Origin: Patescibacteria group bacterium
GTDB taxonomy: Bacteria; Patescibacteriota; Minisyncoccia; JAHIHE01; JAGLIN01
DNA: 64,000 nt
Reading direction: 5' to 3'
Assembly (NCBI GenBank): GCA_029210775.1
Contig: JARGGI010000002.1
Coordinates: 76,478-140,477, forward strand
Part shown: positions 1 through 64,000 of the stretch, piece after piece
Layout: each line of letters begins with the position of its first letter
How positions within the stretch are numbered: the stretch's first letter is position 1
The notes under the pieces: model-generated
What the model saw: only the letters and a program-made list of their open reading frames with translations
What the model was told of the DNA's origin: nothing
Database searches by the model: none
Translations under genes and position numbers: made by a program

Positions 1-978
1 ACTTTTTTCTTGTTCTCTTCCAGTTTTTGCACTTTATTAAGTTTATCTAACATTTTAATACGGCTTTGCACAGCGCTGGCTTTAGTTGCTTTATATCTAA
101 AACGTTCAATGAATTCATTTTGTTTTCCTAAATATTTTTCCTGTCGTTTATATTCTTCTGACTTCCTTTGTTCCCGTTCACTTCTCTCTTCAAGATATGA
201 AGAATAATTGCAGAAATATTTTTCAAGTCCTCCTCGTTGCAGTTCGAATGTTTTATTACAAATCAAATCAAGAAATCTCTTGTCATGAGAAATAGCAAGA
301 ATTGCTCCATTCCAATTTAACAAAAACTTTTCTAACCAATCAATTGTATCCAAATCTAGGTGGTTTGTTGGTTCATCTAATATTAAAATATTTGGTTTTT
401 GTAAAACAATTTTAGCAAGAGCTAATCTAGTTTTTTCTCCTCCAGAAAGAGAGCTCACTTTTCGCTTCCACTCACTTTCAGGAAAGTTAAATTTTCCCAA
501 TACTTCTTCTGCATATTCTTCATATTCATATCCTCTTCTATTTTCAAAGTCATGCACGACTTCACCATATTCGTTGATTCTTTCATCTATATCCGAACTC
601 TTTGTATCTGACATTAAATTTTCTAGCTCCCTCTTGCGAACAATCGACTTATAAATTTTTTCATCAGCAGAAATCATTTCTTCTGAGATTGTATTATCTA
701 ATGAGTTCCAATGTGTTTCTTGAGGCAAATAACCAATAATAAGATTCTTATTATTTTGAACATCTCCGCTCTCAATTTCTTCCTGCTTCATAATAATTTT
801 TACCAGAGTGCTTTTTCCCATTCCGTTCGCACCAACAATAGCAATCCGGTCAGTGCTATTCACCACCAAATCAATTCCAGAAAAAAGCAATTCCGTTCCA
901 AATTTTTTTGAAACCTTGCTCAAAATTACCAGAGAACCCTCAATTGGTTTGCTTTTCATTATAATATTATTTTTTAAC
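1..978 (-). CDS. ABC-F family ATPase (EttA/Uup-like), N-terminal part; 3' end lies beyond window start
   Basis: Minus-strand ORF not in the provided track because it runs off the window. ATG at 978 (rc). Translation MLKNNIIMKSKPIEGS... contains Walker A GANGMGKST, ABC signature LSGGEKTRLALAKI, Walker B ILILDEPTNHLD, and an inter-domain linker rich in E/R/K typical of ABC-F proteins. Confidence 0.75.
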
Positions 979-1091
979 ATATATTTGAATTTATTAATTC
1001 TAACTTATTTTATAAAATACTAAGCACTATTATCATTGCAAGTAATCCTGCAGGACGAAGTAACAATCCCAAAATTAAGTTCCTTACGCGT

Positions 1092-1137
1092 AGTCATGAG
1101 ATTGCTTCGTTCGTTGCAATTCCCTCGCAATGACACC
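1092..1137. repeat. GC-rich palindromic MITE-like unit (family A: GATTGCTTCG...CTCGCAATGACA)
   Basis: agtcatgagattgcttcgttcgttgcaattccctcgcaatgacacc. Same core as units at 30441-30480, 41133-41164 and 51207-51238. Intergenic, GC-rich island in AT-rich DNA. Confidence 0.6.
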
Positions 1138-1408
1138 ATTTTTCAAATCAAAAAACCTGCTAAACAGAATATTGTTTTATTGTTATTTCGCTAATATTTT
1201 ACAAATGATTTGCGAAATAAATGCAATAAAAAAACAATCCACTTATCTTACAGGCTTTACTTCAAACATAACAACACAGCCAAAAATTCGACTTGTGTAG
1301 ATATTATTTGATTTTAGGGAAAAATTGTTCATACATTTACTTAAAGTATTCATAGTTTATCATTTTTTTTATAAATGTCAAACTATTCACAATAATTTTA
1401 CATTTTTT

Positions 1409-3301
1409 CTATTCCACCACTTGCAAGTCCCAAAACTTTTTATATAATCCTTTTTTCTTTTTAATCAATTTTTGGTGATTGCCTTCCTCGATGATCTCTC
1501 CGCCATCAATCACATAAATCTGGTCAGCTTTGCGGGCGGTGGTCATTCTGTGAGTAATTATTATAATTGTTTTTTCTTTTTTTAATTTTTTTAAAATATC
1601 CACAATCTTTGCCTCATGCTCAGCATCAAGCTGATTTGTTCCTTCATCAAAAATGATAATCGATCGATTTTGAATCAAAACCCTTGCAATTGAAAGAAGT
1701 TGTAATTGTCCACCTGAAAACTGCACATCATCTCCAATAATTGCATCAAGCTTTTTGGGTAATTTTTCAATTTCATTTTTTAAATCTAAAACTTCAAAAA
1801 TTTTCCAAATTTTTTCATCTATATCTTTTTCAAATTCACCGAAAGAAATATTTTCACGAATAGAAAAACTTTCCAACATAAATGGTTCTTGCGGAATTAT
1901 GCTTATATATTTTTTTACATATTTTGGCTCAATGTTTATCAACTTATTATTTCCAATCAGAATGTTTCCTCTTTTTGGATCATAATTTCTCGTTATCAAA
2001 TTTACCAATGTTGTCTTACCACTTCCATTTCTACCAACTATCGCCGTAATTTCTCCTTTTTTAAATTTAATACCAATCTTCTTTAAAACTATTGGCATTT
2101 TTCCACCTTTCTTTGAAAGAATTTGCTTCCACTCAGACAAATCTCCAAACTCCCAGACAAATGAAGATTTTTTCTGAAGATTTTCTTCTTTCCTGACGAT
2201 ACTTTTTATATACTCACGCTCTTCTTTATAAAAATTAGGATAACTAAAATCAATATTTTCAAATAAAATATCACCATATACTGGATAATTTATATTTTTG
2301 ATTTTATCCAATTTTAGCCTTGGCTTCAAATTCATGAAAAATTCTAGTTTATGAAACTTAATTAAGATGCTATTTAAATCAGGAATGACTGAAGAAATAT
2401 CTCGAAATACTCCTTGTAAAAGTGAGATATATAAAATCAGCATTATAAAACTACCAATAGTTATATTTCCATTTGTAACCTGAAAACCTGCAAAAAGAGC
2501 TGTGAATATATAGGCAAAATTTTGAGCCAATGACTCTAATATTGAATATTTTCCATATATTTCCTCTTCCTTTTTCTCAAGATTATACCTGGTTTCTCGA
2601 AGTCCCCAATATTTTTTCATTACAAAATTGTCACTATCTATGTTCGTAATATTCTGAAGTTCATAAAAAATTAAATTCTGTAATTCCCAAAATCGTGACA
2701 GCTTCCTTTCTTTGACAACATTTAACATAATATCTTTTTTTGTTCTACTGTTAATTATAATAATTTGAACCACACCTGAAAAAAGCAAAACAATAAATAT
2801 ACTTGGGCTGAAATAGGCAACAATTGGCAAAATTCCAAACACTGCAACCGTGATATTTATTTGACTAGAAGCAAAACTCAAAAGTCTTCCTACTAAATAT
2901 GTAACATCTATAGAACTGTTCACTATTCTTCTATTGCGTGGATTTTTCATAAATCCAGCATCAAATTTTTCAATACAATTATACAATTCTTTTTCAAGTT
3001 TTACTGAACAATTATAATCAATTTTTTTATTATATACACTCGAAATTGATGCAAATATTTTCTCTAACAAATTCACAATAACTGAAAGAAAAACTATCAA
3101 TACAAAAATAAATTCAGGACTAGAAGAAAAAACACCAAAGAAATCGCTATATTTATTTTCCAACTGATCAACTTGAAGCTTACTGAAATATGGAATCAGA
3201 AGCACGAGTCCTGATTGAATAACTCCAATAACCAAAAAAATCACAAAAAGAATTTTGTTTTGTGAGATTATTTTGGAGATAAGTTTATATTGTTGAGTCA
3301 T
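1409..3301 (-). CDS. ABC transporter, fused permease/ATP-binding protein (exporter type)
   Basis: 630 aa. N-terminal 6-TM domain. C-terminal Walker A GRNGSGKTTLVNL, signature FSGGQLQLLSIARVL, Walker B IIIFDEGTNQLD. Confidence 0.8.
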   Translation of the reverse strand: MTQQYKLISKIISQNKILFVIFLVIGVIQSGLVLLIPYFSKLQVDQLENKYSDFFGVFSSSPEFIFVLIVFLSVIVNLLEKIFASISSVYNKKIDYNCSVKLEKELYNCIEKFDAGFMKNPRNRRIVNSSIDVTYLVGRLLSFASSQINITVAVFGILPIVAYFSPSIFIVLLFSGVVQIIIINSRTKKDIMLNVVKERKLSRFWELQNLIFYELQNITNIDSDNFVMKKYWGLRETRYNLEKKEEEIYGKYSILESLAQNFAYIFTALFAGFQVTNGNITIGSFIMLILYISLLQGVFRDISSVIPDLNSILIKFHKLEFFMNLKPRLKLDKIKNINYPVYGDILFENIDFSYPNFYKEEREYIKSIVRKEENLQKKSSFVWEFGDLSEWKQILSKKGGKMPIVLKKIGIKFKKGEITAIVGRNGSGKTTLVNLITRNYDPKRGNILIGNNKLINIEPKYVKKYISIIPQEPFMLESFSIRENISFGEFEKDIDEKIWKIFEVLDLKNEIEKLPKKLDAIIGDDVQFSGGQLQLLSIARVLIQNRSIIIFDEGTNQLDAEHEAKIVDILKKLKKEKTIIIITHRMTTARKADQIYVIDGGEIIEEGNHQKLIKKKKGLYKKFWDLQVVE

Positions 3302-3329
3302 TAATAATTAATTTCATTTTTAAACTTTC

Positions 3330-3827
3330 CTATTCAACTTCCGCAACCAATGGATCTCTTCCTAAATCAATTTCTTCTTTGTCATTAAATCCATCATTAT
3401 CAGTGTCAGGATTTTCAGGATTAGTTCCTGCTTTTTTTTCATCAGCGTCTCCAAGTCCATCACTATCTAAATCAAGTTGTCCTGGTCCAAGTGGATCGTA
3501 ACCGCCTTCAACTTCTTGTCCATCAAAATAACCATCACCATCTGTGTCAGATTCAAGTGGATTTGTTTTCCAATTTCTAATTTCTATAAAATCAGTTAAT
3601 CCATCTCCATCTGTGTCAGCATTGTTTATATCAGTTCCAAATTCCTTTTCTTCACTATCAAGTAGGCCATCTTTGTCTGTATCAATATTTTTTACTTCTT
3701 CTTTTTTTTCTACTTTTGGAACAGCATTATCTTTTATATCTTCAATTTTCTTAATTGAACAACCCGAAAAAGAAAAAACTACCAACAACAAAAATGATAA
3801 TATCGCAATTTTTTTATAATTTTTCAT
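3330..3827 (-). CDS. lipoprotein with thrombospondin type-3-like Ca-binding repeats
   Basis: Signal peptide plus lipobox (LLVVFSFSGCS). Repeated DTDGDG / DxDxDGxxD motifs (DTDKDGLLDSEE, DTDGDGLTDF, DTDGDGYFDGQE, DSDGLGDADE, DTDNDGFNDKEE) and a GYDPLGPG segment. Confidence 0.6.
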   Translation of the reverse strand: MKNYKKIAILSFLLLVVFSFSGCSIKKIEDIKDNAVPKVEKKEEVKNIDTDKDGLLDSEEKEFGTDINNADTDGDGLTDFIEIRNWKTNPLESDTDGDGYFDGQEVEGGYDPLGPGQLDLDSDGLGDADEKKAGTNPENPDTDNDGFNDKEEIDLGRDPLVAEVE

Positions 3828-3875
3828 GTTTTTAATTAATCAATTATTATCTTATTATATCACAAAAACTTAAAT

Positions 3876-4871
3876 CTAATTATCCTCAAAATGCTTCATC
3901 CAATCTTTTTTGTAATTTATATTAAACTGTTTATAAAACTTCACTTCACTCACCTGCGCACACCATTCGTCACCGAACATAAAAATTGATCTTTTGATAT
4001 CAGAAAAGTATTGATAATTCGTTAAAGGATTACATTTTGTGCTTAACAAAGCGTAGTTTAGTGAATTTATAAGAAATCCTCCGTCATGCCTAAAATTTTT
4101 CAAATGCTCTGATTCATGGACTAAAAGAGATGCAAAATAAATTTTATCCTCAAGAGAATCAAAAGGTTTAGAAAAAACTGGATCAATTTCAATATAATCT
4201 TCTGGCATATGCGCCATCGCAAGAACGGGCTTCATACTTCTTTGAGAGAAATAGAATTGATTTGTATTGTTTACAATTTTTTCATATGCCTTTGGATCAA
4301 CGATTCGAAGAAAATGAAGTGTTTCTGAAATATTTTCCATTCCCTGAGATGATCCTTGTGTGCCTTGTATAATTTTTTCCGCTTTAATATCAATTTTTTT
4401 CTCATTACTATAGTCTAAAATTTTCTGATGCGTAAAAACATCAATAAAACTGTTAAGCAATGTAAAAATTATAATTATGTTTATTGTAAAAAATATTATA
4501 AATGCCTTTTGAAAATCTCGCTCTCCTTGGATTATAAATTCAAGAAAATTAATTTCTTTTTCAATTATTTTTTGCCTTCTTTCAAAAGTTAATTTATTTT
4601 TTTTTGATAGATAATAAATAAAAAAACGAATTGGCAAATATATCAAAACGAAACTTAGTGCAAAAACTCCAACTATACTTGGAAAAAGTCCGAAATCAAA
4701 AATGAAAGAAAGTAAAAATGAAGAAAATTTATAAAACACTATTGTAAAAAAAAACACGAAAAAATAAATAAAGAGTTCAAAAATAAACTCCCTGAAATTT
4801 TCTTTTTTAAGTTTCAAAATTTTTTGCCAAATTATTGCAAAAATAAAAATGAGTATTAAATCACCGATCAT
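3876..4871 (-). CDS. polytopic membrane protein with HEXXH motif (putative novel Zn-metallopeptidase)
   Basis: 331 aa. Several N-terminal TM helices. C-terminal soluble region with LLVHESEHLKNFRHDGG (HExxH). No recognisable family beyond the motif. Confidence 0.4.
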   Translation of the reverse strand: MIGDLILIFIFAIIWQKILKLKKENFREFIFELFIYFFVFFFTIVFYKFSSFLLSFIFDFGLFPSIVGVFALSFVLIYLPIRFFIYYLSKKNKLTFERRQKIIEKEINFLEFIIQGERDFQKAFIIFFTINIIIIFTLLNSFIDVFTHQKILDYSNEKKIDIKAEKIIQGTQGSSQGMENISETLHFLRIVDPKAYEKIVNNTNQFYFSQRSMKPVLAMAHMPEDYIEIDPVFSKPFDSLEDKIYFASLLVHESEHLKNFRHDGGFLINSLNYALLSTKCNPLTNYQYFSDIKRSIFMFGDEWCAQVSEVKFYKQFNINYKKDWMKHFEDN

Positions 4872-4873
4872 AT

Positions 4874-5827
4874 TTATTCTTCATTAAAAATTTCATTATA
4901 ATTTTCTTCATCAACTATTTTTATTTCATTTTTCAAATTAATATAATTTCCTGATGGATATTTATCTCCTAGAGATTTTGAAAGAGGATTATAGCCATTT
5001 TTTATTTCATCAAAATCAGTATATCCATCAAAATCAGTATCGGGGTTATTTTTATCTGTATTTATCGTCATTTCTACAAGATCAGACAAGCCATCATTGT
5101 CACTGTCTTCCTTTCTGAGCTTTATCTCAGTCGCTTCTTCAACTATATTAGAAGTCTTATTGTTACTCTCTGTGACTAAACTGGATTCATCTTTTTTTTC
5201 AACAACATAATCGGTACAATTAGCCGTCTGTAGAAATTCCAATGCCCTTTGATTATCATATTTCCTAGGACTATTTACGATTAAAAAAACGATTGAGCCA
5301 TCGACCTCTCCACATCTTAAAGTTCCAACCAACCCCTCTACCTTTTTCTCTAAAAGTTTATACGACTCTGTTTCAATCATAGAATAATAAGCCTCTTGGT
5401 TTCCAAGAATAATTGTCTCAAAACTTTTCTCATTATAATTATCATCAATATATCTTTCAAGAAAATCATAATCTAAATTTTCACCTGTTGTAGATCCATA
5501 ATTTTTTATCATATATTTACTTTCAAATCCCGTTGGCATATGCAAAATTGAAATATCGTTGCCACTTTTTTCATCTTTGATTTCAACCGTTTCAAGTGTT
5601 ATACCATATATAATTTCTTTAGTTGCCTTCTTCAGGTTATAGTCACTATCTGGAAATTCCCAATTGCCAATTTTTTGAGCGTCCTCAAGAGATATTGTTT
5701 TTTCTGCTTGGATAGCTATTAGAAAAACAGAACTTCCAAATAAAACAACAAACAAGAATGAACCAACTATTACTATTTTATTAATTATCTTTTGATTGCT
5801 ATTTTGTATTTCTTTAAATTGATCCAT
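4874..5827 (-). CDS. secreted/anchored protein with C-terminal TSP3-like module
   Basis: 317 aa. N-terminal signal-anchor (IVIVGSFLFVVLFGSSVFLIAI). C-terminus DSDNDGLSDLVE...NPDTDFDGYTDFDEIKNGYNPLSKSLG shares the module found in 3330..3827 and 8599..9405. Confidence 0.5.
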   Translation of the reverse strand: MDQFKEIQNSNQKIINKIVIVGSFLFVVLFGSSVFLIAIQAEKTISLEDAQKIGNWEFPDSDYNLKKATKEIIYGITLETVEIKDEKSGNDISILHMPTGFESKYMIKNYGSTTGENLDYDFLERYIDDNYNEKSFETIILGNQEAYYSMIETESYKLLEKKVEGLVGTLRCGEVDGSIVFLIVNSPRKYDNQRALEFLQTANCTDYVVEKKDESSLVTESNNKTSNIVEEATEIKLRKEDSDNDGLSDLVEMTINTDKNNPDTDFDGYTDFDEIKNGYNPLSKSLGDKYPSGNYINLKNEIKIVDEENYNEIFNEE

Positions 5828-5846
5828 ATCTTTATTGCTGAAGAAA

Positions 5847-7439
5847 TTAAATACCTAAAAATATAAGAACTACACCTACTATAATAGCCCACAATTTTGG
5901 ATGACTTTTTATTTTTTTGTTCTCAAGTTCCAAATAACTCAAAGAAACTTTTTGTCCGATTCCTCTAAAAAACCATCCCTGGGCAATTACTTGCTGACCA
6001 ATCAATTTGTTAATTTTTGTCAGTGCGAAAAAGAAATCACCAAGTTTTCCAAGCTTTGAATTATAATCTAAAAAAACCAAACCGCCGTTATCCTGAAACA
6101 TTAAGTCTTCGCTCAAAGCTGCACCTGCTTGTCCCCTTCCAATTATTTTTCCATCAAGCAAAATTCTTTTCCCTCTAATAGGAGAATTATAGATATCAGC
6201 CATCTGCTCTCTAATTGTTGTTTTCTCGGCGATGTTATTTGGAAACATATATAACGCTTTAATTATAAATGCCAAACCTAAAAATATGAACAGAATCTTC
6301 ATAGATCCTCCTGTTAATAATACTGCAGATAATCCAAACAAGATTGCAAAATGAGGAAGAAAAAACACGAAAACCCCTAATAAAAATCCATGATACAATT
6401 TTTCTTTATCTATCGTCATATTATTTATAGCTGCTCTGATGTTAAACATATTTTCCTTTCCAATAGATTTAGCAACTTCTCCAAGTCTTTCAATTCTCTT
6501 TCCGGTCAACGGATGAGTTGATCCTAACTCCAAAACAAATGCCCATGGACTCACAAAATCAAACGCCATAGTCTTGTTAATTGTCTCATTTGTGTCGGAC
6601 GACTTTAATGCCAAACCAAGTCCTTTGGCAGATTTTACATCCAAAATTCCCAGAGCTCTTGTGCTTTCCATGAGTCTTCCAGACTTTTTGTCATCTTCCT
6701 TTGCAACTATACCATAGGCAATTTTGATTAACGCAGTTGAAAGTTTATTTGGATCGCTAATATTTTTTGCTGCAAATTCATCAGCATAATATTCTCTAAC
6801 TCGAGATAAATATAAAATCACATAACTTCCAATGAAATAAAAAACATAGGATAGTAATCCGATATACACAAGCACTTGACCTTTTTTGTTCCTTCTTATT
6901 TGTTTTGATTTTGTAAAAATTACATACAATTCATATAAAATTTGCAAAAGAGTGCTTGCAATTGTCATAATTACAAAATCATAGTGGACAATATGACCAA
7001 TTTCATGAGCCAGTACCGCTTCCACTTCATCTTTTTCAAGATATGTAAAAAGACCCTTTGTAAAAACAAGTCTTGCATTTGATGGCAGTGAACCATATGT
7101 AAAAGCAGTAGGATTGTCATCATCAATAATTCCGATTTTTTTGGGAGATTTAACATTATTTTTTTGACAAATCGTTTTCAAAAAACTCGCCGTTTCTGGA
7201 TAAAGAGAATGTATATCTTCAATGGAATAAAATTTGATCTTATAAAAAAATCTCATCATAAAATCAGTAATCATCGGACCGATAATCCACATCAAGAAAT
7301 TAAAAACAATTGTCGCACCAATTAAAAAAGGAGCATTAATACTGCCCAATAAATAAGCTGCCGAAGCTAAAATTGTAAAAACGAATCCAGAGAGAATACC
7401 AAGTGTGACCAAACTTGCAAATTTTAGATTTTTAATCAT
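5847..7439 (-). CDS. M48 family (HtpX/Ste24-like) Zn-metalloprotease with ~210-aa C-terminal membrane/soluble extension
   Basis: HEXXH in VLAHEIGHIVHYDF, third-ligand motif REYYADEFAAK, and THPLTGKRIERL. It then continues with extra TM helices, a ~120-aa soluble segment and a terminal TM helix. Confidence 0.7.
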   Translation of the reverse strand: MIKNLKFASLVTLGILSGFVFTILASAAYLLGSINAPFLIGATIVFNFLMWIIGPMITDFMMRFFYKIKFYSIEDIHSLYPETASFLKTICQKNNVKSPKKIGIIDDDNPTAFTYGSLPSNARLVFTKGLFTYLEKDEVEAVLAHEIGHIVHYDFVIMTIASTLLQILYELYVIFTKSKQIRRNKKGQVLVYIGLLSYVFYFIGSYVILYLSRVREYYADEFAAKNISDPNKLSTALIKIAYGIVAKEDDKKSGRLMESTRALGILDVKSAKGLGLALKSSDTNETINKTMAFDFVSPWAFVLELGSTHPLTGKRIERLGEVAKSIGKENMFNIRAAINNMTIDKEKLYHGFLLGVFVFFLPHFAILFGLSAVLLTGGSMKILFIFLGLAFIIKALYMFPNNIAEKTTIREQMADIYNSPIRGKRILLDGKIIGRGQAGAALSEDLMFQDNGGLVFLDYNSKLGKLGDFFFALTKINKLIGQQVIAQGWFFRGIGQKVSLSYLELENKKIKSHPKLWAIIVGVVLIFLGI

Positions 7440-7466
7440 GGGTTTTGATTAGTTTTTAGTGAATCT

Positions 7467-7496
7467 CCCTGTGGCTCCGAGGCGGAGACCACAGGG
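7467..7496 (-). promoter_or_regulatory. GC-rich 13-bp-stem hairpin between the two M48 genes (terminator or leader element)
   Basis: ccctgtgg-ctccg-agg-cggag-a-ccacaggg. A nearly perfect extended stem in a 240-nt unusually GC-rich spacer, about 25 nt upstream of the ATG of 5847..7439. No U-tract follows. Confidence 0.4.
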
Positions 7497-7678
7497 CGTC
7501 AAGTTGTAATTCAAAGCTCGAAGAGTTTTAACTGCTTGGCGTCTTCTTTTCTGCCTTGCTTCTCTATGTATTTCTCAATGACTGCTTTGTTGCCTCTGCC
7601 ACTTACTGTCTTAAATTAAAAAACATATATCAGCTAAATATGTATTATTTTTTTATATTTTAATAATCATTATAAAAT

Positions 7679-8569
7679 TTATCTTTTAGTTTCCATCCCC
7701 ATTAGAGCACTTATCCTTTCTTCCATCGGTGGATGAGTCATAAACATTTTATTTACTTTCTTTCCTTTAAATGGATTGGCAATGTAAAGATGAGCGGTAG
7801 CGCGGTTGGCGACTTCTAATTTTTCCGAGTCTCCGGAAATTTTTTGAAGGGCACTTGCAAGTCCATCTGGATAACGAGTTAAAAGCGCGCCGTCAGCGTC
7901 GGCTAAAAATTCTCTTTTGCGAGAAATCGCCAGCTGGATTAGCATCGCAAAAAGAGGGGCTAAAATGGAAAGTAAAATCGCGACAATTACTATCCAACCT
8001 CCCCCTCCTTTATTATCTCTATTTCCTCCTCCAAACCACAGAGAATGCCTGAAAAAGTCAGCCAAAAGCGCAACCATTCCAACCAAAACAACAACCACAG
8101 TCGCCAGTAAAATATCCCGGTTTCCAATATGCGAAAGCTCGTGAGCGATAACTCCTTCCAATTCACTGCGATCCAATTTTTGCAGAAGTCCACTCGTCAC
8201 TGCCACCACGGCATGCTCCGGATCTCTTCCTGTGGCAAAAGCGTTCGGCGCGGTGTCATCTATAATATAAATTTTAGGAAGCGGAAGTCCTGCTGTGATA
8301 CACAAATTTTCCACAAGACGATAAAGTTCTTTATTGTCATTAAATTCAACGAGCTTTGCCTTGCTCATCGCAAGAACCAATTTATCAGAATACCAATAGC
8401 TTCCAACACTCATCAAAATACTAAAAAATACAGCGAACCATAAAATCGTGCTTGACCCCATCGCCTGAGAAAAAACCCAGCCTACTGTAATTACAAAGAC
8501 TAAAAACACTGACATTAAAATGTAAGTATTGCGAGTATTTCTGTCTGATTGGGTGTATAAAGTTGGCAT
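7679..8569 (-). CDS. htpX: protease HtpX (M48 peptidase)
   Basis: 296 aa. Two N-terminal TM helices, HEXXH (VIAHELSHIGNRD), EFLADADGA, C-terminal MTHPPMEERISAL. Canonical HtpX layout. Confidence 0.85.
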   Translation of the reverse strand: MPTLYTQSDRNTRNTYILMSVFLVFVITVGWVFSQAMGSSTILWFAVFFSILMSVGSYWYSDKLVLAMSKAKLVEFNDNKELYRLVENLCITAGLPLPKIYIIDDTAPNAFATGRDPEHAVVAVTSGLLQKLDRSELEGVIAHELSHIGNRDILLATVVVVLVGMVALLADFFRHSLWFGGGNRDNKGGGGWIVIVAILLSILAPLFAMLIQLAISRKREFLADADGALLTRYPDGLASALQKISGDSEKLEVANRATAHLYIANPFKGKKVNKMFMTHPPMEERISALMGMETKR

Positions 8570-8598
8570 ACAAACTGAAATTAAAAATTAAATTATTA

Positions 8599-9405
8599 TT
8601 ATAACTTCCCTTCCCCAAGAGGATTATAACCATTTTTTACCTCATCACCATCTGAATATCCGTCTCCATCTGTATCTGTTTTATTTGGGTCTGTTTTATA
8701 TATGGATGTTTCTTCATAATCCGAGAGTCCATCATTGTCAGCATTCTGAGATTTATCAGTTATGTTATTATTACAAATTTGATTTAATTTTTCATCTATA
8801 ATGTTTTTGCATAATTCTCTATTTTGTCCTATGAATGCTGTTTCATAATAAATGATATCCTTGCAAGCTTGCTGAATATTTTCAGGTTTTAGATTTGAGC
8901 AATCATCAGGATTCCTATATACTAAAAAAATATTTTTCAAACAATTTGTAAAATCACTACCTTCTGAAAACTGACATTTTTCATTTCTCTTTGCTGCAAT
9001 TCTTTGTACGGTTGGATCTGCACATTCAATTATCATTTTTTGATCTCCAATTTCACCACAAACACTACTATCGCCTTTTATAAAGGCCACAGAAGAAACG
9101 CAATCACTGTGATCGCTTCTTCTTTTGCATAGATTGGAATAATTTGTATTATTTATTGCTGCCTCAAGATAGAATTCTAATTGCGAAGAAGTAAATTCCG
9201 GATGAATGTTTTTCAGCTCTTGTAAAATTTCATCAATATCTTCATTATAATCATCTTCTATCGTTAAATTTTTTTTATTTACTAATTTTTCATTTTCATT
9301 ATTTACCAAGCTATCTTTTTTAAAAATAAGCACAAAAACTAAGGCAGATAGTAAAATTAATACTATACATCCTAAAATTATAATTTTTCTTTTTTTGTTT
9401 AACAT
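8599..9405 (-). CDS. secreted Cys-rich protein with C-terminal TSP3-like module
   Basis: 268 aa. Signal-anchor. About 14 Cys in the mature part. C-terminus NADNDGLSDYEE...DTDGDGYSDGDEVKNGYNPLGEGKL. Confidence 0.5.
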   Translation of the reverse strand: MLNKKRKIIILGCIVLILLSALVFVLIFKKDSLVNNENEKLVNKKNLTIEDDYNEDIDEILQELKNIHPEFTSSQLEFYLEAAINNTNYSNLCKRRSDHSDCVSSVAFIKGDSSVCGEIGDQKMIIECADPTVQRIAAKRNEKCQFSEGSDFTNCLKNIFLVYRNPDDCSNLKPENIQQACKDIIYYETAFIGQNRELCKNIIDEKLNQICNNNITDKSQNADNDGLSDYEETSIYKTDPNKTDTDGDGYSDGDEVKNGYNPLGEGKL

Positions 9406-9414
9406 AAATTTAGA

Positions 9415-11379
9415 CTATTTCCAACATCTAAAAGTCGCAGTCGTGTGATTTGTTCTTAAATACCAATTTTGAAGATTAGCAGGATCCTGACCTAATCTAC
9501 AATTATATCCACCAACACCACCGCAAGGTCGCATTTCTTGAACAACTACATATGGTCCAGGCATTCCTATAGTATAACCCCTACCACAACAATTGCATCC
9601 ATCTTTTCCACAGCCAACAAGTTCACAACAAGCATATCCAGTTCTTGCGACACTTGTAGAATCACAAGCAGAAGAGGTTCCTCCAACTGGAGTTGGTGGC
9701 AAAGCAGTGCAAGCCTCCCAACCTGAACAACACTGATTACAGTTTTGTGTTCCAGCAACTGGAACCCCAGTACAATGCGCAGGCATTCCATCAAAAAATG
9801 TATCTTCACAATCTCTAATTCCAAAAGGAGCAGGAGCATTATAATCACAAACCTCCAATCCATTTACAATTCCGTCACCACAAAAAGTCGGGACTGTATT
9901 CAAATTACAATCAAATCTTGCCCAACTTCCATCTCCTAAAGGATCATTAAACCCAAAAAGAACCATGCCAGTATTAATAATAGTCCATGCAACAAAAACA
10001 ACAACAAATCCAAAGACAATTTTGTTCATATATTGTTTTGCAGATAGAAGCAAATTTGAATCTCCACCAGTTTTAACGTGAATAAATCCCGCAACAATAA
10101 TAGACAAAATTGTTATAAGAATAATCAATTCCATCAAAAAATTAATAACATTACTTGCTAAAACAACACTATGACAAATATTGCAAGACTCTGTCTCATT
10201 CCAAACAGTATCAAGATTATCAGTTATTCTTCCACAAGGAACCAATCCTCCTGAATTATCAAAAAGAGAAGTACAATCTAACGGATCGGGATTACATTTA
10301 CAATAAGAACAGCCTAATCCTCCACAAAAAGTAGCATCCGTTCCATCACATTGTTCATTACCATCATTTGCAGGACCACCCAGTCCAATATCATTTGGAA
10401 TTTGAGCAATATTATCACCACAATAAGTATTGCATGTGCAATCTGTATCACACCCATATCCCAAACATGCATTATTATCTATTCCATCACACTGTTCATT
10501 ACCGTCATTTGCAGGTCCGCCCGTTCCGGCATCATTAGGAGCTTGGATAACATCATCTCCACAAAAAGAAGGTGGAGCACACATCAATTCAATGTCGGGA
10601 TAATCCATATATTGGTTCCATTTTTGAGAAACAGACAAAAATCCGTTTGGATTATATAATTTTGTATTAGGTTCTGAAACTTCACAATCATCATATTCTG
10701 TGCAAGAAGCATCCACTTGAGTACATGTATTTCCAAAAATAGCTGCTGTCCAATTATAATAAGAAAGAATGGAAGGCAAGGGAGAAGGAGAAGAAGCACA
10801 AAGACAAGAATCTGAAACTCCCACAACACAAACATCACTAGAGGTTAATGGAAAAATATAAGAAGAGGTTCTTTGCCCATTCGTATCAGTTCTTATTTTG
10901 CATACACCAGATCCTCCACCAAGATCTATAGGTTCGAAATTTATTTCATAAGTTGTTCCCGCAACCAAAGACACAAAGCCATTTAGTACTAAAATATTAT
11001 TTCCAACAACACCACCTGCCCAATTATCAACTTCTAGGTCAATCGTATTTATAACCCAATTATTTGAACTAATATAAACATTAACTTTATTTCTTGAAGT
11101 AAAACAACTATTATCGCTTAGGTTGATATTAATTTTATTAATCAACATATCAGCTGCAGGAGTAAACTTAAAAAAAGATGTTACGGGATCTCCACTAGCA
11201 TCAAATCCAACTAGATCCAAGTTATTATCAGCTCCTCCATCTCCTTGTTGCATTAAATTATAATCAACACATTGAGCCGAAACATCATTAGTCGACAAAA
11301 CAAAAAAAGACACCAAAAAAACAAAAAGAAATGAAAATGAAATTCTTGTTATTTTTTTTGCAATATCTTTTGTGATCAT
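9415..11379 (-). CDS. large Cys-rich surface protein with tandem CGD..NDGNEQCDG repeats (Myxococcus-type Cys-rich repeat-like) and an internal 2-TM hairpin
   Basis: Track ORF is 9415..11463. The start was chosen at the Met that begins the signal peptide MITKDIAKKITRISFSFLFVFLVSFFVLSTNDVSA (ATG at 11379). Two tandem ~45-aa repeats (CGDDVIQAPNDAGTGGPANDGNEQCDGIDNNAC... and CGDNIAQIPNDIGLGGPANDGNEQCDGTDATFC...) and a third degenerate copy (FCGDGIVNGLEVCDY). Two hydrophobic helices (FLMELIILITILSIIVAGFIHV and IVFGFVVVFVAWTIINTGMVLFGF) are separated by a K-rich loop in the middle of the protein. Confidence 0.6.
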   Translation of the reverse strand: MITKDIAKKITRISFSFLFVFLVSFFVLSTNDVSAQCVDYNLMQQGDGGADNNLDLVGFDASGDPVTSFFKFTPAADMLINKININLSDNSCFTSRNKVNVYISSNNWVINTIDLEVDNWAGGVVGNNILVLNGFVSLVAGTTYEINFEPIDLGGGSGVCKIRTDTNGQRTSSYIFPLTSSDVCVVGVSDSCLCASSPSPLPSILSYYNWTAAIFGNTCTQVDASCTEYDDCEVSEPNTKLYNPNGFLSVSQKWNQYMDYPDIELMCAPPSFCGDDVIQAPNDAGTGGPANDGNEQCDGIDNNACLGYGCDTDCTCNTYCGDNIAQIPNDIGLGGPANDGNEQCDGTDATFCGGLGCSYCKCNPDPLDCTSLFDNSGGLVPCGRITDNLDTVWNETESCNICHSVVLASNVINFLMELIILITILSIIVAGFIHVKTGGDSNLLLSAKQYMNKIVFGFVVVFVAWTIINTGMVLFGFNDPLGDGSWARFDCNLNTVPTFCGDGIVNGLEVCDYNAPAPFGIRDCEDTFFDGMPAHCTGVPVAGTQNCNQCCSGWEACTALPPTPVGGTSSACDSTSVARTGYACCELVGCGKDGCNCCGRGYTIGMPGPYVVVQEMRPCGGVGGYNCRLGQDPANLQNWYLRTNHTTATFRCWK

Positions 11380-11555
11380 TTTTGTATTATAAATTTTATA
11401 TGACAGTTTTGCGCGCATAGTTACGGGATTGCCACGGTCATGTCTCCCTCTTAATAACAGCAATATGTCATATTTTACTAAACTCTAAAACTTTTTGGCA
11501 CTTCTTTTTCTTTCGGCAACGAAACGAAAGCGAAAAAGCTCCAAATTTATTCAAT

Positions 11556-12176
11556 TTACCCAACAAACTCCTTTACTTTTTTTCGCAATTCCTTTTTTAT
11601 CTTATCCCAATCCGCACTTTCAAGCATCAATGGCATTGGATCTTGCTCTGCGTCCTGAAAATAAATCAAGCTTTTCAGAATATGCAATTGACTGTATTTT
11701 ATCTCTTTGTATTTTTTATCAAAAAAAGATAAAATCTCTTTCAAAGAATATTTTTTAAGCAGAAAATATAAATCTATAAAATCCTTCTTGCTTCCTCTGC
11801 TTGAAATTGCGTCTATCTTCATGCAAGCAATATCTTGGGCACTTGCTAATTTTAAATTCTTGCCGTATTTGATTAAAGGAAACAGCATTTTATATTTATA
11901 TCCCAAAAAGCTGATTTTAACTCCGTTTATGCTTGCGTTTAAAGTTCTTTTTTCTTCGGAGTAAACTTTCAATTTCCCTATTTGCGTTAAAATGGTTTTT
12001 AATTCTTTCGTGAAAAAATCATTTTTTGAGAATAAATCAAGATCAATTGATTTTCTATGTCCCAATTGCAACGCCAAAGCAGTCCCGCCGGCCAAATAGA
12101 AATCTTTAATTATTTCTATTTTGTCTAACGATTCCAAAACGCACTTTGTTTTTGTATTGATGACTTTTTCGTACAT
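11556..12176 (-). CDS. nucleotidyltransferase, AbiEii/AbiGii toxin family-like (short form)
   Basis: 206 aa. N-terminal LAGGTALALQLGHRKSIDLDLF fits the Pol-beta NTase motif hG[GS]x9-13DhD and the GGTAL...RxSxDLDF pattern typical of AbiEii-family proteins. Confidence 0.55.
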   Translation of the reverse strand: MYEKVINTKTKCVLESLDKIEIIKDFYLAGGTALALQLGHRKSIDLDLFSKNDFFTKELKTILTQIGKLKVYSEEKRTLNASINGVKISFLGYKYKMLFPLIKYGKNLKLASAQDIACMKIDAISSRGSKKDFIDLYFLLKKYSLKEILSFFDKKYKEIKYSQLHILKSLIYFQDAEQDPMPLMLESADWDKIKKELRKKVKEFVG

Positions 12177-12415
12177 TTTTTATTAACTGACAAGTTAAAT
12201 ATAAGCTCCCAAAAATTAGCGTTTTTTTTATCGGGATAATTAATTTTCAAAGCCGCTTCTTTTATTTTTTCATACGGATAACGTTTCTTTAAAATATCAT
12301 AATCCTTCTTATCTCCAAACAACAAAACCCGCTTTATAATAAAATCAGCGTTCTCTTTATAGTCAAGATTTTCAAAATCAACATCCCAAAACAAATGTTT
12401 ATCTATTTTAGCCAT
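12125..12415 (-). CDS. small protein overlapping the AbiEii-like gene by 52 nt (putative cognate partner/antitoxin)
   Basis: 96 aa (MAKIDKHLFWDVDFENLDYKENADFIIKRVLLFGDKKDYDILKKRY...). The overlap implies translational coupling. The function call is inference from gene context. Confidence 0.35.
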   Translation of the reverse strand: MAKIDKHLFWDVDFENLDYKENADFIIKRVLLFGDKKDYDILKKRYPYEKIKEAALKINYPDKKNANFWELIFNLSVNKKCTKKSSIQKQSAFWNR

Positions 12416-12444
12416 ATTATAAATTATTTTATTTCAGACGCGTC

Positions 12445-13008
12445 CTAAAACTCCACTTTCAGAGTCTCTTTTTCTTTCGGCTCTTCAATCTCAAAAAATT
12501 CTCTTTTTTTAATATTTAAAATCCCAGCGACAATACTATCGGGAAAAACAAGAATCTTCGTGTTGAGATCGCGCACATTGCCATTGTAAAATCTTCTTGA
12601 CGCCTGAATTTTATTTTCCGTATCAGAAAGCTCTCTTTGCAGTTCAAGAAAATTCTCGTTGGCTTTTAACTGCGGATAATTCTCACTAACCGCGAACAAG
12701 CTTTTCAAAGCTCCAGAAAGCATATTTTCCGCTCCTGCTTTTGCCTCAGGATTTTGAGTATTCATTGCGTTTGCTCTTGCCTTTGTCACTTTTTCAAAAA
12801 GCTCTCTTTCATGAGTTGCATAACCTTTCACAGTATTGATGAGGTTTGGGATTAAGTCATATCTTCTTTTAAGCTGCACATCAATGTCGCTCCATGCTTC
12901 ATTTGTTCGAACTTGCAATCTAACAAGAGCGTTGTATATCATCACAAACCACAATACTACTGCCACAATGATGACCAAAAGCACGATTAAAATTAAATTT
13001 GTTTCCAT
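12445..13008 (-). CDS. lemA: LemA family protein
   Basis: N-terminal TM helix followed by MIYNALVRLQVRTNEAWSDIDVQLKRRYDLIPNLINTVKGYATHERELFEKVTKARA, the conserved LemA core. Confidence 0.8.
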   Translation of the reverse strand: METNLILIVLLVIIVAVVLWFVMIYNALVRLQVRTNEAWSDIDVQLKRRYDLIPNLINTVKGYATHERELFEKVTKARANAMNTQNPEAKAGAENMLSGALKSLFAVSENYPQLKANENFLELQRELSDTENKIQASRRFYNGNVRDLNTKILVFPDSIVAGILNIKKREFFEIEEPKEKETLKVEF

Positions 13009-13203
13009 ATGTTTTTCCTTTCTTTTTATTAATTAATTTTGATTATTCATAACTATTTAATAATATCCATTTTATAGAATAATATCATAAATTTATTATT
13101 TTATCAAAAAAAGTTATAAATATTAATCAAGGCCTTAAGAGACAGTTAGAATTATTAAGAGCCTCAGCAAGTTCTTTTTAATAGGACTTACAAATATAAT
13201 AAA

Positions 13204-13234
13204 AAAGACAGTCCTTATAAAAAGGACTGTCTTT
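13204..13234 (-). terminator. rho-independent terminator of groES-groEL
   Basis: aaagacagtcctt-ataaaa-aggactgtcttt inverted repeat directly downstream of the groEL stop. On the minus-strand RNA it is followed by UUUUUUAUUAUAUUU. Confidence 0.7.
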
Positions 13235-13257
13235 GGTTTAATGTTATAAATTAAAAA

Positions 13258-14943
<1,686 letters not shown>

Positions 14944-14950
14944 TTAATTA

Positions 14951-14985
14951 GATTGTCATTCTAAAACGAGTTCGGAATGACAATC
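14951..14985. repeat. minimal palindromic MITE-like unit in groES-groEL spacer
   Basis: gattgtcattc-taaaacgagttcg-gaatgacaatc: perfect 11-bp inverted termini TTGTCATTC/GAATGACAA, the same termini as the other dispersed elements. Confidence 0.6.
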
Positions 14986-15002
14986 TTATTTTTTGTTTAT
15001 TG

Positions 15003-15293
15003 TTATTCAACAACTGCCATTATATCTTCTTCAGAAACTACTAAATATTCTTTGTCATCAAGTTTAATCTCTGTTGGACTATATTTTGAAAATAATACAG
15101 TATCACCAACTTTTACATCAACCTTACTTCTACTTCCGTCTTTGTTGATTTTTCCTGAACCAACAGCAAGAACTTTTGCTTGCTCCGGTTTTTCTTTATC
15201 AACTGTATCAGGAATAATAATCCCGCTTTTGGTCACTTCTTCTTTTGAAGCAGCCTCTAAAATAATTTTATTTCCAAGAGGTCTTAGTTTCAT
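15003..15293 (-). CDS. groS: co-chaperonin GroES (Cpn10)
   Basis: 96 aa. MKLRPLGNKIILEAAS...AKVLAVGSGK...; lies immediately upstream of groEL. Confidence 0.95.
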   Translation of the reverse strand: MKLRPLGNKIILEAASKEEVTKSGIIIPDTVDKEKPEQAKVLAVGSGKINKDGSRSKVDVKVGDTVLFSKYSPTEIKLDDKEYLVVSEEDIMAVVE

Positions 15294-15364
15294 AAACTTA
15301 CCCTTTCTTTTTACTTGCGCCTTATGAATTGCATAACAAGTAAATTATTAAATTTATTAATTTA

Positions 15365-15391
15365 TTAGCACTCTGACTTATTGAGTGCTAA
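15365..15391 (-). promoter_or_regulatory. CIRCE element (HrcA operator) upstream of groES
   Basis: TTAGCACTC-tgacttatt-GAGTGCTAA. A perfect match to the CIRCE consensus TTAGCACTC-N9-GAGTGCTAA, 72 nt upstream of the groES ATG. Confidence 0.9.
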
Positions 15392-15395
15392 TAAT

Positions 15396-15423
15396 ATTAT
15401 ATTCGTTTAATAAAAAGTGTCAA
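15396..15423 (-). promoter_or_regulatory. sigma70-type promoter of groESL
   Basis: Minus strand reads TTGACA-(16 nt)-TATAAT (rc of tgtcaa at 15418-15423 and attata at 15396-15401). The predicted start falls inside CIRCE, the classic arrangement. Confidence 0.6.
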
Positions 15424-15470
15424 GAGAAAACTTTTAATAAAATACAAATATTTTTTCATATTAATTTGAA

Positions 15471-15502
15471 ATAAAAAAAGAGTGTAATAGAATTACTCTC
15501 TA
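15471..15502 (-). terminator. rho-independent terminator of the 15542..16612 gene
   Basis: Minus RNA: AGAGAGUAA-UUCUA-UUACACUCU followed by UUUUUUUAUUUC. Confidence 0.55.
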
Positions 15503-15541
15503 AATTTGATAGAACATTTTTGACGATACTATTATTCCTGA

Positions 15542-16612
15542 TTATACATTTAATCCCGAATCTTTTTGACTGGCAAATTCAAAAATTCCCAATTCTTTCA
15601 TTTTTTGATTAAACTCTGGAATGATGTGACTTTCATGCGAATCAGGATGAAATTCAAGCTGTTCGTTACTAATCGTGATTCGTCCACCCTTTTTCATATT
15701 AAGAGGATCTTTTTTTATTCTGTTTGTTTGAATTTCTGACATTTTCTTTTCAAAATAATCCCCCATTTTTCCAGATAAAGTAAATTCAAAAATTTTAGCA
15801 ATTAAAGAAAGCACCTTGCTTCTCTTGATGCTTCTCAATCCTTCAATTTCTGAAAATTCATAATTTTCAAGATATTTTTTCATCCACTCGTTTGCTTTTT
15901 GAAATTCTAAAAATAATTTTCTATCTTTATCACTATTATAAATGCTCAAAATGTGATAATAGAGCTGTGCTGTATAAAGACTTTCAAATGGAATTCGGAG
16001 AGACTTATCAGTAATATAATGATTCAGACATATCATATCTTCGGTTTTATTTTTATGTCTTCTAACTCTCAAGAGAGACGTTAAGAGAGTAAAAAATGTT
16101 CGAACAGTCCATATTTTCCCCTTTTTTGCAACAATCATCAAATCTACATCCGAATCTTTTCTGGGATTTCCAAGGGAAAAAGACCCACTTCCCATAACCA
16201 ACTTTGCAAATGGCACGATTTGCATAATCCAAAATATCTTCTTCGATTTTTTCCATTTACTATCCCAAATTTTTTTTCGATTTAATCTCTGCTCAACAAT
16301 TTCATCTCGTCCTTTTAAAAAATAAAACCCAAAGTTCTGATCTAAATTATTTTTTAGATATTCGCTGATATTCAATAATTCAATAACTTCTGAGAAAGAT
16401 TCACTTGTATAAGGAAGTGATAATGACCGTAACAATTTCGTATTTAAATTCATATGCATATTATTTTGGTATTGCTTCGACGATTTCTCCTTACAATGAC
16501 AATCCTTAATCAAATAAAAAAAAATCTCAAAGCTAGTGAGAGGATAATTCAAAATATCATAATAAACAACGGTCGCGAGGATTTGTTTTTCTAAGATTGT
16601 TGAAGTTGACAT
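15542..16612 (-). CDS. stand-alone Pol-beta-superfamily nucleotidyltransferase-domain protein (unknown function)
   Basis: 356 aa. Central LVMGSGSFSLGNPRKDSDVDLMIV fits GSx9-11[DS]DxDh. About 140-aa N-terminal and 190-aa C-terminal regions with no recognisable motifs. Monocistronic: own terminator, separated from groES by a promoter. Confidence 0.45.
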   Translation of the reverse strand: MSTSTILEKQILATVVYYDILNYPLTSFEIFFYLIKDCHCKEKSSKQYQNNMHMNLNTKLLRSLSLPYTSESFSEVIELLNISEYLKNNLDQNFGFYFLKGRDEIVEQRLNRKKIWDSKWKKSKKIFWIMQIVPFAKLVMGSGSFSLGNPRKDSDVDLMIVAKKGKIWTVRTFFTLLTSLLRVRRHKNKTEDMICLNHYITDKSLRIPFESLYTAQLYYHILSIYNSDKDRKLFLEFQKANEWMKKYLENYEFSEIEGLRSIKRSKVLSLIAKIFEFTLSGKMGDYFEKKMSEIQTNRIKKDPLNMKKGGRITISNEQLEFHPDSHESHIIPEFNQKMKELGIFEFASQKDSGLNV

Positions 16613-16757
16613 ATTTTTGATTATTTGATAGGATAAGCCGTTAATTTTTTGTAAAAATTTACAAGACAGACTGCTTTAAAAAAAGCAATTTGCAAATTAA
16701 AAATTTGACTAATAAACAAATGGAAGAACAAGGTAAATGCTCTAAATAACATTTGAA

Positions 16758-17030
16758 GTGATAGCTGGAATAATATTTATTCTTTTGGGAATAATAGGAA
16801 TAATTGTTCTTTTAAATGTAGCAATAGCGAGGGTCATATTTTTCGAAAAACTTAAAGGAAAAGAGTTTTATTATAGTATGGTTTTTCTATTTGTCCTAAT
16901 TTCAATATTTGGGACATGTCTTGTGATTGCCGAATTAACAGGAGGATTGCTAGAAGAAATGAGTGCGTTTGATAGAAGCTATATGCCACCAGAGGATTCA
17001 CCATCGATAATTAAAAATAATCAATATTGA
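16758..17030 (+). CDS. small 2-TM membrane protein (hypothetical)
   Basis: 90 aa with two hydrophobic helices. No motif recognised. Confidence 0.3.
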   Translation: MIAGIIFILLGIIGIIVLLNVAIARVIFFEKLKGKEFYYSMVFLFVLISIFGTCLVIAELTGGLLEEMSAFDRSYMPPEDSPSIIKNNQY

Positions 17031-17046
17031 AAACAACCTTTGCTAT

Positions 17047-17250
17047 ATGGCCACAACACCATATAATGATGTTAATTTAGTAGATCAACATTATTATAGG
17101 ATCCCAATTGAAAAAATTGAGGATTTTAACAGTATGAAAATTGGAACCATTGTCATTAACGACAATGGCGTTCTAAAGCCATTTAAACTTAATTATAGAA
17201 TTAATCCCTGCCCCTTTCATTTTTTTAAGGGGTTTATTTTTTTATTCTAA
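17047..17250 (+). CDS. small hypothetical protein
   Basis: 67-aa ORF. No motif. May be spurious. Confidence 0.2.
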   Translation: MATTPYNDVNLVDQHYYRIPIEKIEDFNSMKIGTIVINDNGVLKPFKLNYRINPCPFHFFKGFIFLF

Positions 17251-17321
17251 AATAATTCCCAAAACTAAATTCAGGATTTCCACGGACTAATCGCCCTCAC
17301 AATGACAAAATATAACAAAAT

Positions 17322-20129
17322 CTAAATAACCTCTTTCAAATACTTCCCTGTCCAACTTTCTTTAACTTTTATAACTTGCTTAGGTGTGCCTTCGGCAACA
17401 ATTTGTCCACCCTTGTCCCCTCCTTCAGGACCAAGATCAATAATCCAATCAGCACATTTTACCACTTCAAGATTATGTTCAATAACAAGAACTGTATTTC
17501 CTCTGTCAACTAATTTATTCAAAACTCCAAGAAGTTTTCTTGTGTCTTCAAAGTGAAGTCCTACAGTTGGTTCATCAAGAATATACAAGGTCTTTCCTTC
17601 TTTTACTGGTCTCGCCAATTCTGTGGAAAGCTTGATTCTTTGAGCTTCTCCCCCAGAAAGAGTTGTAGCGCTTTGCCCCAATCTCATATAACCAAGTCCC
17701 ACATCATTCAGAACTGACAATTTGCTATATAAAACAGGGATATCTTTGAAAAAGCCTAAAGCTTGTTTTATAGACATATCCAAAACTTCTGAAATTTTAA
17801 TCCCTTTATATTCCACTTCCAAAGTTTCGCTGTTATATCTTTTACCCTGACACTGTTCACACTCAACATAAACATCAGGTAGGAAATACATTTCAATTTT
17901 TGTCACTCCGTCACCCTTACAATTTTCACATCTTCCACCCTTCACATTAAAACTGAAATGTCCTGCTTTGTATTTTCTACTTTTTGATTCATTTGTTGCA
18001 GCAAATAAATCTCTAATATGAGTGAAAATTCCAGTATATGTCGCGGGATTACTTCTCGGAGTTCTTCCTATCGGAGACTGATCAATACTTATTATTTTGC
18101 TTATTTTTCTGTCACCAATTATGGCTTCATATTTTCCTGGCTCACTTTGAGCTCTGTGAAGTTTTTTAAGTAAGGCTTTTGAAAGAATATCATTTATGAG
18201 TGTAGATTTTCCACTGCCTGAAACTCCTGTCACACATACAAATTTGCCAAGAGGAATTTTAACATCAATATTTTTCAAATTATTTTCGCTGGCACCTTTT
18301 ATGGTTATCTCATAACCATTTCCCTTTCTTTGTTTTTTTGGAATTTCAATTTTTCTTCTTCCAGAAAGATAGCAACCTGTAATGCATTCAACTTTCATAA
18401 TTTGGCTCAGAGTTCCTTGTGCAACAACCTCTCCACCAGATTCTCCTGACTTTGGACCAATATCAATAATCCAATCAGCGTTTCGAATGAAAAAATCATC
18501 ATGTTCAACTACTAAAACTGAATTACCAAGATCTCTGAGTTTTTTCATTGCATCAAGCAATTTATTATTATCTTTTCTGTGAAGACCTATTGACGGCTCA
18601 TCTAAAACATAAAGAATTCCGCGCAATTTTGAGCTTAGCTGAGTTGCAAGTTTTATCCTTCTTGCTTCTCCGGCTGAAAGAGTTTCAGAAGATCTTGAAA
18701 GAGAAAGATATTCAAGTCCAATATCTTCAAGAAGCTTGAGTCTTTTTATAATTTCTTCAATTATCTGTTTTGATTTTTCCTGATGAGACTTAAGCAGTTT
18801 TTGAAAAAATGCAATCTCTTCAGAAATGGTCATTTTGTTTATATCACTAATTGATTTTCCATTAATTTTTACAGCAAGAGCATCCTTATTAAGCCTGTCT
18901 CCAAAACAACTTGGGCAAAGCTTTTTTGTCATATATTTCTCCAGCTCATTTCTTATATATTCAGAATTTGTTTCATAATATTTTTGCTCAAGAATTTTGA
19001 CAGCTCCAAGAAAAACATCTCCTTTAAAATTCTCTGCTTTTTTAGGTCCATAATAAACTATTTCTAAATCTTTTTTACTCATTTTTTCAACTGGGATGTT
19101 TATGTTAACATTATATTTTTTATTAATATATTTCAAAACTGCAACATATTCATCCCATTTATTCAATAAATTAGCCCAAGGCCTAATTGCTCCCTCTAAA
19201 AGAGTTAAAGATTTATTAGGAATAATAAGATCAAAATCTATCTCAAGCTTAACACCAAGACCAGTACAATTATTGCAAGCGCCATAGGGACTATTAAATG
19301 AAAAAAGTTTAGGTTCTATGCCAGAAAAAGTGGTTTTACAATTTTTACAATAGAGATGATTTGAAAAGAAAAATTCTTTATTTTCATCTTCCTGCAAAGA
19401 AAAATAGTTTATCACAACAAAACCAGAAGAAAGATTTATAGCCGTTTCCACGGAATCTAAAATGCTTTCATAACTTACTTTGTTTTCAGAAAAAGAAAAC
19501 CTATCCACAACAATATCAATATCGTGAGGCTTGTCTTCTTGAATATCATCTTTTAACGCTTCTTTTATTAATTTTATTTCACCATCAATCCTAATTCTTT
19601 GATATCCAGATTTATCGTATTTTTTAATCAAAGAATAGCAATTAGTAATTTCTTTTTGCAAAACTGGGGCCATAATTATAACACGAGAATCCTTGGGAAA
19701 ATCATTTATAATATCCACTATTTTTCCAGAACTTTGTTTGCTCAACTCTCCGTCACATTTTGTACAATGTGCTTCTCCAACAGATGAAAAAAATATTCTC
19801 AAATAGTTATAAATTTCAGTCATTGTTCCAACAGTTGAACGAGGAGTTTTGGCAGCGCTCTTATCGTCAATCGAAATCGCTGGAGACAAACCTTCAATTT
19901 GATCTACGTCTGGTTTGCTCATAAAATTCATAAACTGCTTCGGATAGTTTGAAATGTTCTCTAAATATCTTCTCTGCCCTTCGGCATAAATTGTATCAAA
20001 AGCAAGCGATGATTTTCCAGAACCAGAAGGACCAGTTATAACCACTAATTTTTCTCTTGGTATGTCTATATTGACATTCTTCAAATTATGAACTCGAGCT
20101 CCTCTTATGATTATTTTTTCTTTTGTCAT
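17322..20129 (-). CDS. uvrA: excinuclease ABC subunit A
   Basis: 935 aa. [55 protein letters not shown]. Two ABC ATPase modules and Zn-finger CxxC pairs. Confidence 0.97.
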
Positions 20130-20471
20130 ATTTTGTTTGATAAATAAACTGTCTAAAATTGTATCACAATTTCAGAATAAATCAAGGGGGAGCGGTATTA
20201 AGTATAAAATACTAATACATTTATTTAATTATAAAATTATGATAGAATGAGAATATCAGAAGCTATACACTTCTACTATTCCGACTGAAGCAGATGTAAA
20301 ATGAAAAAATCTATAAGCATAAAGTACTCATATATATAAATGTATTATAAGACGCGCTTTATCCACTAACAAATTTCTTAACTCCTGTCTTCATTCAAAA
20401 TGATAAATTCAAACACATAATTACTAAATATAAATAACTATAATCTTTTTAAACAAATTAAAAATAAAACC

Positions 20472-20825
20472 ATGATTAAAAAACTTATAATCCACATTCT
20501 AACAAATTCAATCGCAATTTATATAGCAGTTGAATTAGTTCCAGGCATTTCATTTTCTGAAAAAGACAATCTTGTCCCTTTCCTAACAGCTGGGTTTTTA
20601 TTAGGTTTAATAAACTTTTTTGTAAAACCTATACTGAAACTTATTTCAGCGCCAATAATATTTTTTACATTTGGTCTCTTTACAATTGCAATAAATATTG
20701 CTATGCTTCTTTTATTGGATTATTTCGTTCAAGAATTGATAATAGAAGGCTTATCGGCAGCATTTTGGGGTATGATTGTAATCAGCGCTGTTAACATCTT
20801 TATTGGAACCTTTTCGGAAAAATAA
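20472..20825 (+). CDS. 4-TM membrane protein of the 'phage holin 4_2 / DUF360' family
   Basis: 117 aa. MIKKLIIHILTNSIAIYIAVELVPGISF...LLGLINFFVKPILKLISAPIIFFTFGLF matches the pattern of that family (LLINAVALWVAALLVPGI...). Confidence 0.5.
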   Translation: MIKKLIIHILTNSIAIYIAVELVPGISFSEKDNLVPFLTAGFLLGLINFFVKPILKLISAPIIFFTFGLFTIAINIAMLLLLDYFVQELIIEGLSAAFWGMIVISAVNIFIGTFSEK

Positions 20826-20860
20826 ACAATATAAAGCTAATTTTAAACAATAATACATAT

Positions 20861-21079
20861 ATGGATAAAATACTTGGCACAATTCAAATAGTTATATCAG
20901 TACTTCTTATTCTCTCAATTCTTCTTCAAAACAGAGGAGCAGGACTTAGTGAAACTTTTGGTGGTGGCGGAAATGTATATCAAACAAAAAGAGGATTTGA
21001 TAAATTTCTCTTTATTTCAACAGTAATCCTTGCTATATTGTTTTTAGGAACAGCCTTTTACAGTTTAATACAAAGTTAA
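20861..21079 (+). CDS. secG: preprotein translocase subunit SecG
   Basis: 72 aa. TM1, then LLQNRGAGLSETFGGGG, then second TM. The SecG hallmark layout. Confidence 0.65.
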   Translation: MDKILGTIQIVISVLLILSILLQNRGAGLSETFGGGGNVYQTKRGFDKFLFISTVILAILFLGTAFYSLIQS

Positions 21080-21221
21080 TCAAGACCAAAGAAAAAGTCC
21101 TTGTCTTGTGTTAAAACATAAAAATTAATAGAAAACTATAAAAGAAAAAAAAGGATTAGTAAAAAAAATAGGTAAAGTTTTTCGTGTATTAAGCAAAAAA
21201 GAGAAAGCTTTTGTTTATTTT

Positions 21222-22835
21222 TTGTTGTTCTTAATTGTTATTAATAGCACTTATTTAGGTTTTTCTCATTACATAAAAAACACTCAGGAAGTCCCAAGGA
21301 TAGGTGGTGAATATATAGAAGGAATGGTGGGACAGCCAAGATTTATTAATCCTGTTCTATCTCAAACAAATGATATTGACTCGGATCTTTCGTCAATTAT
21401 ATACTCAAGCCTCCTAAGACTTGATTCAAAAGGAAATTTAGTTAATGATTTAGCCGAAAACTATGAAATATCAGAAAATAAATTGGAGTATATCTTTCGC
21501 ATCAAAGAAAATGTAAAATGGCATGATGGAGAAAAATTCACAGTAGATGATATTATATACACAATTCAAGTAATACAAAATCCAGAATATGGCAGTGTTC
21601 TCAGAGCAAATTGGACAGGAATAAGAACAGAAAAAATAGATGATTACACAATAAAGTTTATTTTAAAAAACGCATATTCTCCTTTTTTAAACAACCTTAC
21701 ATTTGGAATATTGCCTAAACATTTATGGGAACTTATAAAAATAAATAATTTCCTTAATGCTGAATATAATCTAAGACCAATAGGAATGGGTCCATATAAA
21801 TTCAGCCAATTTGCAAAAGAAAAAGATGGTAAAATTAGTTTTATTGAATTTATTATAAACGATGAATACTATTCTCAAAAACCACATTTAGAAAAATTAG
21901 TATTCAGATTTTTTCAAAAAGAAGAAGATGCGATATCAGCTTTCAATCGAAAAGAGATAAAAGGAATAAACTATCTTTCTCCAAAAAATAAAGAAAAAAT
22001 AGCTGATTATGAAAATTCAATCATATACCAACTTCAAATTCCGCGATACTTTGCAATCTTTTTTAATCAAACAAAGAACATAGCACTTTCGGATAAAAAG
22101 GTACGACTGGCCCTTGCTCATGCTATTGATAAAAATAAACTAATAGAAAAAATTCTAAAAGGTGAAGGCAGTCCATCAAACTCTCCAATTCCGTCACAAC
22201 TGTTAGGACATAACCCCGATATAAAAACTTATGACTACGCAATAGAACACGCTCAAAATACACTTGACGCAGCAGAATGGATTGATTCTGATAAAGATGG
22301 AATAAGAGAGAAAGAAAATGTTAAAATTGAATTCACCATTGTAACTTACGATCAGCCAGAGCTTTTGGAAATTGCAAAAATGATTCAAAAAATGTGGAAA
22401 GAAATCGGTGTTAGTGTTGAAATCAAAAATGTTCAAACAAATGATCTCCGAGATAATTATATAAAACCTCGCGAATATGAAGCTCTTCTTTTCGCAGAAA
22501 TTCTCAATTACGACCCAGACCCATTTGCTTTTTGGCATTCTTCTCAAAAAAAAGAAACTGGATTAAACCTTTCTTTATATGACAATTCGGAGGTAGATAC
22601 TCTTTTGGAAGAAACAAGATCCGAAACAGATAAAGAAATAAAAGCAGAAAAATACAGAAAATTCCAGGAACTTGTCATTGAGGACATTCCAGCAATTTTC
22701 TTATACAGCCCTAAATATTTATATTTACACAGCAAATCAATTCAAGGCACAGAACTTGAAAACATTATAATTCCTTCAGACAGATTCAATGGAATTGAAA
22801 ATTGGTATATGAAAACAAAGAGGGTTTGGAAATAA
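21222..22835 (+). CDS. ABC transporter substrate-binding protein, family 5 (peptide/nickel type)
   Basis: 537 aa. The track start is a TTG. The frame is open upstream (…KKIGKVFRVLSKKEKAFVYFLLFLIV…), so the true start and signal peptide probably lie 30-60 nt upstream. The body has the family-5 SBP pattern (RIGGEYIEGMVGQPRFINPVLSQTNDID...). Confidence 0.7.
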   Translation: MLFLIVINSTYLGFSHYIKNTQEVPRIGGEYIEGMVGQPRFINPVLSQTNDIDSDLSSIIYSSLLRLDSKGNLVNDLAENYEISENKLEYIFRIKENVKWHDGEKFTVDDIIYTIQVIQNPEYGSVLRANWTGIRTEKIDDYTIKFILKNAYSPFLNNLTFGILPKHLWELIKINNFLNAEYNLRPIGMGPYKFSQFAKEKDGKISFIEFIINDEYYSQKPHLEKLVFRFFQKEEDAISAFNRKEIKGINYLSPKNKEKIADYENSIIYQLQIPRYFAIFFNQTKNIALSDKKVRLALAHAIDKNKLIEKILKGEGSPSNSPIPSQLLGHNPDIKTYDYAIEHAQNTLDAAEWIDSDKDGIREKENVKIEFTIVTYDQPELLEIAKMIQKMWKEIGVSVEIKNVQTNDLRDNYIKPREYEALLFAEILNYDPDPFAFWHSSQKKETGLNLSLYDNSEVDTLLEETRSETDKEIKAEKYRKFQELVIEDIPAIFLYSPKYLYLHSKSIQGTELENIIIPSDRFNGIENWYMKTKRVWK

Positions 22836-22865
22836 ATTAGCTTTTTAGGTTTTTTATTATATTCT

Positions 22866-22960
22866 GTCATTGTAAGGAGGCTGAACGAGCAAAGTGAAAG
22901 AAATGCCGACCAAATAATCCCAAAATTAATTTTAAGTAATTATTATTATCTCCAATTAGT
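22866..22960. repeat. composite MITE-like repeat region
   Basis: tgtcattgtaaggaggc...aataatcccaaaattaa shares the TTGTCATTGTAAG start with 42836 and the AATCCCAAAATTAA block with 1062-1077. Followed by cctgcctaccgaaagacaagcc, related to 27975-27998. Confidence 0.45.
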
Positions 22961-23102
22961 TCAGCGTCTCCGACCTGCCTACCGAAAGACAAGCCTAAAC
23001 TAGATATTTCTTAAAATTATTTTTTAAAATTTTGATTGTTGTTTATAAAAAAATAGAAAAAAAGAACTCTAAAAAATAAGAGTTCATGTTTCAATTTTTG
23101 TT

Positions 23103-23363
23103 TTATCGTATAACCATTCTTTCTCCAATGGCATAATTATCGTATATAGCTGAATCATCTGGCTCAAACGAGAAGACAATTATTACTTCTGAACCCTTTT
23201 TCCCTTCTTTTCTTAGTGGCAATACCAGTGTTCCTTTTATAGATTCAGGATCTTCAATTCTTGGCGAAAATACTATGTATTTACCTTTATCCACAAGTTT
23301 TGCTGGCTTCGGTTTGCCAAGTAATCTCTGATCTCCTATTCCAGCACCAACTAACATATACAT
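23103..23363 (-). CDS. hypothetical protein
   Basis: 86 aa. No recognisable motif. Confidence 0.3.
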   Translation of the reverse strand: MYMLVGAGIGDQRLLGKPKPAKLVDKGKYIVFSPRIEDPESIKGTLVLPLRKEGKKGSEVIIVFSFEPDDSAIYDNYAIGERMVIR

Positions 23364-23826
23364 AAGTAGCGCATTCCAGCAACAATAGAAGAAAATACAC
23401 TTCCTTCAGTAAAAAATTTCACTGTTGCTATACCATAAGGACTGTTCCGAATATTAAACCTATTAATATACCTCTATCTTTCAACCTAATTTCCCTCCAA
23501 ATCTGTATTTTTTATTAATCACCTTATCTTATAAAGCAATTTAGTTTTATTGAAACTAATTCAAAACTATTACAATTAAAAAATATGTCAACACGTTGTT
23601 CGTCATCTCCATGAAGGCGGAGATTCAGATAAAATGTCATTAGGCATTATTTAAAAATAAAAACTTTAAAAATAAATTTAGTGATAATTTTCACGATAGA
23701 TTGTCATAATGATATTCTAAAATAGTGATACTTCACTTGGATTCCCGCCAGAGTTTATACTTGAATTAATTTCAGTGCGGGAATAATAAATTATTTACCA
23801 ACTAAACAATTTAGCAGTATAATTTT

Positions 23827-25074
23827 ATGTCAAAACTCAATTTAAACCTCACTTATTCCGCCATAGATTTATCTTCTCCCGAATTTGTAGAAAAGATTGA
23901 GAAAATAAAAAACACTCCCACACCAAAATTCGCGCAATATACCGCTGATTTGAAAAAATTAAAAGTGTTGAGAGAAAAATATCAAGATAAAAAAAATATT
24001 ATTGTGGAAGGAAATGGCGGGGCGATTTCAAATTTTCGAGGAATTTATAGCGCACTTGGAGAAATATATGACAAAAATGTGTATTTACTGGATACTGAAG
24101 ATCCGGCTTATATTCAAGAATTAAAAAAGAAATGTTCTCCTGAAAATACTCTCGTTATTTTAACGAGTAAATCAGGAACAAGGATTCAAGTTTTGGCAAA
24201 TTATTTCGCTTTTCAGAATTATCCAATTTTAATTATCACCGAAGATAATGACGGTGCGTTGAATCAAATTCGAAAAGCAAAAAATCTTGATGTTTCTTTT
24301 TATCCTAAAACTGATATAACTGACAGATACACAGGTCTTACAGAATCAGCCCTTACCACATCTGAGATTGTTGAAATTGATACTGAAAAAATGATTGAAG
24401 GAGGAAAAGATATGTATGCTTTGTGCAATATAAATTCAGACTTAAAAAACAATATAGCACTTCAAATCGCCTTGACTCTTGACAAACTTGAAAAAATAGG
24501 ATATACTGAACTGTTCTTATCAATCTATTCAAAAAAACTATTCGGTTTTTATAATCTCATTGTCCAGCTCTATCACGAAAGTGTTTGTAAAAAAGAAGTT
24601 GGACAAACAATTTATGGCGGTGAAGCGCCAGAAAACCAGCATCATACTCTGCAACGACTTATTTCTGGAAGAAAAAACTCGCTGGGATTTTTTATTACTG
24701 TCAAAAATTTTTCCAAAAATTCATTGAATAGACGCGAGCCCTTGCTTACACCAGAAACGATAGAAATTCCTGACGATTTGAAAAATATTAAGTGTAGAAA
24801 TATAACTTTGGAAACTTTAAACAATCTTTCTTTGCAAGATATAATCAAAGCCGAGTTCCAAGGAACCTGGCAAGATGTTGTTGATAATAATATCCCAGCC
24901 ATTCATCTTGAACTCACCGAACTTTCGCCATATTCAATTGGACAATTTATGGCCTTCTTTCATTATTTCACTTTCTACTCCGCCCTACTGCGTGGAGTCA
25001 ACCCCTGCGACCAACCGGGGGTAGAGAAGAGTAAAGAAAATATTTTTGGGATTGTGGAAGAAATTAGGAGATAA
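23827..25074 (+). CDS. glucose-6-phosphate isomerase-like protein (short bacterial/archaeal PGI type, SIS domains)
   Basis: 415 aa. IIVEGNGGAISNF resembles PGI signature 1. CDQPGVEKSKE resembles PGI signature 2 ([DN]-Q-x-G-V-E-x2-K). Confidence 0.5.
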   Translation: MSKLNLNLTYSAIDLSSPEFVEKIEKIKNTPTPKFAQYTADLKKLKVLREKYQDKKNIIVEGNGGAISNFRGIYSALGEIYDKNVYLLDTEDPAYIQELKKKCSPENTLVILTSKSGTRIQVLANYFAFQNYPILIITEDNDGALNQIRKAKNLDVSFYPKTDITDRYTGLTESALTTSEIVEIDTEKMIEGGKDMYALCNINSDLKNNIALQIALTLDKLEKIGYTELFLSIYSKKLFGFYNLIVQLYHESVCKKEVGQTIYGGEAPENQHHTLQRLISGRKNSLGFFITVKNFSKNSLNRREPLLTPETIEIPDDLKNIKCRNITLETLNNLSLQDIIKAEFQGTWQDVVDNNIPAIHLELTELSPYSIGQFMAFFHYFTFYSALLRGVNPCDQPGVEKSKENIFGIVEEIRR

Positions 25075-25739
25075 TAAAATAAATATAGTTTATCTTTATT
25101 TATTCGCCATGCATTGTTATCTTCTTGAAATTAGACAATAAATAACAAAACCTGTCAAACATAAAATTATCTTTGTTAGTTATTTCTTGTTCTATTATTT
25201 TAAACATATTTATTTCTGAAGTATTAAGTAAAATTTTTAGTTTTTTTAACAATAACTTCAGATAATTTTGTGTTACCAAAACTTCATTTTGACATTTAAT
25301 TTTGCCCTTTTCTTTAGAAACATTAATTTCTAATTTTTGTTCACAATTAATCAAAAAACATTCTTTCTTAATTGACAATGTTTCTTTTATACATATGATG
25401 ATGTTTATAATTTTTTCAATATCTACCACCCTTTGAGTGTCTGATAATTGATATTCTAATAATTCATCTATTATTTCTAAAATTTCCCTCCCGATTTTAA
25501 TGCTTTTTTATTCTCTTTGAGAAACTACTAATATTCTTGCATGTTTATAGAATCAGTCAATAAACATTGCCTGTTATTCTGAACTTGATTCAGAATCTGT
25601 CCTATTAATAAGTTTTGATTCGATATATTTCACAAGATTTGGCGTATCAGATGAAAGATAATAAAATAAATTTAGGATGACAAATAATTTGTTATGAGTT
25701 ACAAATTATAAGTTGCAAGTTATTTTTATAAATTAATCA

Positions 25740-25823
25740 GGGGGTGTGGCGGAATTGGCAGACGCACTGGCTTCAGGTGTCAGTGATAGCAATATCGTGG
25801 GAGTTCGACTCTCCCCATCCCCA
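25740..25823 (+). tRNA. tRNA-Leu (anticodon CAG), class II with long variable arm
   Basis: Folded by hand. Acceptor GGGGGTG/CATCCCC (one G-U pair), U8, 3-bp D stem GCG/CGC with 11-nt loop, anticodon stem CTGGC/GTCAG with loop TTCAGGT (anticodon CAG, G37), variable stem GATA/TATC, T arm GGGAG-TTCGACT-CTCCC, discriminator A. CCA is not encoded. Confidence 0.8.
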
Positions 25824-25984
25824 CAATTTAAATGCGGGACAGACTCAATATTCAAATCGCTATGAGAGCAATCCCTTGGAAGCTCAAGCTCTCTCTATCA
25901 CAAATTTAAAGTTTATAAATCAAAAGTTTTATGACTTTTATTTATAACTTTTAATTAATTCATTAAATTAAATAAAATAAAAAA

Positions 25985-27772
25985 ATGATACAAAAAAAAG
26001 AAACAACAACACAACAAGAAAGACATTCAATACACTATCAAAGACCAATGACACAGCAAAGAAAAACATCACCACACTCCTTTGGAGCGAACACTCAACA
26101 AACAAAGACAAAAAAACTTCGTATAATACCACTTGGCGGATTAGAAGAAGTTGGAAGAAATATGACTCTTTTTGAATATGACAGAGATATTATTATTGTC
26201 GATATGGGACTTCAATTTCCAGAAGAAGATATGCCTGGAATAGATTATATAATTCCCAATACAAATTATCTCAAAGGAAAAGAAAAAAACATCAGAGGAG
26301 TTTTTATAACTCACGGACATATGGATCACATCGGAGCAATTCCTCATCTTATGCCAAAACTTGGTAACCCTCCAATGTTCACAGCTGTGCTTACTGCTGG
26401 GATAATCGAGAAAAAACAAGAAGACTATCCGAATGTAAGTTCATTAAACATAACTGTTGTAAACTTTGAAAGCAAGATTAATCTTGGAAATTTCAAGGTT
26501 GAATTCTTTCATGTGAATCATAATATTCCAGATGTTTTGGGTCTTGCGATTTATACACCTGAAGGACTTGTGATTCACACAGGAGATTTCAAATTTGACC
26601 ATAGCCCGACAACAGATAAGCCTGCGGACATTGGAAGGATTGCGAGACTCGGTTCACAAAATGTTTTAGCCTTAATGTCAGATAGCACTGGAGCTGAAAA
26701 TCCTGGATACTCAGTAAGCGAACATGAGATTCAAAAAACTCTTGACCATATACTTTCAAAAGCTAAAGGGAGAGTTATTGTCGCAACATTTTCATCGCTC
26801 ATCAGCAGAATTCAACAAATCATCACCATTTCCGAAAAATATGATAGAAAAGTTGCTATTGATGGTTATAGTATGAAAACAAATATTGAAATTGCCAATA
26901 AGTTAGGATATCTAAAATTTAAGAGAGGAACAATTATAAGACCAGAACAAATGAAAAACTATCCCAATGACAAAGTTTCTCTTATGTGCACCGGAGCACA
27001 AGGAGAAGGAAAAGCAGTTCTGATGAGAATCGTCAATAAGGAACACAGACATATTCAAATTAAAAAAGATGACACTGTTATATTTTCATCCTCTGTTGTG
27101 CCTGGAAATGAAAGAACAGTTCAAAACCTAAAAGATCAACTATACAGACAAGGAGCAAGTGTCGTACACTATAAAATGATGGATGTACATGCTGGAGGAC
27201 ATGCTCAAATTGAAGATTTAAAAATGATGATAAACCTAATTAAACCTAAATTCTTTATACCAATTCATGGAAACTATTATATGCTTAGGCTCCATGCAAA
27301 TATTGCAGAAAATTTAGGAATTCCTACTTCAAACACCATAGTTGCTTGTAATGGCAATGCGATTGAAATGACAAAAAATAGTGCCATAATCACAAAAGAA
27401 AAAATACCTTCAAATTATGTTATGGTTGACGGACTTGGAGTTGGCGATGTAGGAAATGTTGTTATTAGAGATCGCCAACAAATGAGCGAGGATGGAATGT
27501 TTACAATTGTTATTATCGTTGACAGTAAAACAGGAAAGATTATCGGCTCTCCAGATATCATTTCTCGAGGATTCATTTATATGAAAGGTTCCACAGAATT
27601 AATAAATGAAACGAAAACAAAAGTCATTGAAATTGTGAATAAGAAAGCATCAGCAGAACATAATTCTAATTGGGCTTATATAAAAGACAATGTCCGAGAT
27701 CAAATTGGACAATTTCTATTTAATAAAACTCAAAGAAGACCAATGGTTCTGCCAGTTGTGATTGAGGTGTAA
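25985..27772 (+). CDS. rnj: ribonuclease J (metallo-beta-lactamase/beta-CASP) with ~45-aa Q/T-rich N-terminal extension
   Basis: KLRIIPLGGLEEVGRNMT, HGHMDHIGAIPHL, and beta-CASP and C-terminal domains present. 595 aa. Confidence 0.85.
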   Translation: MIQKKETTTQQERHSIHYQRPMTQQRKTSPHSFGANTQQTKTKKLRIIPLGGLEEVGRNMTLFEYDRDIIIVDMGLQFPEEDMPGIDYIIPNTNYLKGKEKNIRGVFITHGHMDHIGAIPHLMPKLGNPPMFTAVLTAGIIEKKQEDYPNVSSLNITVVNFESKINLGNFKVEFFHVNHNIPDVLGLAIYTPEGLVIHTGDFKFDHSPTTDKPADIGRIARLGSQNVLALMSDSTGAENPGYSVSEHEIQKTLDHILSKAKGRVIVATFSSLISRIQQIITISEKYDRKVAIDGYSMKTNIEIANKLGYLKFKRGTIIRPEQMKNYPNDKVSLMCTGAQGEGKAVLMRIVNKEHRHIQIKKDDTVIFSSSVVPGNERTVQNLKDQLYRQGASVVHYKMMDVHAGGHAQIEDLKMMINLIKPKFFIPIHGNYYMLRLHANIAENLGIPTSNTIVACNGNAIEMTKNSAIITKEKIPSNYVMVDGLGVGDVGNVVIRDRQQMSEDGMFTIVIIVDSKTGKIIGSPDIISRGFIYMKGSTELINETKTKVIEIVNKKASAEHNSNWAYIKDNVRDQIGQFLFNKTQRRPMVLPVVIEV

Positions 27773-27864
27773 AACACAAAAACATATATGGATTTAAATA
27801 TGTTGAGATTGTAAAATCTTGTTTTAATATTTATATATTTAGGATGTCATAAAATTTGTTTGTT

Positions 27865-27896
27865 GGCTCCACTTTCCATAGTGGAGCCTTTTGTGA
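27865..27896 (+). terminator. rho-independent terminator after rnj
   Basis: ggctccact-ttccat-agtggagcc followed by ttttgtgatttc. Confidence 0.65.
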
Positions 27897-27962
27897 TTTC
27901 AAAAATTTGACAGAATTTTTATTCTAAGCTATTTTATAATTATGAGTAGAAAAAATATAACA

Positions 27963-28010
27963 TCAATTGTCATTCTGAACCTGCCTACCGGACAGGCAGG
28001 CTTGTCGAAA
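27963..28010. repeat. MITE-like module (TTGTCATTCTGAACCTGCCTACCGGACAGGCAGGCTTGTCGAA)
   Basis: Near-identical in inverse orientation to the internal module of the 46457-46587 element (ttcgacaagcctgtctgccgacaggcaggctcagggtgacaa). Confidence 0.6.
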
Positions 28011-28082
28011 AATTGGTGGAGCCAAAATAGCATTTAGGCTGTTTTAGCGTTTTCTTATATTTTAGAATAATTGAGCAAATTC

Positions 28083-28106
28083 AAAACAGTCTAAAGGCTG
28101 TTTTTT
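28083..28106 (+). promoter_or_regulatory. terminator-like hairpin 18 nt upstream of the zinc-ribbon gene start (possible attenuator); a second similar hairpin lies at 28024-28045
   Basis: aaaacag-tctaaagg-ctgtttt plus T-run. The upstream twin is aaaatagc-atttag-gctgtttt. Both lie between a MITE module and the SD (GGAGG at 28112-28116). Confidence 0.4.
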
Positions 28107-28124
28107 AGTATGGAGGAAAGAAGA

Positions 28125-28490
28125 ATGAAACAATCTATAGTAATGTCCCTTGAAAATAATCAATGTTTTTGCCCTTATTGCGATTTAGGAATTGTAATTA
28201 ATAAACAAAAATTCTATACATGTCCAAAATGCAAAAATAAACTTGAAAAAATATTAATCAAGAAGGGAACTGAAAAATATTTTCTACTAAAATTTAGCTC
28301 CAGACAAGATATTTTTTGTCTAGATCATAGATGTGGTTCAAGACTTGAAACACACAAAAATGGAGTGATATCTGAAGGAATATATTTTATTTGTATAAAA
28401 TGCAAAAAAAAATATAAAAAAACAAAATATATAGATATGTCTGGCAAAAGTGATAATTATTTTAAACTGAATAAAATTAAGGGGATTTAA
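28125..28490 (+). CDS. double zinc-ribbon protein (hypothetical)
   Basis: Start moved from the track's 28110 to the ATG at 28125, which has GGAGG 8 nt upstream. CPYC...CPKC and CLDHRC...CIKC motifs. Confidence 0.5.
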   Translation: MKQSIVMSLENNQCFCPYCDLGIVINKQKFYTCPKCKNKLEKILIKKGTEKYFLLKFSSRQDIFCLDHRCGSRLETHKNGVISEGIYFICIKCKKKYKKTKYIDMSGKSDNYFKLNKIKGI

Positions 28491-28567
28491 ACAAAATCCC
28501 CTTCCCTATTTAAAATTGATAAAGTTTTAATATAAAGCTATAATAAATTATAAATAATAACACAACT

Positions 28568-29554
28568 ATGAATACAAAACAAAGAATTTTCAGCGCAATT
28601 CAGCCTTCGGGAGAATTGCATATCGGCAACTATCTTGGAGCTCTAAAAAATTTTGTTGAACTTCAAGATAAATATGACTGTTTTTTCTTTATCGCTGATT
28701 ATCACTCAATTTCAGGAGAATATGACCCTCAAAAAAAGAAGAAGCAGATTATGGACTTGACTCTTAATTTTTTGGCAATTGGTCTTGATCCTGAAAAATG
28801 CACAATTACTGTGCAATCTCAAGTTCCAGAGCATACGGAACTGACATGGATTTTCAACACAATCACGCCAATTTCGGAATTACAAAGAATGACACAGTTT
28901 AAAGACAAATCTCAGGATCAGGAAAAAAATATCAATATGGGCTTGTTTGATTATCCCGTTCTGCAAGCGGCGGACATTTTAATGTATAAAGCTTATGGCG
29001 TTCCAGTTGGACAGGATCAAATTCAACACATTGAACTTACCAGAAAAATTGCTCGCTTTTTCAATAATAAGTTTGGCAAAACTTTTCCTGAACCGAAAGA
29101 TATTATTACTGAAACTCCAAAAATTATGAGCCTAATTGATCCAACCAAGAAAATGAGCAAATCCCACGGACCGAAGTCCTATGTCGGGATTAATGACGAG
29201 CCGGAAATTATAAAGCAGAAAATGAAAAAAGCTGTGACGGATATTGGCACGACTGGAAAAATGACGCCAGCTACGGAGAATTTATTTTTGTTATTAAAAA
29301 TTCTGGGCAAGCCGGAACATTATAAAGAGTTTCTAGTTCAGCATAAAAAAGGGATTATAAAATACGGGCAACTTAAAGAAGCCTTAGCCGATGACATAAT
29401 TAATTATTTTACCCCATTCCGAGCCAAGCGAAAAGAATTGGAATCCAAACCGGAATATGTCAAAGAAGTTTTAGCTATCGGCGCCGACCATGCGCGTAAA
29501 ATAGCCAGAGAAACTATGCGAGAAGTGAAAGAAAAAATTGGGTTGGTTTTGTAA
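28568..29554 (+). CDS. trpS: tryptophan--tRNA ligase
   Basis: 328 aa. QPSGELHIGNYLGAL (HIGH) and KMSKS present. The size fits TrpRS rather than TyrRS. Confidence 0.85.
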   Translation: MNTKQRIFSAIQPSGELHIGNYLGALKNFVELQDKYDCFFFIADYHSISGEYDPQKKKKQIMDLTLNFLAIGLDPEKCTITVQSQVPEHTELTWIFNTITPISELQRMTQFKDKSQDQEKNINMGLFDYPVLQAADILMYKAYGVPVGQDQIQHIELTRKIARFFNNKFGKTFPEPKDIITETPKIMSLIDPTKKMSKSHGPKSYVGINDEPEIIKQKMKKAVTDIGTTGKMTPATENLFLLLKILGKPEHYKEFLVQHKKGIIKYGQLKEALADDIINYFTPFRAKRKELESKPEYVKEVLAIGADHARKIARETMREVKEKIGLVL

Positions 29555-29727
29555 TAGAAAAACTACTATCTTCAGTCTTCTATCTATAGCCTATTGTAAT
29601 TTCAAAAGAAAATTATTTTAAACAAACAGTTGGAATAAATATCTTGGTTCATGTCAAAAACATTGAGCTATCCAGTAGAAAGTTGTAGTAACTAAGTAAT
29701 GATAATAAAAATAGGGCTTTGTGAATG

Positions 29728-29943
29728 TTAATCATCCATCAGCCCTAATAGTTGATTCCAGTGTTTGAAAGGTATCTCTGGAAATATTTTTTCTATCTTG
29801 CATCCAGGATTACTGGAATAACACGATTTTCCTGTACAAGAATATCCACATAGAGTTAGTATAATATCAGGAACCCTACTTTTAACAAGAAGTCCAGATC
29901 CAAAAACATGTATAGTTCCATCTTCCGTTAGAAATAACGCCAT
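29728..29943 (-). CDS. small Cys-containing protein (hypothetical)
   Basis: 71 aa. MALFLTEDGTIHVFGSG...LCGYSCTGKSCYSSNPGCK. Confidence 0.3.
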   Translation of the reverse strand: MALFLTEDGTIHVFGSGLLVKSRVPDIILTLCGYSCTGKSCYSSNPGCKIEKIFPEIPFKHWNQLLGLMDD

Positions 29944-29977
29944 TTATTCTCCTCCTCTGTTTTTGTTTTTACTATTT

Positions 29978-30247
29978 TTATTTATCAGCCCCATTTAAAA
30001 ATTCAGAGCAACCTTCCTCGCATTGCATTGAACAAATCGCACATATGCTTTCAACAGTAGGATGACAATCTACTATCACAACACCTTCCGATTCCGACCC
30101 TTTTATAAAATTTCCGCTCATATTTTTTCCACCTTTTCTAATAATTTTTATTTTCGTTTTAAGGCAAAATTTTTTATTGCCCATAAAAAAATAACCTCTT
30201 ATCGAGGTTATCTTTTTATAAACAATAAATGTAAAATAGAAAAGCAA
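29978..30247 (-). CDS. small Cys-rich protein (hypothetical); true start probably internal (ATG at 30121 or 30184)
   Basis: C-terminal MSGNFIKGSESEGVVIVDCHPTVESICAICSMQCEEGCSEF. The N-terminal part of the track ORF is low-complexity. Confidence 0.3.
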   Translation of the reverse strand: MLFYFTFIVYKKITSIRGYFFMGNKKFCLKTKIKIIRKGGKNMSGNFIKGSESEGVVIVDCHPTVESICAICSMQCEEGCSEFLNGADK

Positions 30248-30381
30248 GGGGTGAGAAATCCAGTATTATTTTTTCTAAACATTACTGACATTGCCTACTT
30301 TTAAAATTTATTACTCCTGTTTGTTATTATCCTACAAATTAAGATTACCGTCAAGACCAGTTATCCACAGATAGTGCGTTC

Positions 30382-30480
30382 TGTTATTGCGAATCCGCAG
30401 GCGAAGCAATCCCATGACTATGCGCAAAGAATTCAGTTACGGGATTGCTTCAGTCGTTGCGACTCCTTCGCAATGACAAT
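30382..30480. repeat. MITE-like inverted pair (family A)
   Basis: tgttattgcgaatccgcaggcgaagcaatccc ... gggattgcttcagtcgttgcgactccttcgcaatgacaat: two units in opposite orientation forming a ~100-bp long-range palindrome. Confidence 0.6.
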
Positions 30481-30494
30481 TCATAATTCTCTGT

Positions 30495-31481
30495 CTATCT
30501 CTTATACTTATCTTTTATTCGTATAGTATCATTAGGATGCGGAGTTGAATATTCTTGAAGTATTGTATTTTCCAATGCTAAAATTGTGTGTGGTGTACAA
30601 GGCTCAATTCTAATTGTCTTATTTTCTTTTATATTAACTTCTTTATCATCAAATTTAATTATCACCTCTCCAGAAGTTATATGCATTGTTTCATCCTTTT
30701 TTTCGTGTTTATGATGAGATGTTCCTTCATTTTTCATCAAATACAATTCTTTCGTTAAATATTTATCAGTTAATACAATAATTTTTTCATAACCCCATGG
30801 CTTATCTTCTTTGTTTAAATATTCCTCATTTACTCTTTGTAAATCCTTTATTGAATCAACTGATTGCCAAAAAACACCCTCCTTGTAATAATTCATCAAT
30901 CCAGATTTTGCAATTTCTGGAAAAGACAGTTCTTCGACAGAACCTTCTTTGTGTTTAGAAAAAATAGGTTTAATGTCTTTTGATATAATATATATTCCCG
31001 CATTAAGATAATGATCAAGTTTTGGCTTTTCTTTAAATCCGATAATTTTATTTCCCGATAATTCTGCTATACCATAAGGAGAAATGAGAGGTGTAATATA
31101 CATCAGCATCTTATTTTTATGTTGACTTATCATTTCTTTAATATTCACATCGCAAACTACATCGCCATTTCTAATTACATAATCATCGCTCTCAAAATTA
31201 TCAAGCAAATTATTAATAGCATATAAAGTTCCTTTGGGCTCATCTTCAATTAAATAATTAATTTCAACGCCATTCCATTTTTTTCCAAATCTTTCTTGAA
31301 TTTTTTCGTGCAGATATCCGCAAAGCAAAACTACCTGATTTATACCAGCATATTTAAGTTGTAAGATCTGCTTGTCTAAAATTGTATAATCTTTTTTAAT
31401 CTCCAAAAGCGGCTTGGGAATGCGATCAGTCAAAGGCCTCAGCCTCTTTCCAAATCCTCCGCATAAAATTGCTCCGATCAT
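30495..31481 (-). CDS. sugar-1-phosphate nucleotidyltransferase with C-terminal cupin domain (ManC/GMP-PMI-like architecture)
   Basis: N-terminal MIGAILCGGFGKRLRPLTDRIPKPLLEI (NTP_transferase G-loop). C-terminal EKPWGYEKIIVL...HHKHEKKDETMHITSGEVII is cupin-like. Confidence 0.7.
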   Translation of the reverse strand: MIGAILCGGFGKRLRPLTDRIPKPLLEIKKDYTILDKQILQLKYAGINQVVLLCGYLHEKIQERFGKKWNGVEINYLIEDEPKGTLYAINNLLDNFESDDYVIRNGDVVCDVNIKEMISQHKNKMLMYITPLISPYGIAELSGNKIIGFKEKPKLDHYLNAGIYIISKDIKPIFSKHKEGSVEELSFPEIAKSGLMNYYKEGVFWQSVDSIKDLQRVNEEYLNKEDKPWGYEKIIVLTDKYLTKELYLMKNEGTSHHKHEKKDETMHITSGEVIIKFDDKEVNIKENKTIRIEPCTPHTILALENTILQEYSTPHPNDTIRIKDKYKR

Positions 31482-31700
31482 AATAGTTTTGTTAGTTTTT
31501 AATTATCTATAAATATAAATTTAAAATATCAGATTATGGCAAGCAAGTCAATGATTTGACAAAATTAATTATTTAATTTATAATCCATTGTTATTTAGTT
31601 TAGCTTCAGAGAAGAATATAAGTGATGGGCTTTTATTTCTATCTATATCAAACTAAATGATAATATACTTAATTGGTTTAATGATTTAATTATTATAAAA

Positions 31701-33884
31701 ATGTCAGAAGGACTATCAGTTGTCATACCGACTTACAACAAGAAAAAAAGGATTCATCGTAAAAAGGTCTGTATTATTATACCGACATATAACGAAAAAG
31801 AAAATATTACTAAATTAATAGATGCTCTTTTAGATGTGTTTAAAGACATTAAAAATTTCGAGATGAGTATTTTAGTGGTTGATGACAATTCTCCTGACGG
31901 AACAGGAAAAATAGTTAAGAAATATTCTATTAGCCCCCCCCATTGTCAAATTCATTTATTGAGCGGAAAAAAAGAAGGTCTGGGAAAAGCTTATATTCGC
32001 GGATTTAATTATGCTATTAAAAAACTCAAAGCTGATTTTGTTTTTGAAATGGATGCTGATTTTTCTCATAATCCATCAGACATTCCAAGATTTTTGGAAG
32101 CCGTAGAAAATGGATATGATTTTGTTATCGGCTCAAGATATGTTGAAGGAGGATCTATTCCTAATAATTGGGGAATAGTCAGAAAACTAAATAGCAAAGT
32201 TGGAAATATTTTTGCCCGCTTTATTGCTGGATTGTATCCTATTAAGGATTGCACCGCTGGCTATCGTTGTATCTCTGCAAAGATTATAAAAAAAATAGAT
32301 TTAGAAAATCTAAATGCGACTGGATATTCTTTTTCAATGAATTTCCTTTATGAAGCTATCCGAATTAAGGCAAAAGTTAAAGAAATTCCAGTAGATTTTA
32401 TTGATCGTAAATTTGGCGAATCAAAAATTGGTTTTAGCGATATAAAAGAATTTATAATAAATTCTTTTATATTGCGTTTAAAAAAATCACAAAAGATATT
32501 ATTACTTATTATAACAAGCATATTTTTAGAATGCTTGTTATTTAGCATTGGAACTATTGGCTTAGAACAAATTAATTTTTCTAAACTACTAATAGATTTT
32601 TATATAGCTATCTCGCTTTTAATGTCTGTCCAATGTCTGATGAATCTCTATATGACTTTGTATATTTGGGAAACACCGGAGAGAATGGAAAGAAATAAAT
32701 CTCCTAAGAAATTTTTAAAACCTAAAAAATCATTTTCTATTTTGCTTCCAGCTCGCAATGAGGAACAAGTAATTGGCAATACAATTCAGGGACTTTATAA
32801 TATAAATTATCCTAAAAACCTGATGGAAATTATTGTTATTTGCGAAAAAACAGATACTGGGACAATTCATCAAATAAGACAAAAAATGAATCAGATAAAT
32901 GATGATATTATTAAATTAGTTATTTTTGATGATAAGCCAATTAACAAACCTCACGGATTAAATAAAGGACTTGCGATAGCTAAAAATGAAGTAATTACAA
33001 TTTATGATGCCGAAGATGAAGTAAACCCTGATATTTTTAATGTTATTAATACAGTTATGGCTCAGAACAAAAATGTCGGAATAATACAAAGTGGAGTTCA
33101 GCTAATGAATTACAGCTCAAAGTGGTTTTCTTCTCATAATGTTCTAGAATATTACTTCTGGTTCAAGTCAAGATTGCATTTTCACGCTGATGTTGGAATG
33201 GTGCCATTAGGCGGTAATTCCGTGTTTTTTAAACATAAAATATTAAAGGAAATTAATGGCTGGGATGAAAATTGTTTGACGGAAGATGCTGACATTGGAA
33301 TTCGTTTAAGCACCAAAGGAATAAAGACGATGGTTATTTATGATGATTTATACGCGACAAGAGAAGAAGCGCCTGATACTATAAAATCATTTATAAAACA
33401 GCGCACCCGCTGGGTTCAGGGTTTTCTGCAAGTTTTTCTAAAATTTGACTGGCTACAATATCCAAAATTATCTCAAAAGCTTTTAGCTGTTTATATCTTG
33501 CTTATTCCTTTTTTACAAGCCATAATGATACTAATGCTTCCAGTATCATTGTTTATGATGTTCAAATTTAAATTACCGATTTTATCAACCATAATTCTTA
33601 TTTTGCCAGTATATTTATTGTTTATTCAACTAACTATTAGCTTGATAGGATTATATGAATTTATTAAAATATACAAATTGCGTTTTAATTATTTAACTTT
33701 TTTGGTTTTTGTTATTACATTCTTTCCTTATCAATGGATGTTGGGAATTTCGGCATTAAGAGGATTATTAAGACAAATTGTTGGAAAAAATAATTGGGAA
33801 AAAACAAAACATTTGGGAGCTCATAGAAATATTTATTCTTCAGAGAAAACTATATTAGAAAAAACTTATGAAACTGCAAATTAA
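31701..33884 (+). CDS. tandem family-2 glycosyltransferase fusion: GtrB/DPM1-like domain + processive beta-glycan synthase-like domain + C-terminal TM helices
   Basis: Domain 1: VCIIIPTYNEKENI...VVDDNSPDGT...EMDADFSHNP (polyprenyl-phosphate hexose synthase type). Domain 2: SILLPARNEEQVI, IYDAEDE, TEDADIG (TED), QRTRW (QxxRW), then 4-5 TM helices. Confidence 0.75.
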   Translation: MSEGLSVVIPTYNKKKRIHRKKVCIIIPTYNEKENITKLIDALLDVFKDIKNFEMSILVVDDNSPDGTGKIVKKYSISPPHCQIHLLSGKKEGLGKAYIRGFNYAIKKLKADFVFEMDADFSHNPSDIPRFLEAVENGYDFVIGSRYVEGGSIPNNWGIVRKLNSKVGNIFARFIAGLYPIKDCTAGYRCISAKIIKKIDLENLNATGYSFSMNFLYEAIRIKAKVKEIPVDFIDRKFGESKIGFSDIKEFIINSFILRLKKSQKILLLIITSIFLECLLFSIGTIGLEQINFSKLLIDFYIAISLLMSVQCLMNLYMTLYIWETPERMERNKSPKKFLKPKKSFSILLPARNEEQVIGNTIQGLYNINYPKNLMEIIVICEKTDTGTIHQIRQKMNQINDDIIKLVIFDDKPINKPHGLNKGLAIAKNEVITIYDAEDEVNPDIFNVINTVMAQNKNVGIIQSGVQLMNYSSKWFSSHNVLEYYFWFKSRLHFHADVGMVPLGGNSVFFKHKILKEINGWDENCLTEDADIGIRLSTKGIKTMVIYDDLYATREEAPDTIKSFIKQRTRWVQGFLQVFLKFDWLQYPKLSQKLLAVYILLIPFLQAIMILMLPVSLFMMFKFKLPILSTIILILPVYLLFIQLTISLIGLYEFIKIYKLRFNYLTFLVFVITFFPYQWMLGISALRGLLRQIVGKNNWEKTKHLGAHRNIYSSEKTILEKTYETAN

Positions 33885-36489
33885 ACTAATCTTAAACAAC
33901 ATAAAAAACTTTATTATAAAAAGAAAGGAGTTTTTTGTTATTGTTATTTTATTGTTAATTTCAGGAATAGCTCACGGATATAATATGTTTAACTTTCCTT
34001 ACTACGCAAATGATGAAGGAACATATATGTCTCAAGCATGGGCAGTATTAAATCAAGGAACACTATCGCATTATACTTACTGGTATGACCATTCTCCTGC
34101 AGGATGGTTATTGATTGCTTTATGGACCAAACTAACAGGCGGGTTTTTTACTTTTGGCATATCAATAAATTCAGGCAGAGTTTTAATGCTGGTTTTGCAT
34201 TTGTTTTCAACTTTTTTTCTTTTTAAGATAGCCAAGAAAATGACTGGAAGTATATATGCCGGGTTTTTTTCTGCTTTGATTTTTGCCTTGTCTCCATTGG
34301 GAATTTATTTTCAAAGAAGAGTGCTACTTGATAATATTATGGTGTTTTGGCTTTTAATGTCACTACATTTAATTCTTTGTTTTAAGAAGAGATTATTAAT
34401 AATAGTTTTCAGCGCTATAACTTTTGCTTTATCAGTATTATCAAAAGAAAGTGGGATTTTTTTCTTGCCAGTAATGTTATATTTGGTTTTTATTCAAACT
34501 GATAAACAACACAAGCGATTAGGGCTTATTCTTTGGATTGTTTTATTCGGATTAATTTGTTCCTCATATCCTCTCTATGCCTTTTTAAAAGGAGAACTAT
34601 TTCCGATGGGTTCAATATTTGACTCAGGCGGAGAACATGTAAGTTTAATTGAAACTTTAATTTGGCAAGCTACAAGAGAAGGGGAAATGATTTTAGATTT
34701 GCCAAGACGATGGCTTAATGCTGATATACTTACGATTCTCTTAGGAATTATAACTATTTTTATAAACCTTTTAATAGGAATAAAGAAAAAATATTACATG
34801 ATTACTGCCTTATTGTCACTTTCTTATATTTTTTATTTAATAAGAGGAGGATTAGTATTAGAATTTTACATTATTGGTCTTATTCCATTTCTTGCTTTAA
34901 ATGTAGGATCGTTTGTTTATTTTTTAATAGGGAAAATAAACAATGTTAAATTAAGATATTTTCTTGTTTTGTTTTTGTCTTTGTTTTTTTCTTGTTATTT
35001 AATAAATGAGGGTAAAAGCATTAAAAGCTCTTTGACAGAAGAAGATAATTTATATCTATCAAACCAAACTATAAGTCAAATAGAAGCATTAAATTGGTCA
35101 AAAGCAAATATTACGAACGATAGAATGATAGTTATTGATAATTATTGTTATATAGACCTAAAAGATAGCTATGCAACCACTATTCCTTATAAAAAAGCTC
35201 ATTGGTATTGGAAGGTAGCAAAAGATCCCGAAATTAGAGATTCGTTTTTGAAAAATAACTGGCAAAACATTGATTATATCCTTTCAACTCCACAGATGGA
35301 AAATGATCTTAAAACTATGGATTCTAAACTTTTACAAGAGTCTTTTAGTTATTCAAGACCAATAAAAAAGTTTTGGTCAAATGGCTGGGGAGTAAATGTT
35401 TGGAAAATATATAATCCAAAACAAATCCTTGAAGAATCTTGGCAAAGCTACAAAACCCATTTTATAACTTCTGAAAATAAAATAACTGATCCTTACAATA
35501 ATAATTCCACCACATCCGAAGGGCAATCTTACGCTATGTTGCGAGCGGTTTGGATGGACGATAAAGAAACTTTTGACAATGTTCTTGGCTGGACAAATGA
35601 AAATCTAAAATTAACAAATAGCAATCTCTTTGCTTGGTCATGGATTCAAGATGATGATGGCAAATGGGGAATAAGAGACGAAGGCACAGCAACAGACGCT
35701 GATCAAGATATTGCCTTAGCGTTATTATTTGCTTACAAAAAATGGGATAATGCCACATATTTAGAACAAGCTAAAAAAATAATAAGCGACATTTGGGATT
35801 ACGAAGTTGTAGAAATTCAAAAAAAACATTATTTAACCGCTGGCAATTGGACATCAACAAAAAAAGATATTGTTATAAATCCTTCTTATTTAGCTCCTTA
35901 CGCTTATCGCATATTCGCGGAAATTGATCCTTCGCATAATTGGATGGAGTTAGTGAACACTTCTTACGATATTTTATATAACAGTTCCGAATCCTTATTG
36001 GGATATAATAAAAGCATTGGACTACCGCCGAATTGGTGCGCTATAAATCCCGATGAAGAAATAATATCCGCCGAGCACCTTGGAGATTTTTCGCGGGATT
36101 ATTCTTATGACGCAATTAGAACGCCATGGAGAATTGCTCTTGATTATCAATGGAATAAAGAACCACGCGCTAAAAAATATTTAGAATCCTTAGAATTTTT
36201 AAATAAAGAATGGCTGGAAAAGAAAAAAATATCAGCTTCTTATAGTCACGATGGCGAGCATTGGGAAAATTATGAATCAACTGCGTCTTATGGAACTAAT
36301 TTAGGATACTTTATTATTACTAATCCCGAAACAGCTCAAGAAATTTACGAAGAGAAAATATTAGGAAAATATTTTGAAGATGAAGAAAAAAGCTATTGGA
36401 ACGATCCGAAAAATTATTATGAACAGAACTGGGGATGGTTCGGAACGGCATTATACGCTGACAAATTGCCAAATCTTTGGAATCAATAA
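33868..36489 (+). CDS. fusion of a polytopic GT-C-like membrane domain (ArnT/PMT-like) with a C-terminal glycoside hydrolase family 8 domain
   Basis: 873 aa. ~11 TM helices in the first ~390 aa, with YYANDEGTYMSQAW in the first loop. The C-terminal domain carries ATDADQDIALALLFAYKKW, which matches the GH8 signature A-[ST]-D-[AG]-D-x2-[IM]-A-x-[SA]-[LIVM]-[LIVMG]-x-A-x3-[FW] at every position. Start overlaps the upstream gene by 17 nt. Confidence 0.7.
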   Translation: MKLQIKLILNNIKNFIIKRKEFFVIVILLLISGIAHGYNMFNFPYYANDEGTYMSQAWAVLNQGTLSHYTYWYDHSPAGWLLIALWTKLTGGFFTFGISINSGRVLMLVLHLFSTFFLFKIAKKMTGSIYAGFFSALIFALSPLGIYFQRRVLLDNIMVFWLLMSLHLILCFKKRLLIIVFSAITFALSVLSKESGIFFLPVMLYLVFIQTDKQHKRLGLILWIVLFGLICSSYPLYAFLKGELFPMGSIFDSGGEHVSLIETLIWQATREGEMILDLPRRWLNADILTILLGIITIFINLLIGIKKKYYMITALLSLSYIFYLIRGGLVLEFYIIGLIPFLALNVGSFVYFLIGKINNVKLRYFLVLFLSLFFSCYLINEGKSIKSSLTEEDNLYLSNQTISQIEALNWSKANITNDRMIVIDNYCYIDLKDSYATTIPYKKAHWYWKVAKDPEIRDSFLKNNWQNIDYILSTPQMENDLKTMDSKLLQESFSYSRPIKKFWSNGWGVNVWKIYNPKQILEESWQSYKTHFITSENKITDPYNNNSTTSEGQSYAMLRAVWMDDKETFDNVLGWTNENLKLTNSNLFAWSWIQDDDGKWGIRDEGTATDADQDIALALLFAYKKWDNATYLEQAKKIISDIWDYEVVEIQKKHYLTAGNWTSTKKDIVINPSYLAPYAYRIFAEIDPSHNWMELVNTSYDILYNSSESLLGYNKSIGLPPNWCAINPDEEIISAEHLGDFSRDYSYDAIRTPWRIALDYQWNKEPRAKKYLESLEFLNKEWLEKKKISASYSHDGEHWENYESTASYGTNLGYFIITNPETAQEIYEEKILGKYFEDEEKSYWNDPKNYYEQNWGWFGTALYADKLPNLWNQ

Positions 36490-36926
36490 AAATAAGCATT
36501 ATGAATCAACAAACATTGAGATTTACAAAATTTTGTATAGTTGGAGGAAGTGGAGTAATAGTTAATCTGGGACTTCTGTTTGTTCTTGTTGAATATTTTT
36601 ATTTAGGTGAAAATTTAGCATGGTTAATCGCAATACTGGCGTCAATACTTAATAATTTTCTATGGAACAATGCTTTCACTTACAATGATCGCAGATCTAA
36701 TTCTCACAATGAAACTATGCGAAGAATTGTTTATTATTATCTAATATCTTTAGGTGTTATGCTGTTTAATTTTGCAATTTATAAAATAGGAATATCTTGG
36801 GGTTTTTATTATATTTTGTCTGCCTTTATGGGAATATTTTTTTCCACTTTCTTAAATTTTGCGTTAATAAATAAATTGGTTTGGAATAATAGTTTGACAA
36901 AAGTTCAAATAAAAAATAGAACATAG
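36477..36926 (+). CDS. GtrA family membrane protein (polyprenyl-phosphate-sugar flippase-associated)
   Basis: 149 aa, 4 TM. FTKFCIVGGSGVIVNLGLLFVL...ILNNFLWNNAFTYND typical of GtrA. Overlaps the upstream gene by 13 nt. Confidence 0.7.
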   Translation: MESIKISIMNQQTLRFTKFCIVGGSGVIVNLGLLFVLVEYFYLGENLAWLIAILASILNNFLWNNAFTYNDRRSNSHNETMRRIVYYYLISLGVMLFNFAIYKIGISWGFYYILSAFMGIFFSTFLNFALINKLVWNNSLTKVQIKNRT

Positions 36927-36986
36927 AAAGATTAAAAAAAATAATACAGAAAAACACTTTTTGTATTAACACAATTAAACAAAAAA

Positions 36987-37016
36987 AATGATTTCTATTT
37001 AGGAATCATTTTTTTG
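36987..37016 (+). terminator. terminator after the GT2/GT-C/GtrA operon (possibly bidirectional with the convergent pmm gene)
   Basis: aatgatt-tctatttagg-aatcatt followed by ttttt. Confidence 0.5.
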
Positions 37017-37121
37017 TTGTTAATTTAATTCTCATAACTTAAATTGATAATAAAATATACTTTTAAATCTCAGATTATATTTATTAATCAACTTTTCTAT
37101 GGTTTTTTGTTTTTTCTAAAC

Positions 37122-38486
37122 CTACTTCTTAATAAACTCCGCCACTTCCTTCACTTTTTTCTCCATCAACTCCTTCGTCTTCGCTTCCAAATTTAATCTA
37201 ATCAAAGGCTCTGTATTTGACCCGCGCAAATTGAACCACAAATCGGAATATTCAACAGTTACGCCATCTAATTTATTTATCTCGCCGTCGCTAAATTTTT
37301 CCTCCGCTTCTTTTAATTTTTTCGCTACATTGGCCACTTTAAAATTTATCTCGCCCGAATGAAAATACTTTTTATATGACTGAACGATTTCAGAAAATGC
37401 CATATTTTTCCCAGAAAGAAACTCCAAAAATTTCGCCATTAAAATTACCGGCATTTCAAAAGTGCCGTAAGGTTTCTTATAAAAATAGTGCCCCGAAGAT
37501 TCTCCTCCAAAAATCGCCTCATTTTTTATCATTATTTCTTTGATCAAAGAATGTCCAACCGGCGTAACAATTGATTTTCCGCCCATCTCCTCAATCATAT
37601 CTTTGGTAATTCTTCCCGGCCTAATGTCATAAGCAACGGTCGCTCCTGAATTTTCAGCAAGCTCTATTTGCGCCATAATACCGCGCAATATTTCTTGCCT
37701 TAAAGAATTACCATTTTCGTCAACAAAAAAATACCGATCGGCATCGCCGTCTATTGCAACGCCAAAATCAGCTTTATTTTCAATGACTTTTTGCCTTAAC
37801 AGTTCAAGATTTTCTTCTTTAAGAGGATCCGCCTCGTGAGAAGGAAAATTTCCATCAAGTTTAAAATTAATTTTTATTAATTCCGCCGGAACTTTTTTAA
37901 AAAATTCTTCCATATCAAGAGCCCCCATAGAATTTGCCGCGTCAACAACTATTTTGAATTTTTTTATTTTTGTAATATCTATATCAGCCAGTTGATTGCT
38001 GACAAGTTCCTGTAAAATATTTTCTTTTTTAATAATTTCTCCCTCTTCTTTCCTTGCTCTAAAATCATTTTCTAAAATGATATTTTTAATTTCCATAATT
38101 CCCGTATCTTTGCTAATTGGCAATGAATTATTTTTTACCATTTTAAAACCATTATACTCTTTTGGATTATGAGATGCTGAAACCTGAATTCCTCCATCAT
38201 ATTTATAAAATCCGACAGCAAAATAAAATGTAGGCGTACTAACCAAACCAACATCAACCACATTTAAACCACTCTCAATTAATCCTCTAATTAGCTCTTT
38301 CTTTAAAGTTGGAGAAGAAAGGCGCATATCAGATCCAATAACAATATTTTTTGCTTTGGGATTATCTCTTAAAATAAAAGTTGCATATCCCCTGCCTAAA
38401 TTATAAGCAAACTCTTCATTAAGTTGAGTTGGATAAATTCCCCGAATATCATATGCTTTAAAAATTGATTCATTTATTTTATTCAT
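37122..38486 (-). CDS. phosphomannomutase/phosphoglucomutase
   Basis: 454 aa. FKAYDIRGIYP and active-site SASHNPKEYNGFK. Confidence 0.85.
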   Translation of the reverse strand: MNKINESIFKAYDIRGIYPTQLNEEFAYNLGRGYATFILRDNPKAKNIVIGSDMRLSSPTLKKELIRGLIESGLNVVDVGLVSTPTFYFAVGFYKYDGGIQVSASHNPKEYNGFKMVKNNSLPISKDTGIMEIKNIILENDFRARKEEGEIIKKENILQELVSNQLADIDITKIKKFKIVVDAANSMGALDMEEFFKKVPAELIKINFKLDGNFPSHEADPLKEENLELLRQKVIENKADFGVAIDGDADRYFFVDENGNSLRQEILRGIMAQIELAENSGATVAYDIRPGRITKDMIEEMGGKSIVTPVGHSLIKEIMIKNEAIFGGESSGHYFYKKPYGTFEMPVILMAKFLEFLSGKNMAFSEIVQSYKKYFHSGEINFKVANVAKKLKEAEEKFSDGEINKLDGVTVEYSDLWFNLRGSNTEPLIRLNLEAKTKELMEKKVKEVAEFIKK

Positions 38487-38489
38487 AAA

Positions 38490-39116
38490 TTAATCTCTTA
38501 AATTATTTATAATACCCTCAAGCTTATTTAAATCCTGAATTATATAATTCGTAAGTTCTGATTTTGTTTCTGTGTGTCCTCCTTGTGCTCTTATCATTTT
38601 CATTGCTATAACATTTGGTAATCTTTTTTTTACATCATCAATGGCTTTCGCTTTATCTTCTATAAAAACTATACTTCCATTATATTTTTTTTGAATTTCT
38701 TCCATATCATCAGCTTTATTTCTTGAAGTAATTATAATTTCACTAAAATATTTTGAAATTCCAGAATTTTCAATCTTTGTTTTTTGAAATTCAGTAGTTC
38801 CAAAAGATAATAGAATAAGTTTCTCTTTTTTAAAACTTGAAACAAAATCAAAAAAATCCCGATAAACGAATTCGTTTGATTTATTGATTATAAAATCAAT
38901 CTTTTTATTTATCTCTTCCTTATTAAAATTTTTTAAACTGTAAATTAAATCTACAAAAATATCTTTATCAAAATCACCTATTTTTTTCTTACACTGTCTA
39001 TAAACATCCCAAAATTGTTCTTCATTAAAACCCTCTATAAGAAATATTTTTAGAAATTCCTGCATTAATCCATATGTATTAAAAATTGTATCATCAAAAT
39101 CTAAAACTATTTTCAT
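38490..39116 (-). CDS. HAD-superfamily hydrolase-like protein (paralog 1)
   Basis: MKIVLDFDDTIFNT (DxDxT motif I). 208 aa. Tandem paralog of the next gene. Confidence 0.5.
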   Translation of the reverse strand: MKIVLDFDDTIFNTYGLMQEFLKIFLIEGFNEEQFWDVYRQCKKKIGDFDKDIFVDLIYSLKNFNKEEINKKIDFIINKSNEFVYRDFFDFVSSFKKEKLILLSFGTTEFQKTKIENSGISKYFSEIIITSRNKADDMEEIQKKYNGSIVFIEDKAKAIDDVKKRLPNVIAMKMIRAQGGHTETKSELTNYIIQDLNKLEGIINNLRD

Positions 39117-39751
39117 TATTTTTCTTTCGTTGTTAATTTTTTAATTATTTTTTCTGCTTGTGACAAATTTTTCACTACAAAATTTGTTTTCTCTGACTTT
39201 ATTATAGAATAGACCCCCCTTAGTCTTTCAATTTTTATCGTCACTATCCCTGTTAACAATTTTTCTGCTTGATCAATTTCAGAAGCCTTGTCATCTATAA
39301 AAAACAATCTTTCTATTGAATATTTTCTATAAATTGATTCCAGCTTTTCCATCTTATTATCGGTTATATATATCTTATCAAAAAAATTATTTACTTTTGA
39401 ATTTTTAATTTTCTTCTTTTGAAGAGATGTTAATCCAAATGAAAGAAGAATTAGGTCTTTTTTATTGAAATTATTAAAAAATTTATAAAAATCAGGATAG
39501 ATAAAATTTTCAGAATTTTTCAATAACGACGCGATTTCTGCTGTGACTCCCATTTTATTATCAAAATCAAGATTTATAAGCAAATCAATAATTTCTTTTT
39601 GATTAAAATCTGATTTTTTTTCTTTTGCTTTTTTGTAAATTTCTTTAAATTCAGCAGATTTATATCCAGCTTTCTTTAAGTTATTCAAAAGCGTTTGGGT
39701 TAGTTTATATGTATCAAAAATTGTATCATCAAACCCTATGACTATTTTCAT
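39116..39751 (-). CDS. HAD-superfamily hydrolase-like protein (paralog 2)
   Basis: MKIVIGFDDTIFDT. 211 aa. Collinear similarity to 38490..39116 along the whole length. Confidence 0.5.
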   Translation of the reverse strand: MKIVIGFDDTIFDTYKLTQTLLNNLKKAGYKSAEFKEIYKKAKEKKSDFNQKEIIDLLINLDFDNKMGVTAEIASLLKNSENFIYPDFYKFFNNFNKKDLILLSFGLTSLQKKKIKNSKVNNFFDKIYITDNKMEKLESIYRKYSIERLFFIDDKASEIDQAEKLLTGIVTIKIERLRGVYSIIKSEKTNFVVKNLSQAEKIIKKLTTKEK

Positions 39752-39760
39752 TGTTTTTTC

Positions 39761-40960
39761 TTAGTTTTTAGTTAAATCTGATTTAATTATATCTCCTGGT
39801 AATGTCCATACGTTGGGACTTATTTTTACTCCTGGATAAAATGAAGTATGAATCCCAGTTTTTACATTATCACCGATCACAACACCAAGTTTTTGTCTCC
39901 CAGAATCAATTAAATTTTCATTTAATTTAGATTTTATACTTTTCCAATCGTGACGTAAATTAGCCGTAATCGTCCCCGCTCCCAAATTACAATTATCACC
40001 AATGACAGAATCTCCGACATAAGAAAGATGTGCGACATTCGTGTTATCGCCAATAATAGAATTTTTTATTTCCACCGCTTGACCAATATGAGAATTATTT
40101 CCGATAACCGTAAAAGCACGTAAATAACAATTCGGACCGATTACGCAATTCTCACCAATCATCACAGGTCCTTCTAAGTAGCTTCCTGATTTAATAATTG
40201 TGTTTTTCCCAATAATAATTTTTCCCTTTAAAATTGCTCCCTTTTCAATGTTGGTTTTCTTATTTATTTTAGATTTTATTCTATTTAGAATAAATTCATT
40301 TGCTTCTATAATATTCCACGGATATGAAATGGGAAGCCAATAATCTTCCACTTGAACAATATTAATTTTTTCCTTTTTTGCCATCAAATTATATGCATCT
40401 GTTAGCTCATATTCCCCTCTTTCAGATATACTTATTTCATCAAGAACATTAAAAATATTTTTTGAAAAAACAAAACAACCAATATTTACTAAATCTGAAA
40501 CAAATTTTTTTGGTTTTTCAACTACTTCACAAAAAAAATTATTTTTTGTCTTTAAAACTCCAAAACATTCAGGATTATTAACTTTCTGAGCAAGTATCGC
40601 ATTTTTATGCTTTAATAAGTTTTTTATATCTTTTCTACTATAAAGATCATCCCCAAACATTAAAATAAAATTGCTTTTAATAAACTTTTTAACTAACTTC
40701 AAGGCATCTGCGTTTCCTAATTGCTCATTTTGAATTATATAGTTAATTTTAATTTTTCCAAACTTATTTCCTAAAAAGTTTTCAATCATATCAGCTTTAT
40801 ATCCAACTACAATAAACACTTCATCTACAAAACTTTCTAGTTGCTTCAGGCTATGTTCAATAATGGTTTTGTTCGCCACTTTCAAAAGAGGCTTTGGTTT
40901 GGTTAAAGTTAAAGGATATGTCCTAGTTGACTTTCCAGCTGCTAAAATTACTGCTTGCAT
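39761..40960 (-). CDS. sugar-1-phosphate nucleotidyltransferase with C-terminal left-handed beta-helix (hexapeptide) domain (GlmU/archaeal-type)
   Basis: MQAVILAAGKSTRTYPLTLTKPKPLL. C-terminal hexapeptide repeats (IGKNTIIKSGSYLEGPVMIGENCVIGPNCYLRAFTVIGNNSHIG...). Confidence 0.75.
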   Translation of the reverse strand: MQAVILAAGKSTRTYPLTLTKPKPLLKVANKTIIEHSLKQLESFVDEVFIVVGYKADMIENFLGNKFGKIKINYIIQNEQLGNADALKLVKKFIKSNFILMFGDDLYSRKDIKNLLKHKNAILAQKVNNPECFGVLKTKNNFFCEVVEKPKKFVSDLVNIGCFVFSKNIFNVLDEISISERGEYELTDAYNLMAKKEKINIVQVEDYWLPISYPWNIIEANEFILNRIKSKINKKTNIEKGAILKGKIIIGKNTIIKSGSYLEGPVMIGENCVIGPNCYLRAFTVIGNNSHIGQAVEIKNSIIGDNTNVAHLSYVGDSVIGDNCNLGAGTITANLRHDWKSIKSKLNENLIDSGRQKLGVVIGDNVKTGIHTSFYPGVKISPNVWTLPGDIIKSDLTKN

Positions 40961-41040
40961 ATAAAAAAATTAATAATAATTTAGAATGACAAATTAAGAT
41001 GATAAAATTATTCTAATTATTGTGGCTACTAACCTTCTTT

Positions 41041-41165
41041 GTTATTACGAAAAGCATCAGCAACAAAGCAATCTCTTGCTTTCGTTCTATCGATAAAATG
41101 TAAAATAACTTTTGATTTGTTTTTATAGCTCTGAGATTGCTTCGCTGATGCTCGCAATGACAGAT
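41041..41165. repeat. MITE-like inverted pair (family A)
   Basis: gttattacgaaaagcatcagcaacaaagcaatctc ... gagattgcttcgctgatgctcgcaatgacag. Confidence 0.5.
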
Positions 41166-41220
41166 TTTTAGGATAAACGTTTTTTAGAATAACTGAGTAA
41201 TTACTAATTGTTTTGCATTT

Positions 41221-42294
41221 TTATTTTCCAATAATTACTTCCTGCGTCGGATATGGAATTTTTATCCCCTCTTTTTTAAATCTTCTATAAATTTCTTCAT
41301 TAATTTTTGTTTTTACGGAAAATTTCTTCTTAGGACTATCAACCCAAACTATTACCAAAAATTCTAATCCATAATCTCCTAATTCAGTAAAATATACGGA
41401 AGGCTCTGGTTTTTTTTCAACCCCTTCAATGTTCTCTGCAACAGCAAGAAGAGTTTCTTTAACTTTATCAATATCAGAACCATAGGCAACTTTTACTGTC
41501 ACCTTTTCTTTAATTTTTGATGCAGGTTGATTATAATTTATAATTTTGGAACTGGCAATAATATTATTTGGGATTACAACGACAGTTTCATCAAAAGTTT
41601 TTATTCTTGTTGATCTTATCCCAATTTCAAGAACATCTCCAATTTCTCCACTTTCAATCTGAACTCTATCTCCCACTCTAAAAGGCTTGTCAAAATAAAT
41701 TGAAATTCCACCAAACAAATGCGAGATTGTATCCTGAGCTGCAAAGGCAATTACAAATCCTGCAATTCCAGCTGAAGCTAAAAGCGGAGTAATATCTATA
41801 TTCCACATTTTAAGCAAAAACATTATGCCTGCAAAAAAGATAATTATATTACTTAATTTTTGAAATAGAGGCATAAGTTCGTCATCTAGTGTGGATTTTG
41901 TTTTTTCAGCAAATTTAAATCCGAGTTCAGAAATTATCACATTTACAAGCTTTGATATTGCATAAATCCAAATTAAAATCGCAATGGATTTGATTATTAG
42001 AGAAAAATCATCAGAATATCTTGTAAGAATACCAATGTAATTAAATGCTTGATAAACACCCAAGAGAACGACTGAGTAGAAAATTGGCATATTTAATATT
42101 TTCATAATTTTGTCATCTGTATCATTCTTTGTTTTTACTGTCAAAAACTTAAATACCTTGTTAAATAGAAAATTTGTAATTTGAGCAAGAATGAAAAAGA
42201 CAATCAAGATTATCAAAGCAACAACATATGAAGCAATGTTTATTCCTGTATACATACCTAATGTTTGGTTTAATTGTGCGAAATAGTCAATCAT
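41221..42294 (-). CDS. mechanosensitive ion channel, MscS family
   Basis: 357 aa. TM helices, then AAQDTISHLFGGISIYFDKPFRVGDRVQIESGEIGDVLEIGIRSTRIKTFDETVVVIPNNII. Confidence 0.8.
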   Translation of the reverse strand: MIDYFAQLNQTLGMYTGINIASYVVALIILIVFFILAQITNFLFNKVFKFLTVKTKNDTDDKIMKILNMPIFYSVVLLGVYQAFNYIGILTRYSDDFSLIIKSIAILIWIYAISKLVNVIISELGFKFAEKTKSTLDDELMPLFQKLSNIIIFFAGIMFLLKMWNIDITPLLASAGIAGFVIAFAAQDTISHLFGGISIYFDKPFRVGDRVQIESGEIGDVLEIGIRSTRIKTFDETVVVIPNNIIASSKIINYNQPASKIKEKVTVKVAYGSDIDKVKETLLAVAENIEGVEKKPEPSVYFTELGDYGLEFLVIVWVDSPKKKFSVKTKINEEIYRRFKKEGIKIPYPTQEVIIGK

Positions 42295-42431
42295 AGTTAT
42301 TTGTTAATTTTTATGCTTTTATTATAGCAGAAATTCAAGATTTTAAAAGAGTAAACTTATTATATTTATGATTATTGACATAAAAATCAGTTTTGGTAAT
42401 CTTATAATCAGCATTACAAGGAGAGATTGAA

Positions 42432-42695
42432 TTGAAAAGAAAAATAAAAAAAATTAAAACTATATTCCTGGTGTTACTCATAATCACAGCAATATTGTTT
42501 TTTTGGATAAATAATGACTCTTTCTTGAAACCTAAGCACCAAGAAAATAATAATGCAGACGAACCAAAATTTGAAGCTGTATTTGCAGTTATAGGATTGC
42601 TTGCAGTTGCATATCTTGTTCTTGGTAATAGAAGTGATGAAAAAAATGATAAAGAAATATATCAAAAAGATCCAAATAACAAAGGACATGGATAA
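42432..42695 (+). CDS. small membrane protein (hypothetical)
   Basis: 87 aa. One or two TM helices. A minus-strand ORF overlaps it. Weak. Confidence 0.25.
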   Translation: MKRKIKKIKTIFLVLLIITAILFFWINNDSFLKPKHQENNNADEPKFEAVFAVIGLLAVAYLVLGNRSDEKNDKEIYQKDPNNKGHG

Positions 42696-42835
42696 AATTC
42701 TATGTCTTGTTTTTTTAGATAAAAACTAAAAATAAATCTCAATATTATATTATATTTTTCCTTCTTTTACATTTTTACTTTATTGTTGACCTAAATATAA
42801 TTATAAAGTAAGCTTTAAAAGGACATAAGATATAA

Positions 42836-42900
42836 ATTGTCATTGTAAGCGAAGCGTGGCAATCCTATAATTAATATCCTTACACATAGTTTTAGTGTTG
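42836..42900. repeat. MITE-like unit (TTGTCATTGTAAGCGAAGCGTGGCAATCC)
   Basis: Closest to the presumed family-A consensus. Followed by a degenerate partner (gtgttgcttcataactta). Confidence 0.55.
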
Positions 42901-42962
42901 CTTCATAACTTACTCCTGACAAAAATATTTCTCAATATAAATAACCACTTAATACTAATTTT

Positions 42963-44033
42963 ATGGGATTTTCTGTAGGAATAGTAGGACTGCCTAATGT
43001 CGGCAAATCAACACTATTCAAAACTCTAACAAAAAAAGAGATTGATATATCAAATTATCCATTTTGCACAATCGACCCAAATGTTGGGATTGTGAAAGTT
43101 CCCGACGAAAGATTGCAAATATTGTCTGAATTTTCAAAAAGTAAAAAGATAATACCAACGGCTATTGAATTTGTTGATATTGCTGGACTAGTTAAAGACG
43201 CACATAAGGGCGAGGGACTTGGAAATAAATTTCTTTCAAATATTCGAGAAGTGGATATGATAGTTCATATTATACGCGGTTTTGAAGATAGTAATATCAC
43301 TCACGTTAGTGGAAAAACAGATCCAAAAAATGACATGGAAATAATTAATCTTGAGCTCATTCTCGCTGATCTAGAAACAATTAACAAAGGATTAGAAAAA
43401 ATAAAAAGAGATGTCAGAGCAGGAAAAAAAGAAGCAATTGAACTTCAAAGCGTACTTGAAAAATATAGACTGGCGCTTGAAAATGAAAAATTTGCAAATA
43501 TTGTTGAATTAAACAGGAACGAAAGAAAAATTATCAAGGGACTTCAACTTCTAACAAATAAGCCAGTTTTTTTTATTGTGAACGTCAATGAAAACCAAAA
43601 AATAGATAAAGAAAAAATCTTACCTGAAATTGAAAACAAAATTTTTATTCCCATTAAATTTGAACTAGACCTATCAGAACTTTCCCCTGAAGAAGTTCAA
43701 GAATTTAAAGCAGAAACAAAATTAGATGAAAATATTTCCAGCTTAGATGACCTAATAACCAAATGTTACAATTTACTTGGATTAATAACATTTTTAACAA
43801 CAGGTGAAGACGAAACTCGCGCCTGGACAGTCAAAAAAAATTCCACCGCTCCTGAGGCCGGTCGTGCTATTCACGGTGATTTTGAAGAAAAGTTTATCCG
43901 CGCCTCTGTCATTAATTGGCAAAAATTATTAGATTCTGGCTCTTGGCAAAACGCTGTTGAAAAAGGGCTTCTCCGAACCGAGGGCAAAGAATATATTGTC
44001 CAAGATGGAGATGTAATTGAATATAAAATATAG
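42963..44033 (+). CDS. ychF: ribosome-binding ATPase YchF (Obg-family GTPase, C-terminal TGS domain)
   Basis: MGFSVGIVGLPNVGKSTLF...; NKxD region; C-terminal TGS domain. 356 aa. Confidence 0.9.
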   Translation: MGFSVGIVGLPNVGKSTLFKTLTKKEIDISNYPFCTIDPNVGIVKVPDERLQILSEFSKSKKIIPTAIEFVDIAGLVKDAHKGEGLGNKFLSNIREVDMIVHIIRGFEDSNITHVSGKTDPKNDMEIINLELILADLETINKGLEKIKRDVRAGKKEAIELQSVLEKYRLALENEKFANIVELNRNERKIIKGLQLLTNKPVFFIVNVNENQKIDKEKILPEIENKIFIPIKFELDLSELSPEEVQEFKAETKLDENISSLDDLITKCYNLLGLITFLTTGEDETRAWTVKKNSTAPEAGRAIHGDFEEKFIRASVINWQKLLDSGSWQNAVEKGLLRTEGKEYIVQDGDVIEYKI

Positions 44034-44035
44034 AC

Positions 44036-44082
44036 ATGTATAACTTTTTTCACGGCCGTGAGAAAAGTTATACATTTTTTAG
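44036..44082 (+). terminator. rho-independent terminator after ychF
   Basis: atgtataactttt-ttcacggccgtgag-aaaagttatacat followed by tttttt (13-bp stem plus inner GC clamp). Confidence 0.75.
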
Positions 44083-44772
44083 AGTGAAGTTGTTGATTTG
44101 TTATATTGTCATATTTAGATAATATTTCAAAAGATACAACAAAAAATTTCGACCATAAACATATATGATCATAAATGTTATATAGGGTTTTATTTGTAAG
44201 ATTTAAGAATCCTTTATTATGCTATCACTTGCACAAGATGAAAAAAATATTTTTTTTCGCTAAAAATAGCTATTTATAAAAAATGTTTTAAAAATTATTT
44301 TCTCTTATGATTTTATGTTAGCATATTAATATAAACCTCCTTCTCTGTGATAATTATGTGATAAGATATATAGTTGTTTAATTAGATAGATTATATATAT
44401 CACCATGGATTATAAGTATATTACTATGTTTAAAAAAAAATTAAAAGATATGATATTATTTGTTTTGAAGATACCCAACGTTTTGCAGGGCATCCTCGTT
44501 AAATCTGCAAACCATCCCAGGAGAAAATTCCAATATTCTAATAAAGTTAATCAACTGTCCAAATAGAACATTTCTAAATAATTTAAAAGAGGACATTTCT
44601 ATTTCACCTTTACACATAAACCTCCTTCCCTTGCCAAGAACAAAACATTATGATAATATAAAAACACTTAAAGATATATGGTGTATACATAGATTATACA
44701 TCCAAAGGTCCATATATATCTGTGTTTTTTGTGTCAAATTAAACAAATTTAATTAATATAACGAAATAATAA

Positions 44773-45591
44773 ATGAAAAATTACGAAATACTTTATATTT
44801 TGCCCTCAACAATGACAGGCAAGGAAATAAAATCAAATTTTTTGGAAATTGAAAAAGAGGTTGAAAATTTAGGAGGAAAAAAACTTGAAACTTTACTTGA
44901 TCACCCTTTCTTATTAAAGACAGAAATTTCAAAAGAAGAAGATTCAGAAGAGTTAAAAGGACTACCAGTTATAAAAAGGAAATTGGCATATGTCATAAAA
45001 AAAAATCGTTTTGGGTTTTATTGTCTTTTTAATTTTTCTGCGGAAGAAAAAAGCATAAAAGAAATTGACAACTATTTAAGAATGAATAATAATATCTTAA
45101 GATATATAATGTTGCAAATAGATCCAATGAATGCTGAAAACCTAAAACAACTTCAAAAGCTTTTTGCAAGAAAAAAAGCTGAACAAGATAAAAATGAAGG
45201 AAAGAAGGATAATGTTCAAGAAGCAAGAAGAACAACGCGCGAAGAAAGGGTTATAAAAGTTTCAGAGGAGAAAAAAAGAGTTGAAGATCCTAAAGCAGAA
45301 ACATTAACGAAATCTAAAGAAACAAAAAAAGAAATAATTGAAGAAAAAGAAGTTAAAACCAAAGAACTTAAAGTTAAAGAAGAAATGGCAATTTCGAAAA
45401 TTAAACCTCCAATGAAAATTGAAGAAAAAGTTGAGAAAAAGAAAGAAGAACCAAAGGAAGTTGTTAAAGAAAAAGAAACCAAAAAAGAAAAAGTTGAATC
45501 TAAAGACAAGACTTTAGATAAGAAAAAGAAAGTAAGACTTGAGGATCTGGAAGAAAAACTTGATGAAATTCTTGAAGATACAATGCTTTAA
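44773..45591 (+). CDS. rpsF: 30S ribosomal protein S6 with ~150-aa K/E-rich C-terminal extension
   Basis: MKNYEILYILPSTM...LGGKKLE...LAYVIKKNRFGFYCLFNF fits the S6 fold consensus. The tail is low-complexity KEEK repeats. First gene of the rpsF-ssb-rpsR arrangement. Confidence 0.8.
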   Translation: MKNYEILYILPSTMTGKEIKSNFLEIEKEVENLGGKKLETLLDHPFLLKTEISKEEDSEELKGLPVIKRKLAYVIKKNRFGFYCLFNFSAEEKSIKEIDNYLRMNNNILRYIMLQIDPMNAENLKQLQKLFARKKAEQDKNEGKKDNVQEARRTTREERVIKVSEEKKRVEDPKAETLTKSKETKKEIIEEKEVKTKELKVKEEMAISKIKPPMKIEEKVEKKKEEPKEVVKEKETKKEKVESKDKTLDKKKKVRLEDLEEKLDEILEDTML

Positions 45592-45626
45592 GCTTATTTA
45601 AATAATTTAAATGATAACTTAAAAAT

Positions 45627-46097
45627 ATGAATTTCAATAAAACAATAATAGTTGGTAGAATAACAAAAGATCCCGAAACAAGGACTACCCCAAATGGCCA
45701 AACAGTTGCTTCAATTGGAGTCGCTACTAACAGAGTATGGAACACAAATGGCGGAGAGAGACAAGAAAAAGTTGAATACCATAGTATTGTTGCATGGGGA
45801 AAACTTGCTGAAATATGCGGTCAATATCTTTCAAAAGGACAGTTAGTTTTATTTGAAGGAAGATTAGAAACAAGAACTTGGGAAGGACAAGACGGAGTAA
45901 AGAGATCTAAGACTGAAATTATTGCTGAAAATATGCAAATGGGACCAAGAACAAAGTCTCAAGGAGAAGAATCATTCCAACAAAATGAAGAAAGATCAAA
46001 TAAAGACAATGTAGATCAAAAACAAACCAAAGAACAATCTGAAGTTAAAAGTTCATCCGATGACGAAGAAATAAAAATAGAAGATATCCCCTTCTAA
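45627..46097 (+). CDS. ssb: single-stranded DNA-binding protein
   Basis: MNFNKTIIVGRITKDPETRTTPNGQTVASIGVATNRVW. Acidic C-terminal tail ending DDEEIKIEDIPF. Confidence 0.9.
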   Translation: MNFNKTIIVGRITKDPETRTTPNGQTVASIGVATNRVWNTNGGERQEKVEYHSIVAWGKLAEICGQYLSKGQLVLFEGRLETRTWEGQDGVKRSKTEIIAENMQMGPRTKSQGEESFQQNEERSNKDNVDQKQTKEQSEVKSSSDDEEIKIEDIPF

Positions 46098-46127
46098 AAA
46101 TGATAAATAATATAATAAAATCACACT

Positions 46128-46352
46128 ATGAATCAAAATATTATACAACCAAAGAAACAGTGTCTTTTCTGCATTGAAAAGGAGAGAAATGTGGACTATA
46201 AAGACCCTCAAACACTAAGAAGATTTGTAAGTCAACGTGCCAAAGTTTTACAACCCAAAAGAACTGGTGCTTGCACAAAACATCAAAGACATGTTGCAAA
46301 CGCAATCAAAAGAGCGAGATTTATGGGATTACTTCCTTATGTTTCAAAATAA
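46128..46352 (+). CDS. rpsR: 30S ribosomal protein S18
   Basis: 74 aa. CLFCIEKERNVDYKDPQTLRRFVSQRAKVLQPKRTGACTKHQRHVANAIKRARFMGLLPY. Confidence 0.9.
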   Translation: MNQNIIQPKKQCLFCIEKERNVDYKDPQTLRRFVSQRAKVLQPKRTGACTKHQRHVANAIKRARFMGLLPYVSK

Positions 46353-46368
46353 CAATAATTCAAATCAA

Positions 46369-46405
46369 AAAAATATACCAATTCAAAGATTGGTATATTT
46401 TTTAT
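46369..46405 (+). terminator. rho-independent terminator after rpsR
   Basis: aaatatacca-attcaaaga-ttggtatattt followed by ttttt. Confidence 0.65.
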
Positions 46406-46456
46406 TCTAAAATAATTTAATACAAGCACTAGACTGGCTTATTTGATTTTCTTTAA

Positions 46457-46587
46457 ATTACGAAATAACTAAATTTGTCATAGTGAGCTTGTCGAACTAT
46501 GATAAATTTGATGCATTTTCCACTATTCGACAAGCCTGTCTGCCGACAGGCAGGCTCAGGGTGACAAGTATATTGAATTTCGTAATT
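46457..46587. mobile_element. MITE-like element, family B copy 1 (131 bp, 11-bp perfect TIRs AATTACGAAAT/ATTTCGTAATT)
   Basis: About 95% identical to the copy at 58981-59092, apart from a 20-bp internal insertion (cctgtctgccgacaggcagg) that is itself a module seen at 27963-28010. Confidence 0.7.
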
Positions 46588-46601
46588 TAAGGTAATTTTA
46601 A

Positions 46602-47633
46602 TTATCCTTGTGCAATCTCAATTTTAACTGATTCTTTAATTTTCTTGATAATTTCCTCTGTTATTTTTGGATTTTCTTTTAAAAATTTTCTACTTGCTTC
46701 ATATCCCTGTCCAAGTTTATGTTCTCCATAATTATACCAAGCACCACCCTTTTTTATTATTTCATATTTGACTCCAGTATTTAAAACATCTCCATAATAA
46801 GCAATTCCTTCATTATACATAATATCAAATTCAGTAGTTTTAAACGGCGCAGCAATTTTATTTTTCGCAATTTTTGCCTTTACCCTATTTCCTATTATAT
46901 TTTCACCTTGTTTAATTTGCGCAGATTTTCTAACTTCAATTCTGACAGATGAATAAAATTTAAGAGCATTCCCACCTGTAGTTGTTTCGGGATTTCCGAA
47001 CACAACCCCAATTTTCATTCTTATTTGATTGATAAAAATCACAGTTACATTTGATTTGTGAACGATTCCAGCAAGTTTTCGAAGAGCTTGACTCATAAGC
47101 CTTGCCTGAAGACCCATATGAGAAGCTCCCATTTCTCCTTCAATCTCGGCTCTTGGCGTGAGAGCTGCAACAGAATCAATTACAACCAAATCAACCGCAC
47201 TAGACCTAACAAGAGCTTCAACAATTTCTAAAGCCTGTTCCCCGCTATCTGGCTGTGAAATTATTAAATCATTTATTTTTACTCCAATTTTTTTGGCATA
47301 TTCAGGATCAAGCGCATGCTCAGCATCAATAAAAGCAGCGGTTCCTTTCATTTTCTGTAACTCTGAAACCACATGCAAAGACAAGGTTGTTTTCCCACTT
47401 GATTCTGGACCATAAATCTCCAATATTCTTCCTTTTGGAATTCCTCCTCCAAGAGCAATATCAAGCGATATTGATCCTGTTGGAATAAATTCAATATCCA
47501 TTGCTCTTGCTTCTCCAAGTTTCATTATTGACCCTTCACCGAATCTACTTTTAATGTCGTCTAACGCCTCTTTTACTAATTTTTCTTTTTCTGTTTTTTC
47601 TGTATTATCCTTTTTTGTATCTTCTTTTGTCAT
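46602..47633 (-). CDS. recA: recombinase RecA
   Basis: 343 aa. [33 protein letters not shown]-terminal domain present. Confidence 0.95.
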
Positions 47634-47685
47634 AATTTTATTCTAATAAATTAATTAACTTTTTCTAACATATTGAAACCATGCT

Positions 47686-48483
47686 CTATGGTCCTATAAA
47701 TTCAATATTTTCTATTGAATCTAAACTCTCTTCTATCGCAATATCTTTTTGCTCTTCTTCTGTTTTATTTATGTTAGTTGGGACAGATTCAAATGTTTTT
47801 TTATAAATTATATTCCTAATTCTTGTGTCAGATTTATTAAATCTATTCACGGCCTCAATATTAAGAATATTATTTCCAGGTTTTAACAAAATTATCTCAC
47901 TAAAATATCCTTCAGAATCAACAAAAACATCCTCACCGTTTATTTTTATGACTGCTTCTTTTTCTGTTTGTCCGGCAACTTCAATTTCCGATGTCTCTGA
48001 TATCATATCTTCAACTGGACTTGAAATAAAAAGATATGGCACTGAATTAAAAGAACTTATCTGATACCATAAATAATAACCAATTATAAGTAAAAAAAAT
48101 AAGCTGAAGAAAACAGTTAATATCTTTGGAGTTATTATTACATACTTAGAAATAAACAAATCTTTCTTTTTCTTTTTCTTTTTTGGATTCTTCTTATTTT
48201 CAATTTTGTTTCCAATTGCTCTTTCTGTGCCATATAATCTTGCCATTTTTTCTGGATCAAATCCAACATACTTAGAATAGCTTTTGACAAAACCCTTAAC
48301 ATAAACATCTGGAGGAAGTTTGTTATAATTATTCTCTTCAAGATCTTCAATGTAGCTGATTCTTATCTTTAACTTTTCGCTAATTTGTTTGATAGAAATC
48401 CCCATTTCTTCCCTTTTCTTTTTTAGATATTCACCAACAGTAATATTACTATATATTTTTTTAGTTTTAAATCTAGTCAGCAT
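47686..48483 (-). CDS. RodZ-like protein (N-terminal XRE-type HTH, TM helix, C-terminal domain)
   Basis: ITVGEYLKKKREEMGISIKQISEKLKIRISYIEDLEENNYNKLPPDVYVKGFVKSYSKYVG is the typical RodZ N-terminus. K-rich linker. One TM helix. Confidence 0.5.
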   Translation of the reverse strand: MLTRFKTKKIYSNITVGEYLKKKREEMGISIKQISEKLKIRISYIEDLEENNYNKLPPDVYVKGFVKSYSKYVGFDPEKMARLYGTERAIGNKIENKKNPKKKKKKKDLFISKYVIITPKILTVFFSLFFLLIIGYYLWYQISSFNSVPYLFISSPVEDMISETSEIEVAGQTEKEAVIKINGEDVFVDSEGYFSEIILLKPGNNILNIEAVNRFNKSDTRIRNIIYKKTFESVPTNINKTEEEQKDIAIEESLDSIENIEFIGP

Positions 48484-48513
48484 ATTTATTCAAAATTATA
48501 TTTTTATTGACTA

Positions 48514-50826
48514 TTATTCAGATTCCTCATCTTCAAATTCTTCATACTCATCTTCTTCCACCGTAACATAAACTTCTCTAGGCTTTGCTCCATTTGTAGG
48601 ACCAATAATCCCTTTATCTTCCATCAAATCAAGTAATCGAGCAGCGCGTGCATACCCAATACTAAGTCTTCGTTGAAGAAGCGAAGCAGAAGCCTTTTCT
48701 GCCTTTTTTACAAGTTCAACCGCTTCATCAAATTTATCATCATCAACATCACTTGAATCAGATGATGAATCAAATAGAGTTTTTCTGGTTTCTGTTATTT
48801 CTTCGTTATATTCTACTTCTTCTTCCTTTTGACCTTTCAAAAATTCTACCACTTCTTTCACTTCTTCTTCGGAAATAAAAACTCCTTGAATTCTTTTTGG
48901 TTTATTTGAATCACTAGATAGATAAAGCATATCTCCGCTTCCAAGAAGTTTTTCTGCCCCAGACATATCAAGGATTGTTCTTGAATCGATCTGACTTGCA
49001 ACTTGAAAGGCAATTCTATTAGTTATGTTTGCTTTGATAAGTCCTGTTATAACTTCAACTGATGGCCTCTGAGTTGAAAGAACTAAATGAATTCCTACAG
49101 CCCTTGCCATCTGAGACAGTCTTACAATTGCAGCCTCAACTTCCCTGCCATGCGTCGCCATAAGATCAGCTAATTCATCAATAACAACTACAATATAGGG
49201 CAATAGGTCTCTCTGCTTATATTTTGTTCTTACGGCATTATTATAAGATTCAATATTTCTACAACCAAGATCGCTCAAAGTTTCATATCTTTTTTCCATT
49301 TCGGTAGTTGCCCATTTTAAAGAATTAACCGCTTTTTCAGGATCAGTAATAACTGGAGTTAGAAGATGAGGTATTTCATTATAAGGAGTAAGTTCAACTC
49401 TTTTTGGATCCACCATAATAAATTTAAGCATTTCAGGAGAATTTTGAAAAAGAAGACCTACTATTAAAGTATTTATGCAAACTGTTTTTCCACTTCCCGT
49501 TGAACCAGCAATCATAAGATGGGGCATTTTATCAAGATTAGCCAGAATCGCATTCCCTGCAACATCTCTACCCAAAACAATACTTAAATCCGATTTTTTA
49601 GTTTTAAACTCAGAAGAATTTATTATATTTTTTAACCTTACCATAGCAACAGATTGATTTGGAAGTTCCATGCCAATCCATGATCTTCCAGGAATTGGTG
49701 CTTCCATTCTCAATGATCTTGCCGCTAAAGCAAGTGCTAAATCATTTTGAAGTGAAGTTATCCTACTTAACTTAATTCCTTCTGCCGGTTTTAGAGTGTA
49801 TTGAGTAACAGTTGGACCAACATTTACCTCTCCCATCGTCACCTCAATACCGAAATTTAAAAGTGTTCTTTTTATAATATTTGAATTAGCTTTAATATCT
49901 CCACTTGTTGGCTCGCTGTCTTTTCCTTCCAATAAACCAAGGGGTGGAATTTCCCAATTTTTTATTGTTTTTATAGGTTTATTCAAATCATTCTCAAAAT
50001 TATTTTCTTCATCACTTATATTATCATCTTCAATGTCTTTATTTTTATCATATTCCTCATTGTCCATATCATCCTCATCCCCAATTGACTTAACAGAAAA
50101 TTCAGGCTTTTTCCTATTCTTCTTAATTCGATTTGTAAGAGAAAAAAGCATTCCTTTCTTTTTTTCTTTCTCTTCTTTTTCTTCTTCTTTTCTTACTGAC
50201 ATATTAATTTTAATGTCTTCTTCATCTTCTTCTTTATTATATTCCTTATTATCATCCTCTTTCTGAACTAAATCTTCCTTATTTTTTGTAATCCTTATTT
50301 TACCTAATAAATCCACAAAAGAAACATTGAGTGTTAAAAGCAAAGAAATTAAAAAAAGCGCAAAAATAATAACTAGCGCTCCCCACTTTCCAATTAGACT
50401 CACCAATAACCAAGCAATAGTTGCTCCGATAATTCCACCATTGCCACCAGCTTTTGCAATTTCAAACATATTTTCAGGAATAATAAAAATATGCATAAAA
50501 GAAAGCACAGAAAAAATCATAATTACCATTCCTAAAAAAGAAGTTCTACTTTCAACAATATCTTCAGATTTAATCGTTTTTAATCCCCACAAAACTAAAG
50601 CAAATGGGACTAAAAGAAAACCCCATCCAAATAATAATTTTACAATTTTGCTTAAATTTATTCCAAAACCACCTGCTAAATTCATAAAACTTAATATGCT
50701 TATCAAAGCTAAAACAAAAAGAAATATGCCGAGTACATCTTTTTTTATCTCAGCACTTATTTCAATTTCTGGAAATGTAAATTTTGAACCGTCATATCCT
50801 CTTTTTTTTCTTCTTTTTCTCGTCAT
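48514..50826 (-). CDS. ftsK: DNA translocase FtsK/SpoIIIE
   Basis: 770 aa. N-terminal TM helices, acidic low-complexity linker, Walker A GSTGSGKTVCINT, C-terminal gamma domain LLQRRLSIGYARAARLLDLMEDKGIIGP. Confidence 0.9.
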   Translation of the reverse strand: MTRKRRKKRGYDGSKFTFPEIEISAEIKKDVLGIFLFVLALISILSFMNLAGGFGINLSKIVKLLFGWGFLLVPFALVLWGLKTIKSEDIVESRTSFLGMVIMIFSVLSFMHIFIIPENMFEIAKAGGNGGIIGATIAWLLVSLIGKWGALVIIFALFLISLLLTLNVSFVDLLGKIRITKNKEDLVQKEDDNKEYNKEEDEEDIKINMSVRKEEEKEEKEKKKGMLFSLTNRIKKNRKKPEFSVKSIGDEDDMDNEEYDKNKDIEDDNISDEENNFENDLNKPIKTIKNWEIPPLGLLEGKDSEPTSGDIKANSNIIKRTLLNFGIEVTMGEVNVGPTVTQYTLKPAEGIKLSRITSLQNDLALALAARSLRMEAPIPGRSWIGMELPNQSVAMVRLKNIINSSEFKTKKSDLSIVLGRDVAGNAILANLDKMPHLMIAGSTGSGKTVCINTLIVGLLFQNSPEMLKFIMVDPKRVELTPYNEIPHLLTPVITDPEKAVNSLKWATTEMEKRYETLSDLGCRNIESYNNAVRTKYKQRDLLPYIVVVIDELADLMATHGREVEAAIVRLSQMARAVGIHLVLSTQRPSVEVITGLIKANITNRIAFQVASQIDSRTILDMSGAEKLLGSGDMLYLSSDSNKPKRIQGVFISEEEVKEVVEFLKGQKEEEVEYNEEITETRKTLFDSSSDSSDVDDDKFDEAVELVKKAEKASASLLQRRLSIGYARAARLLDLMEDKGIIGPTNGAKPREVYVTVEEDEYEEFEDEESE

Positions 50827-50859
50827 ATATTAGTTTCTCTTAACTTATTTACTATATCA

Positions 50860-51147
50860 TTATAGCTTAAAAAAGCTTCTGAGGCAAAAAAATGTATTAG
50901 TCCAACACATTCTGGACAATAAATTATTATTTATCATATAGTCTATGGGGGATGTTAAATTTAAACTCCAGTGGTATCTTTTCGTATTATACCATATTAA
51001 CCTGTTCACCAGTTTATGATTGAATTCGTTTGTATCTTGCAGTAATGATTTATTTAAATCAACATTTTTTTCTTGAGTGGTTTGGCTGTATTTTTCAATA
51101 TGTTCGTTTCTGTATAGCCGTCTATCGTAATTCCAATAGTGAGTCAC
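50860..51147 (-). pseudogene. remnant of an IS3/IS481-type transposase (C-terminal part of DDE integrase core only)
   Basis: LVNRLIWYNTKRYHWSLNLTSPIDYM matches the conserved YNxxRxHxSLxxxTPxE end of rve-type integrase cores. There is no upstream catalytic region. The N-terminal part of the ORF overlaps MITE sequence. Confidence 0.5.
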
Positions 51148-51285
51148 CTTTTTTCTTTTACTTTGAATTACGAAACGATATATTATTACTTTACGAATTT
51201 AATTTCGGGATTGCCATGCTTCGCTCGCAATGACAGGGAAAAAACATTGTCGTTGCGAGAATGAACGACGAAGCAATCTCGAGTC
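51125..51285. repeat. composite repeat: family-B fragment (gaattacgaaac...) + family-A inverted pair
   Basis: gggattgccatgcttcgctcgcaatgacaggg (51207-51238) and its inverted partner ttgtcgttgcgagaatgaacgacgaagcaatctc (51247-51280). Preceded by a degenerate family-B end. Confidence 0.55.
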
Positions 51286-51417
51286 TAAAAATTAGGCTTA
51301 ATAGTAAATATATGTAAAATTAATCAATTTTATAAATGCAATTAATATCTCGAAAGACATAAAATAAATGACCCGATAATGGGCCATCTATTATATTTAA
51401 ATTTTTATAATCTCATT

Positions 51418-54400
51418 TCACTCTTTTCGATCAATATTTCTGAAATATCCCGTTCCGGAAGGAATCAATCTTCCAATAATAACATTTTCTTTTAATCCTC
51501 TGAGTTTGTCTTCTTTTCCAGTAGTTGCTGCTCCTATAAGAACTCGGGCAGTTTCTTGGAATGAAGCAGATGACAAAAAGCTTTCTGTAGTAAGAGATGC
51601 TTTCGTAATTCCTAATAGCAATTGTTCGGCAGTTGCTGAATCTTTAATAGTATCAGTTATTTCTTTATTTTCTTTGTTTTCATTTTCAATAATTTCATTA
51701 GCCTCAAGGAGTTGAGCTTTTTCAACAATATCACCTATCAAGAGGTTCGTATTTCCAGGATTTTTAATTTTTACCCTTGAAAGCATTTGCCTAATTATAA
51801 TTTCAATATGCTTATCATCTATTCCTTCTCCTTGAGAAGTATAAACTTGCTGCACTTCTTTTGTGATATATTTTTGAATTTCTTCAATGCCTTTCAAATT
51901 AAACAGCTCGTGAATATCAACATGTCCTTCTACTATCTGTTGTCCGGCAAGTATAAGTTCATCTTTCTTGACTAAAATTGAAGTATCCTTGTCAATTACA
52001 TAACTTTTAACATCTTCCACCTTTTCGTTTTCAGCAATCTCTTCTGCTGTCGGCTTGAATTTAATATGAATAATTCTTGAATCTTGTGTTTCTTCAATCT
52101 CTTGAACTTTTCCATCAACCTCCGAAATTAATGCCTTGCCTTTTGGAAGCCTTGCTTCAAATATTTCTTCAACACGAGGAAGACCTTGAGTAATATCTTT
52201 TCCAGCAACACCTCCGCTATGGAATGTTCTCATAGTAAGCTGAGTTCCTGGCTCTCCAATAGCTTGTGCTGTAACAATTCCTACAGCCTGACCAATTTCC
52301 ACCAATTTATTTTTTCCAAGATCATATCCATAACATTTCTGACACACTCCTCTTTTGGCCTTGCATTTTATAATACTTCTAATCCAAATTCTCTCTATTC
52401 CTTCTTTTTCAATCTTTTCTGCATCAATTTTACTTATCTGCTGTCCAGCTTTTACAATAACATTTTTACTCTTAGAGCTCTTTATATCTTTAAGAGCTGT
52501 TCTTCCTCTCAATCTCATCGATACAGTTCTACCAATATCTAAATGTTCACTTGCAATAACCTCTGTTCCTTCTGTATCATGACAATCTATCTCATGAATA
52601 ATTACATCTTGAGCAACATCAACAAGTCTTCTAGTTAAATAGCCTGCTGTCGAAGTTCTAAGAGCAGTATCTGCCATTCCTTTTCTTGTTCCATGAGTAG
52701 AAATGAAATATTCCAATACATTAAAACCTTCTTTAAAACTACTCTTAATTGGAAGTTCAATTGTTTCTCCAGATGGATTTACAACCAAACCCTTCATACC
52801 ACCCATCTGAGTTATAACAGCCCAATTACTTCTTGCTCCTGAGTTAATCATATATGCTACTGGACTTTCTTCTCCAATGGTCTTAGGAATTTCCTGAGAA
52901 ATTTTGTCTTTAATTTCGTTCCAAACTTCAATTGATTTTATTCTTCTTTCATTCTCTGTAAGCAATCCTTCATCATATTGTTCTCTGATTTCATCAATTT
53001 TTTTATCCCCTTCTTTAAAAAGTTTTTTCTTTATATTCGGAATTTTTACATCATCCATTCCCCAGCTTAATCCAGATTTAGTTGCATATTTAAATCCAAG
53101 AGATTTTATGCTATCAATCAATAATACCGTTTTTTCTTCTCCAATTTTTTCCAACGAATTTGCAATAAGAGTTTTCAGAGCACTTGAATCCATAACCTCG
53201 TTCATAAACATAAGTTCTTCTGGCAAAGACTGATTGAAAATTATACGTCCTACGGAAGTTTTAATAAGAGACTCCTTTTTATTGTTTGAATTTTTTCTTG
53301 AAGAATTTTTCCATGAATTATTTTTCAGTTTGATTTCTGACCGAAGATTGATTAAACCAAGCTCATAAGAAACTACTGCTTCTTCAAAAGAATTAAAAGC
53401 TTTTCCCTCGCCCTTTTCACCAGGCAAAATCTTTGTCATATAATAGCAACCCAAAACTATATCCTGAGAAGGAACCACAATCGGTTCTCCCGTTGCTGGC
53501 TTTAGCAAGTTTTTTGAAGAAAGCATAATTTCTTGTGACTCTCGCTGTGCTTCTTTTGTAAGAGGAAGATGAACTGCCATTTGATCTCCATCAAAATCCG
53601 CATTAAAAGCCTTACAAACCATAGGATGAATTTGAATTGCTTTTCCTTCAATCAATACTGGATAGAAGGCTTGAATACCAAGACGATGTAAAGTAGGAGC
53701 ACGATTTAAAAGCACCGCCTTGTTTTGAATCACTTCTTCTAAAATATCCCATACTTCTGTAATTCCTTGCTCAATTAATTTGTTCGCACTTCTCACATTA
53801 TACGCAAAATCTCTTTCAATAAGCTCCTTCATTACGAAAGGCTTAAAAAGCTCCAAGGCCATTTTCTTTGGAAGTCCACATTGACTGAGTTTCAATGTCG
53901 GTCCAATTATAATTACTGAACGAGCAGAATAATCAACACGCTTTCCTAAAAGATTTTGTCTAAATCTCCCCTGTTTTCCTTTAAGCATGTCTGCAAGAGA
54001 TCTTAATTGTCTTCTTTTTCCAGTGGCTGCCATTGTTGCCTGCCCTCTTCTGGCAGAATTATCAATTAAGGCGTCAACTGCTTCTTGAAGCATTCTTTTT
54101 TCGTTTCTTGAGATAACTTCAGGCGCTCCAAGCTCTATAAGTTTCTTTAGACGATTATTTCTATTTATAACTCTTCTATACAAATCATTTAAATCAGAAG
54201 TTGCAAACCTCCCACCATCCAACTGAACCATTGGTCTAAGATCTGGTGGAATAACTGGAATAACAGTTAAACACATCCAATCAGGTTTTATATTCGCTTT
54301 CACAAAACCCTGAACAAGACGCAATCTTTTCATCATTTTTTTTCTTTGAGCAGATGTTTTTGGAAGTTGATTTATTTCTTTTTCAAGTCTTTGAGCTAAT

Positions 54401-55101
54401 TTTTTCAAATCGATATTTTGCAAAACTTGTTTAATTGCCTGAGTTCCAATATCCGCCTTAAAAACTGAAGCATATTTCAAAGAAAGATTTCTATATTCAA
54501 TTTCAGAAATAACCTTAAGTCTTTTGATACTTTTTAATTCTTCCTTTGCCTTGTCTCTTGCCTCTTTAATTTCATTAATTTGAGGAATAGTTAGCTTTTC
54601 TTTTCCACTTTTTACTTTTGATTTATATTCAGCTTCAATTTGATCAAAAATCACTTTTCTTTCTTCTTCGTTAACATCTATTATCAAATAACTTGCAAAA
54701 TAAATAACTCTCTCCAGCTCCTGAATAGACATATTAAGTATTAATCCAACGCTTGAAGGGACGCCTCTTAAAAACCAAACATGAGATATTGGTACGGCCA
54801 ATTTTATGTGTCCCATTCTATCTCTTCTTACTATAGATTTTGTAACCTCTACACCACACTTGTCACAAACAATTCCTTTATATCTTATCCTTTTATATTT
54901 TCCACAATAACATTCCCAATCTTTTGTTGGCCCAAATATTTTTTCACAAAATAGCCCATCTTTTTCAGGTCTTTGCGTTCTATAATTTATTGTTTCTGGT
55001 TTCAAAACTTCCCCAAATGACCAATCCAAAATATTTTCAGGGCTAGCAATAGTGAGTTTTACGGCTTCAAAATCTTCAACTTTTGTACCTATATTTGACA
55101 T
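51418..55101 (-). CDS. rpoC: DNA-directed RNA polymerase subunit beta'
   Basis: 1227 aa. Zn-binding CYCGKYKRIRYKGIVCDKCG, NADFDGDQM catalytic motif. Confidence 0.97.
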   Translation of the reverse strand: MSNIGTKVEDFEAVKLTIASPENILDWSFGEVLKPETINYRTQRPEKDGLFCEKIFGPTKDWECYCGKYKRIRYKGIVCDKCGVEVTKSIVRRDRMGHIKLAVPISHVWFLRGVPSSVGLILNMSIQELERVIYFASYLIIDVNEEERKVIFDQIEAEYKSKVKSGKEKLTIPQINEIKEARDKAKEELKSIKRLKVISEIEYRNLSLKYASVFKADIGTQAIKQVLQNIDLKKLAQRLEKEINQLPKTSAQRKKMMKRLRLVQGFVKANIKPDWMCLTVIPVIPPDLRPMVQLDGGRFATSDLNDLYRRVINRNNRLKKLIELGAPEVISRNEKRMLQEAVDALIDNSARRGQATMAATGKRRQLRSLADMLKGKQGRFRQNLLGKRVDYSARSVIIIGPTLKLSQCGLPKKMALELFKPFVMKELIERDFAYNVRSANKLIEQGITEVWDILEEVIQNKAVLLNRAPTLHRLGIQAFYPVLIEGKAIQIHPMVCKAFNADFDGDQMAVHLPLTKEAQRESQEIMLSSKNLLKPATGEPIVVPSQDIVLGCYYMTKILPGEKGEGKAFNSFEEAVVSYELGLINLRSEIKLKNNSWKNSSRKNSNNKKESLIKTSVGRIIFNQSLPEELMFMNEVMDSSALKTLIANSLEKIGEEKTVLLIDSIKSLGFKYATKSGLSWGMDDVKIPNIKKKLFKEGDKKIDEIREQYDEGLLTENERRIKSIEVWNEIKDKISQEIPKTIGEESPVAYMINSGARSNWAVITQMGGMKGLVVNPSGETIELPIKSSFKEGFNVLEYFISTHGTRKGMADTALRTSTAGYLTRRLVDVAQDVIIHEIDCHDTEGTEVIASEHLDIGRTVSMRLRGRTALKDIKSSKSKNVIVKAGQQISKIDAEKIEKEGIERIWIRSIIKCKAKRGVCQKCYGYDLGKNKLVEIGQAVGIVTAQAIGEPGTQLTMRTFHSGGVAGKDITQGLPRVEEIFEARLPKGKALISEVDGKVQEIEETQDSRIIHIKFKPTAEEIAENEKVEDVKSYVIDKDTSILVKKDELILAGQQIVEGHVDIHELFNLKGIEEIQKYITKEVQQVYTSQGEGIDDKHIEIIIRQMLSRVKIKNPGNTNLLIGDIVEKAQLLEANEIIENENKENKEITDTIKDSATAEQLLLGITKASLTTESFLSSASFQETARVLIGAATTGKEDKLRGLKENVIIGRLIPSGTGYFRNIDRKE

Positions 55102-55157
55102 ATATTTAGAACTTAATGTTTATAACAAATGAAAAAATTTATCTTGGTTTTTTATTT

Positions 55158-58100
55158 TTACTCTATCGCCGTTTTTTCTTCTTTTTCTTGTTTATTTTCT
55201 CTATCTTCATCATTCTCATTTTCTTCTTTTTCTTCTTTTTGCTTTGCCCCAACAAGTTCTACATTCAAACTAAGAGCCTTTAATTCATTAACTAAAACAT
55301 GAAATGAAGCAGGTATATGAGGGCTTTTTATAGATTCACCTTTAATAATTGATTCATATGCTTTTGATCTTCCTAATACATCATCTGATTTGATGGTCAA
55401 CACTTCTTGCAAAGTATTTGCAGCTCCATGCCCCTCAAGCGCCCAAACTTCCATCTCTCCAAATCTCTGACCTCCAAATTGAGCTTTTCCTCCGAGTGGT
55501 TGCTGTGTTATCAGAGAGTAAGGACCAATTGAACGCATATGAATCTTGTCTTCAACAAGATGATTTAATTTCAATATATATGTAATTCCAACAGTTGATT
55601 TATTATCAAATTTTTTACCAGTTTTTCCATCAAAAAGTTGAACCTTACCATCTTCAGGAAGTCCAGCTTTTTTTAGTTCTTCTTTTATCTGCTGTTCTGT
55701 AACACCAGCAAGTGACTGACAAGCAACTTTATATCCTAATTTACTTGCCGCCCAACCAAGATGAGTTTCAAGAATTTGCCCTATATTCATACGAGATGCA
55801 ACTCCAAGAGGATTCAAAATTATATCAACTGTAGATCCATCCTCAAGATATGGCATATCTTCCATTGGAAGAATTGTCGAAATAACACCTTTATTTCCAT
55901 GTCTTCCAGCTAATTTATCTCCTACTTGAATTTTTCGAAGTTGTGCAACACTCACTTGAATTTTCTTTATCACTCCACTGGAAAGTTTATCTCCTTGCTC
56001 TCTTGAAAAAATCTTAACATCTACAACCTTTCCCTGTTCCCCATGTTGCAAATATAAAGAAGTGTCTTTCACATCTCTTGCTTTTTCACCAAAAATAGAC
56101 CGCAATAATCTTTCTTCTGCAGTTAAATCACTCTCTCCTTTTGGAGTAATTTTTCCAACCAAAATGTCACCAGATCTTACTTCTGCTCCAATTCTAATAA
56201 TTCCATCTTCATCTAAATCTTTGAGTTTTTCTTCTCCAACATTAGGAATGTCTCTAGTTATAACTTCTGGACCAAGCTTTGTGTCACGAACATCAATTGA
56301 AAAATCCTCAATATGAATTGAACTAAACCTATCATCTTCAACAACCCTTTGAGAAAGTATTATAGCATCTTCAAAATTACATCCTCCCCAAGACATAAAA
56401 GCTACTTTTAAATTTTGACCAAGGGCAATTTCTCCATTTTCAGTTCCAGAGCCATCAGCAAGAAGGTCTCCTTTCTTTATTTTTTGTCCCTTTCTAACTC
56501 TTGGGTATTGAGTCATACATGTTGCTGCATTTGATCTGACAAAATTATATAAATCATAATTTTCAACTTTGGAGTCAGAATTTTTAATTTTTATATGAGA
56601 TCCATCAACTTCAATTACTTCTCCATCTTTTTGTGCAAGCACAACATGACCAGAATCAATTGCAGTTCTTTTTTCAAGTCCAGTTCCAATTATAGGAGAC
56701 TGAGATGAAATACAAGTAACTGCTTGTCGTTGCATGTTCGAACCCATCAAAGCTCTATGCGCATCGTCATGTTCAAGAAAAGGAATCAGAGATGTTGCAA
56801 CACTAATAGCTTGATTTGAAGAAATATCCATAAAATTAACCTTCTCCGCTTCAGTAATTCCAGGATTTCCCTTAATTCTTGCTTGAATTTCTTTTTGCAC
56901 AAACTTCTTGCTATTATCATCATATGGAACACTAGCATGAGCAATAATAGATTCTTCTTCTTGTGTAGCGTCTAAATATATTATTTCATCTGTTACTTTT
57001 CCATTTTTAACTTTTATGTACGGTGTTTCCAAAAATCCATAATCATTAATTTTTCCATAAAGAGCAAGATGACCAACCAAACCGATATTCGGTCCTTCTG
57101 GAGTTTGAATTGGACAAACTCTTCCATAATGACTACGGTGCACATCACGAACTTCAAATCCAGCCCTTTCCCTTGTAAGTCCGCCAGGACCCATTGCAGA
57201 AAGTCGTCTTTTATGTTCAAGTTCAGCGAGTGGATTTACTTGATCCATAAATTGACATAATTGAGAAGACATAAAAAATTCTCTAATCACTGCAATAAGA
57301 GGTCTAGTATTTATAAGCTGAGAAGGCGTGACAGTGTTTATATCAAGAGTACTCATTCTGTCTTTTATATTTCTTTCAACTCTCATAAAGCCAAGTCTAA
57401 ATCTTTCCTGAACAAGTTCTCCAACTGTTCTAACTCTTCTATTTCCAAGATGATCAATATCATCTCCCTTAGCATTTAAAGTATTGTTAAGTCTTATTAT
57501 TTCCTTAATTGTTAAAACCAAATCACTTAATTGAAATACTCTATTTAAAACAGTATCTTCCAAATTAGCATCAAGTCTTTGGTTTATCTTATGTCTTCCA
57601 ACTTTTCCAAGATCATATCTGTCAAATTTAAAAAACATTCCTTCAATTAGTTGCCTAGCATTATCAGCAGTTGCAAGATCTCCTGGCCTTATTCTTTTAT
57701 AAACTTCAATAAATCCTTCGCCTTGTGTTTTTGCAACATCTTTTTTTATAGTTTCTTTTATAAATTTTATATTTCCAGTATCACTGTCTGAAAAAAGCTC
57801 TAATATTTTTTCATCTGATCCAAGTCCGAAAGCTCTCAAAAGAGAAGTAACGGCTACTTTTCGCTTTTTATCTATTTTAACAAAAATAGCACCGCTTGCT
57901 TCTGTTTCAACTTCAAGCCATGCTCCTCTGGTTGGAATTAATTTTGCTCCAAAATATCTTTTATCTTCTTTTTCAGAAGAAACACTAAAAAATATTCCAG
58001 GAGATTTAATAAGTTGACTTACAACAACTCTCTCAACACCATTAATAATAAAAGTTCCACGATCTGTCATCAAGGGGAACTCTCCAAAATAAATTTCTTG

Positions 58101-58430
58101 CTCTTTTTTAATTTTATCTTTTTCACTTGCAAGTTTCACTTTACATCGAAGTGGCGCCTCAAAAGATAAATTTTTCTTTTTTGAAGTTTCCTCATTATAT
58201 TTTGGAGTATCAAGATAATAATCAATAAAATCAAGACTTATGTCTTTATTAAAACTAATAATAGGAGAAACCTCTTCCAACAACTCTTTCAAGCCCTTTT
58301 CGATAAACCATTTATAAGATGTAATTTGAGCTTCTATGAGATAGGGCGGAGCCATTGGTTCTCCCGTCTCATGAAAATATTTTCTGCTTGTTTTTAGATT
58401 TGTCTTTTCTTTTGTTGTTGGCATAGACAT
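55158..58430 (-). CDS. rpoB: DNA-directed RNA polymerase subunit beta
   Basis: 1090 aa. Conserved rif-region and C-terminal motifs (GGQRFGEMEVWALEG). Directly upstream of rpoC. Confidence 0.97.
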   Translation of the reverse strand: MSMPTTKEKTNLKTSRKYFHETGEPMAPPYLIEAQITSYKWFIEKGLKELLEEVSPIISFNKDISLDFIDYYLDTPKYNEETSKKKNLSFEAPLRCKVKLASEKDKIKKEQEIYFGEFPLMTDRGTFIINGVERVVVSQLIKSPGIFFSVSSEKEDKRYFGAKLIPTRGAWLEVETEASGAIFVKIDKKRKVAVTSLLRAFGLGSDEKILELFSDSDTGNIKFIKETIKKDVAKTQGEGFIEVYKRIRPGDLATADNARQLIEGMFFKFDRYDLGKVGRHKINQRLDANLEDTVLNRVFQLSDLVLTIKEIIRLNNTLNAKGDDIDHLGNRRVRTVGELVQERFRLGFMRVERNIKDRMSTLDINTVTPSQLINTRPLIAVIREFFMSSQLCQFMDQVNPLAELEHKRRLSAMGPGGLTRERAGFEVRDVHRSHYGRVCPIQTPEGPNIGLVGHLALYGKINDYGFLETPYIKVKNGKVTDEIIYLDATQEEESIIAHASVPYDDNSKKFVQKEIQARIKGNPGITEAEKVNFMDISSNQAISVATSLIPFLEHDDAHRALMGSNMQRQAVTCISSQSPIIGTGLEKRTAIDSGHVVLAQKDGEVIEVDGSHIKIKNSDSKVENYDLYNFVRSNAATCMTQYPRVRKGQKIKKGDLLADGSGTENGEIALGQNLKVAFMSWGGCNFEDAIILSQRVVEDDRFSSIHIEDFSIDVRDTKLGPEVITRDIPNVGEEKLKDLDEDGIIRIGAEVRSGDILVGKITPKGESDLTAEERLLRSIFGEKARDVKDTSLYLQHGEQGKVVDVKIFSREQGDKLSSGVIKKIQVSVAQLRKIQVGDKLAGRHGNKGVISTILPMEDMPYLEDGSTVDIILNPLGVASRMNIGQILETHLGWAASKLGYKVACQSLAGVTEQQIKEELKKAGLPEDGKVQLFDGKTGKKFDNKSTVGITYILKLNHLVEDKIHMRSIGPYSLITQQPLGGKAQFGGQRFGEMEVWALEGHGAANTLQEVLTIKSDDVLGRSKAYESIIKGESIKSPHIPASFHVLVNELKALSLNVELVGAKQKEEKEENENDEDRENKQEKEEKTAIE

Positions 58431-58980
58431 ATATTAAAAAAATAAACTTGTTAATAAATTATATAAAAAATTAAATAAAAAATTGAAATTTAATTTCAAA
58501 GACACAAAAACAAGCCTAAACAGCAAACACTGCAGGCATAAAATACATCCTTTCTTATTTGATGATTGTTTGAATCATAAATTGAATTGTTGACTTGAAT
58601 ACCAAGTAATTTTTATTATATACAATATAAAAATATTGTCAAGGAAAATGTGGCTCTACACTAATAACTGTGGTGGATAACTAAAGAAGTGGTAGAATTA
58701 TATTGATAAATTAACAATTCACACCGCTCCTATCAAAAATGATATTATAAAACTGTTTTTAGATGTCAATCCTGGGTGACGACAGTAAGAGTCAAGAGAT
58801 CCCTCTTAATCATGTTAAATCTTATCAAATATCAATTCCCAGATAAGAGCGATTTAACAAGGATGCTTTGTATCTTGTAGGATGTCTGTTTGGCTTTACG
58901 CATTTGCGTATAAAGATGCCCCACAAGATGCAGGGCATTCTCAAAACAACTTTAGACTATAAAAAAACAACCTTGCCTTG

Positions 58981-59092
58981 AATTATGAAATAGCTAAATT
59001 TGTTATAGTGAGCTTGTCGAACTATGATAAATTTGATGCATTTTCTACCCTTCGACAAGCTCAGGGTGACAAATATATTGAATTTCGTAATT
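58981..59092. mobile_element. MITE-like element, family B copy 2 (112 bp; TIRs AATTATGAAAT/ATTTCGTAATT)
   Basis: Collinear with 46457-46587 but lacks its 20-bp insert. Immediately followed by another palindromic unit cttgtcatatttcgtttcgctacgaccggaatgacag (59101-59137). Confidence 0.7.
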
Positions 59093-59263
59093 CAAAGAAC
59101 CTTGTCATATTTCGTTTCGCTACGACCGGAATGACAGTTATAAATTATTATTTTCTTTAATATAAAACTACATAACTAAAGTCATGTTAGCTTTTGCTCC
59201 ACTTCTATACTTCAACCACCACACATTTTGACAAAGAGCTGTAATTTAAACAAGACAAGCAAT

Positions 59264-61069
59264 CTATCTTTCATTAAGCTTTTTGATCGACAGATTATGT
59301 GCTTCTATATAATGAGTTACAAATTTTTTCCAGTCAGCCGAAAAGGCAACTTTTCTTGCCTGAATTTTATTATCAATTCTTTTTTTCTTTGAAAATAGTG
59401 TATATTTATATAGAATATCAATAAAACCTTCGATCATTTTTCCTTTTTCTTGATTTTCTATATCAAGGATATATACGCCTGGCAAGTTTTTGTCATTTAA
59501 CTCGTCATAGAAATATTTTCCAAATCCTGATAAATTACTGGTCAGCGATGCAACTCCTAAGGCTGCTGTCTCAAGGGGTGTATAACCCCATGGCTCATAA
59601 TATGAAGGAAAAACACCAAGATGACATGCTTGGATGCTTTGATAATAGTCAAGATCGCCAAGTCCATCAGCACCAGTTAAATATATTGGATAGAAAATAA
59701 CCTTGACTCTATCCTCTTCTCGATTTTCCAAACCTGCTTCCTTAAAAGCTTTCAAAATTGAATCGTCTTGTGGATTGGATATATTATGTGTTGAAAGTGG
59801 AGCTGATCCATTTTTAGATTTTAACCTCTGAAGCTTTCTTTTCATATCAAGAATAAAACCTTCTTCAAAAATAGATTTCTCATTAATTTTTTCTTCAGAG
59901 GAAATCGCATAAAGTAAATTTTCTTTAATATCGTCCTCCTCTTCTTCTAATAAATCTTTGAGATCCCTAAATGCCTCTCTTGCTTCAATGATATCTGGAT
60001 TTATGCCAGATGTTTCTGTCGGAACCCAAAAAAATGTAATCACTGTTTTTTTGCTATTATTCTTTTTCATTTTTTCGTTCAGCTTAGATAATGAGTCTAT
60101 AAAGATATCTAGACCCTTATTATGAAATTCATATCTACTTGCTGTAAAGAAAAATAGAGTATTTTCAAGATTGATTTTATAGTATGGGAAGAAATAATAC
60201 AAAACAAATTGTCTTAATTTGTTCCTATATTTTTTATGTTTTAATGCAGTTTCTTCAAAGCTCGGAAATTTTGTCATATCAAGACCATTTGGTAAGATTA
60301 TGTCAACTTCCTTACCAAGCATATATTTTGCTTCCATTGCCGTAATTTGACTTACTGTAGTAAATACATTAGCTTGTTCAGCAGATATTTTTTCCATATT
60401 GTGTTTTGCTTGAACCCCATATTTATATGCTTGTTCAGCTGGATTAATTTTATCTATTTGAGAATATAAATCTTCTCCATGACCAACGATTGTTCTTCCA
60501 AGAGTAGTTGCATGAGTCGTAAATACTGTGGAAATTTTTAAATTACTTTTCTTCAAATATAAAATTGTCGCTCCACAAAGCCATTCATGCGCTTGAACAA
60601 CAATACTTCTATCATGATGAACTTCTTTCATTTTTTCAATCATAATCCCAACGGCCCAACTCCAAACAACAGGTTCGTCAAATCCATAAGAACTGCCCAA
60701 CGAATCTAGTCCAAATCTTTCCCACATTTCCTTTTTGATATCATTAACTTCTGGCCAAAAATCCTTAAAATCAAGAAGAATAACCTTTGGCTCTCCTTCG
60801 ACAAGCCATGATCCGAAATGACAAACTATCCCTATTTCTTTTAATTCACTATAAATTGTTTTATATAGTTCTGGAATCGGTTCTTCTTTAAATACAAGTC
60901 TACTTTTGTCAGTAAAATAAGGACCAACAAGACAATATCCATTTTTATAATGTTTTTGCATATATCTTGCTTTTGAACTGAGAACTGTAAAAATTCCCCC
61001 AACCTTATTACAAGTCTCCCATGAAACTTCAAAAAGCATATCCGCTTTTGTTTTTGTGTTTTCTTTCAT
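59264..61069 (-). CDS. glycogen synthase, eukaryotic-type (GT3-like)
   Basis: N-terminus LFEVSWETCNKVGGIFTVLSSKARYM...YCLVGPYF is nearly collinear with the eukaryotic glycogen synthase N-terminus LFEVAWEVANKVGGIYTV...GPY. 601 aa. Confidence 0.7.
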   Translation of the reverse strand: MKENTKTKADMLFEVSWETCNKVGGIFTVLSSKARYMQKHYKNGYCLVGPYFTDKSRLVFKEEPIPELYKTIYSELKEIGIVCHFGSWLVEGEPKVILLDFKDFWPEVNDIKKEMWERFGLDSLGSSYGFDEPVVWSWAVGIMIEKMKEVHHDRSIVVQAHEWLCGATILYLKKSNLKISTVFTTHATTLGRTIVGHGEDLYSQIDKINPAEQAYKYGVQAKHNMEKISAEQANVFTTVSQITAMEAKYMLGKEVDIILPNGLDMTKFPSFEETALKHKKYRNKLRQFVLYYFFPYYKINLENTLFFFTASRYEFHNKGLDIFIDSLSKLNEKMKKNNSKKTVITFFWVPTETSGINPDIIEAREAFRDLKDLLEEEEDDIKENLLYAISSEEKINEKSIFEEGFILDMKRKLQRLKSKNGSAPLSTHNISNPQDDSILKAFKEAGLENREEDRVKVIFYPIYLTGADGLGDLDYYQSIQACHLGVFPSYYEPWGYTPLETAALGVASLTSNLSGFGKYFYDELNDKNLPGVYILDIENQEKGKMIEGFIDILYKYTLFSKKKRIDNKIQARKVAFSADWKKFVTHYIEAHNLSIKKLNER

Positions 61070-61087
61070 TTTTTTTATTATTTTTGT

Positions 61088-61756
61088 TTATTTTTTTCCT
61101 TCTATTATCCTTTGAGTTATTTTTAATTCAGAATTATCCGAATTTTCTTCTATTCCTTGATTCAAAATCTCCAATGCACGATCTTTTTCACCCCTTTCTT
61201 CAAGCATTAAAGCATAATTATTATAAGAAGAAATAAGAATTGGATTAATCTCTATGGCTTTCTTAAAATAATATTCAGCTTGATCATAATCTTTTAAAAT
61301 CCAATAAATATTTCCAATACTATTATATGCAGAGCTATTATTTTTATCAAGAGCTATTATTCTTGTATAATTTCTTATTGCGTCATTATAGTTTTTTAGA
61401 CGATAATTCGTGATTGCAAGTTCAGTTAGATAATTTAAGTCATTTGGTTCAGACTCTAACGCTTTTTCAAAATATAACAAGGCTGCGGAATAATTTTTTT
61501 TGTCAAAAGATTCAATTCCTGATTTATAATTTACTTCAGAAGTAATGTTTCTTTTTTCTACATATTTTTTACCAGTTTGAGAACTTTCATTTTTAGAATA
61601 AATATTATCATAAAAACCATAAATCTTTGGCATTAAAAAAACAAAAGAAACGACCGAAAGAATTATAAAAGCAAATAATCCAAATAAAATAAAGTCTCTT
61701 TCATATTTTTCAAGATAGGAATTTTTTTTAAATTTTTTTTGTTTCATTTTTATCAT
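61088..61756 (-). CDS. TPR-repeat protein with N-terminal TM anchor
   Basis: Repeated A-L-x-YF-K-A-L-E / N-x-G-N-IY 34-residue pattern. N-terminal hydrophobic helix. Confidence 0.65.
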   Translation of the reverse strand: MIKMKQKKFKKNSYLEKYERDFILFGLFAFIILSVVSFVFLMPKIYGFYDNIYSKNESSQTGKKYVEKRNITSEVNYKSGIESFDKKNYSAALLYFEKALESEPNDLNYLTELAITNYRLKNYNDAIRNYTRIIALDKNNSSAYNSIGNIYWILKDYDQAEYYFKKAIEINPILISSYNNYALMLEERGEKDRALEILNQGIEENSDNSELKITQRIIEGKK

Positions 61757-61788
61757 AATTATAATTTTATTTTTGTTAGATATAAAAT

Positions 61789-62175
61789 TTATTTTTTATT
61801 AAAAAACTTATCAATCTTTTTTATAATTTCCAATGGAGTACTTTTTGCCTTGATTACATAATCTACAATTCCAATATTTTTAGCTTCCTGAATATCTTCT
61901 TCATTTGAAAGATTTGAAGTAATAATCACTGGAGTAGATTTTATTTTCTCATCTTCTGACTTCCTAATTTCATCCAAAACCTCAAAACCATCCTTTTTTG
62001 GAAGAAGAATATCAAGTAAAACAAGATCTGGTTTTTCTTTTTTTATAATTTTTATTGCGACATCTCCGTTTTCTGCCGTTACAACCTGATATCCGCTAAG
62101 TTTTAATTTTATTTTATAAATATCCATTATAGCAGCTTCATCCTCAACTACTGCTATTTTTTTTATTTTATCCAT
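61789..62175 (-). CDS. stand-alone response regulator receiver (CheY-like) protein
   Basis: 128 aa. KIAVVEDEAAIMDIYKIKL...KPDLVLLDILLPKKDGFEVL...PVIITS...K: acidic pocket, phospho-acceptor Asp, T/S and K positions all present. Confidence 0.7.
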   Translation of the reverse strand: MDKIKKIAVVEDEAAIMDIYKIKLKLSGYQVVTAENGDVAIKIIKKEKPDLVLLDILLPKKDGFEVLDEIRKSEDEKIKSTPVIITSNLSNEEDIQEAKNIGIVDYVIKAKSTPLEIIKKIDKFFNKK

Positions 62176-62243
62176 TTTGATTAATATTATACTTTTGTTA
62201 ATTTAATTATAGCAAATACAAATTAAACCACAATAACCTAAAA

Positions 62244-63455
62244 TTATTTATATCTCAAAGCATCTAACGCATTTAATTTAGAAGCTCTTCTCGCAGGATA
62301 TAGGCCTGTCATAAATCCTACTATAGTAGAAAAAACAAGAATAATTATTATAAATTCTTTTGGAGTATAGAATAAATTAACCGCATCTCCGCCCAAAGAA
62401 CTTGCTAATTTGTTAATTCCAAAATTAAACAGTTTACCCCCCATAAAACCAATTAAAATTCCACTTATTCCTCCTAAGAAACCAATGATAACTGATTCAA
62501 CTAAAAATAGTTTCCAAATATCATCACGAGATGCTCCAAGAGCCTTCATAATTCCAATTTCTTGAATCCTCTCTAAAAGAGCGATGGTCATAGTATTAAA
62601 CATTCCTATTGCTGAAACAATCAAAGCTACCGCACCGAAAAGCGAAAGGATAATTTGCACGGCTTGGAAAATCTTATTAGCTTCATCAATAATATCTGAC
62701 AGGGCAGATACACTAAATCCCATTTCTATCATTTGATTTCGAACATTTTCCAATTCATCTTTATTTTTTACTTTGATTTTTATTGTAGAAAAATTTGGAA
62801 GATTTAAATGACTTACATCTGATGAGGGAACATATAAATATGAATTGTACTCATCTTTTATCACTCCAATAATTTCAAAATCACTCATCAGACTAACCTC
62901 CTCCTCTTCTTCAATGTTACCATCTGTTTTCTCTTTATCTTTTGATAAATATAATTTAATTGAAACTATTTTCCCAATTGCTTCTTCGCTTTCTAAAATA
63001 TTAAAAGATTTTAAAACAGCTGATGAAATTATAGCTTTGGTACTTTCTCCTGAATCAAACAGTTCTCCTTCATCTGCTTGTATTCCAGACAATTTAAAAA
63101 AGGAGGAGCTAACAGCATTTATCGTTGTTCCGCTACTCAGTTCGTCAATTTCAATTTGCGCAGGAATTGAAGTTATTGGACTTACTTCAGCAATTTCTGG
63201 AATTTCTTTTATCTTTTCCAAATTCTCATTATTCAATTCAATTATTGAAGATGACTCAGTATAAATATCCAGACTTAACAAGGCATCAGAAGTTGTGATT
63301 TGTTCCAATATAACTTTTTGTAATCCAAATCCGAAAGAGACAAGAAATAAAATTGTACCAATTCCAACTCCAATTCCAAGAATCGTCAAACTTGTTCTAA
63401 GTTTATTTGTTTTAAAAACTCTTGTTGACAATCGTAAAATGTCTAACGCTTGCAT
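62244..63455 (-). CDS. ABC transporter permease, FtsX/MacB family
   Basis: 403 aa. N-terminal TM, large periplasmic loop, 3 C-terminal TM helices. C-terminal GLYPARRASKLNALDALRYK. Confidence 0.8.
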   Translation of the reverse strand: MQALDILRLSTRVFKTNKLRTSLTILGIGVGIGTILFLVSFGFGLQKVILEQITTSDALLSLDIYTESSSIIELNNENLEKIKEIPEIAEVSPITSIPAQIEIDELSSGTTINAVSSSFFKLSGIQADEGELFDSGESTKAIISSAVLKSFNILESEEAIGKIVSIKLYLSKDKEKTDGNIEEEEEVSLMSDFEIIGVIKDEYNSYLYVPSSDVSHLNLPNFSTIKIKVKNKDELENVRNQMIEMGFSVSALSDIIDEANKIFQAVQIILSLFGAVALIVSAIGMFNTMTIALLERIQEIGIMKALGASRDDIWKLFLVESVIIGFLGGISGILIGFMGGKLFNFGINKLASSLGGDAVNLFYTPKEFIIIILVFSTIVGFMTGLYPARRASKLNALDALRYK

Positions 63456-63479
63456 GTGAATTATTTTATATTAATTTTT

Positions 63480-63971
63480 TCATTCAACTTTTGTTCCAAA
63501 CTTTACAAGCAAAATTATTTCCAAATCTCTAGATATTTTCCTTACAACTCTTTTATCAAGTCCTATCCCGCCTTTTTTAAAAGGAGAGTCTAATACCTTG
63601 CTAAATATTTCAGCTCCTATTTCATTTTTCAATCTCATGCCAACAAGATGTTCAAGTCTTCTTTTTTGTTGATCTTCCATTACTTTAATAAACGAACGAA
63701 TTAAATATTTTGTAATAAGTTTTGTTTTCAATCTCATTTCTTCCATATTTAATCTTGATGCAACTTCTTTCAAATCTCTCTGAAGAAGTTTTGCTCCTTC
63801 TATAATTTTTTCTGTTTCATAAGAATAACCAGAAGCAGTTCTTTCATCTAACCCCACTCCTCCTTTTTCAAATGATCTATCAAGCATCATTCTAAATTCA
63901 AATTTTGCAAGTTTTCCCATCATTCTCTTTCTGATAAATTCTTCTATCCTTTGAATCTGATCAATATTCAT
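63480..63971 (-). CDS. hypothetical protein with internal duplication (FEKGGVGLDERT... / FKKGGIGLDKRV...)
   Basis: 163 aa. Two F-x-KGG-[VI]-GLD-[EK]-R repeats about 100 aa apart. No family recognised. Confidence 0.35.
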   Translation of the reverse strand: MNIDQIQRIEEFIRKRMMGKLAKFEFRMMLDRSFEKGGVGLDERTASGYSYETEKIIEGAKLLQRDLKEVASRLNMEEMRLKTKLITKYLIRSFIKVMEDQQKRRLEHLVGMRLKNEIGAEIFSKVLDSPFKKGGIGLDKRVVRKISRDLEIILLVKFGTKVE

Positions 63972-64000
63972 TGAAGTTAATAAATATTCCGAAAGAACCT

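Follow-up and report, generated by a model that had tools for sequence, protein, structure and literature searches.

The window analysed here, a stretch of 64,000 nucleotides (64 kb), has a GC content of about 31% and an intergenic share of only about 14%. Housekeeping genes are encoded throughout it, among them those for GroES/EL, UvrA, RecA, FtsK, RpoB/C, SSB and similar proteins. Its RecA and UvrA each have a 100% identical counterpart annotated as coming from a Patescibacteria group bacterium, and the nearest relatives with a name belong to Paceibacteria and Parcubacteria. The sole curated RNA found in it (Rfam 15) is a tRNA-Leu. The spacer between rpsR and recA holds a 142-bp element (copy 1, 46451-46592) that is bounded by terminal inverted repeats at 46451-46466 (CTTTAAATTACGAAAT) and 46577-46592 (ATTTCGTAATTTAAGG), and a second copy of 122 bp is found at 58976-59097 (copy 2). 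When folded, both form long hairpins (z-scores between -6 and -8; -7.6 for copy 1 with DNA parameters). Copy 1 lies between the direct repeats TGATTTT (46444-46450) and TAATTTT (46593-46599), which agree at 6/7 positions, and copy 2 between perfect 7-bp repeats, AACCTTG, at 58969-58975 and 59098-59104. Copy 2 is inserted right beside another TGTCA palindrome (TGTCA...TGACA at 59103-59136, with a weak fold, z = -2.0), the first two bases of which its duplication overlaps.

The two window copies are 91% identical (111/122) with a 20-nt stretch as the sole indel, in agreement with an earlier note on this DNA that described two long, near-identical copies differing by a 20-bp insertion; the true ends, however, are those given above and not the ones first proposed. 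The same note gave terminal inverted repeats of 11 bp, which actually measure 16 bp, and the TTGTCAT...ATGACAA motifs that it took for transposon termini are the ends of an inner hairpin pair. The 16-bp repeat CYTTRAATTAYGAAAT was found at the exact element ends in eight copies, namely the two of the window and those of five Patescibacteria loci (L123, L124a, L124b, L138, L149 and L154). With copies from the KA31 metagenome-assembled genome the two window copies share 92-94% identity, and copy 2 is 94-97% identical to those at L123 and L124. Across the family, the element measures 122-176 bp, folds as a hairpin and has no coding capacity. Target-site duplications, which the earlier note had proposed to look for, flank all eight intact copies: direct repeats of 6-7 bp match at 5/6 positions or better in 8/8 and perfectly in 5/8, against chances per random site of 0.078 and 0.0074, respectively, when the same ±1 boundary search is applied.

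A relative in which the site can be compared was found in L151, a JGI contig whose RecA is 98% identical to that of the window and which is syntenic with it over about 42.7-51.0 kb. There rpsR and recA are separated by 105 bp, and in the window by 249 bp, and the left duplication sequence is present as a single copy. Of the single deletions tested, the best one for restoring colinearity with L151 was of exactly 149 nt, starting at 46444-46451. This length is that of the 142-bp element plus one 7-bp copy of the duplication, so that the L151 site, in this single relative, is empty of the element. A homolog search with UvrA returned no relative closer than 86%, so that the comparison covers a single close syntenic contig, L151. 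The flagged element is a true MITE: it lacks an ORF, is bounded by inverted repeats and a 6-7 bp duplication, occurs in multiple copies and has an empty site in the relative. It is polymorphic between relatives with 98% identical RecA and has moved recently enough for that. Mobility is demonstrated for the outer CYTTRAATTAYGAAAT shell only.

Like classical MITEs such as the Correia elements of Neisseria or MITEAba12 (PMC6382973), the element is about 100-150 bp long, carries terminal inverted repeats, generates a duplication of fixed length, has no ORF, occurs in multiple copies and shows insertion polymorphism. It differs from them in two respects. No matching insertion sequence was found among the loci searched, and its interior is an exchangeable pair of REP hairpins, whereas that of a classical MITE is a deleted transposase gene. 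A comparison with annotated plasmids and phages gave no match to the MITE, and no literature on a MITE or a REPIN in Patescibacteria was found; a string search of the literature with the repeat sequences returned unrelated primer matches only.

As it encodes no protein, the MITE was most likely mobilised in trans. A transposase making staggered cuts would be the agent of this step; a search of about 340 loci and a scan of IMG/VR for an autonomous element bounded by the same inverted repeats found none. Repeat pairs 1-3 kb apart in L168, L274 and L277 were considered as longer elements and rejected as chance matches in rpoC or phage genes. A neighbouring rve fragment at 50860-51147 was rejected as the MITE transposase, as its homologs are all fragments (77-154 aa) without these inverted repeats; it is an old pseudogene that is present in L151 too. 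Beside it, and beside the hairpins at 51206-51281, one inverted repeat of the MITE (TTGAATTACGAAAC) survives by itself at 51163-51177 on the plus strand, as a remnant.

The earlier note had proposed a non-autonomous mobile repeat family. The long element, its empty site and its duplications bear this out, but two nested layers had been merged into one MITE family. The core of the MITE consists of two inverted hairpin units, designated class 2, each with a TGTC tag, a stem of its own and a loop holding GAGCTTGTCGAA. In copy 1, the left unit (46476-46502, plus strand) has the stem ATAG/CTAT and the loop with GAGCTTGTCGAA, and it is conserved in 30 genome loci. The right unit (46520-46566, minus strand; TGTCACCCTGAGC...TTGTCGAA) has the stem ACCC/GGGT and a 20-nt hairpin nested in its loop at about 46535-46554. 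Across 30 copies, the stem of the right unit shows C-G to T-A compensation (17 versus 8), and the alternative long-range pairing is unpaired at that place; each class-2 unit is therefore a hairpin by itself. The 20-nt difference between the window copies is this nested mini-hairpin, which recurs at the same loop position of another unit at 27966-28010 (plus strand; TGTCATTCTGAAC...CTTGTCGAA with the nested hairpin CCTGCCT..AGGCAGG), and is not, as had been thought, a free-standing module at 27963-28010.

The class-2 core was found in assemblies of Patescibacteria (KA31, Parcubacteria RS_2_6, Moraniibacteriota and Saccharibacteria), mostly with recognisable outer inverted repeats. A scan of the genome collection also revealed it without outer repeats in Dehalococcoidia, Nitrospirota, Gallionella, Methylococcaceae, Hyphomicrobiales, Caldilinea and Mariniphaga. 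Conversely, one and the same inverted-repeat shell was found around three different hairpin-pair cores. In place of the class-2 core, L154 has a pair of class-1 hairpins, described below, and L124a and L149 have a pair of the ATTTC/GAAAT type. The shell is the part that moves, a chassis whose hairpin-pair core can be exchanged.

The hairpin layer extends well beyond the MITE. A 12-base head motif, TGTCATTGCGAG, occurs 17 times in the window with at most two mismatches, against 2.99 expected (0/100 shuffles reach 17); the tail motif occurs 13 times against 6.2 expected and TTGTCAT 41 times against 14.8. A covariance model (R1) was trained on 63 distinct units, taken from IMG/VR viral contigs only, and used to search the window with filters off. 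It returned six copies with E<1e-4, all six intergenic, together with two marginal ones (16467-16503 and 42836-42867) and about five decayed ones. As window copies were recovered by a model built from viral units alone, the inventory is independent of our own reading of the window. The six clear copies have a GC content of 0.47-0.59 against the 31% of the window. The absence of the repeats from coding DNA, as described in the earlier note, holds for these six but may be broken by the marginal unit at 16467-16503 (minus strand; E = 0.06), which lies in frame and in sense within the ORF 15542-16612 and is translated as ...KDCHCKEKSSKQYQ....

All 13 sites listed in the earlier note carry palindromes headed by (T)GTCA, although those at 11421, 17285 and 25570 are strongly decayed, and inverted pairs, which it had also described, were recovered at three places as class-1 hairpins with the tags outside. 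The first pair (1029-1137) has a 27-nt spacer and scores 36.7 bits with R1 at 1097-1137 on the minus strand, with a weak match at 1029-1071 on the plus strand. The second (30380-30480; fold z = -4.5) also has a 27-nt spacer, conserved between the pairs, which runs inverted relative to that of the first, and scores 24.3 and 33.1 bits at 30380-30414 and 30440-30480. The third (41038-41164) is separated by a 56-nt AT-rich spacer and reaches 43.2 bits at 41132-41164 (minus strand) and 12 bits at 41038-41076 (plus strand). At 51206-51281, two class-1 hairpins instead stand with their tags face to face (26.5 bits at 51206-51237 and 33.8 bits at 51246-51281).

The remaining window units outside the pairs are decayed singletons. 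Upstream of ychF, a class-1 hairpin is followed by a spacer and a decayed partner arm (42836-42900, plus strand; R1 E = 0.08), and this unit is also present in L151. Upstream of ychF, the window and L151 become homologous right at the head of this unit, which marks a synteny breakpoint. Both this breakpoint and the insertion of MITE copy 2 beside another palindrome are compatible with hairpins that act at the DNA level. A long and decayed class-1 variant at 22863-22922 (plus strand; R1 E = 0.45) resembles long units found in L136 and around a GIY-YIG gene in L132. Further decayed class-1 hairpins lie on the minus strand at 17272-17309, beginning 15 nt past the uvrA stop codon (R1 E = 1.5), and at 11421-11460, with a remnant of the spacer. 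Between groES and groEL, a palindrome with 11-bp arms (GATTGTCATTC...GAATGACAATC) is found at 14951-14985 (fold z = -4.9), and a TGTTATTCTGAAC hairpin lies upstream of tRNA-Leu at 25570-25605 (plus strand). Finally, a canonical CGTC-tagged hairpin at 23600-23629 (plus strand; TCGTCATCTCCATGAAGGCGGAGATTCAGA), absent from the earlier list, is the window's closest sequence to the Neisseria NTS when compared with the NTS consensus (PMC11893778).

Class-1 units share the layout TGTC-ATTGC-GAG-[variable]-CGAA-GCAAT-C-Y-C. They fold with an unpaired TGTC tag, a base stem of 5 bp and a purine-rich internal loop (GAG/CGAA), topped by a mini-hairpin that varies between units; the base next to the palindrome on the far side is a C. 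In the hairpin layer as a whole, stems begin with A-T and T-A pairs, as in ATTGC...GCAAT, ATAG...CTAT and ATTC...GAAT. The variable part, of 4-24 nt, is itself a mini-hairpin, for example TCCCGATTTATCGGGA or ACCTGCACGCTCTTCCGCAGGT, and often has a C-GNA-G loop (168 copies on viral contigs among the matches listed), which alone makes up its shortest form. Triloops of the C-GNA-G type are characteristic of DNA mini-hairpins of high stability. In IMG/VR, an exact-pattern scan recovered the units on at least 120 contigs, with GC contents of 34-68% among the matches listed. The hairpins of this layer stand either alone or in inverted pairs with the tags mostly outside and a conserved spacer. The apical helix shows 84 cells with changes in both partners, where column shuffles give 31 (0/500 shuffles reach 84), and pairing falls from 89% to 20-50% once the partners are slid. 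This surplus of covariation and the collapse on sliding show that the hairpin fold is under selection.

These properties bring the hairpins close to the CGTC-REP superfamily, to which dRS3 of Neisseria as well as RPE-4 and RPE-6 of Rickettsia belong (Di Nocera, De Gregorio and Rocco 2013, PMC3733652). In CGTC REPs, the tag is often TGTC, stems start with A-T pairs and a stem of 8-9 bp with a loop of 4-5 nt is followed by a 3-nt tail (consensus CCA); the units are mostly paired, with tags outside and conserved spacers of 20-100 bp, and pairs nested in longer palindromes were described in Halothiobacillus (PMC3733652). They are mostly extragenic, in-frame intragenic copies being known for example as Rickettsia RPE-4 and RPE-6, and neither a dedicated transposase nor a RAYT flanked by CGTC units has been found for them (PMC3733652). 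In the same way, TGTC precedes the stem in all clear window units, with CGTC at 23600, and stems start with A-T/T-A pairs. Inverted pairs with the tags outside occur at 1029, 30380, 41038 and in the MITE cores, with one tags-inside pair at 51206, and the window also has pairs inside longer palindromes and a possible intragenic copy.

The short, C-rich tail of class-1 units, C-Y-C, is similar to CCA without being identical to it. Instead of the stem of 8-9 bp and the loop of 4-5 nt, however, these units combine a base stem of only 5 bp with an internal loop and an apical helix of variable length. Moreover, CGTC REPs were reported in five phyla, without Patescibacteria or viral contigs, and the enclosing palindrome is here shown to be a MITE with target-site duplications. 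The earlier note had offered a REP-like element as an alternative to a mobile family; the short GC-rich palindromes are indeed REP-like, and the description applies to the hairpin layer but not to the MITE shell. Taken together, the locus is most probably made of two nested layers, a MITE shell and (C/T)GTC-tagged REP hairpins of the CGTC-REP / dRS3-NTS / SRM superfamily.

A second point of comparison is provided by the NTS of Neisseria (CGTCATTCCCGCGMAVGCGGGAATCYRG) and the related motifs named SRM (Chenal et al. 2025, PMC11893778). NTS repeats flank ssnA, a 94-aa single-domain GIY-YIG gene whose product binds the hairpin as single-stranded DNA only and cuts a few bases upstream, the critical bases being GTC upstream of the palindrome and C after it (PMC11893778). 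The window hairpins resemble these repeats in their layout, H-GTC-AT[palindrome]AT-C with hairpins of 20-50 nt. The GTC before and the C after the palindrome are kept in the six clear class-1 units of the window, while in the 63 viral units both positions were set by the search pattern itself; in class-2 units the palindrome is followed by G, not C. Another likeness is found in L132, from Moraniibacteriota, where repeats lie on either side of a small GIY-YIG gene with a single domain. It corresponds to an 89-aa single-domain ORF in the spacer of a class-1 pair (PF01541, E = 1e-12), and this candidate nuclease was compared with Ssn (cd10448) by its PF01541 domain and its locus layout.

On the other hand, the window differs in having no ssn gene, and its units miss the published SRM pattern, HGTCWYN(0-2)YYVSBRHN(0-5)WNVSBRGN(0-2)RNCYNB, which gave 0 matches in the window (shuffle mean 0.1). 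Neither the window, over its 64 kb, nor the loci of its relatives contain a GIY-YIG gene, and no remnant of Ssn was found between the repeats near 23.0-23.8 kb. In IMG/VR, the sole GIY-YIG match was rejected as a relative, being of a longer homing-endonuclease type with no units near. The hairpins are probably a new sequence family within the (C/T)GTC-tagged REP superfamily that, judging from these likenesses, probably works in an SRM-like manner, without being proven SRMs. By analogy with the published systems, they would most likely extrude from single-stranded DNA, where small single-domain GIY-YIG nucleases of the Ssn type would bind them and cut a few bases upstream; the hairpins would also be hot spots of recombination and would decay where they stand. 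The link to Ssn is a candidate one, drawn from one locus and from analogy with published work.

Alternatively, the hairpins might act at the RNA level, as terminators, stabilisers of mRNA 3' ends, processing sites or small RNA genes, and be kept for that role. Their strong folds are compatible with such a role, as is the proposal that CGTC REPs are RNA hairpins (PMC3733652). In addition, the single units of the window are all co-directed with the flanking genes (6 clear, 1 ambiguous), and several stand right after stop codons or right before ribosome-binding sites. In viral contigs, however, 24 units were in sense and 34 in antisense (crude gene calls, 120 contigs among the matches listed), which is no sense bias. 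The earlier note had taken a conserved structured RNA gene as the finding that would speak against mobile repeats, and no Rfam family was reached at gathering score for the repeats of the window, nor for those of 10 viral loci rich in units. The best sub-threshold match, AaHKsRNA41, scored 33 bits against a threshold of 97, and it was taken, like a weak match to rhtB, as a generic hairpin match. Furthermore, the rpsR operon has a classic terminator of its own apart from the MITE, the C-GNA-G loops are a trait of DNA mini-hairpins, and the inverted repeats, the target-site duplication and the empty site are left unexplained by an RNA role. Such a role is therefore considered unlikely, and the two-layer reading is preferred.

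Two other explanations give the Ssn-type nuclease a larger part. In one of them, TGTC-tagged hairpin pairs would be the mobile ends of a GIY-YIG (Ssn-type) family acting on single-stranded DNA, with the L132 unit as an autonomous form and pairs homing into the centres of palindromes. Such homing would explain the three cores found in one shell as well as the mini-hairpins nested in loops, and mobile ends of this type would explain why the pairs occur in different phyla and in phage genomes. This scenario is improbable; if it were true, the 'transposase' that CGTC REPs have so long lacked would be Ssn. In the other, the whole composite would be moved by an Ssn-type GIY-YIG nuclease instead of a DDE transposase, the hairpin-ssn-hairpin arrangement of L132 being the autonomous form. 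The GIY-YIG gene in the spacer of the L132 hairpin pair would fit this, as would the failure to find a DDE partner among the loci searched. Inverted repeats with a duplication of fixed length are the classic signature of DDE enzymes, and the MITE has both, which speaks against movement by Ssn. Moreover, the L132 element lacks the shell inverted repeats and a flanking duplication, and only one such locus was found. NTS-ssnA-NTS was likened to an insertion sequence by Chenal et al. (PMC11893778), but no transposition activity is reported for Ssn, and movement of the entire composite in this way is distinctly improbable.

The inverted doublets finally recall REPINs, in which inverted doublets of tagged REP hairpins form one long hairpin and have been proposed as mobile units of a non-autonomous kind (Bertels and Rainey 2011, PMC3116915). 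In both cases the doublets can fold into one long hairpin, but REPINs carry a GTAG tag, depend on a Y1 transposase, generate no target-site duplication and are restricted to lineages, whereas the tag of the window is TGTC. REPIN populations are vertically inherited, and the units studied here are spread over phyla and viral contigs. No ORF of RAYT size or type was found in the window, and in the loci examined no Y1-like gene stands between inverted units; in viral loci, a search of the same intervals for RAYT or other genes met only phage structural genes. Although the conserved spacer of the inverted tagged-hairpin doublets and the combination of a hairpin with a 5' tetranucleotide, as in GTAG REPs, are shared, it is highly improbable that the units are REP doublets moved by RAYT (a Y1 tyrosine transposase of the IS200/IS605 type) or PATE-like IS200/IS605 derivatives, given that the tag is TGTC/CGTC, that the Y1 and RAYT genes are absent from the places just named, that Y1 transposition gives no target-site duplication while that of the MITE is 6-7 bp, and that no RAYT flanked by CGTC units was found by Di Nocera et al. 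(PMC3733652).

With a MITE shell enclosing (C/T)GTC-tagged hairpins as the preferred reading, a tiny and streamlined Patescibacteria genome is seen to carry two nested layers of selfish or structural repeats. The CGTC-REP / NTS-SRM superfamily would thereby be extended to Patescibacteria and to many viral contigs, and a hairpin variant is defined that the published SRM pattern misses. On the practical side, the repeats create spurious small ORFs, mark synteny breakpoints and likely break metagenome assemblies. For the biology of Patescibacteria, the pairing of an Ssn-type protein with its hairpin offers a lead, the candidate nuclease-substrate pair being the L132 GIY-YIG protein together with TGTCATTGCGAG...GCAATC.

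Upstream of ychF, homology between the window and L151, the syntenic contig of a close relative, begins at the head of a hairpin unit (42836), one of the (C/T)GTC-tagged REP hairpins, and the sequence 5' of this head is wholly different in the two genomes; position 42836 is therefore a synteny breakpoint. Another comparison concerned non-coding DNA upstream of rpoB: over a stretch of 99 nt, 58619-58713 of the window shares 81% identity with positions 7795-7891 of locus L124 from the Patescibacteria MAG KA31. Directly after this stretch, an end of the MITE is present in KA31 but absent in the window. The pattern may point to a second polymorphic insertion or to conservation of a promoter region. 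In loci L129 and L141, the class-2 core, the type carried inside the MITE, was flanked on both sides by parS-like inverted sequences (ACGTGAAACAATTG ... CAATTGTTTCACGT).

Single units were scored for orientation at 11460, 16501, 17307, 22865, 27968, 42838 and 25572, and all of them match the sense of the neighbouring genes (6 clearly, 1 ambiguously). This bias of the window was absent from the viral contigs carrying units. When the paired units at 1029-1137 and 30380-30480 are compared, the 27-nt spacer runs in the opposite sense with respect to the apical hairpins specific to each arm, as though it had been flipped between the inverted arms.

The window sequences nearest to the CGTC-tagged NTS/dRS3 repeats of Neisseria are a canonical CGTC-tagged hairpin on the plus strand (23600-23629, TCGTCATCTCC...GGAGATTCAGA) and a decayed unit on the minus strand (~23737-23787, ATTCCCGC...GCGGGAATCCAAG). 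No remnant of GIY-YIG, the small nuclease domain linked with NTS, was found near either of them.

The gene rpsR, encoding ribosomal protein S18 (46128-46352, plus strand) and missing from the ORF list, which used an 80-aa cutoff, is followed 3' by a classic intrinsic-terminator hairpin (46370-46405) that is distinct from the MITE. A strong GC-rich hairpin at 7466-7497 (CCCTGTGG...CCACAGGG) and a strong terminator-like stem after groEL (13189-13249), to which Rfam rhtB gave a weak match, lie outside the REP hairpin family.

Upstream of ftsK, the minus strand carries the C-terminal part of an rve-type (DDE) integrase (50860-51147). This fragment is also kept in L151, and every homolog found for it is itself a fragment of 77-154 aa. 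An AbiEii nucleotidyltransferase toxin and an adjoining DUF6922 protein (11556-12415, minus strand) likely form a type IV toxin-antitoxin pair. Finally, a CIRCE-type operator, TTAGCACTC-N9-GAGTGCTAA, stands upstream of groES (15370-15396), and this sequence implies that the groESL operon would be under HrcA control.
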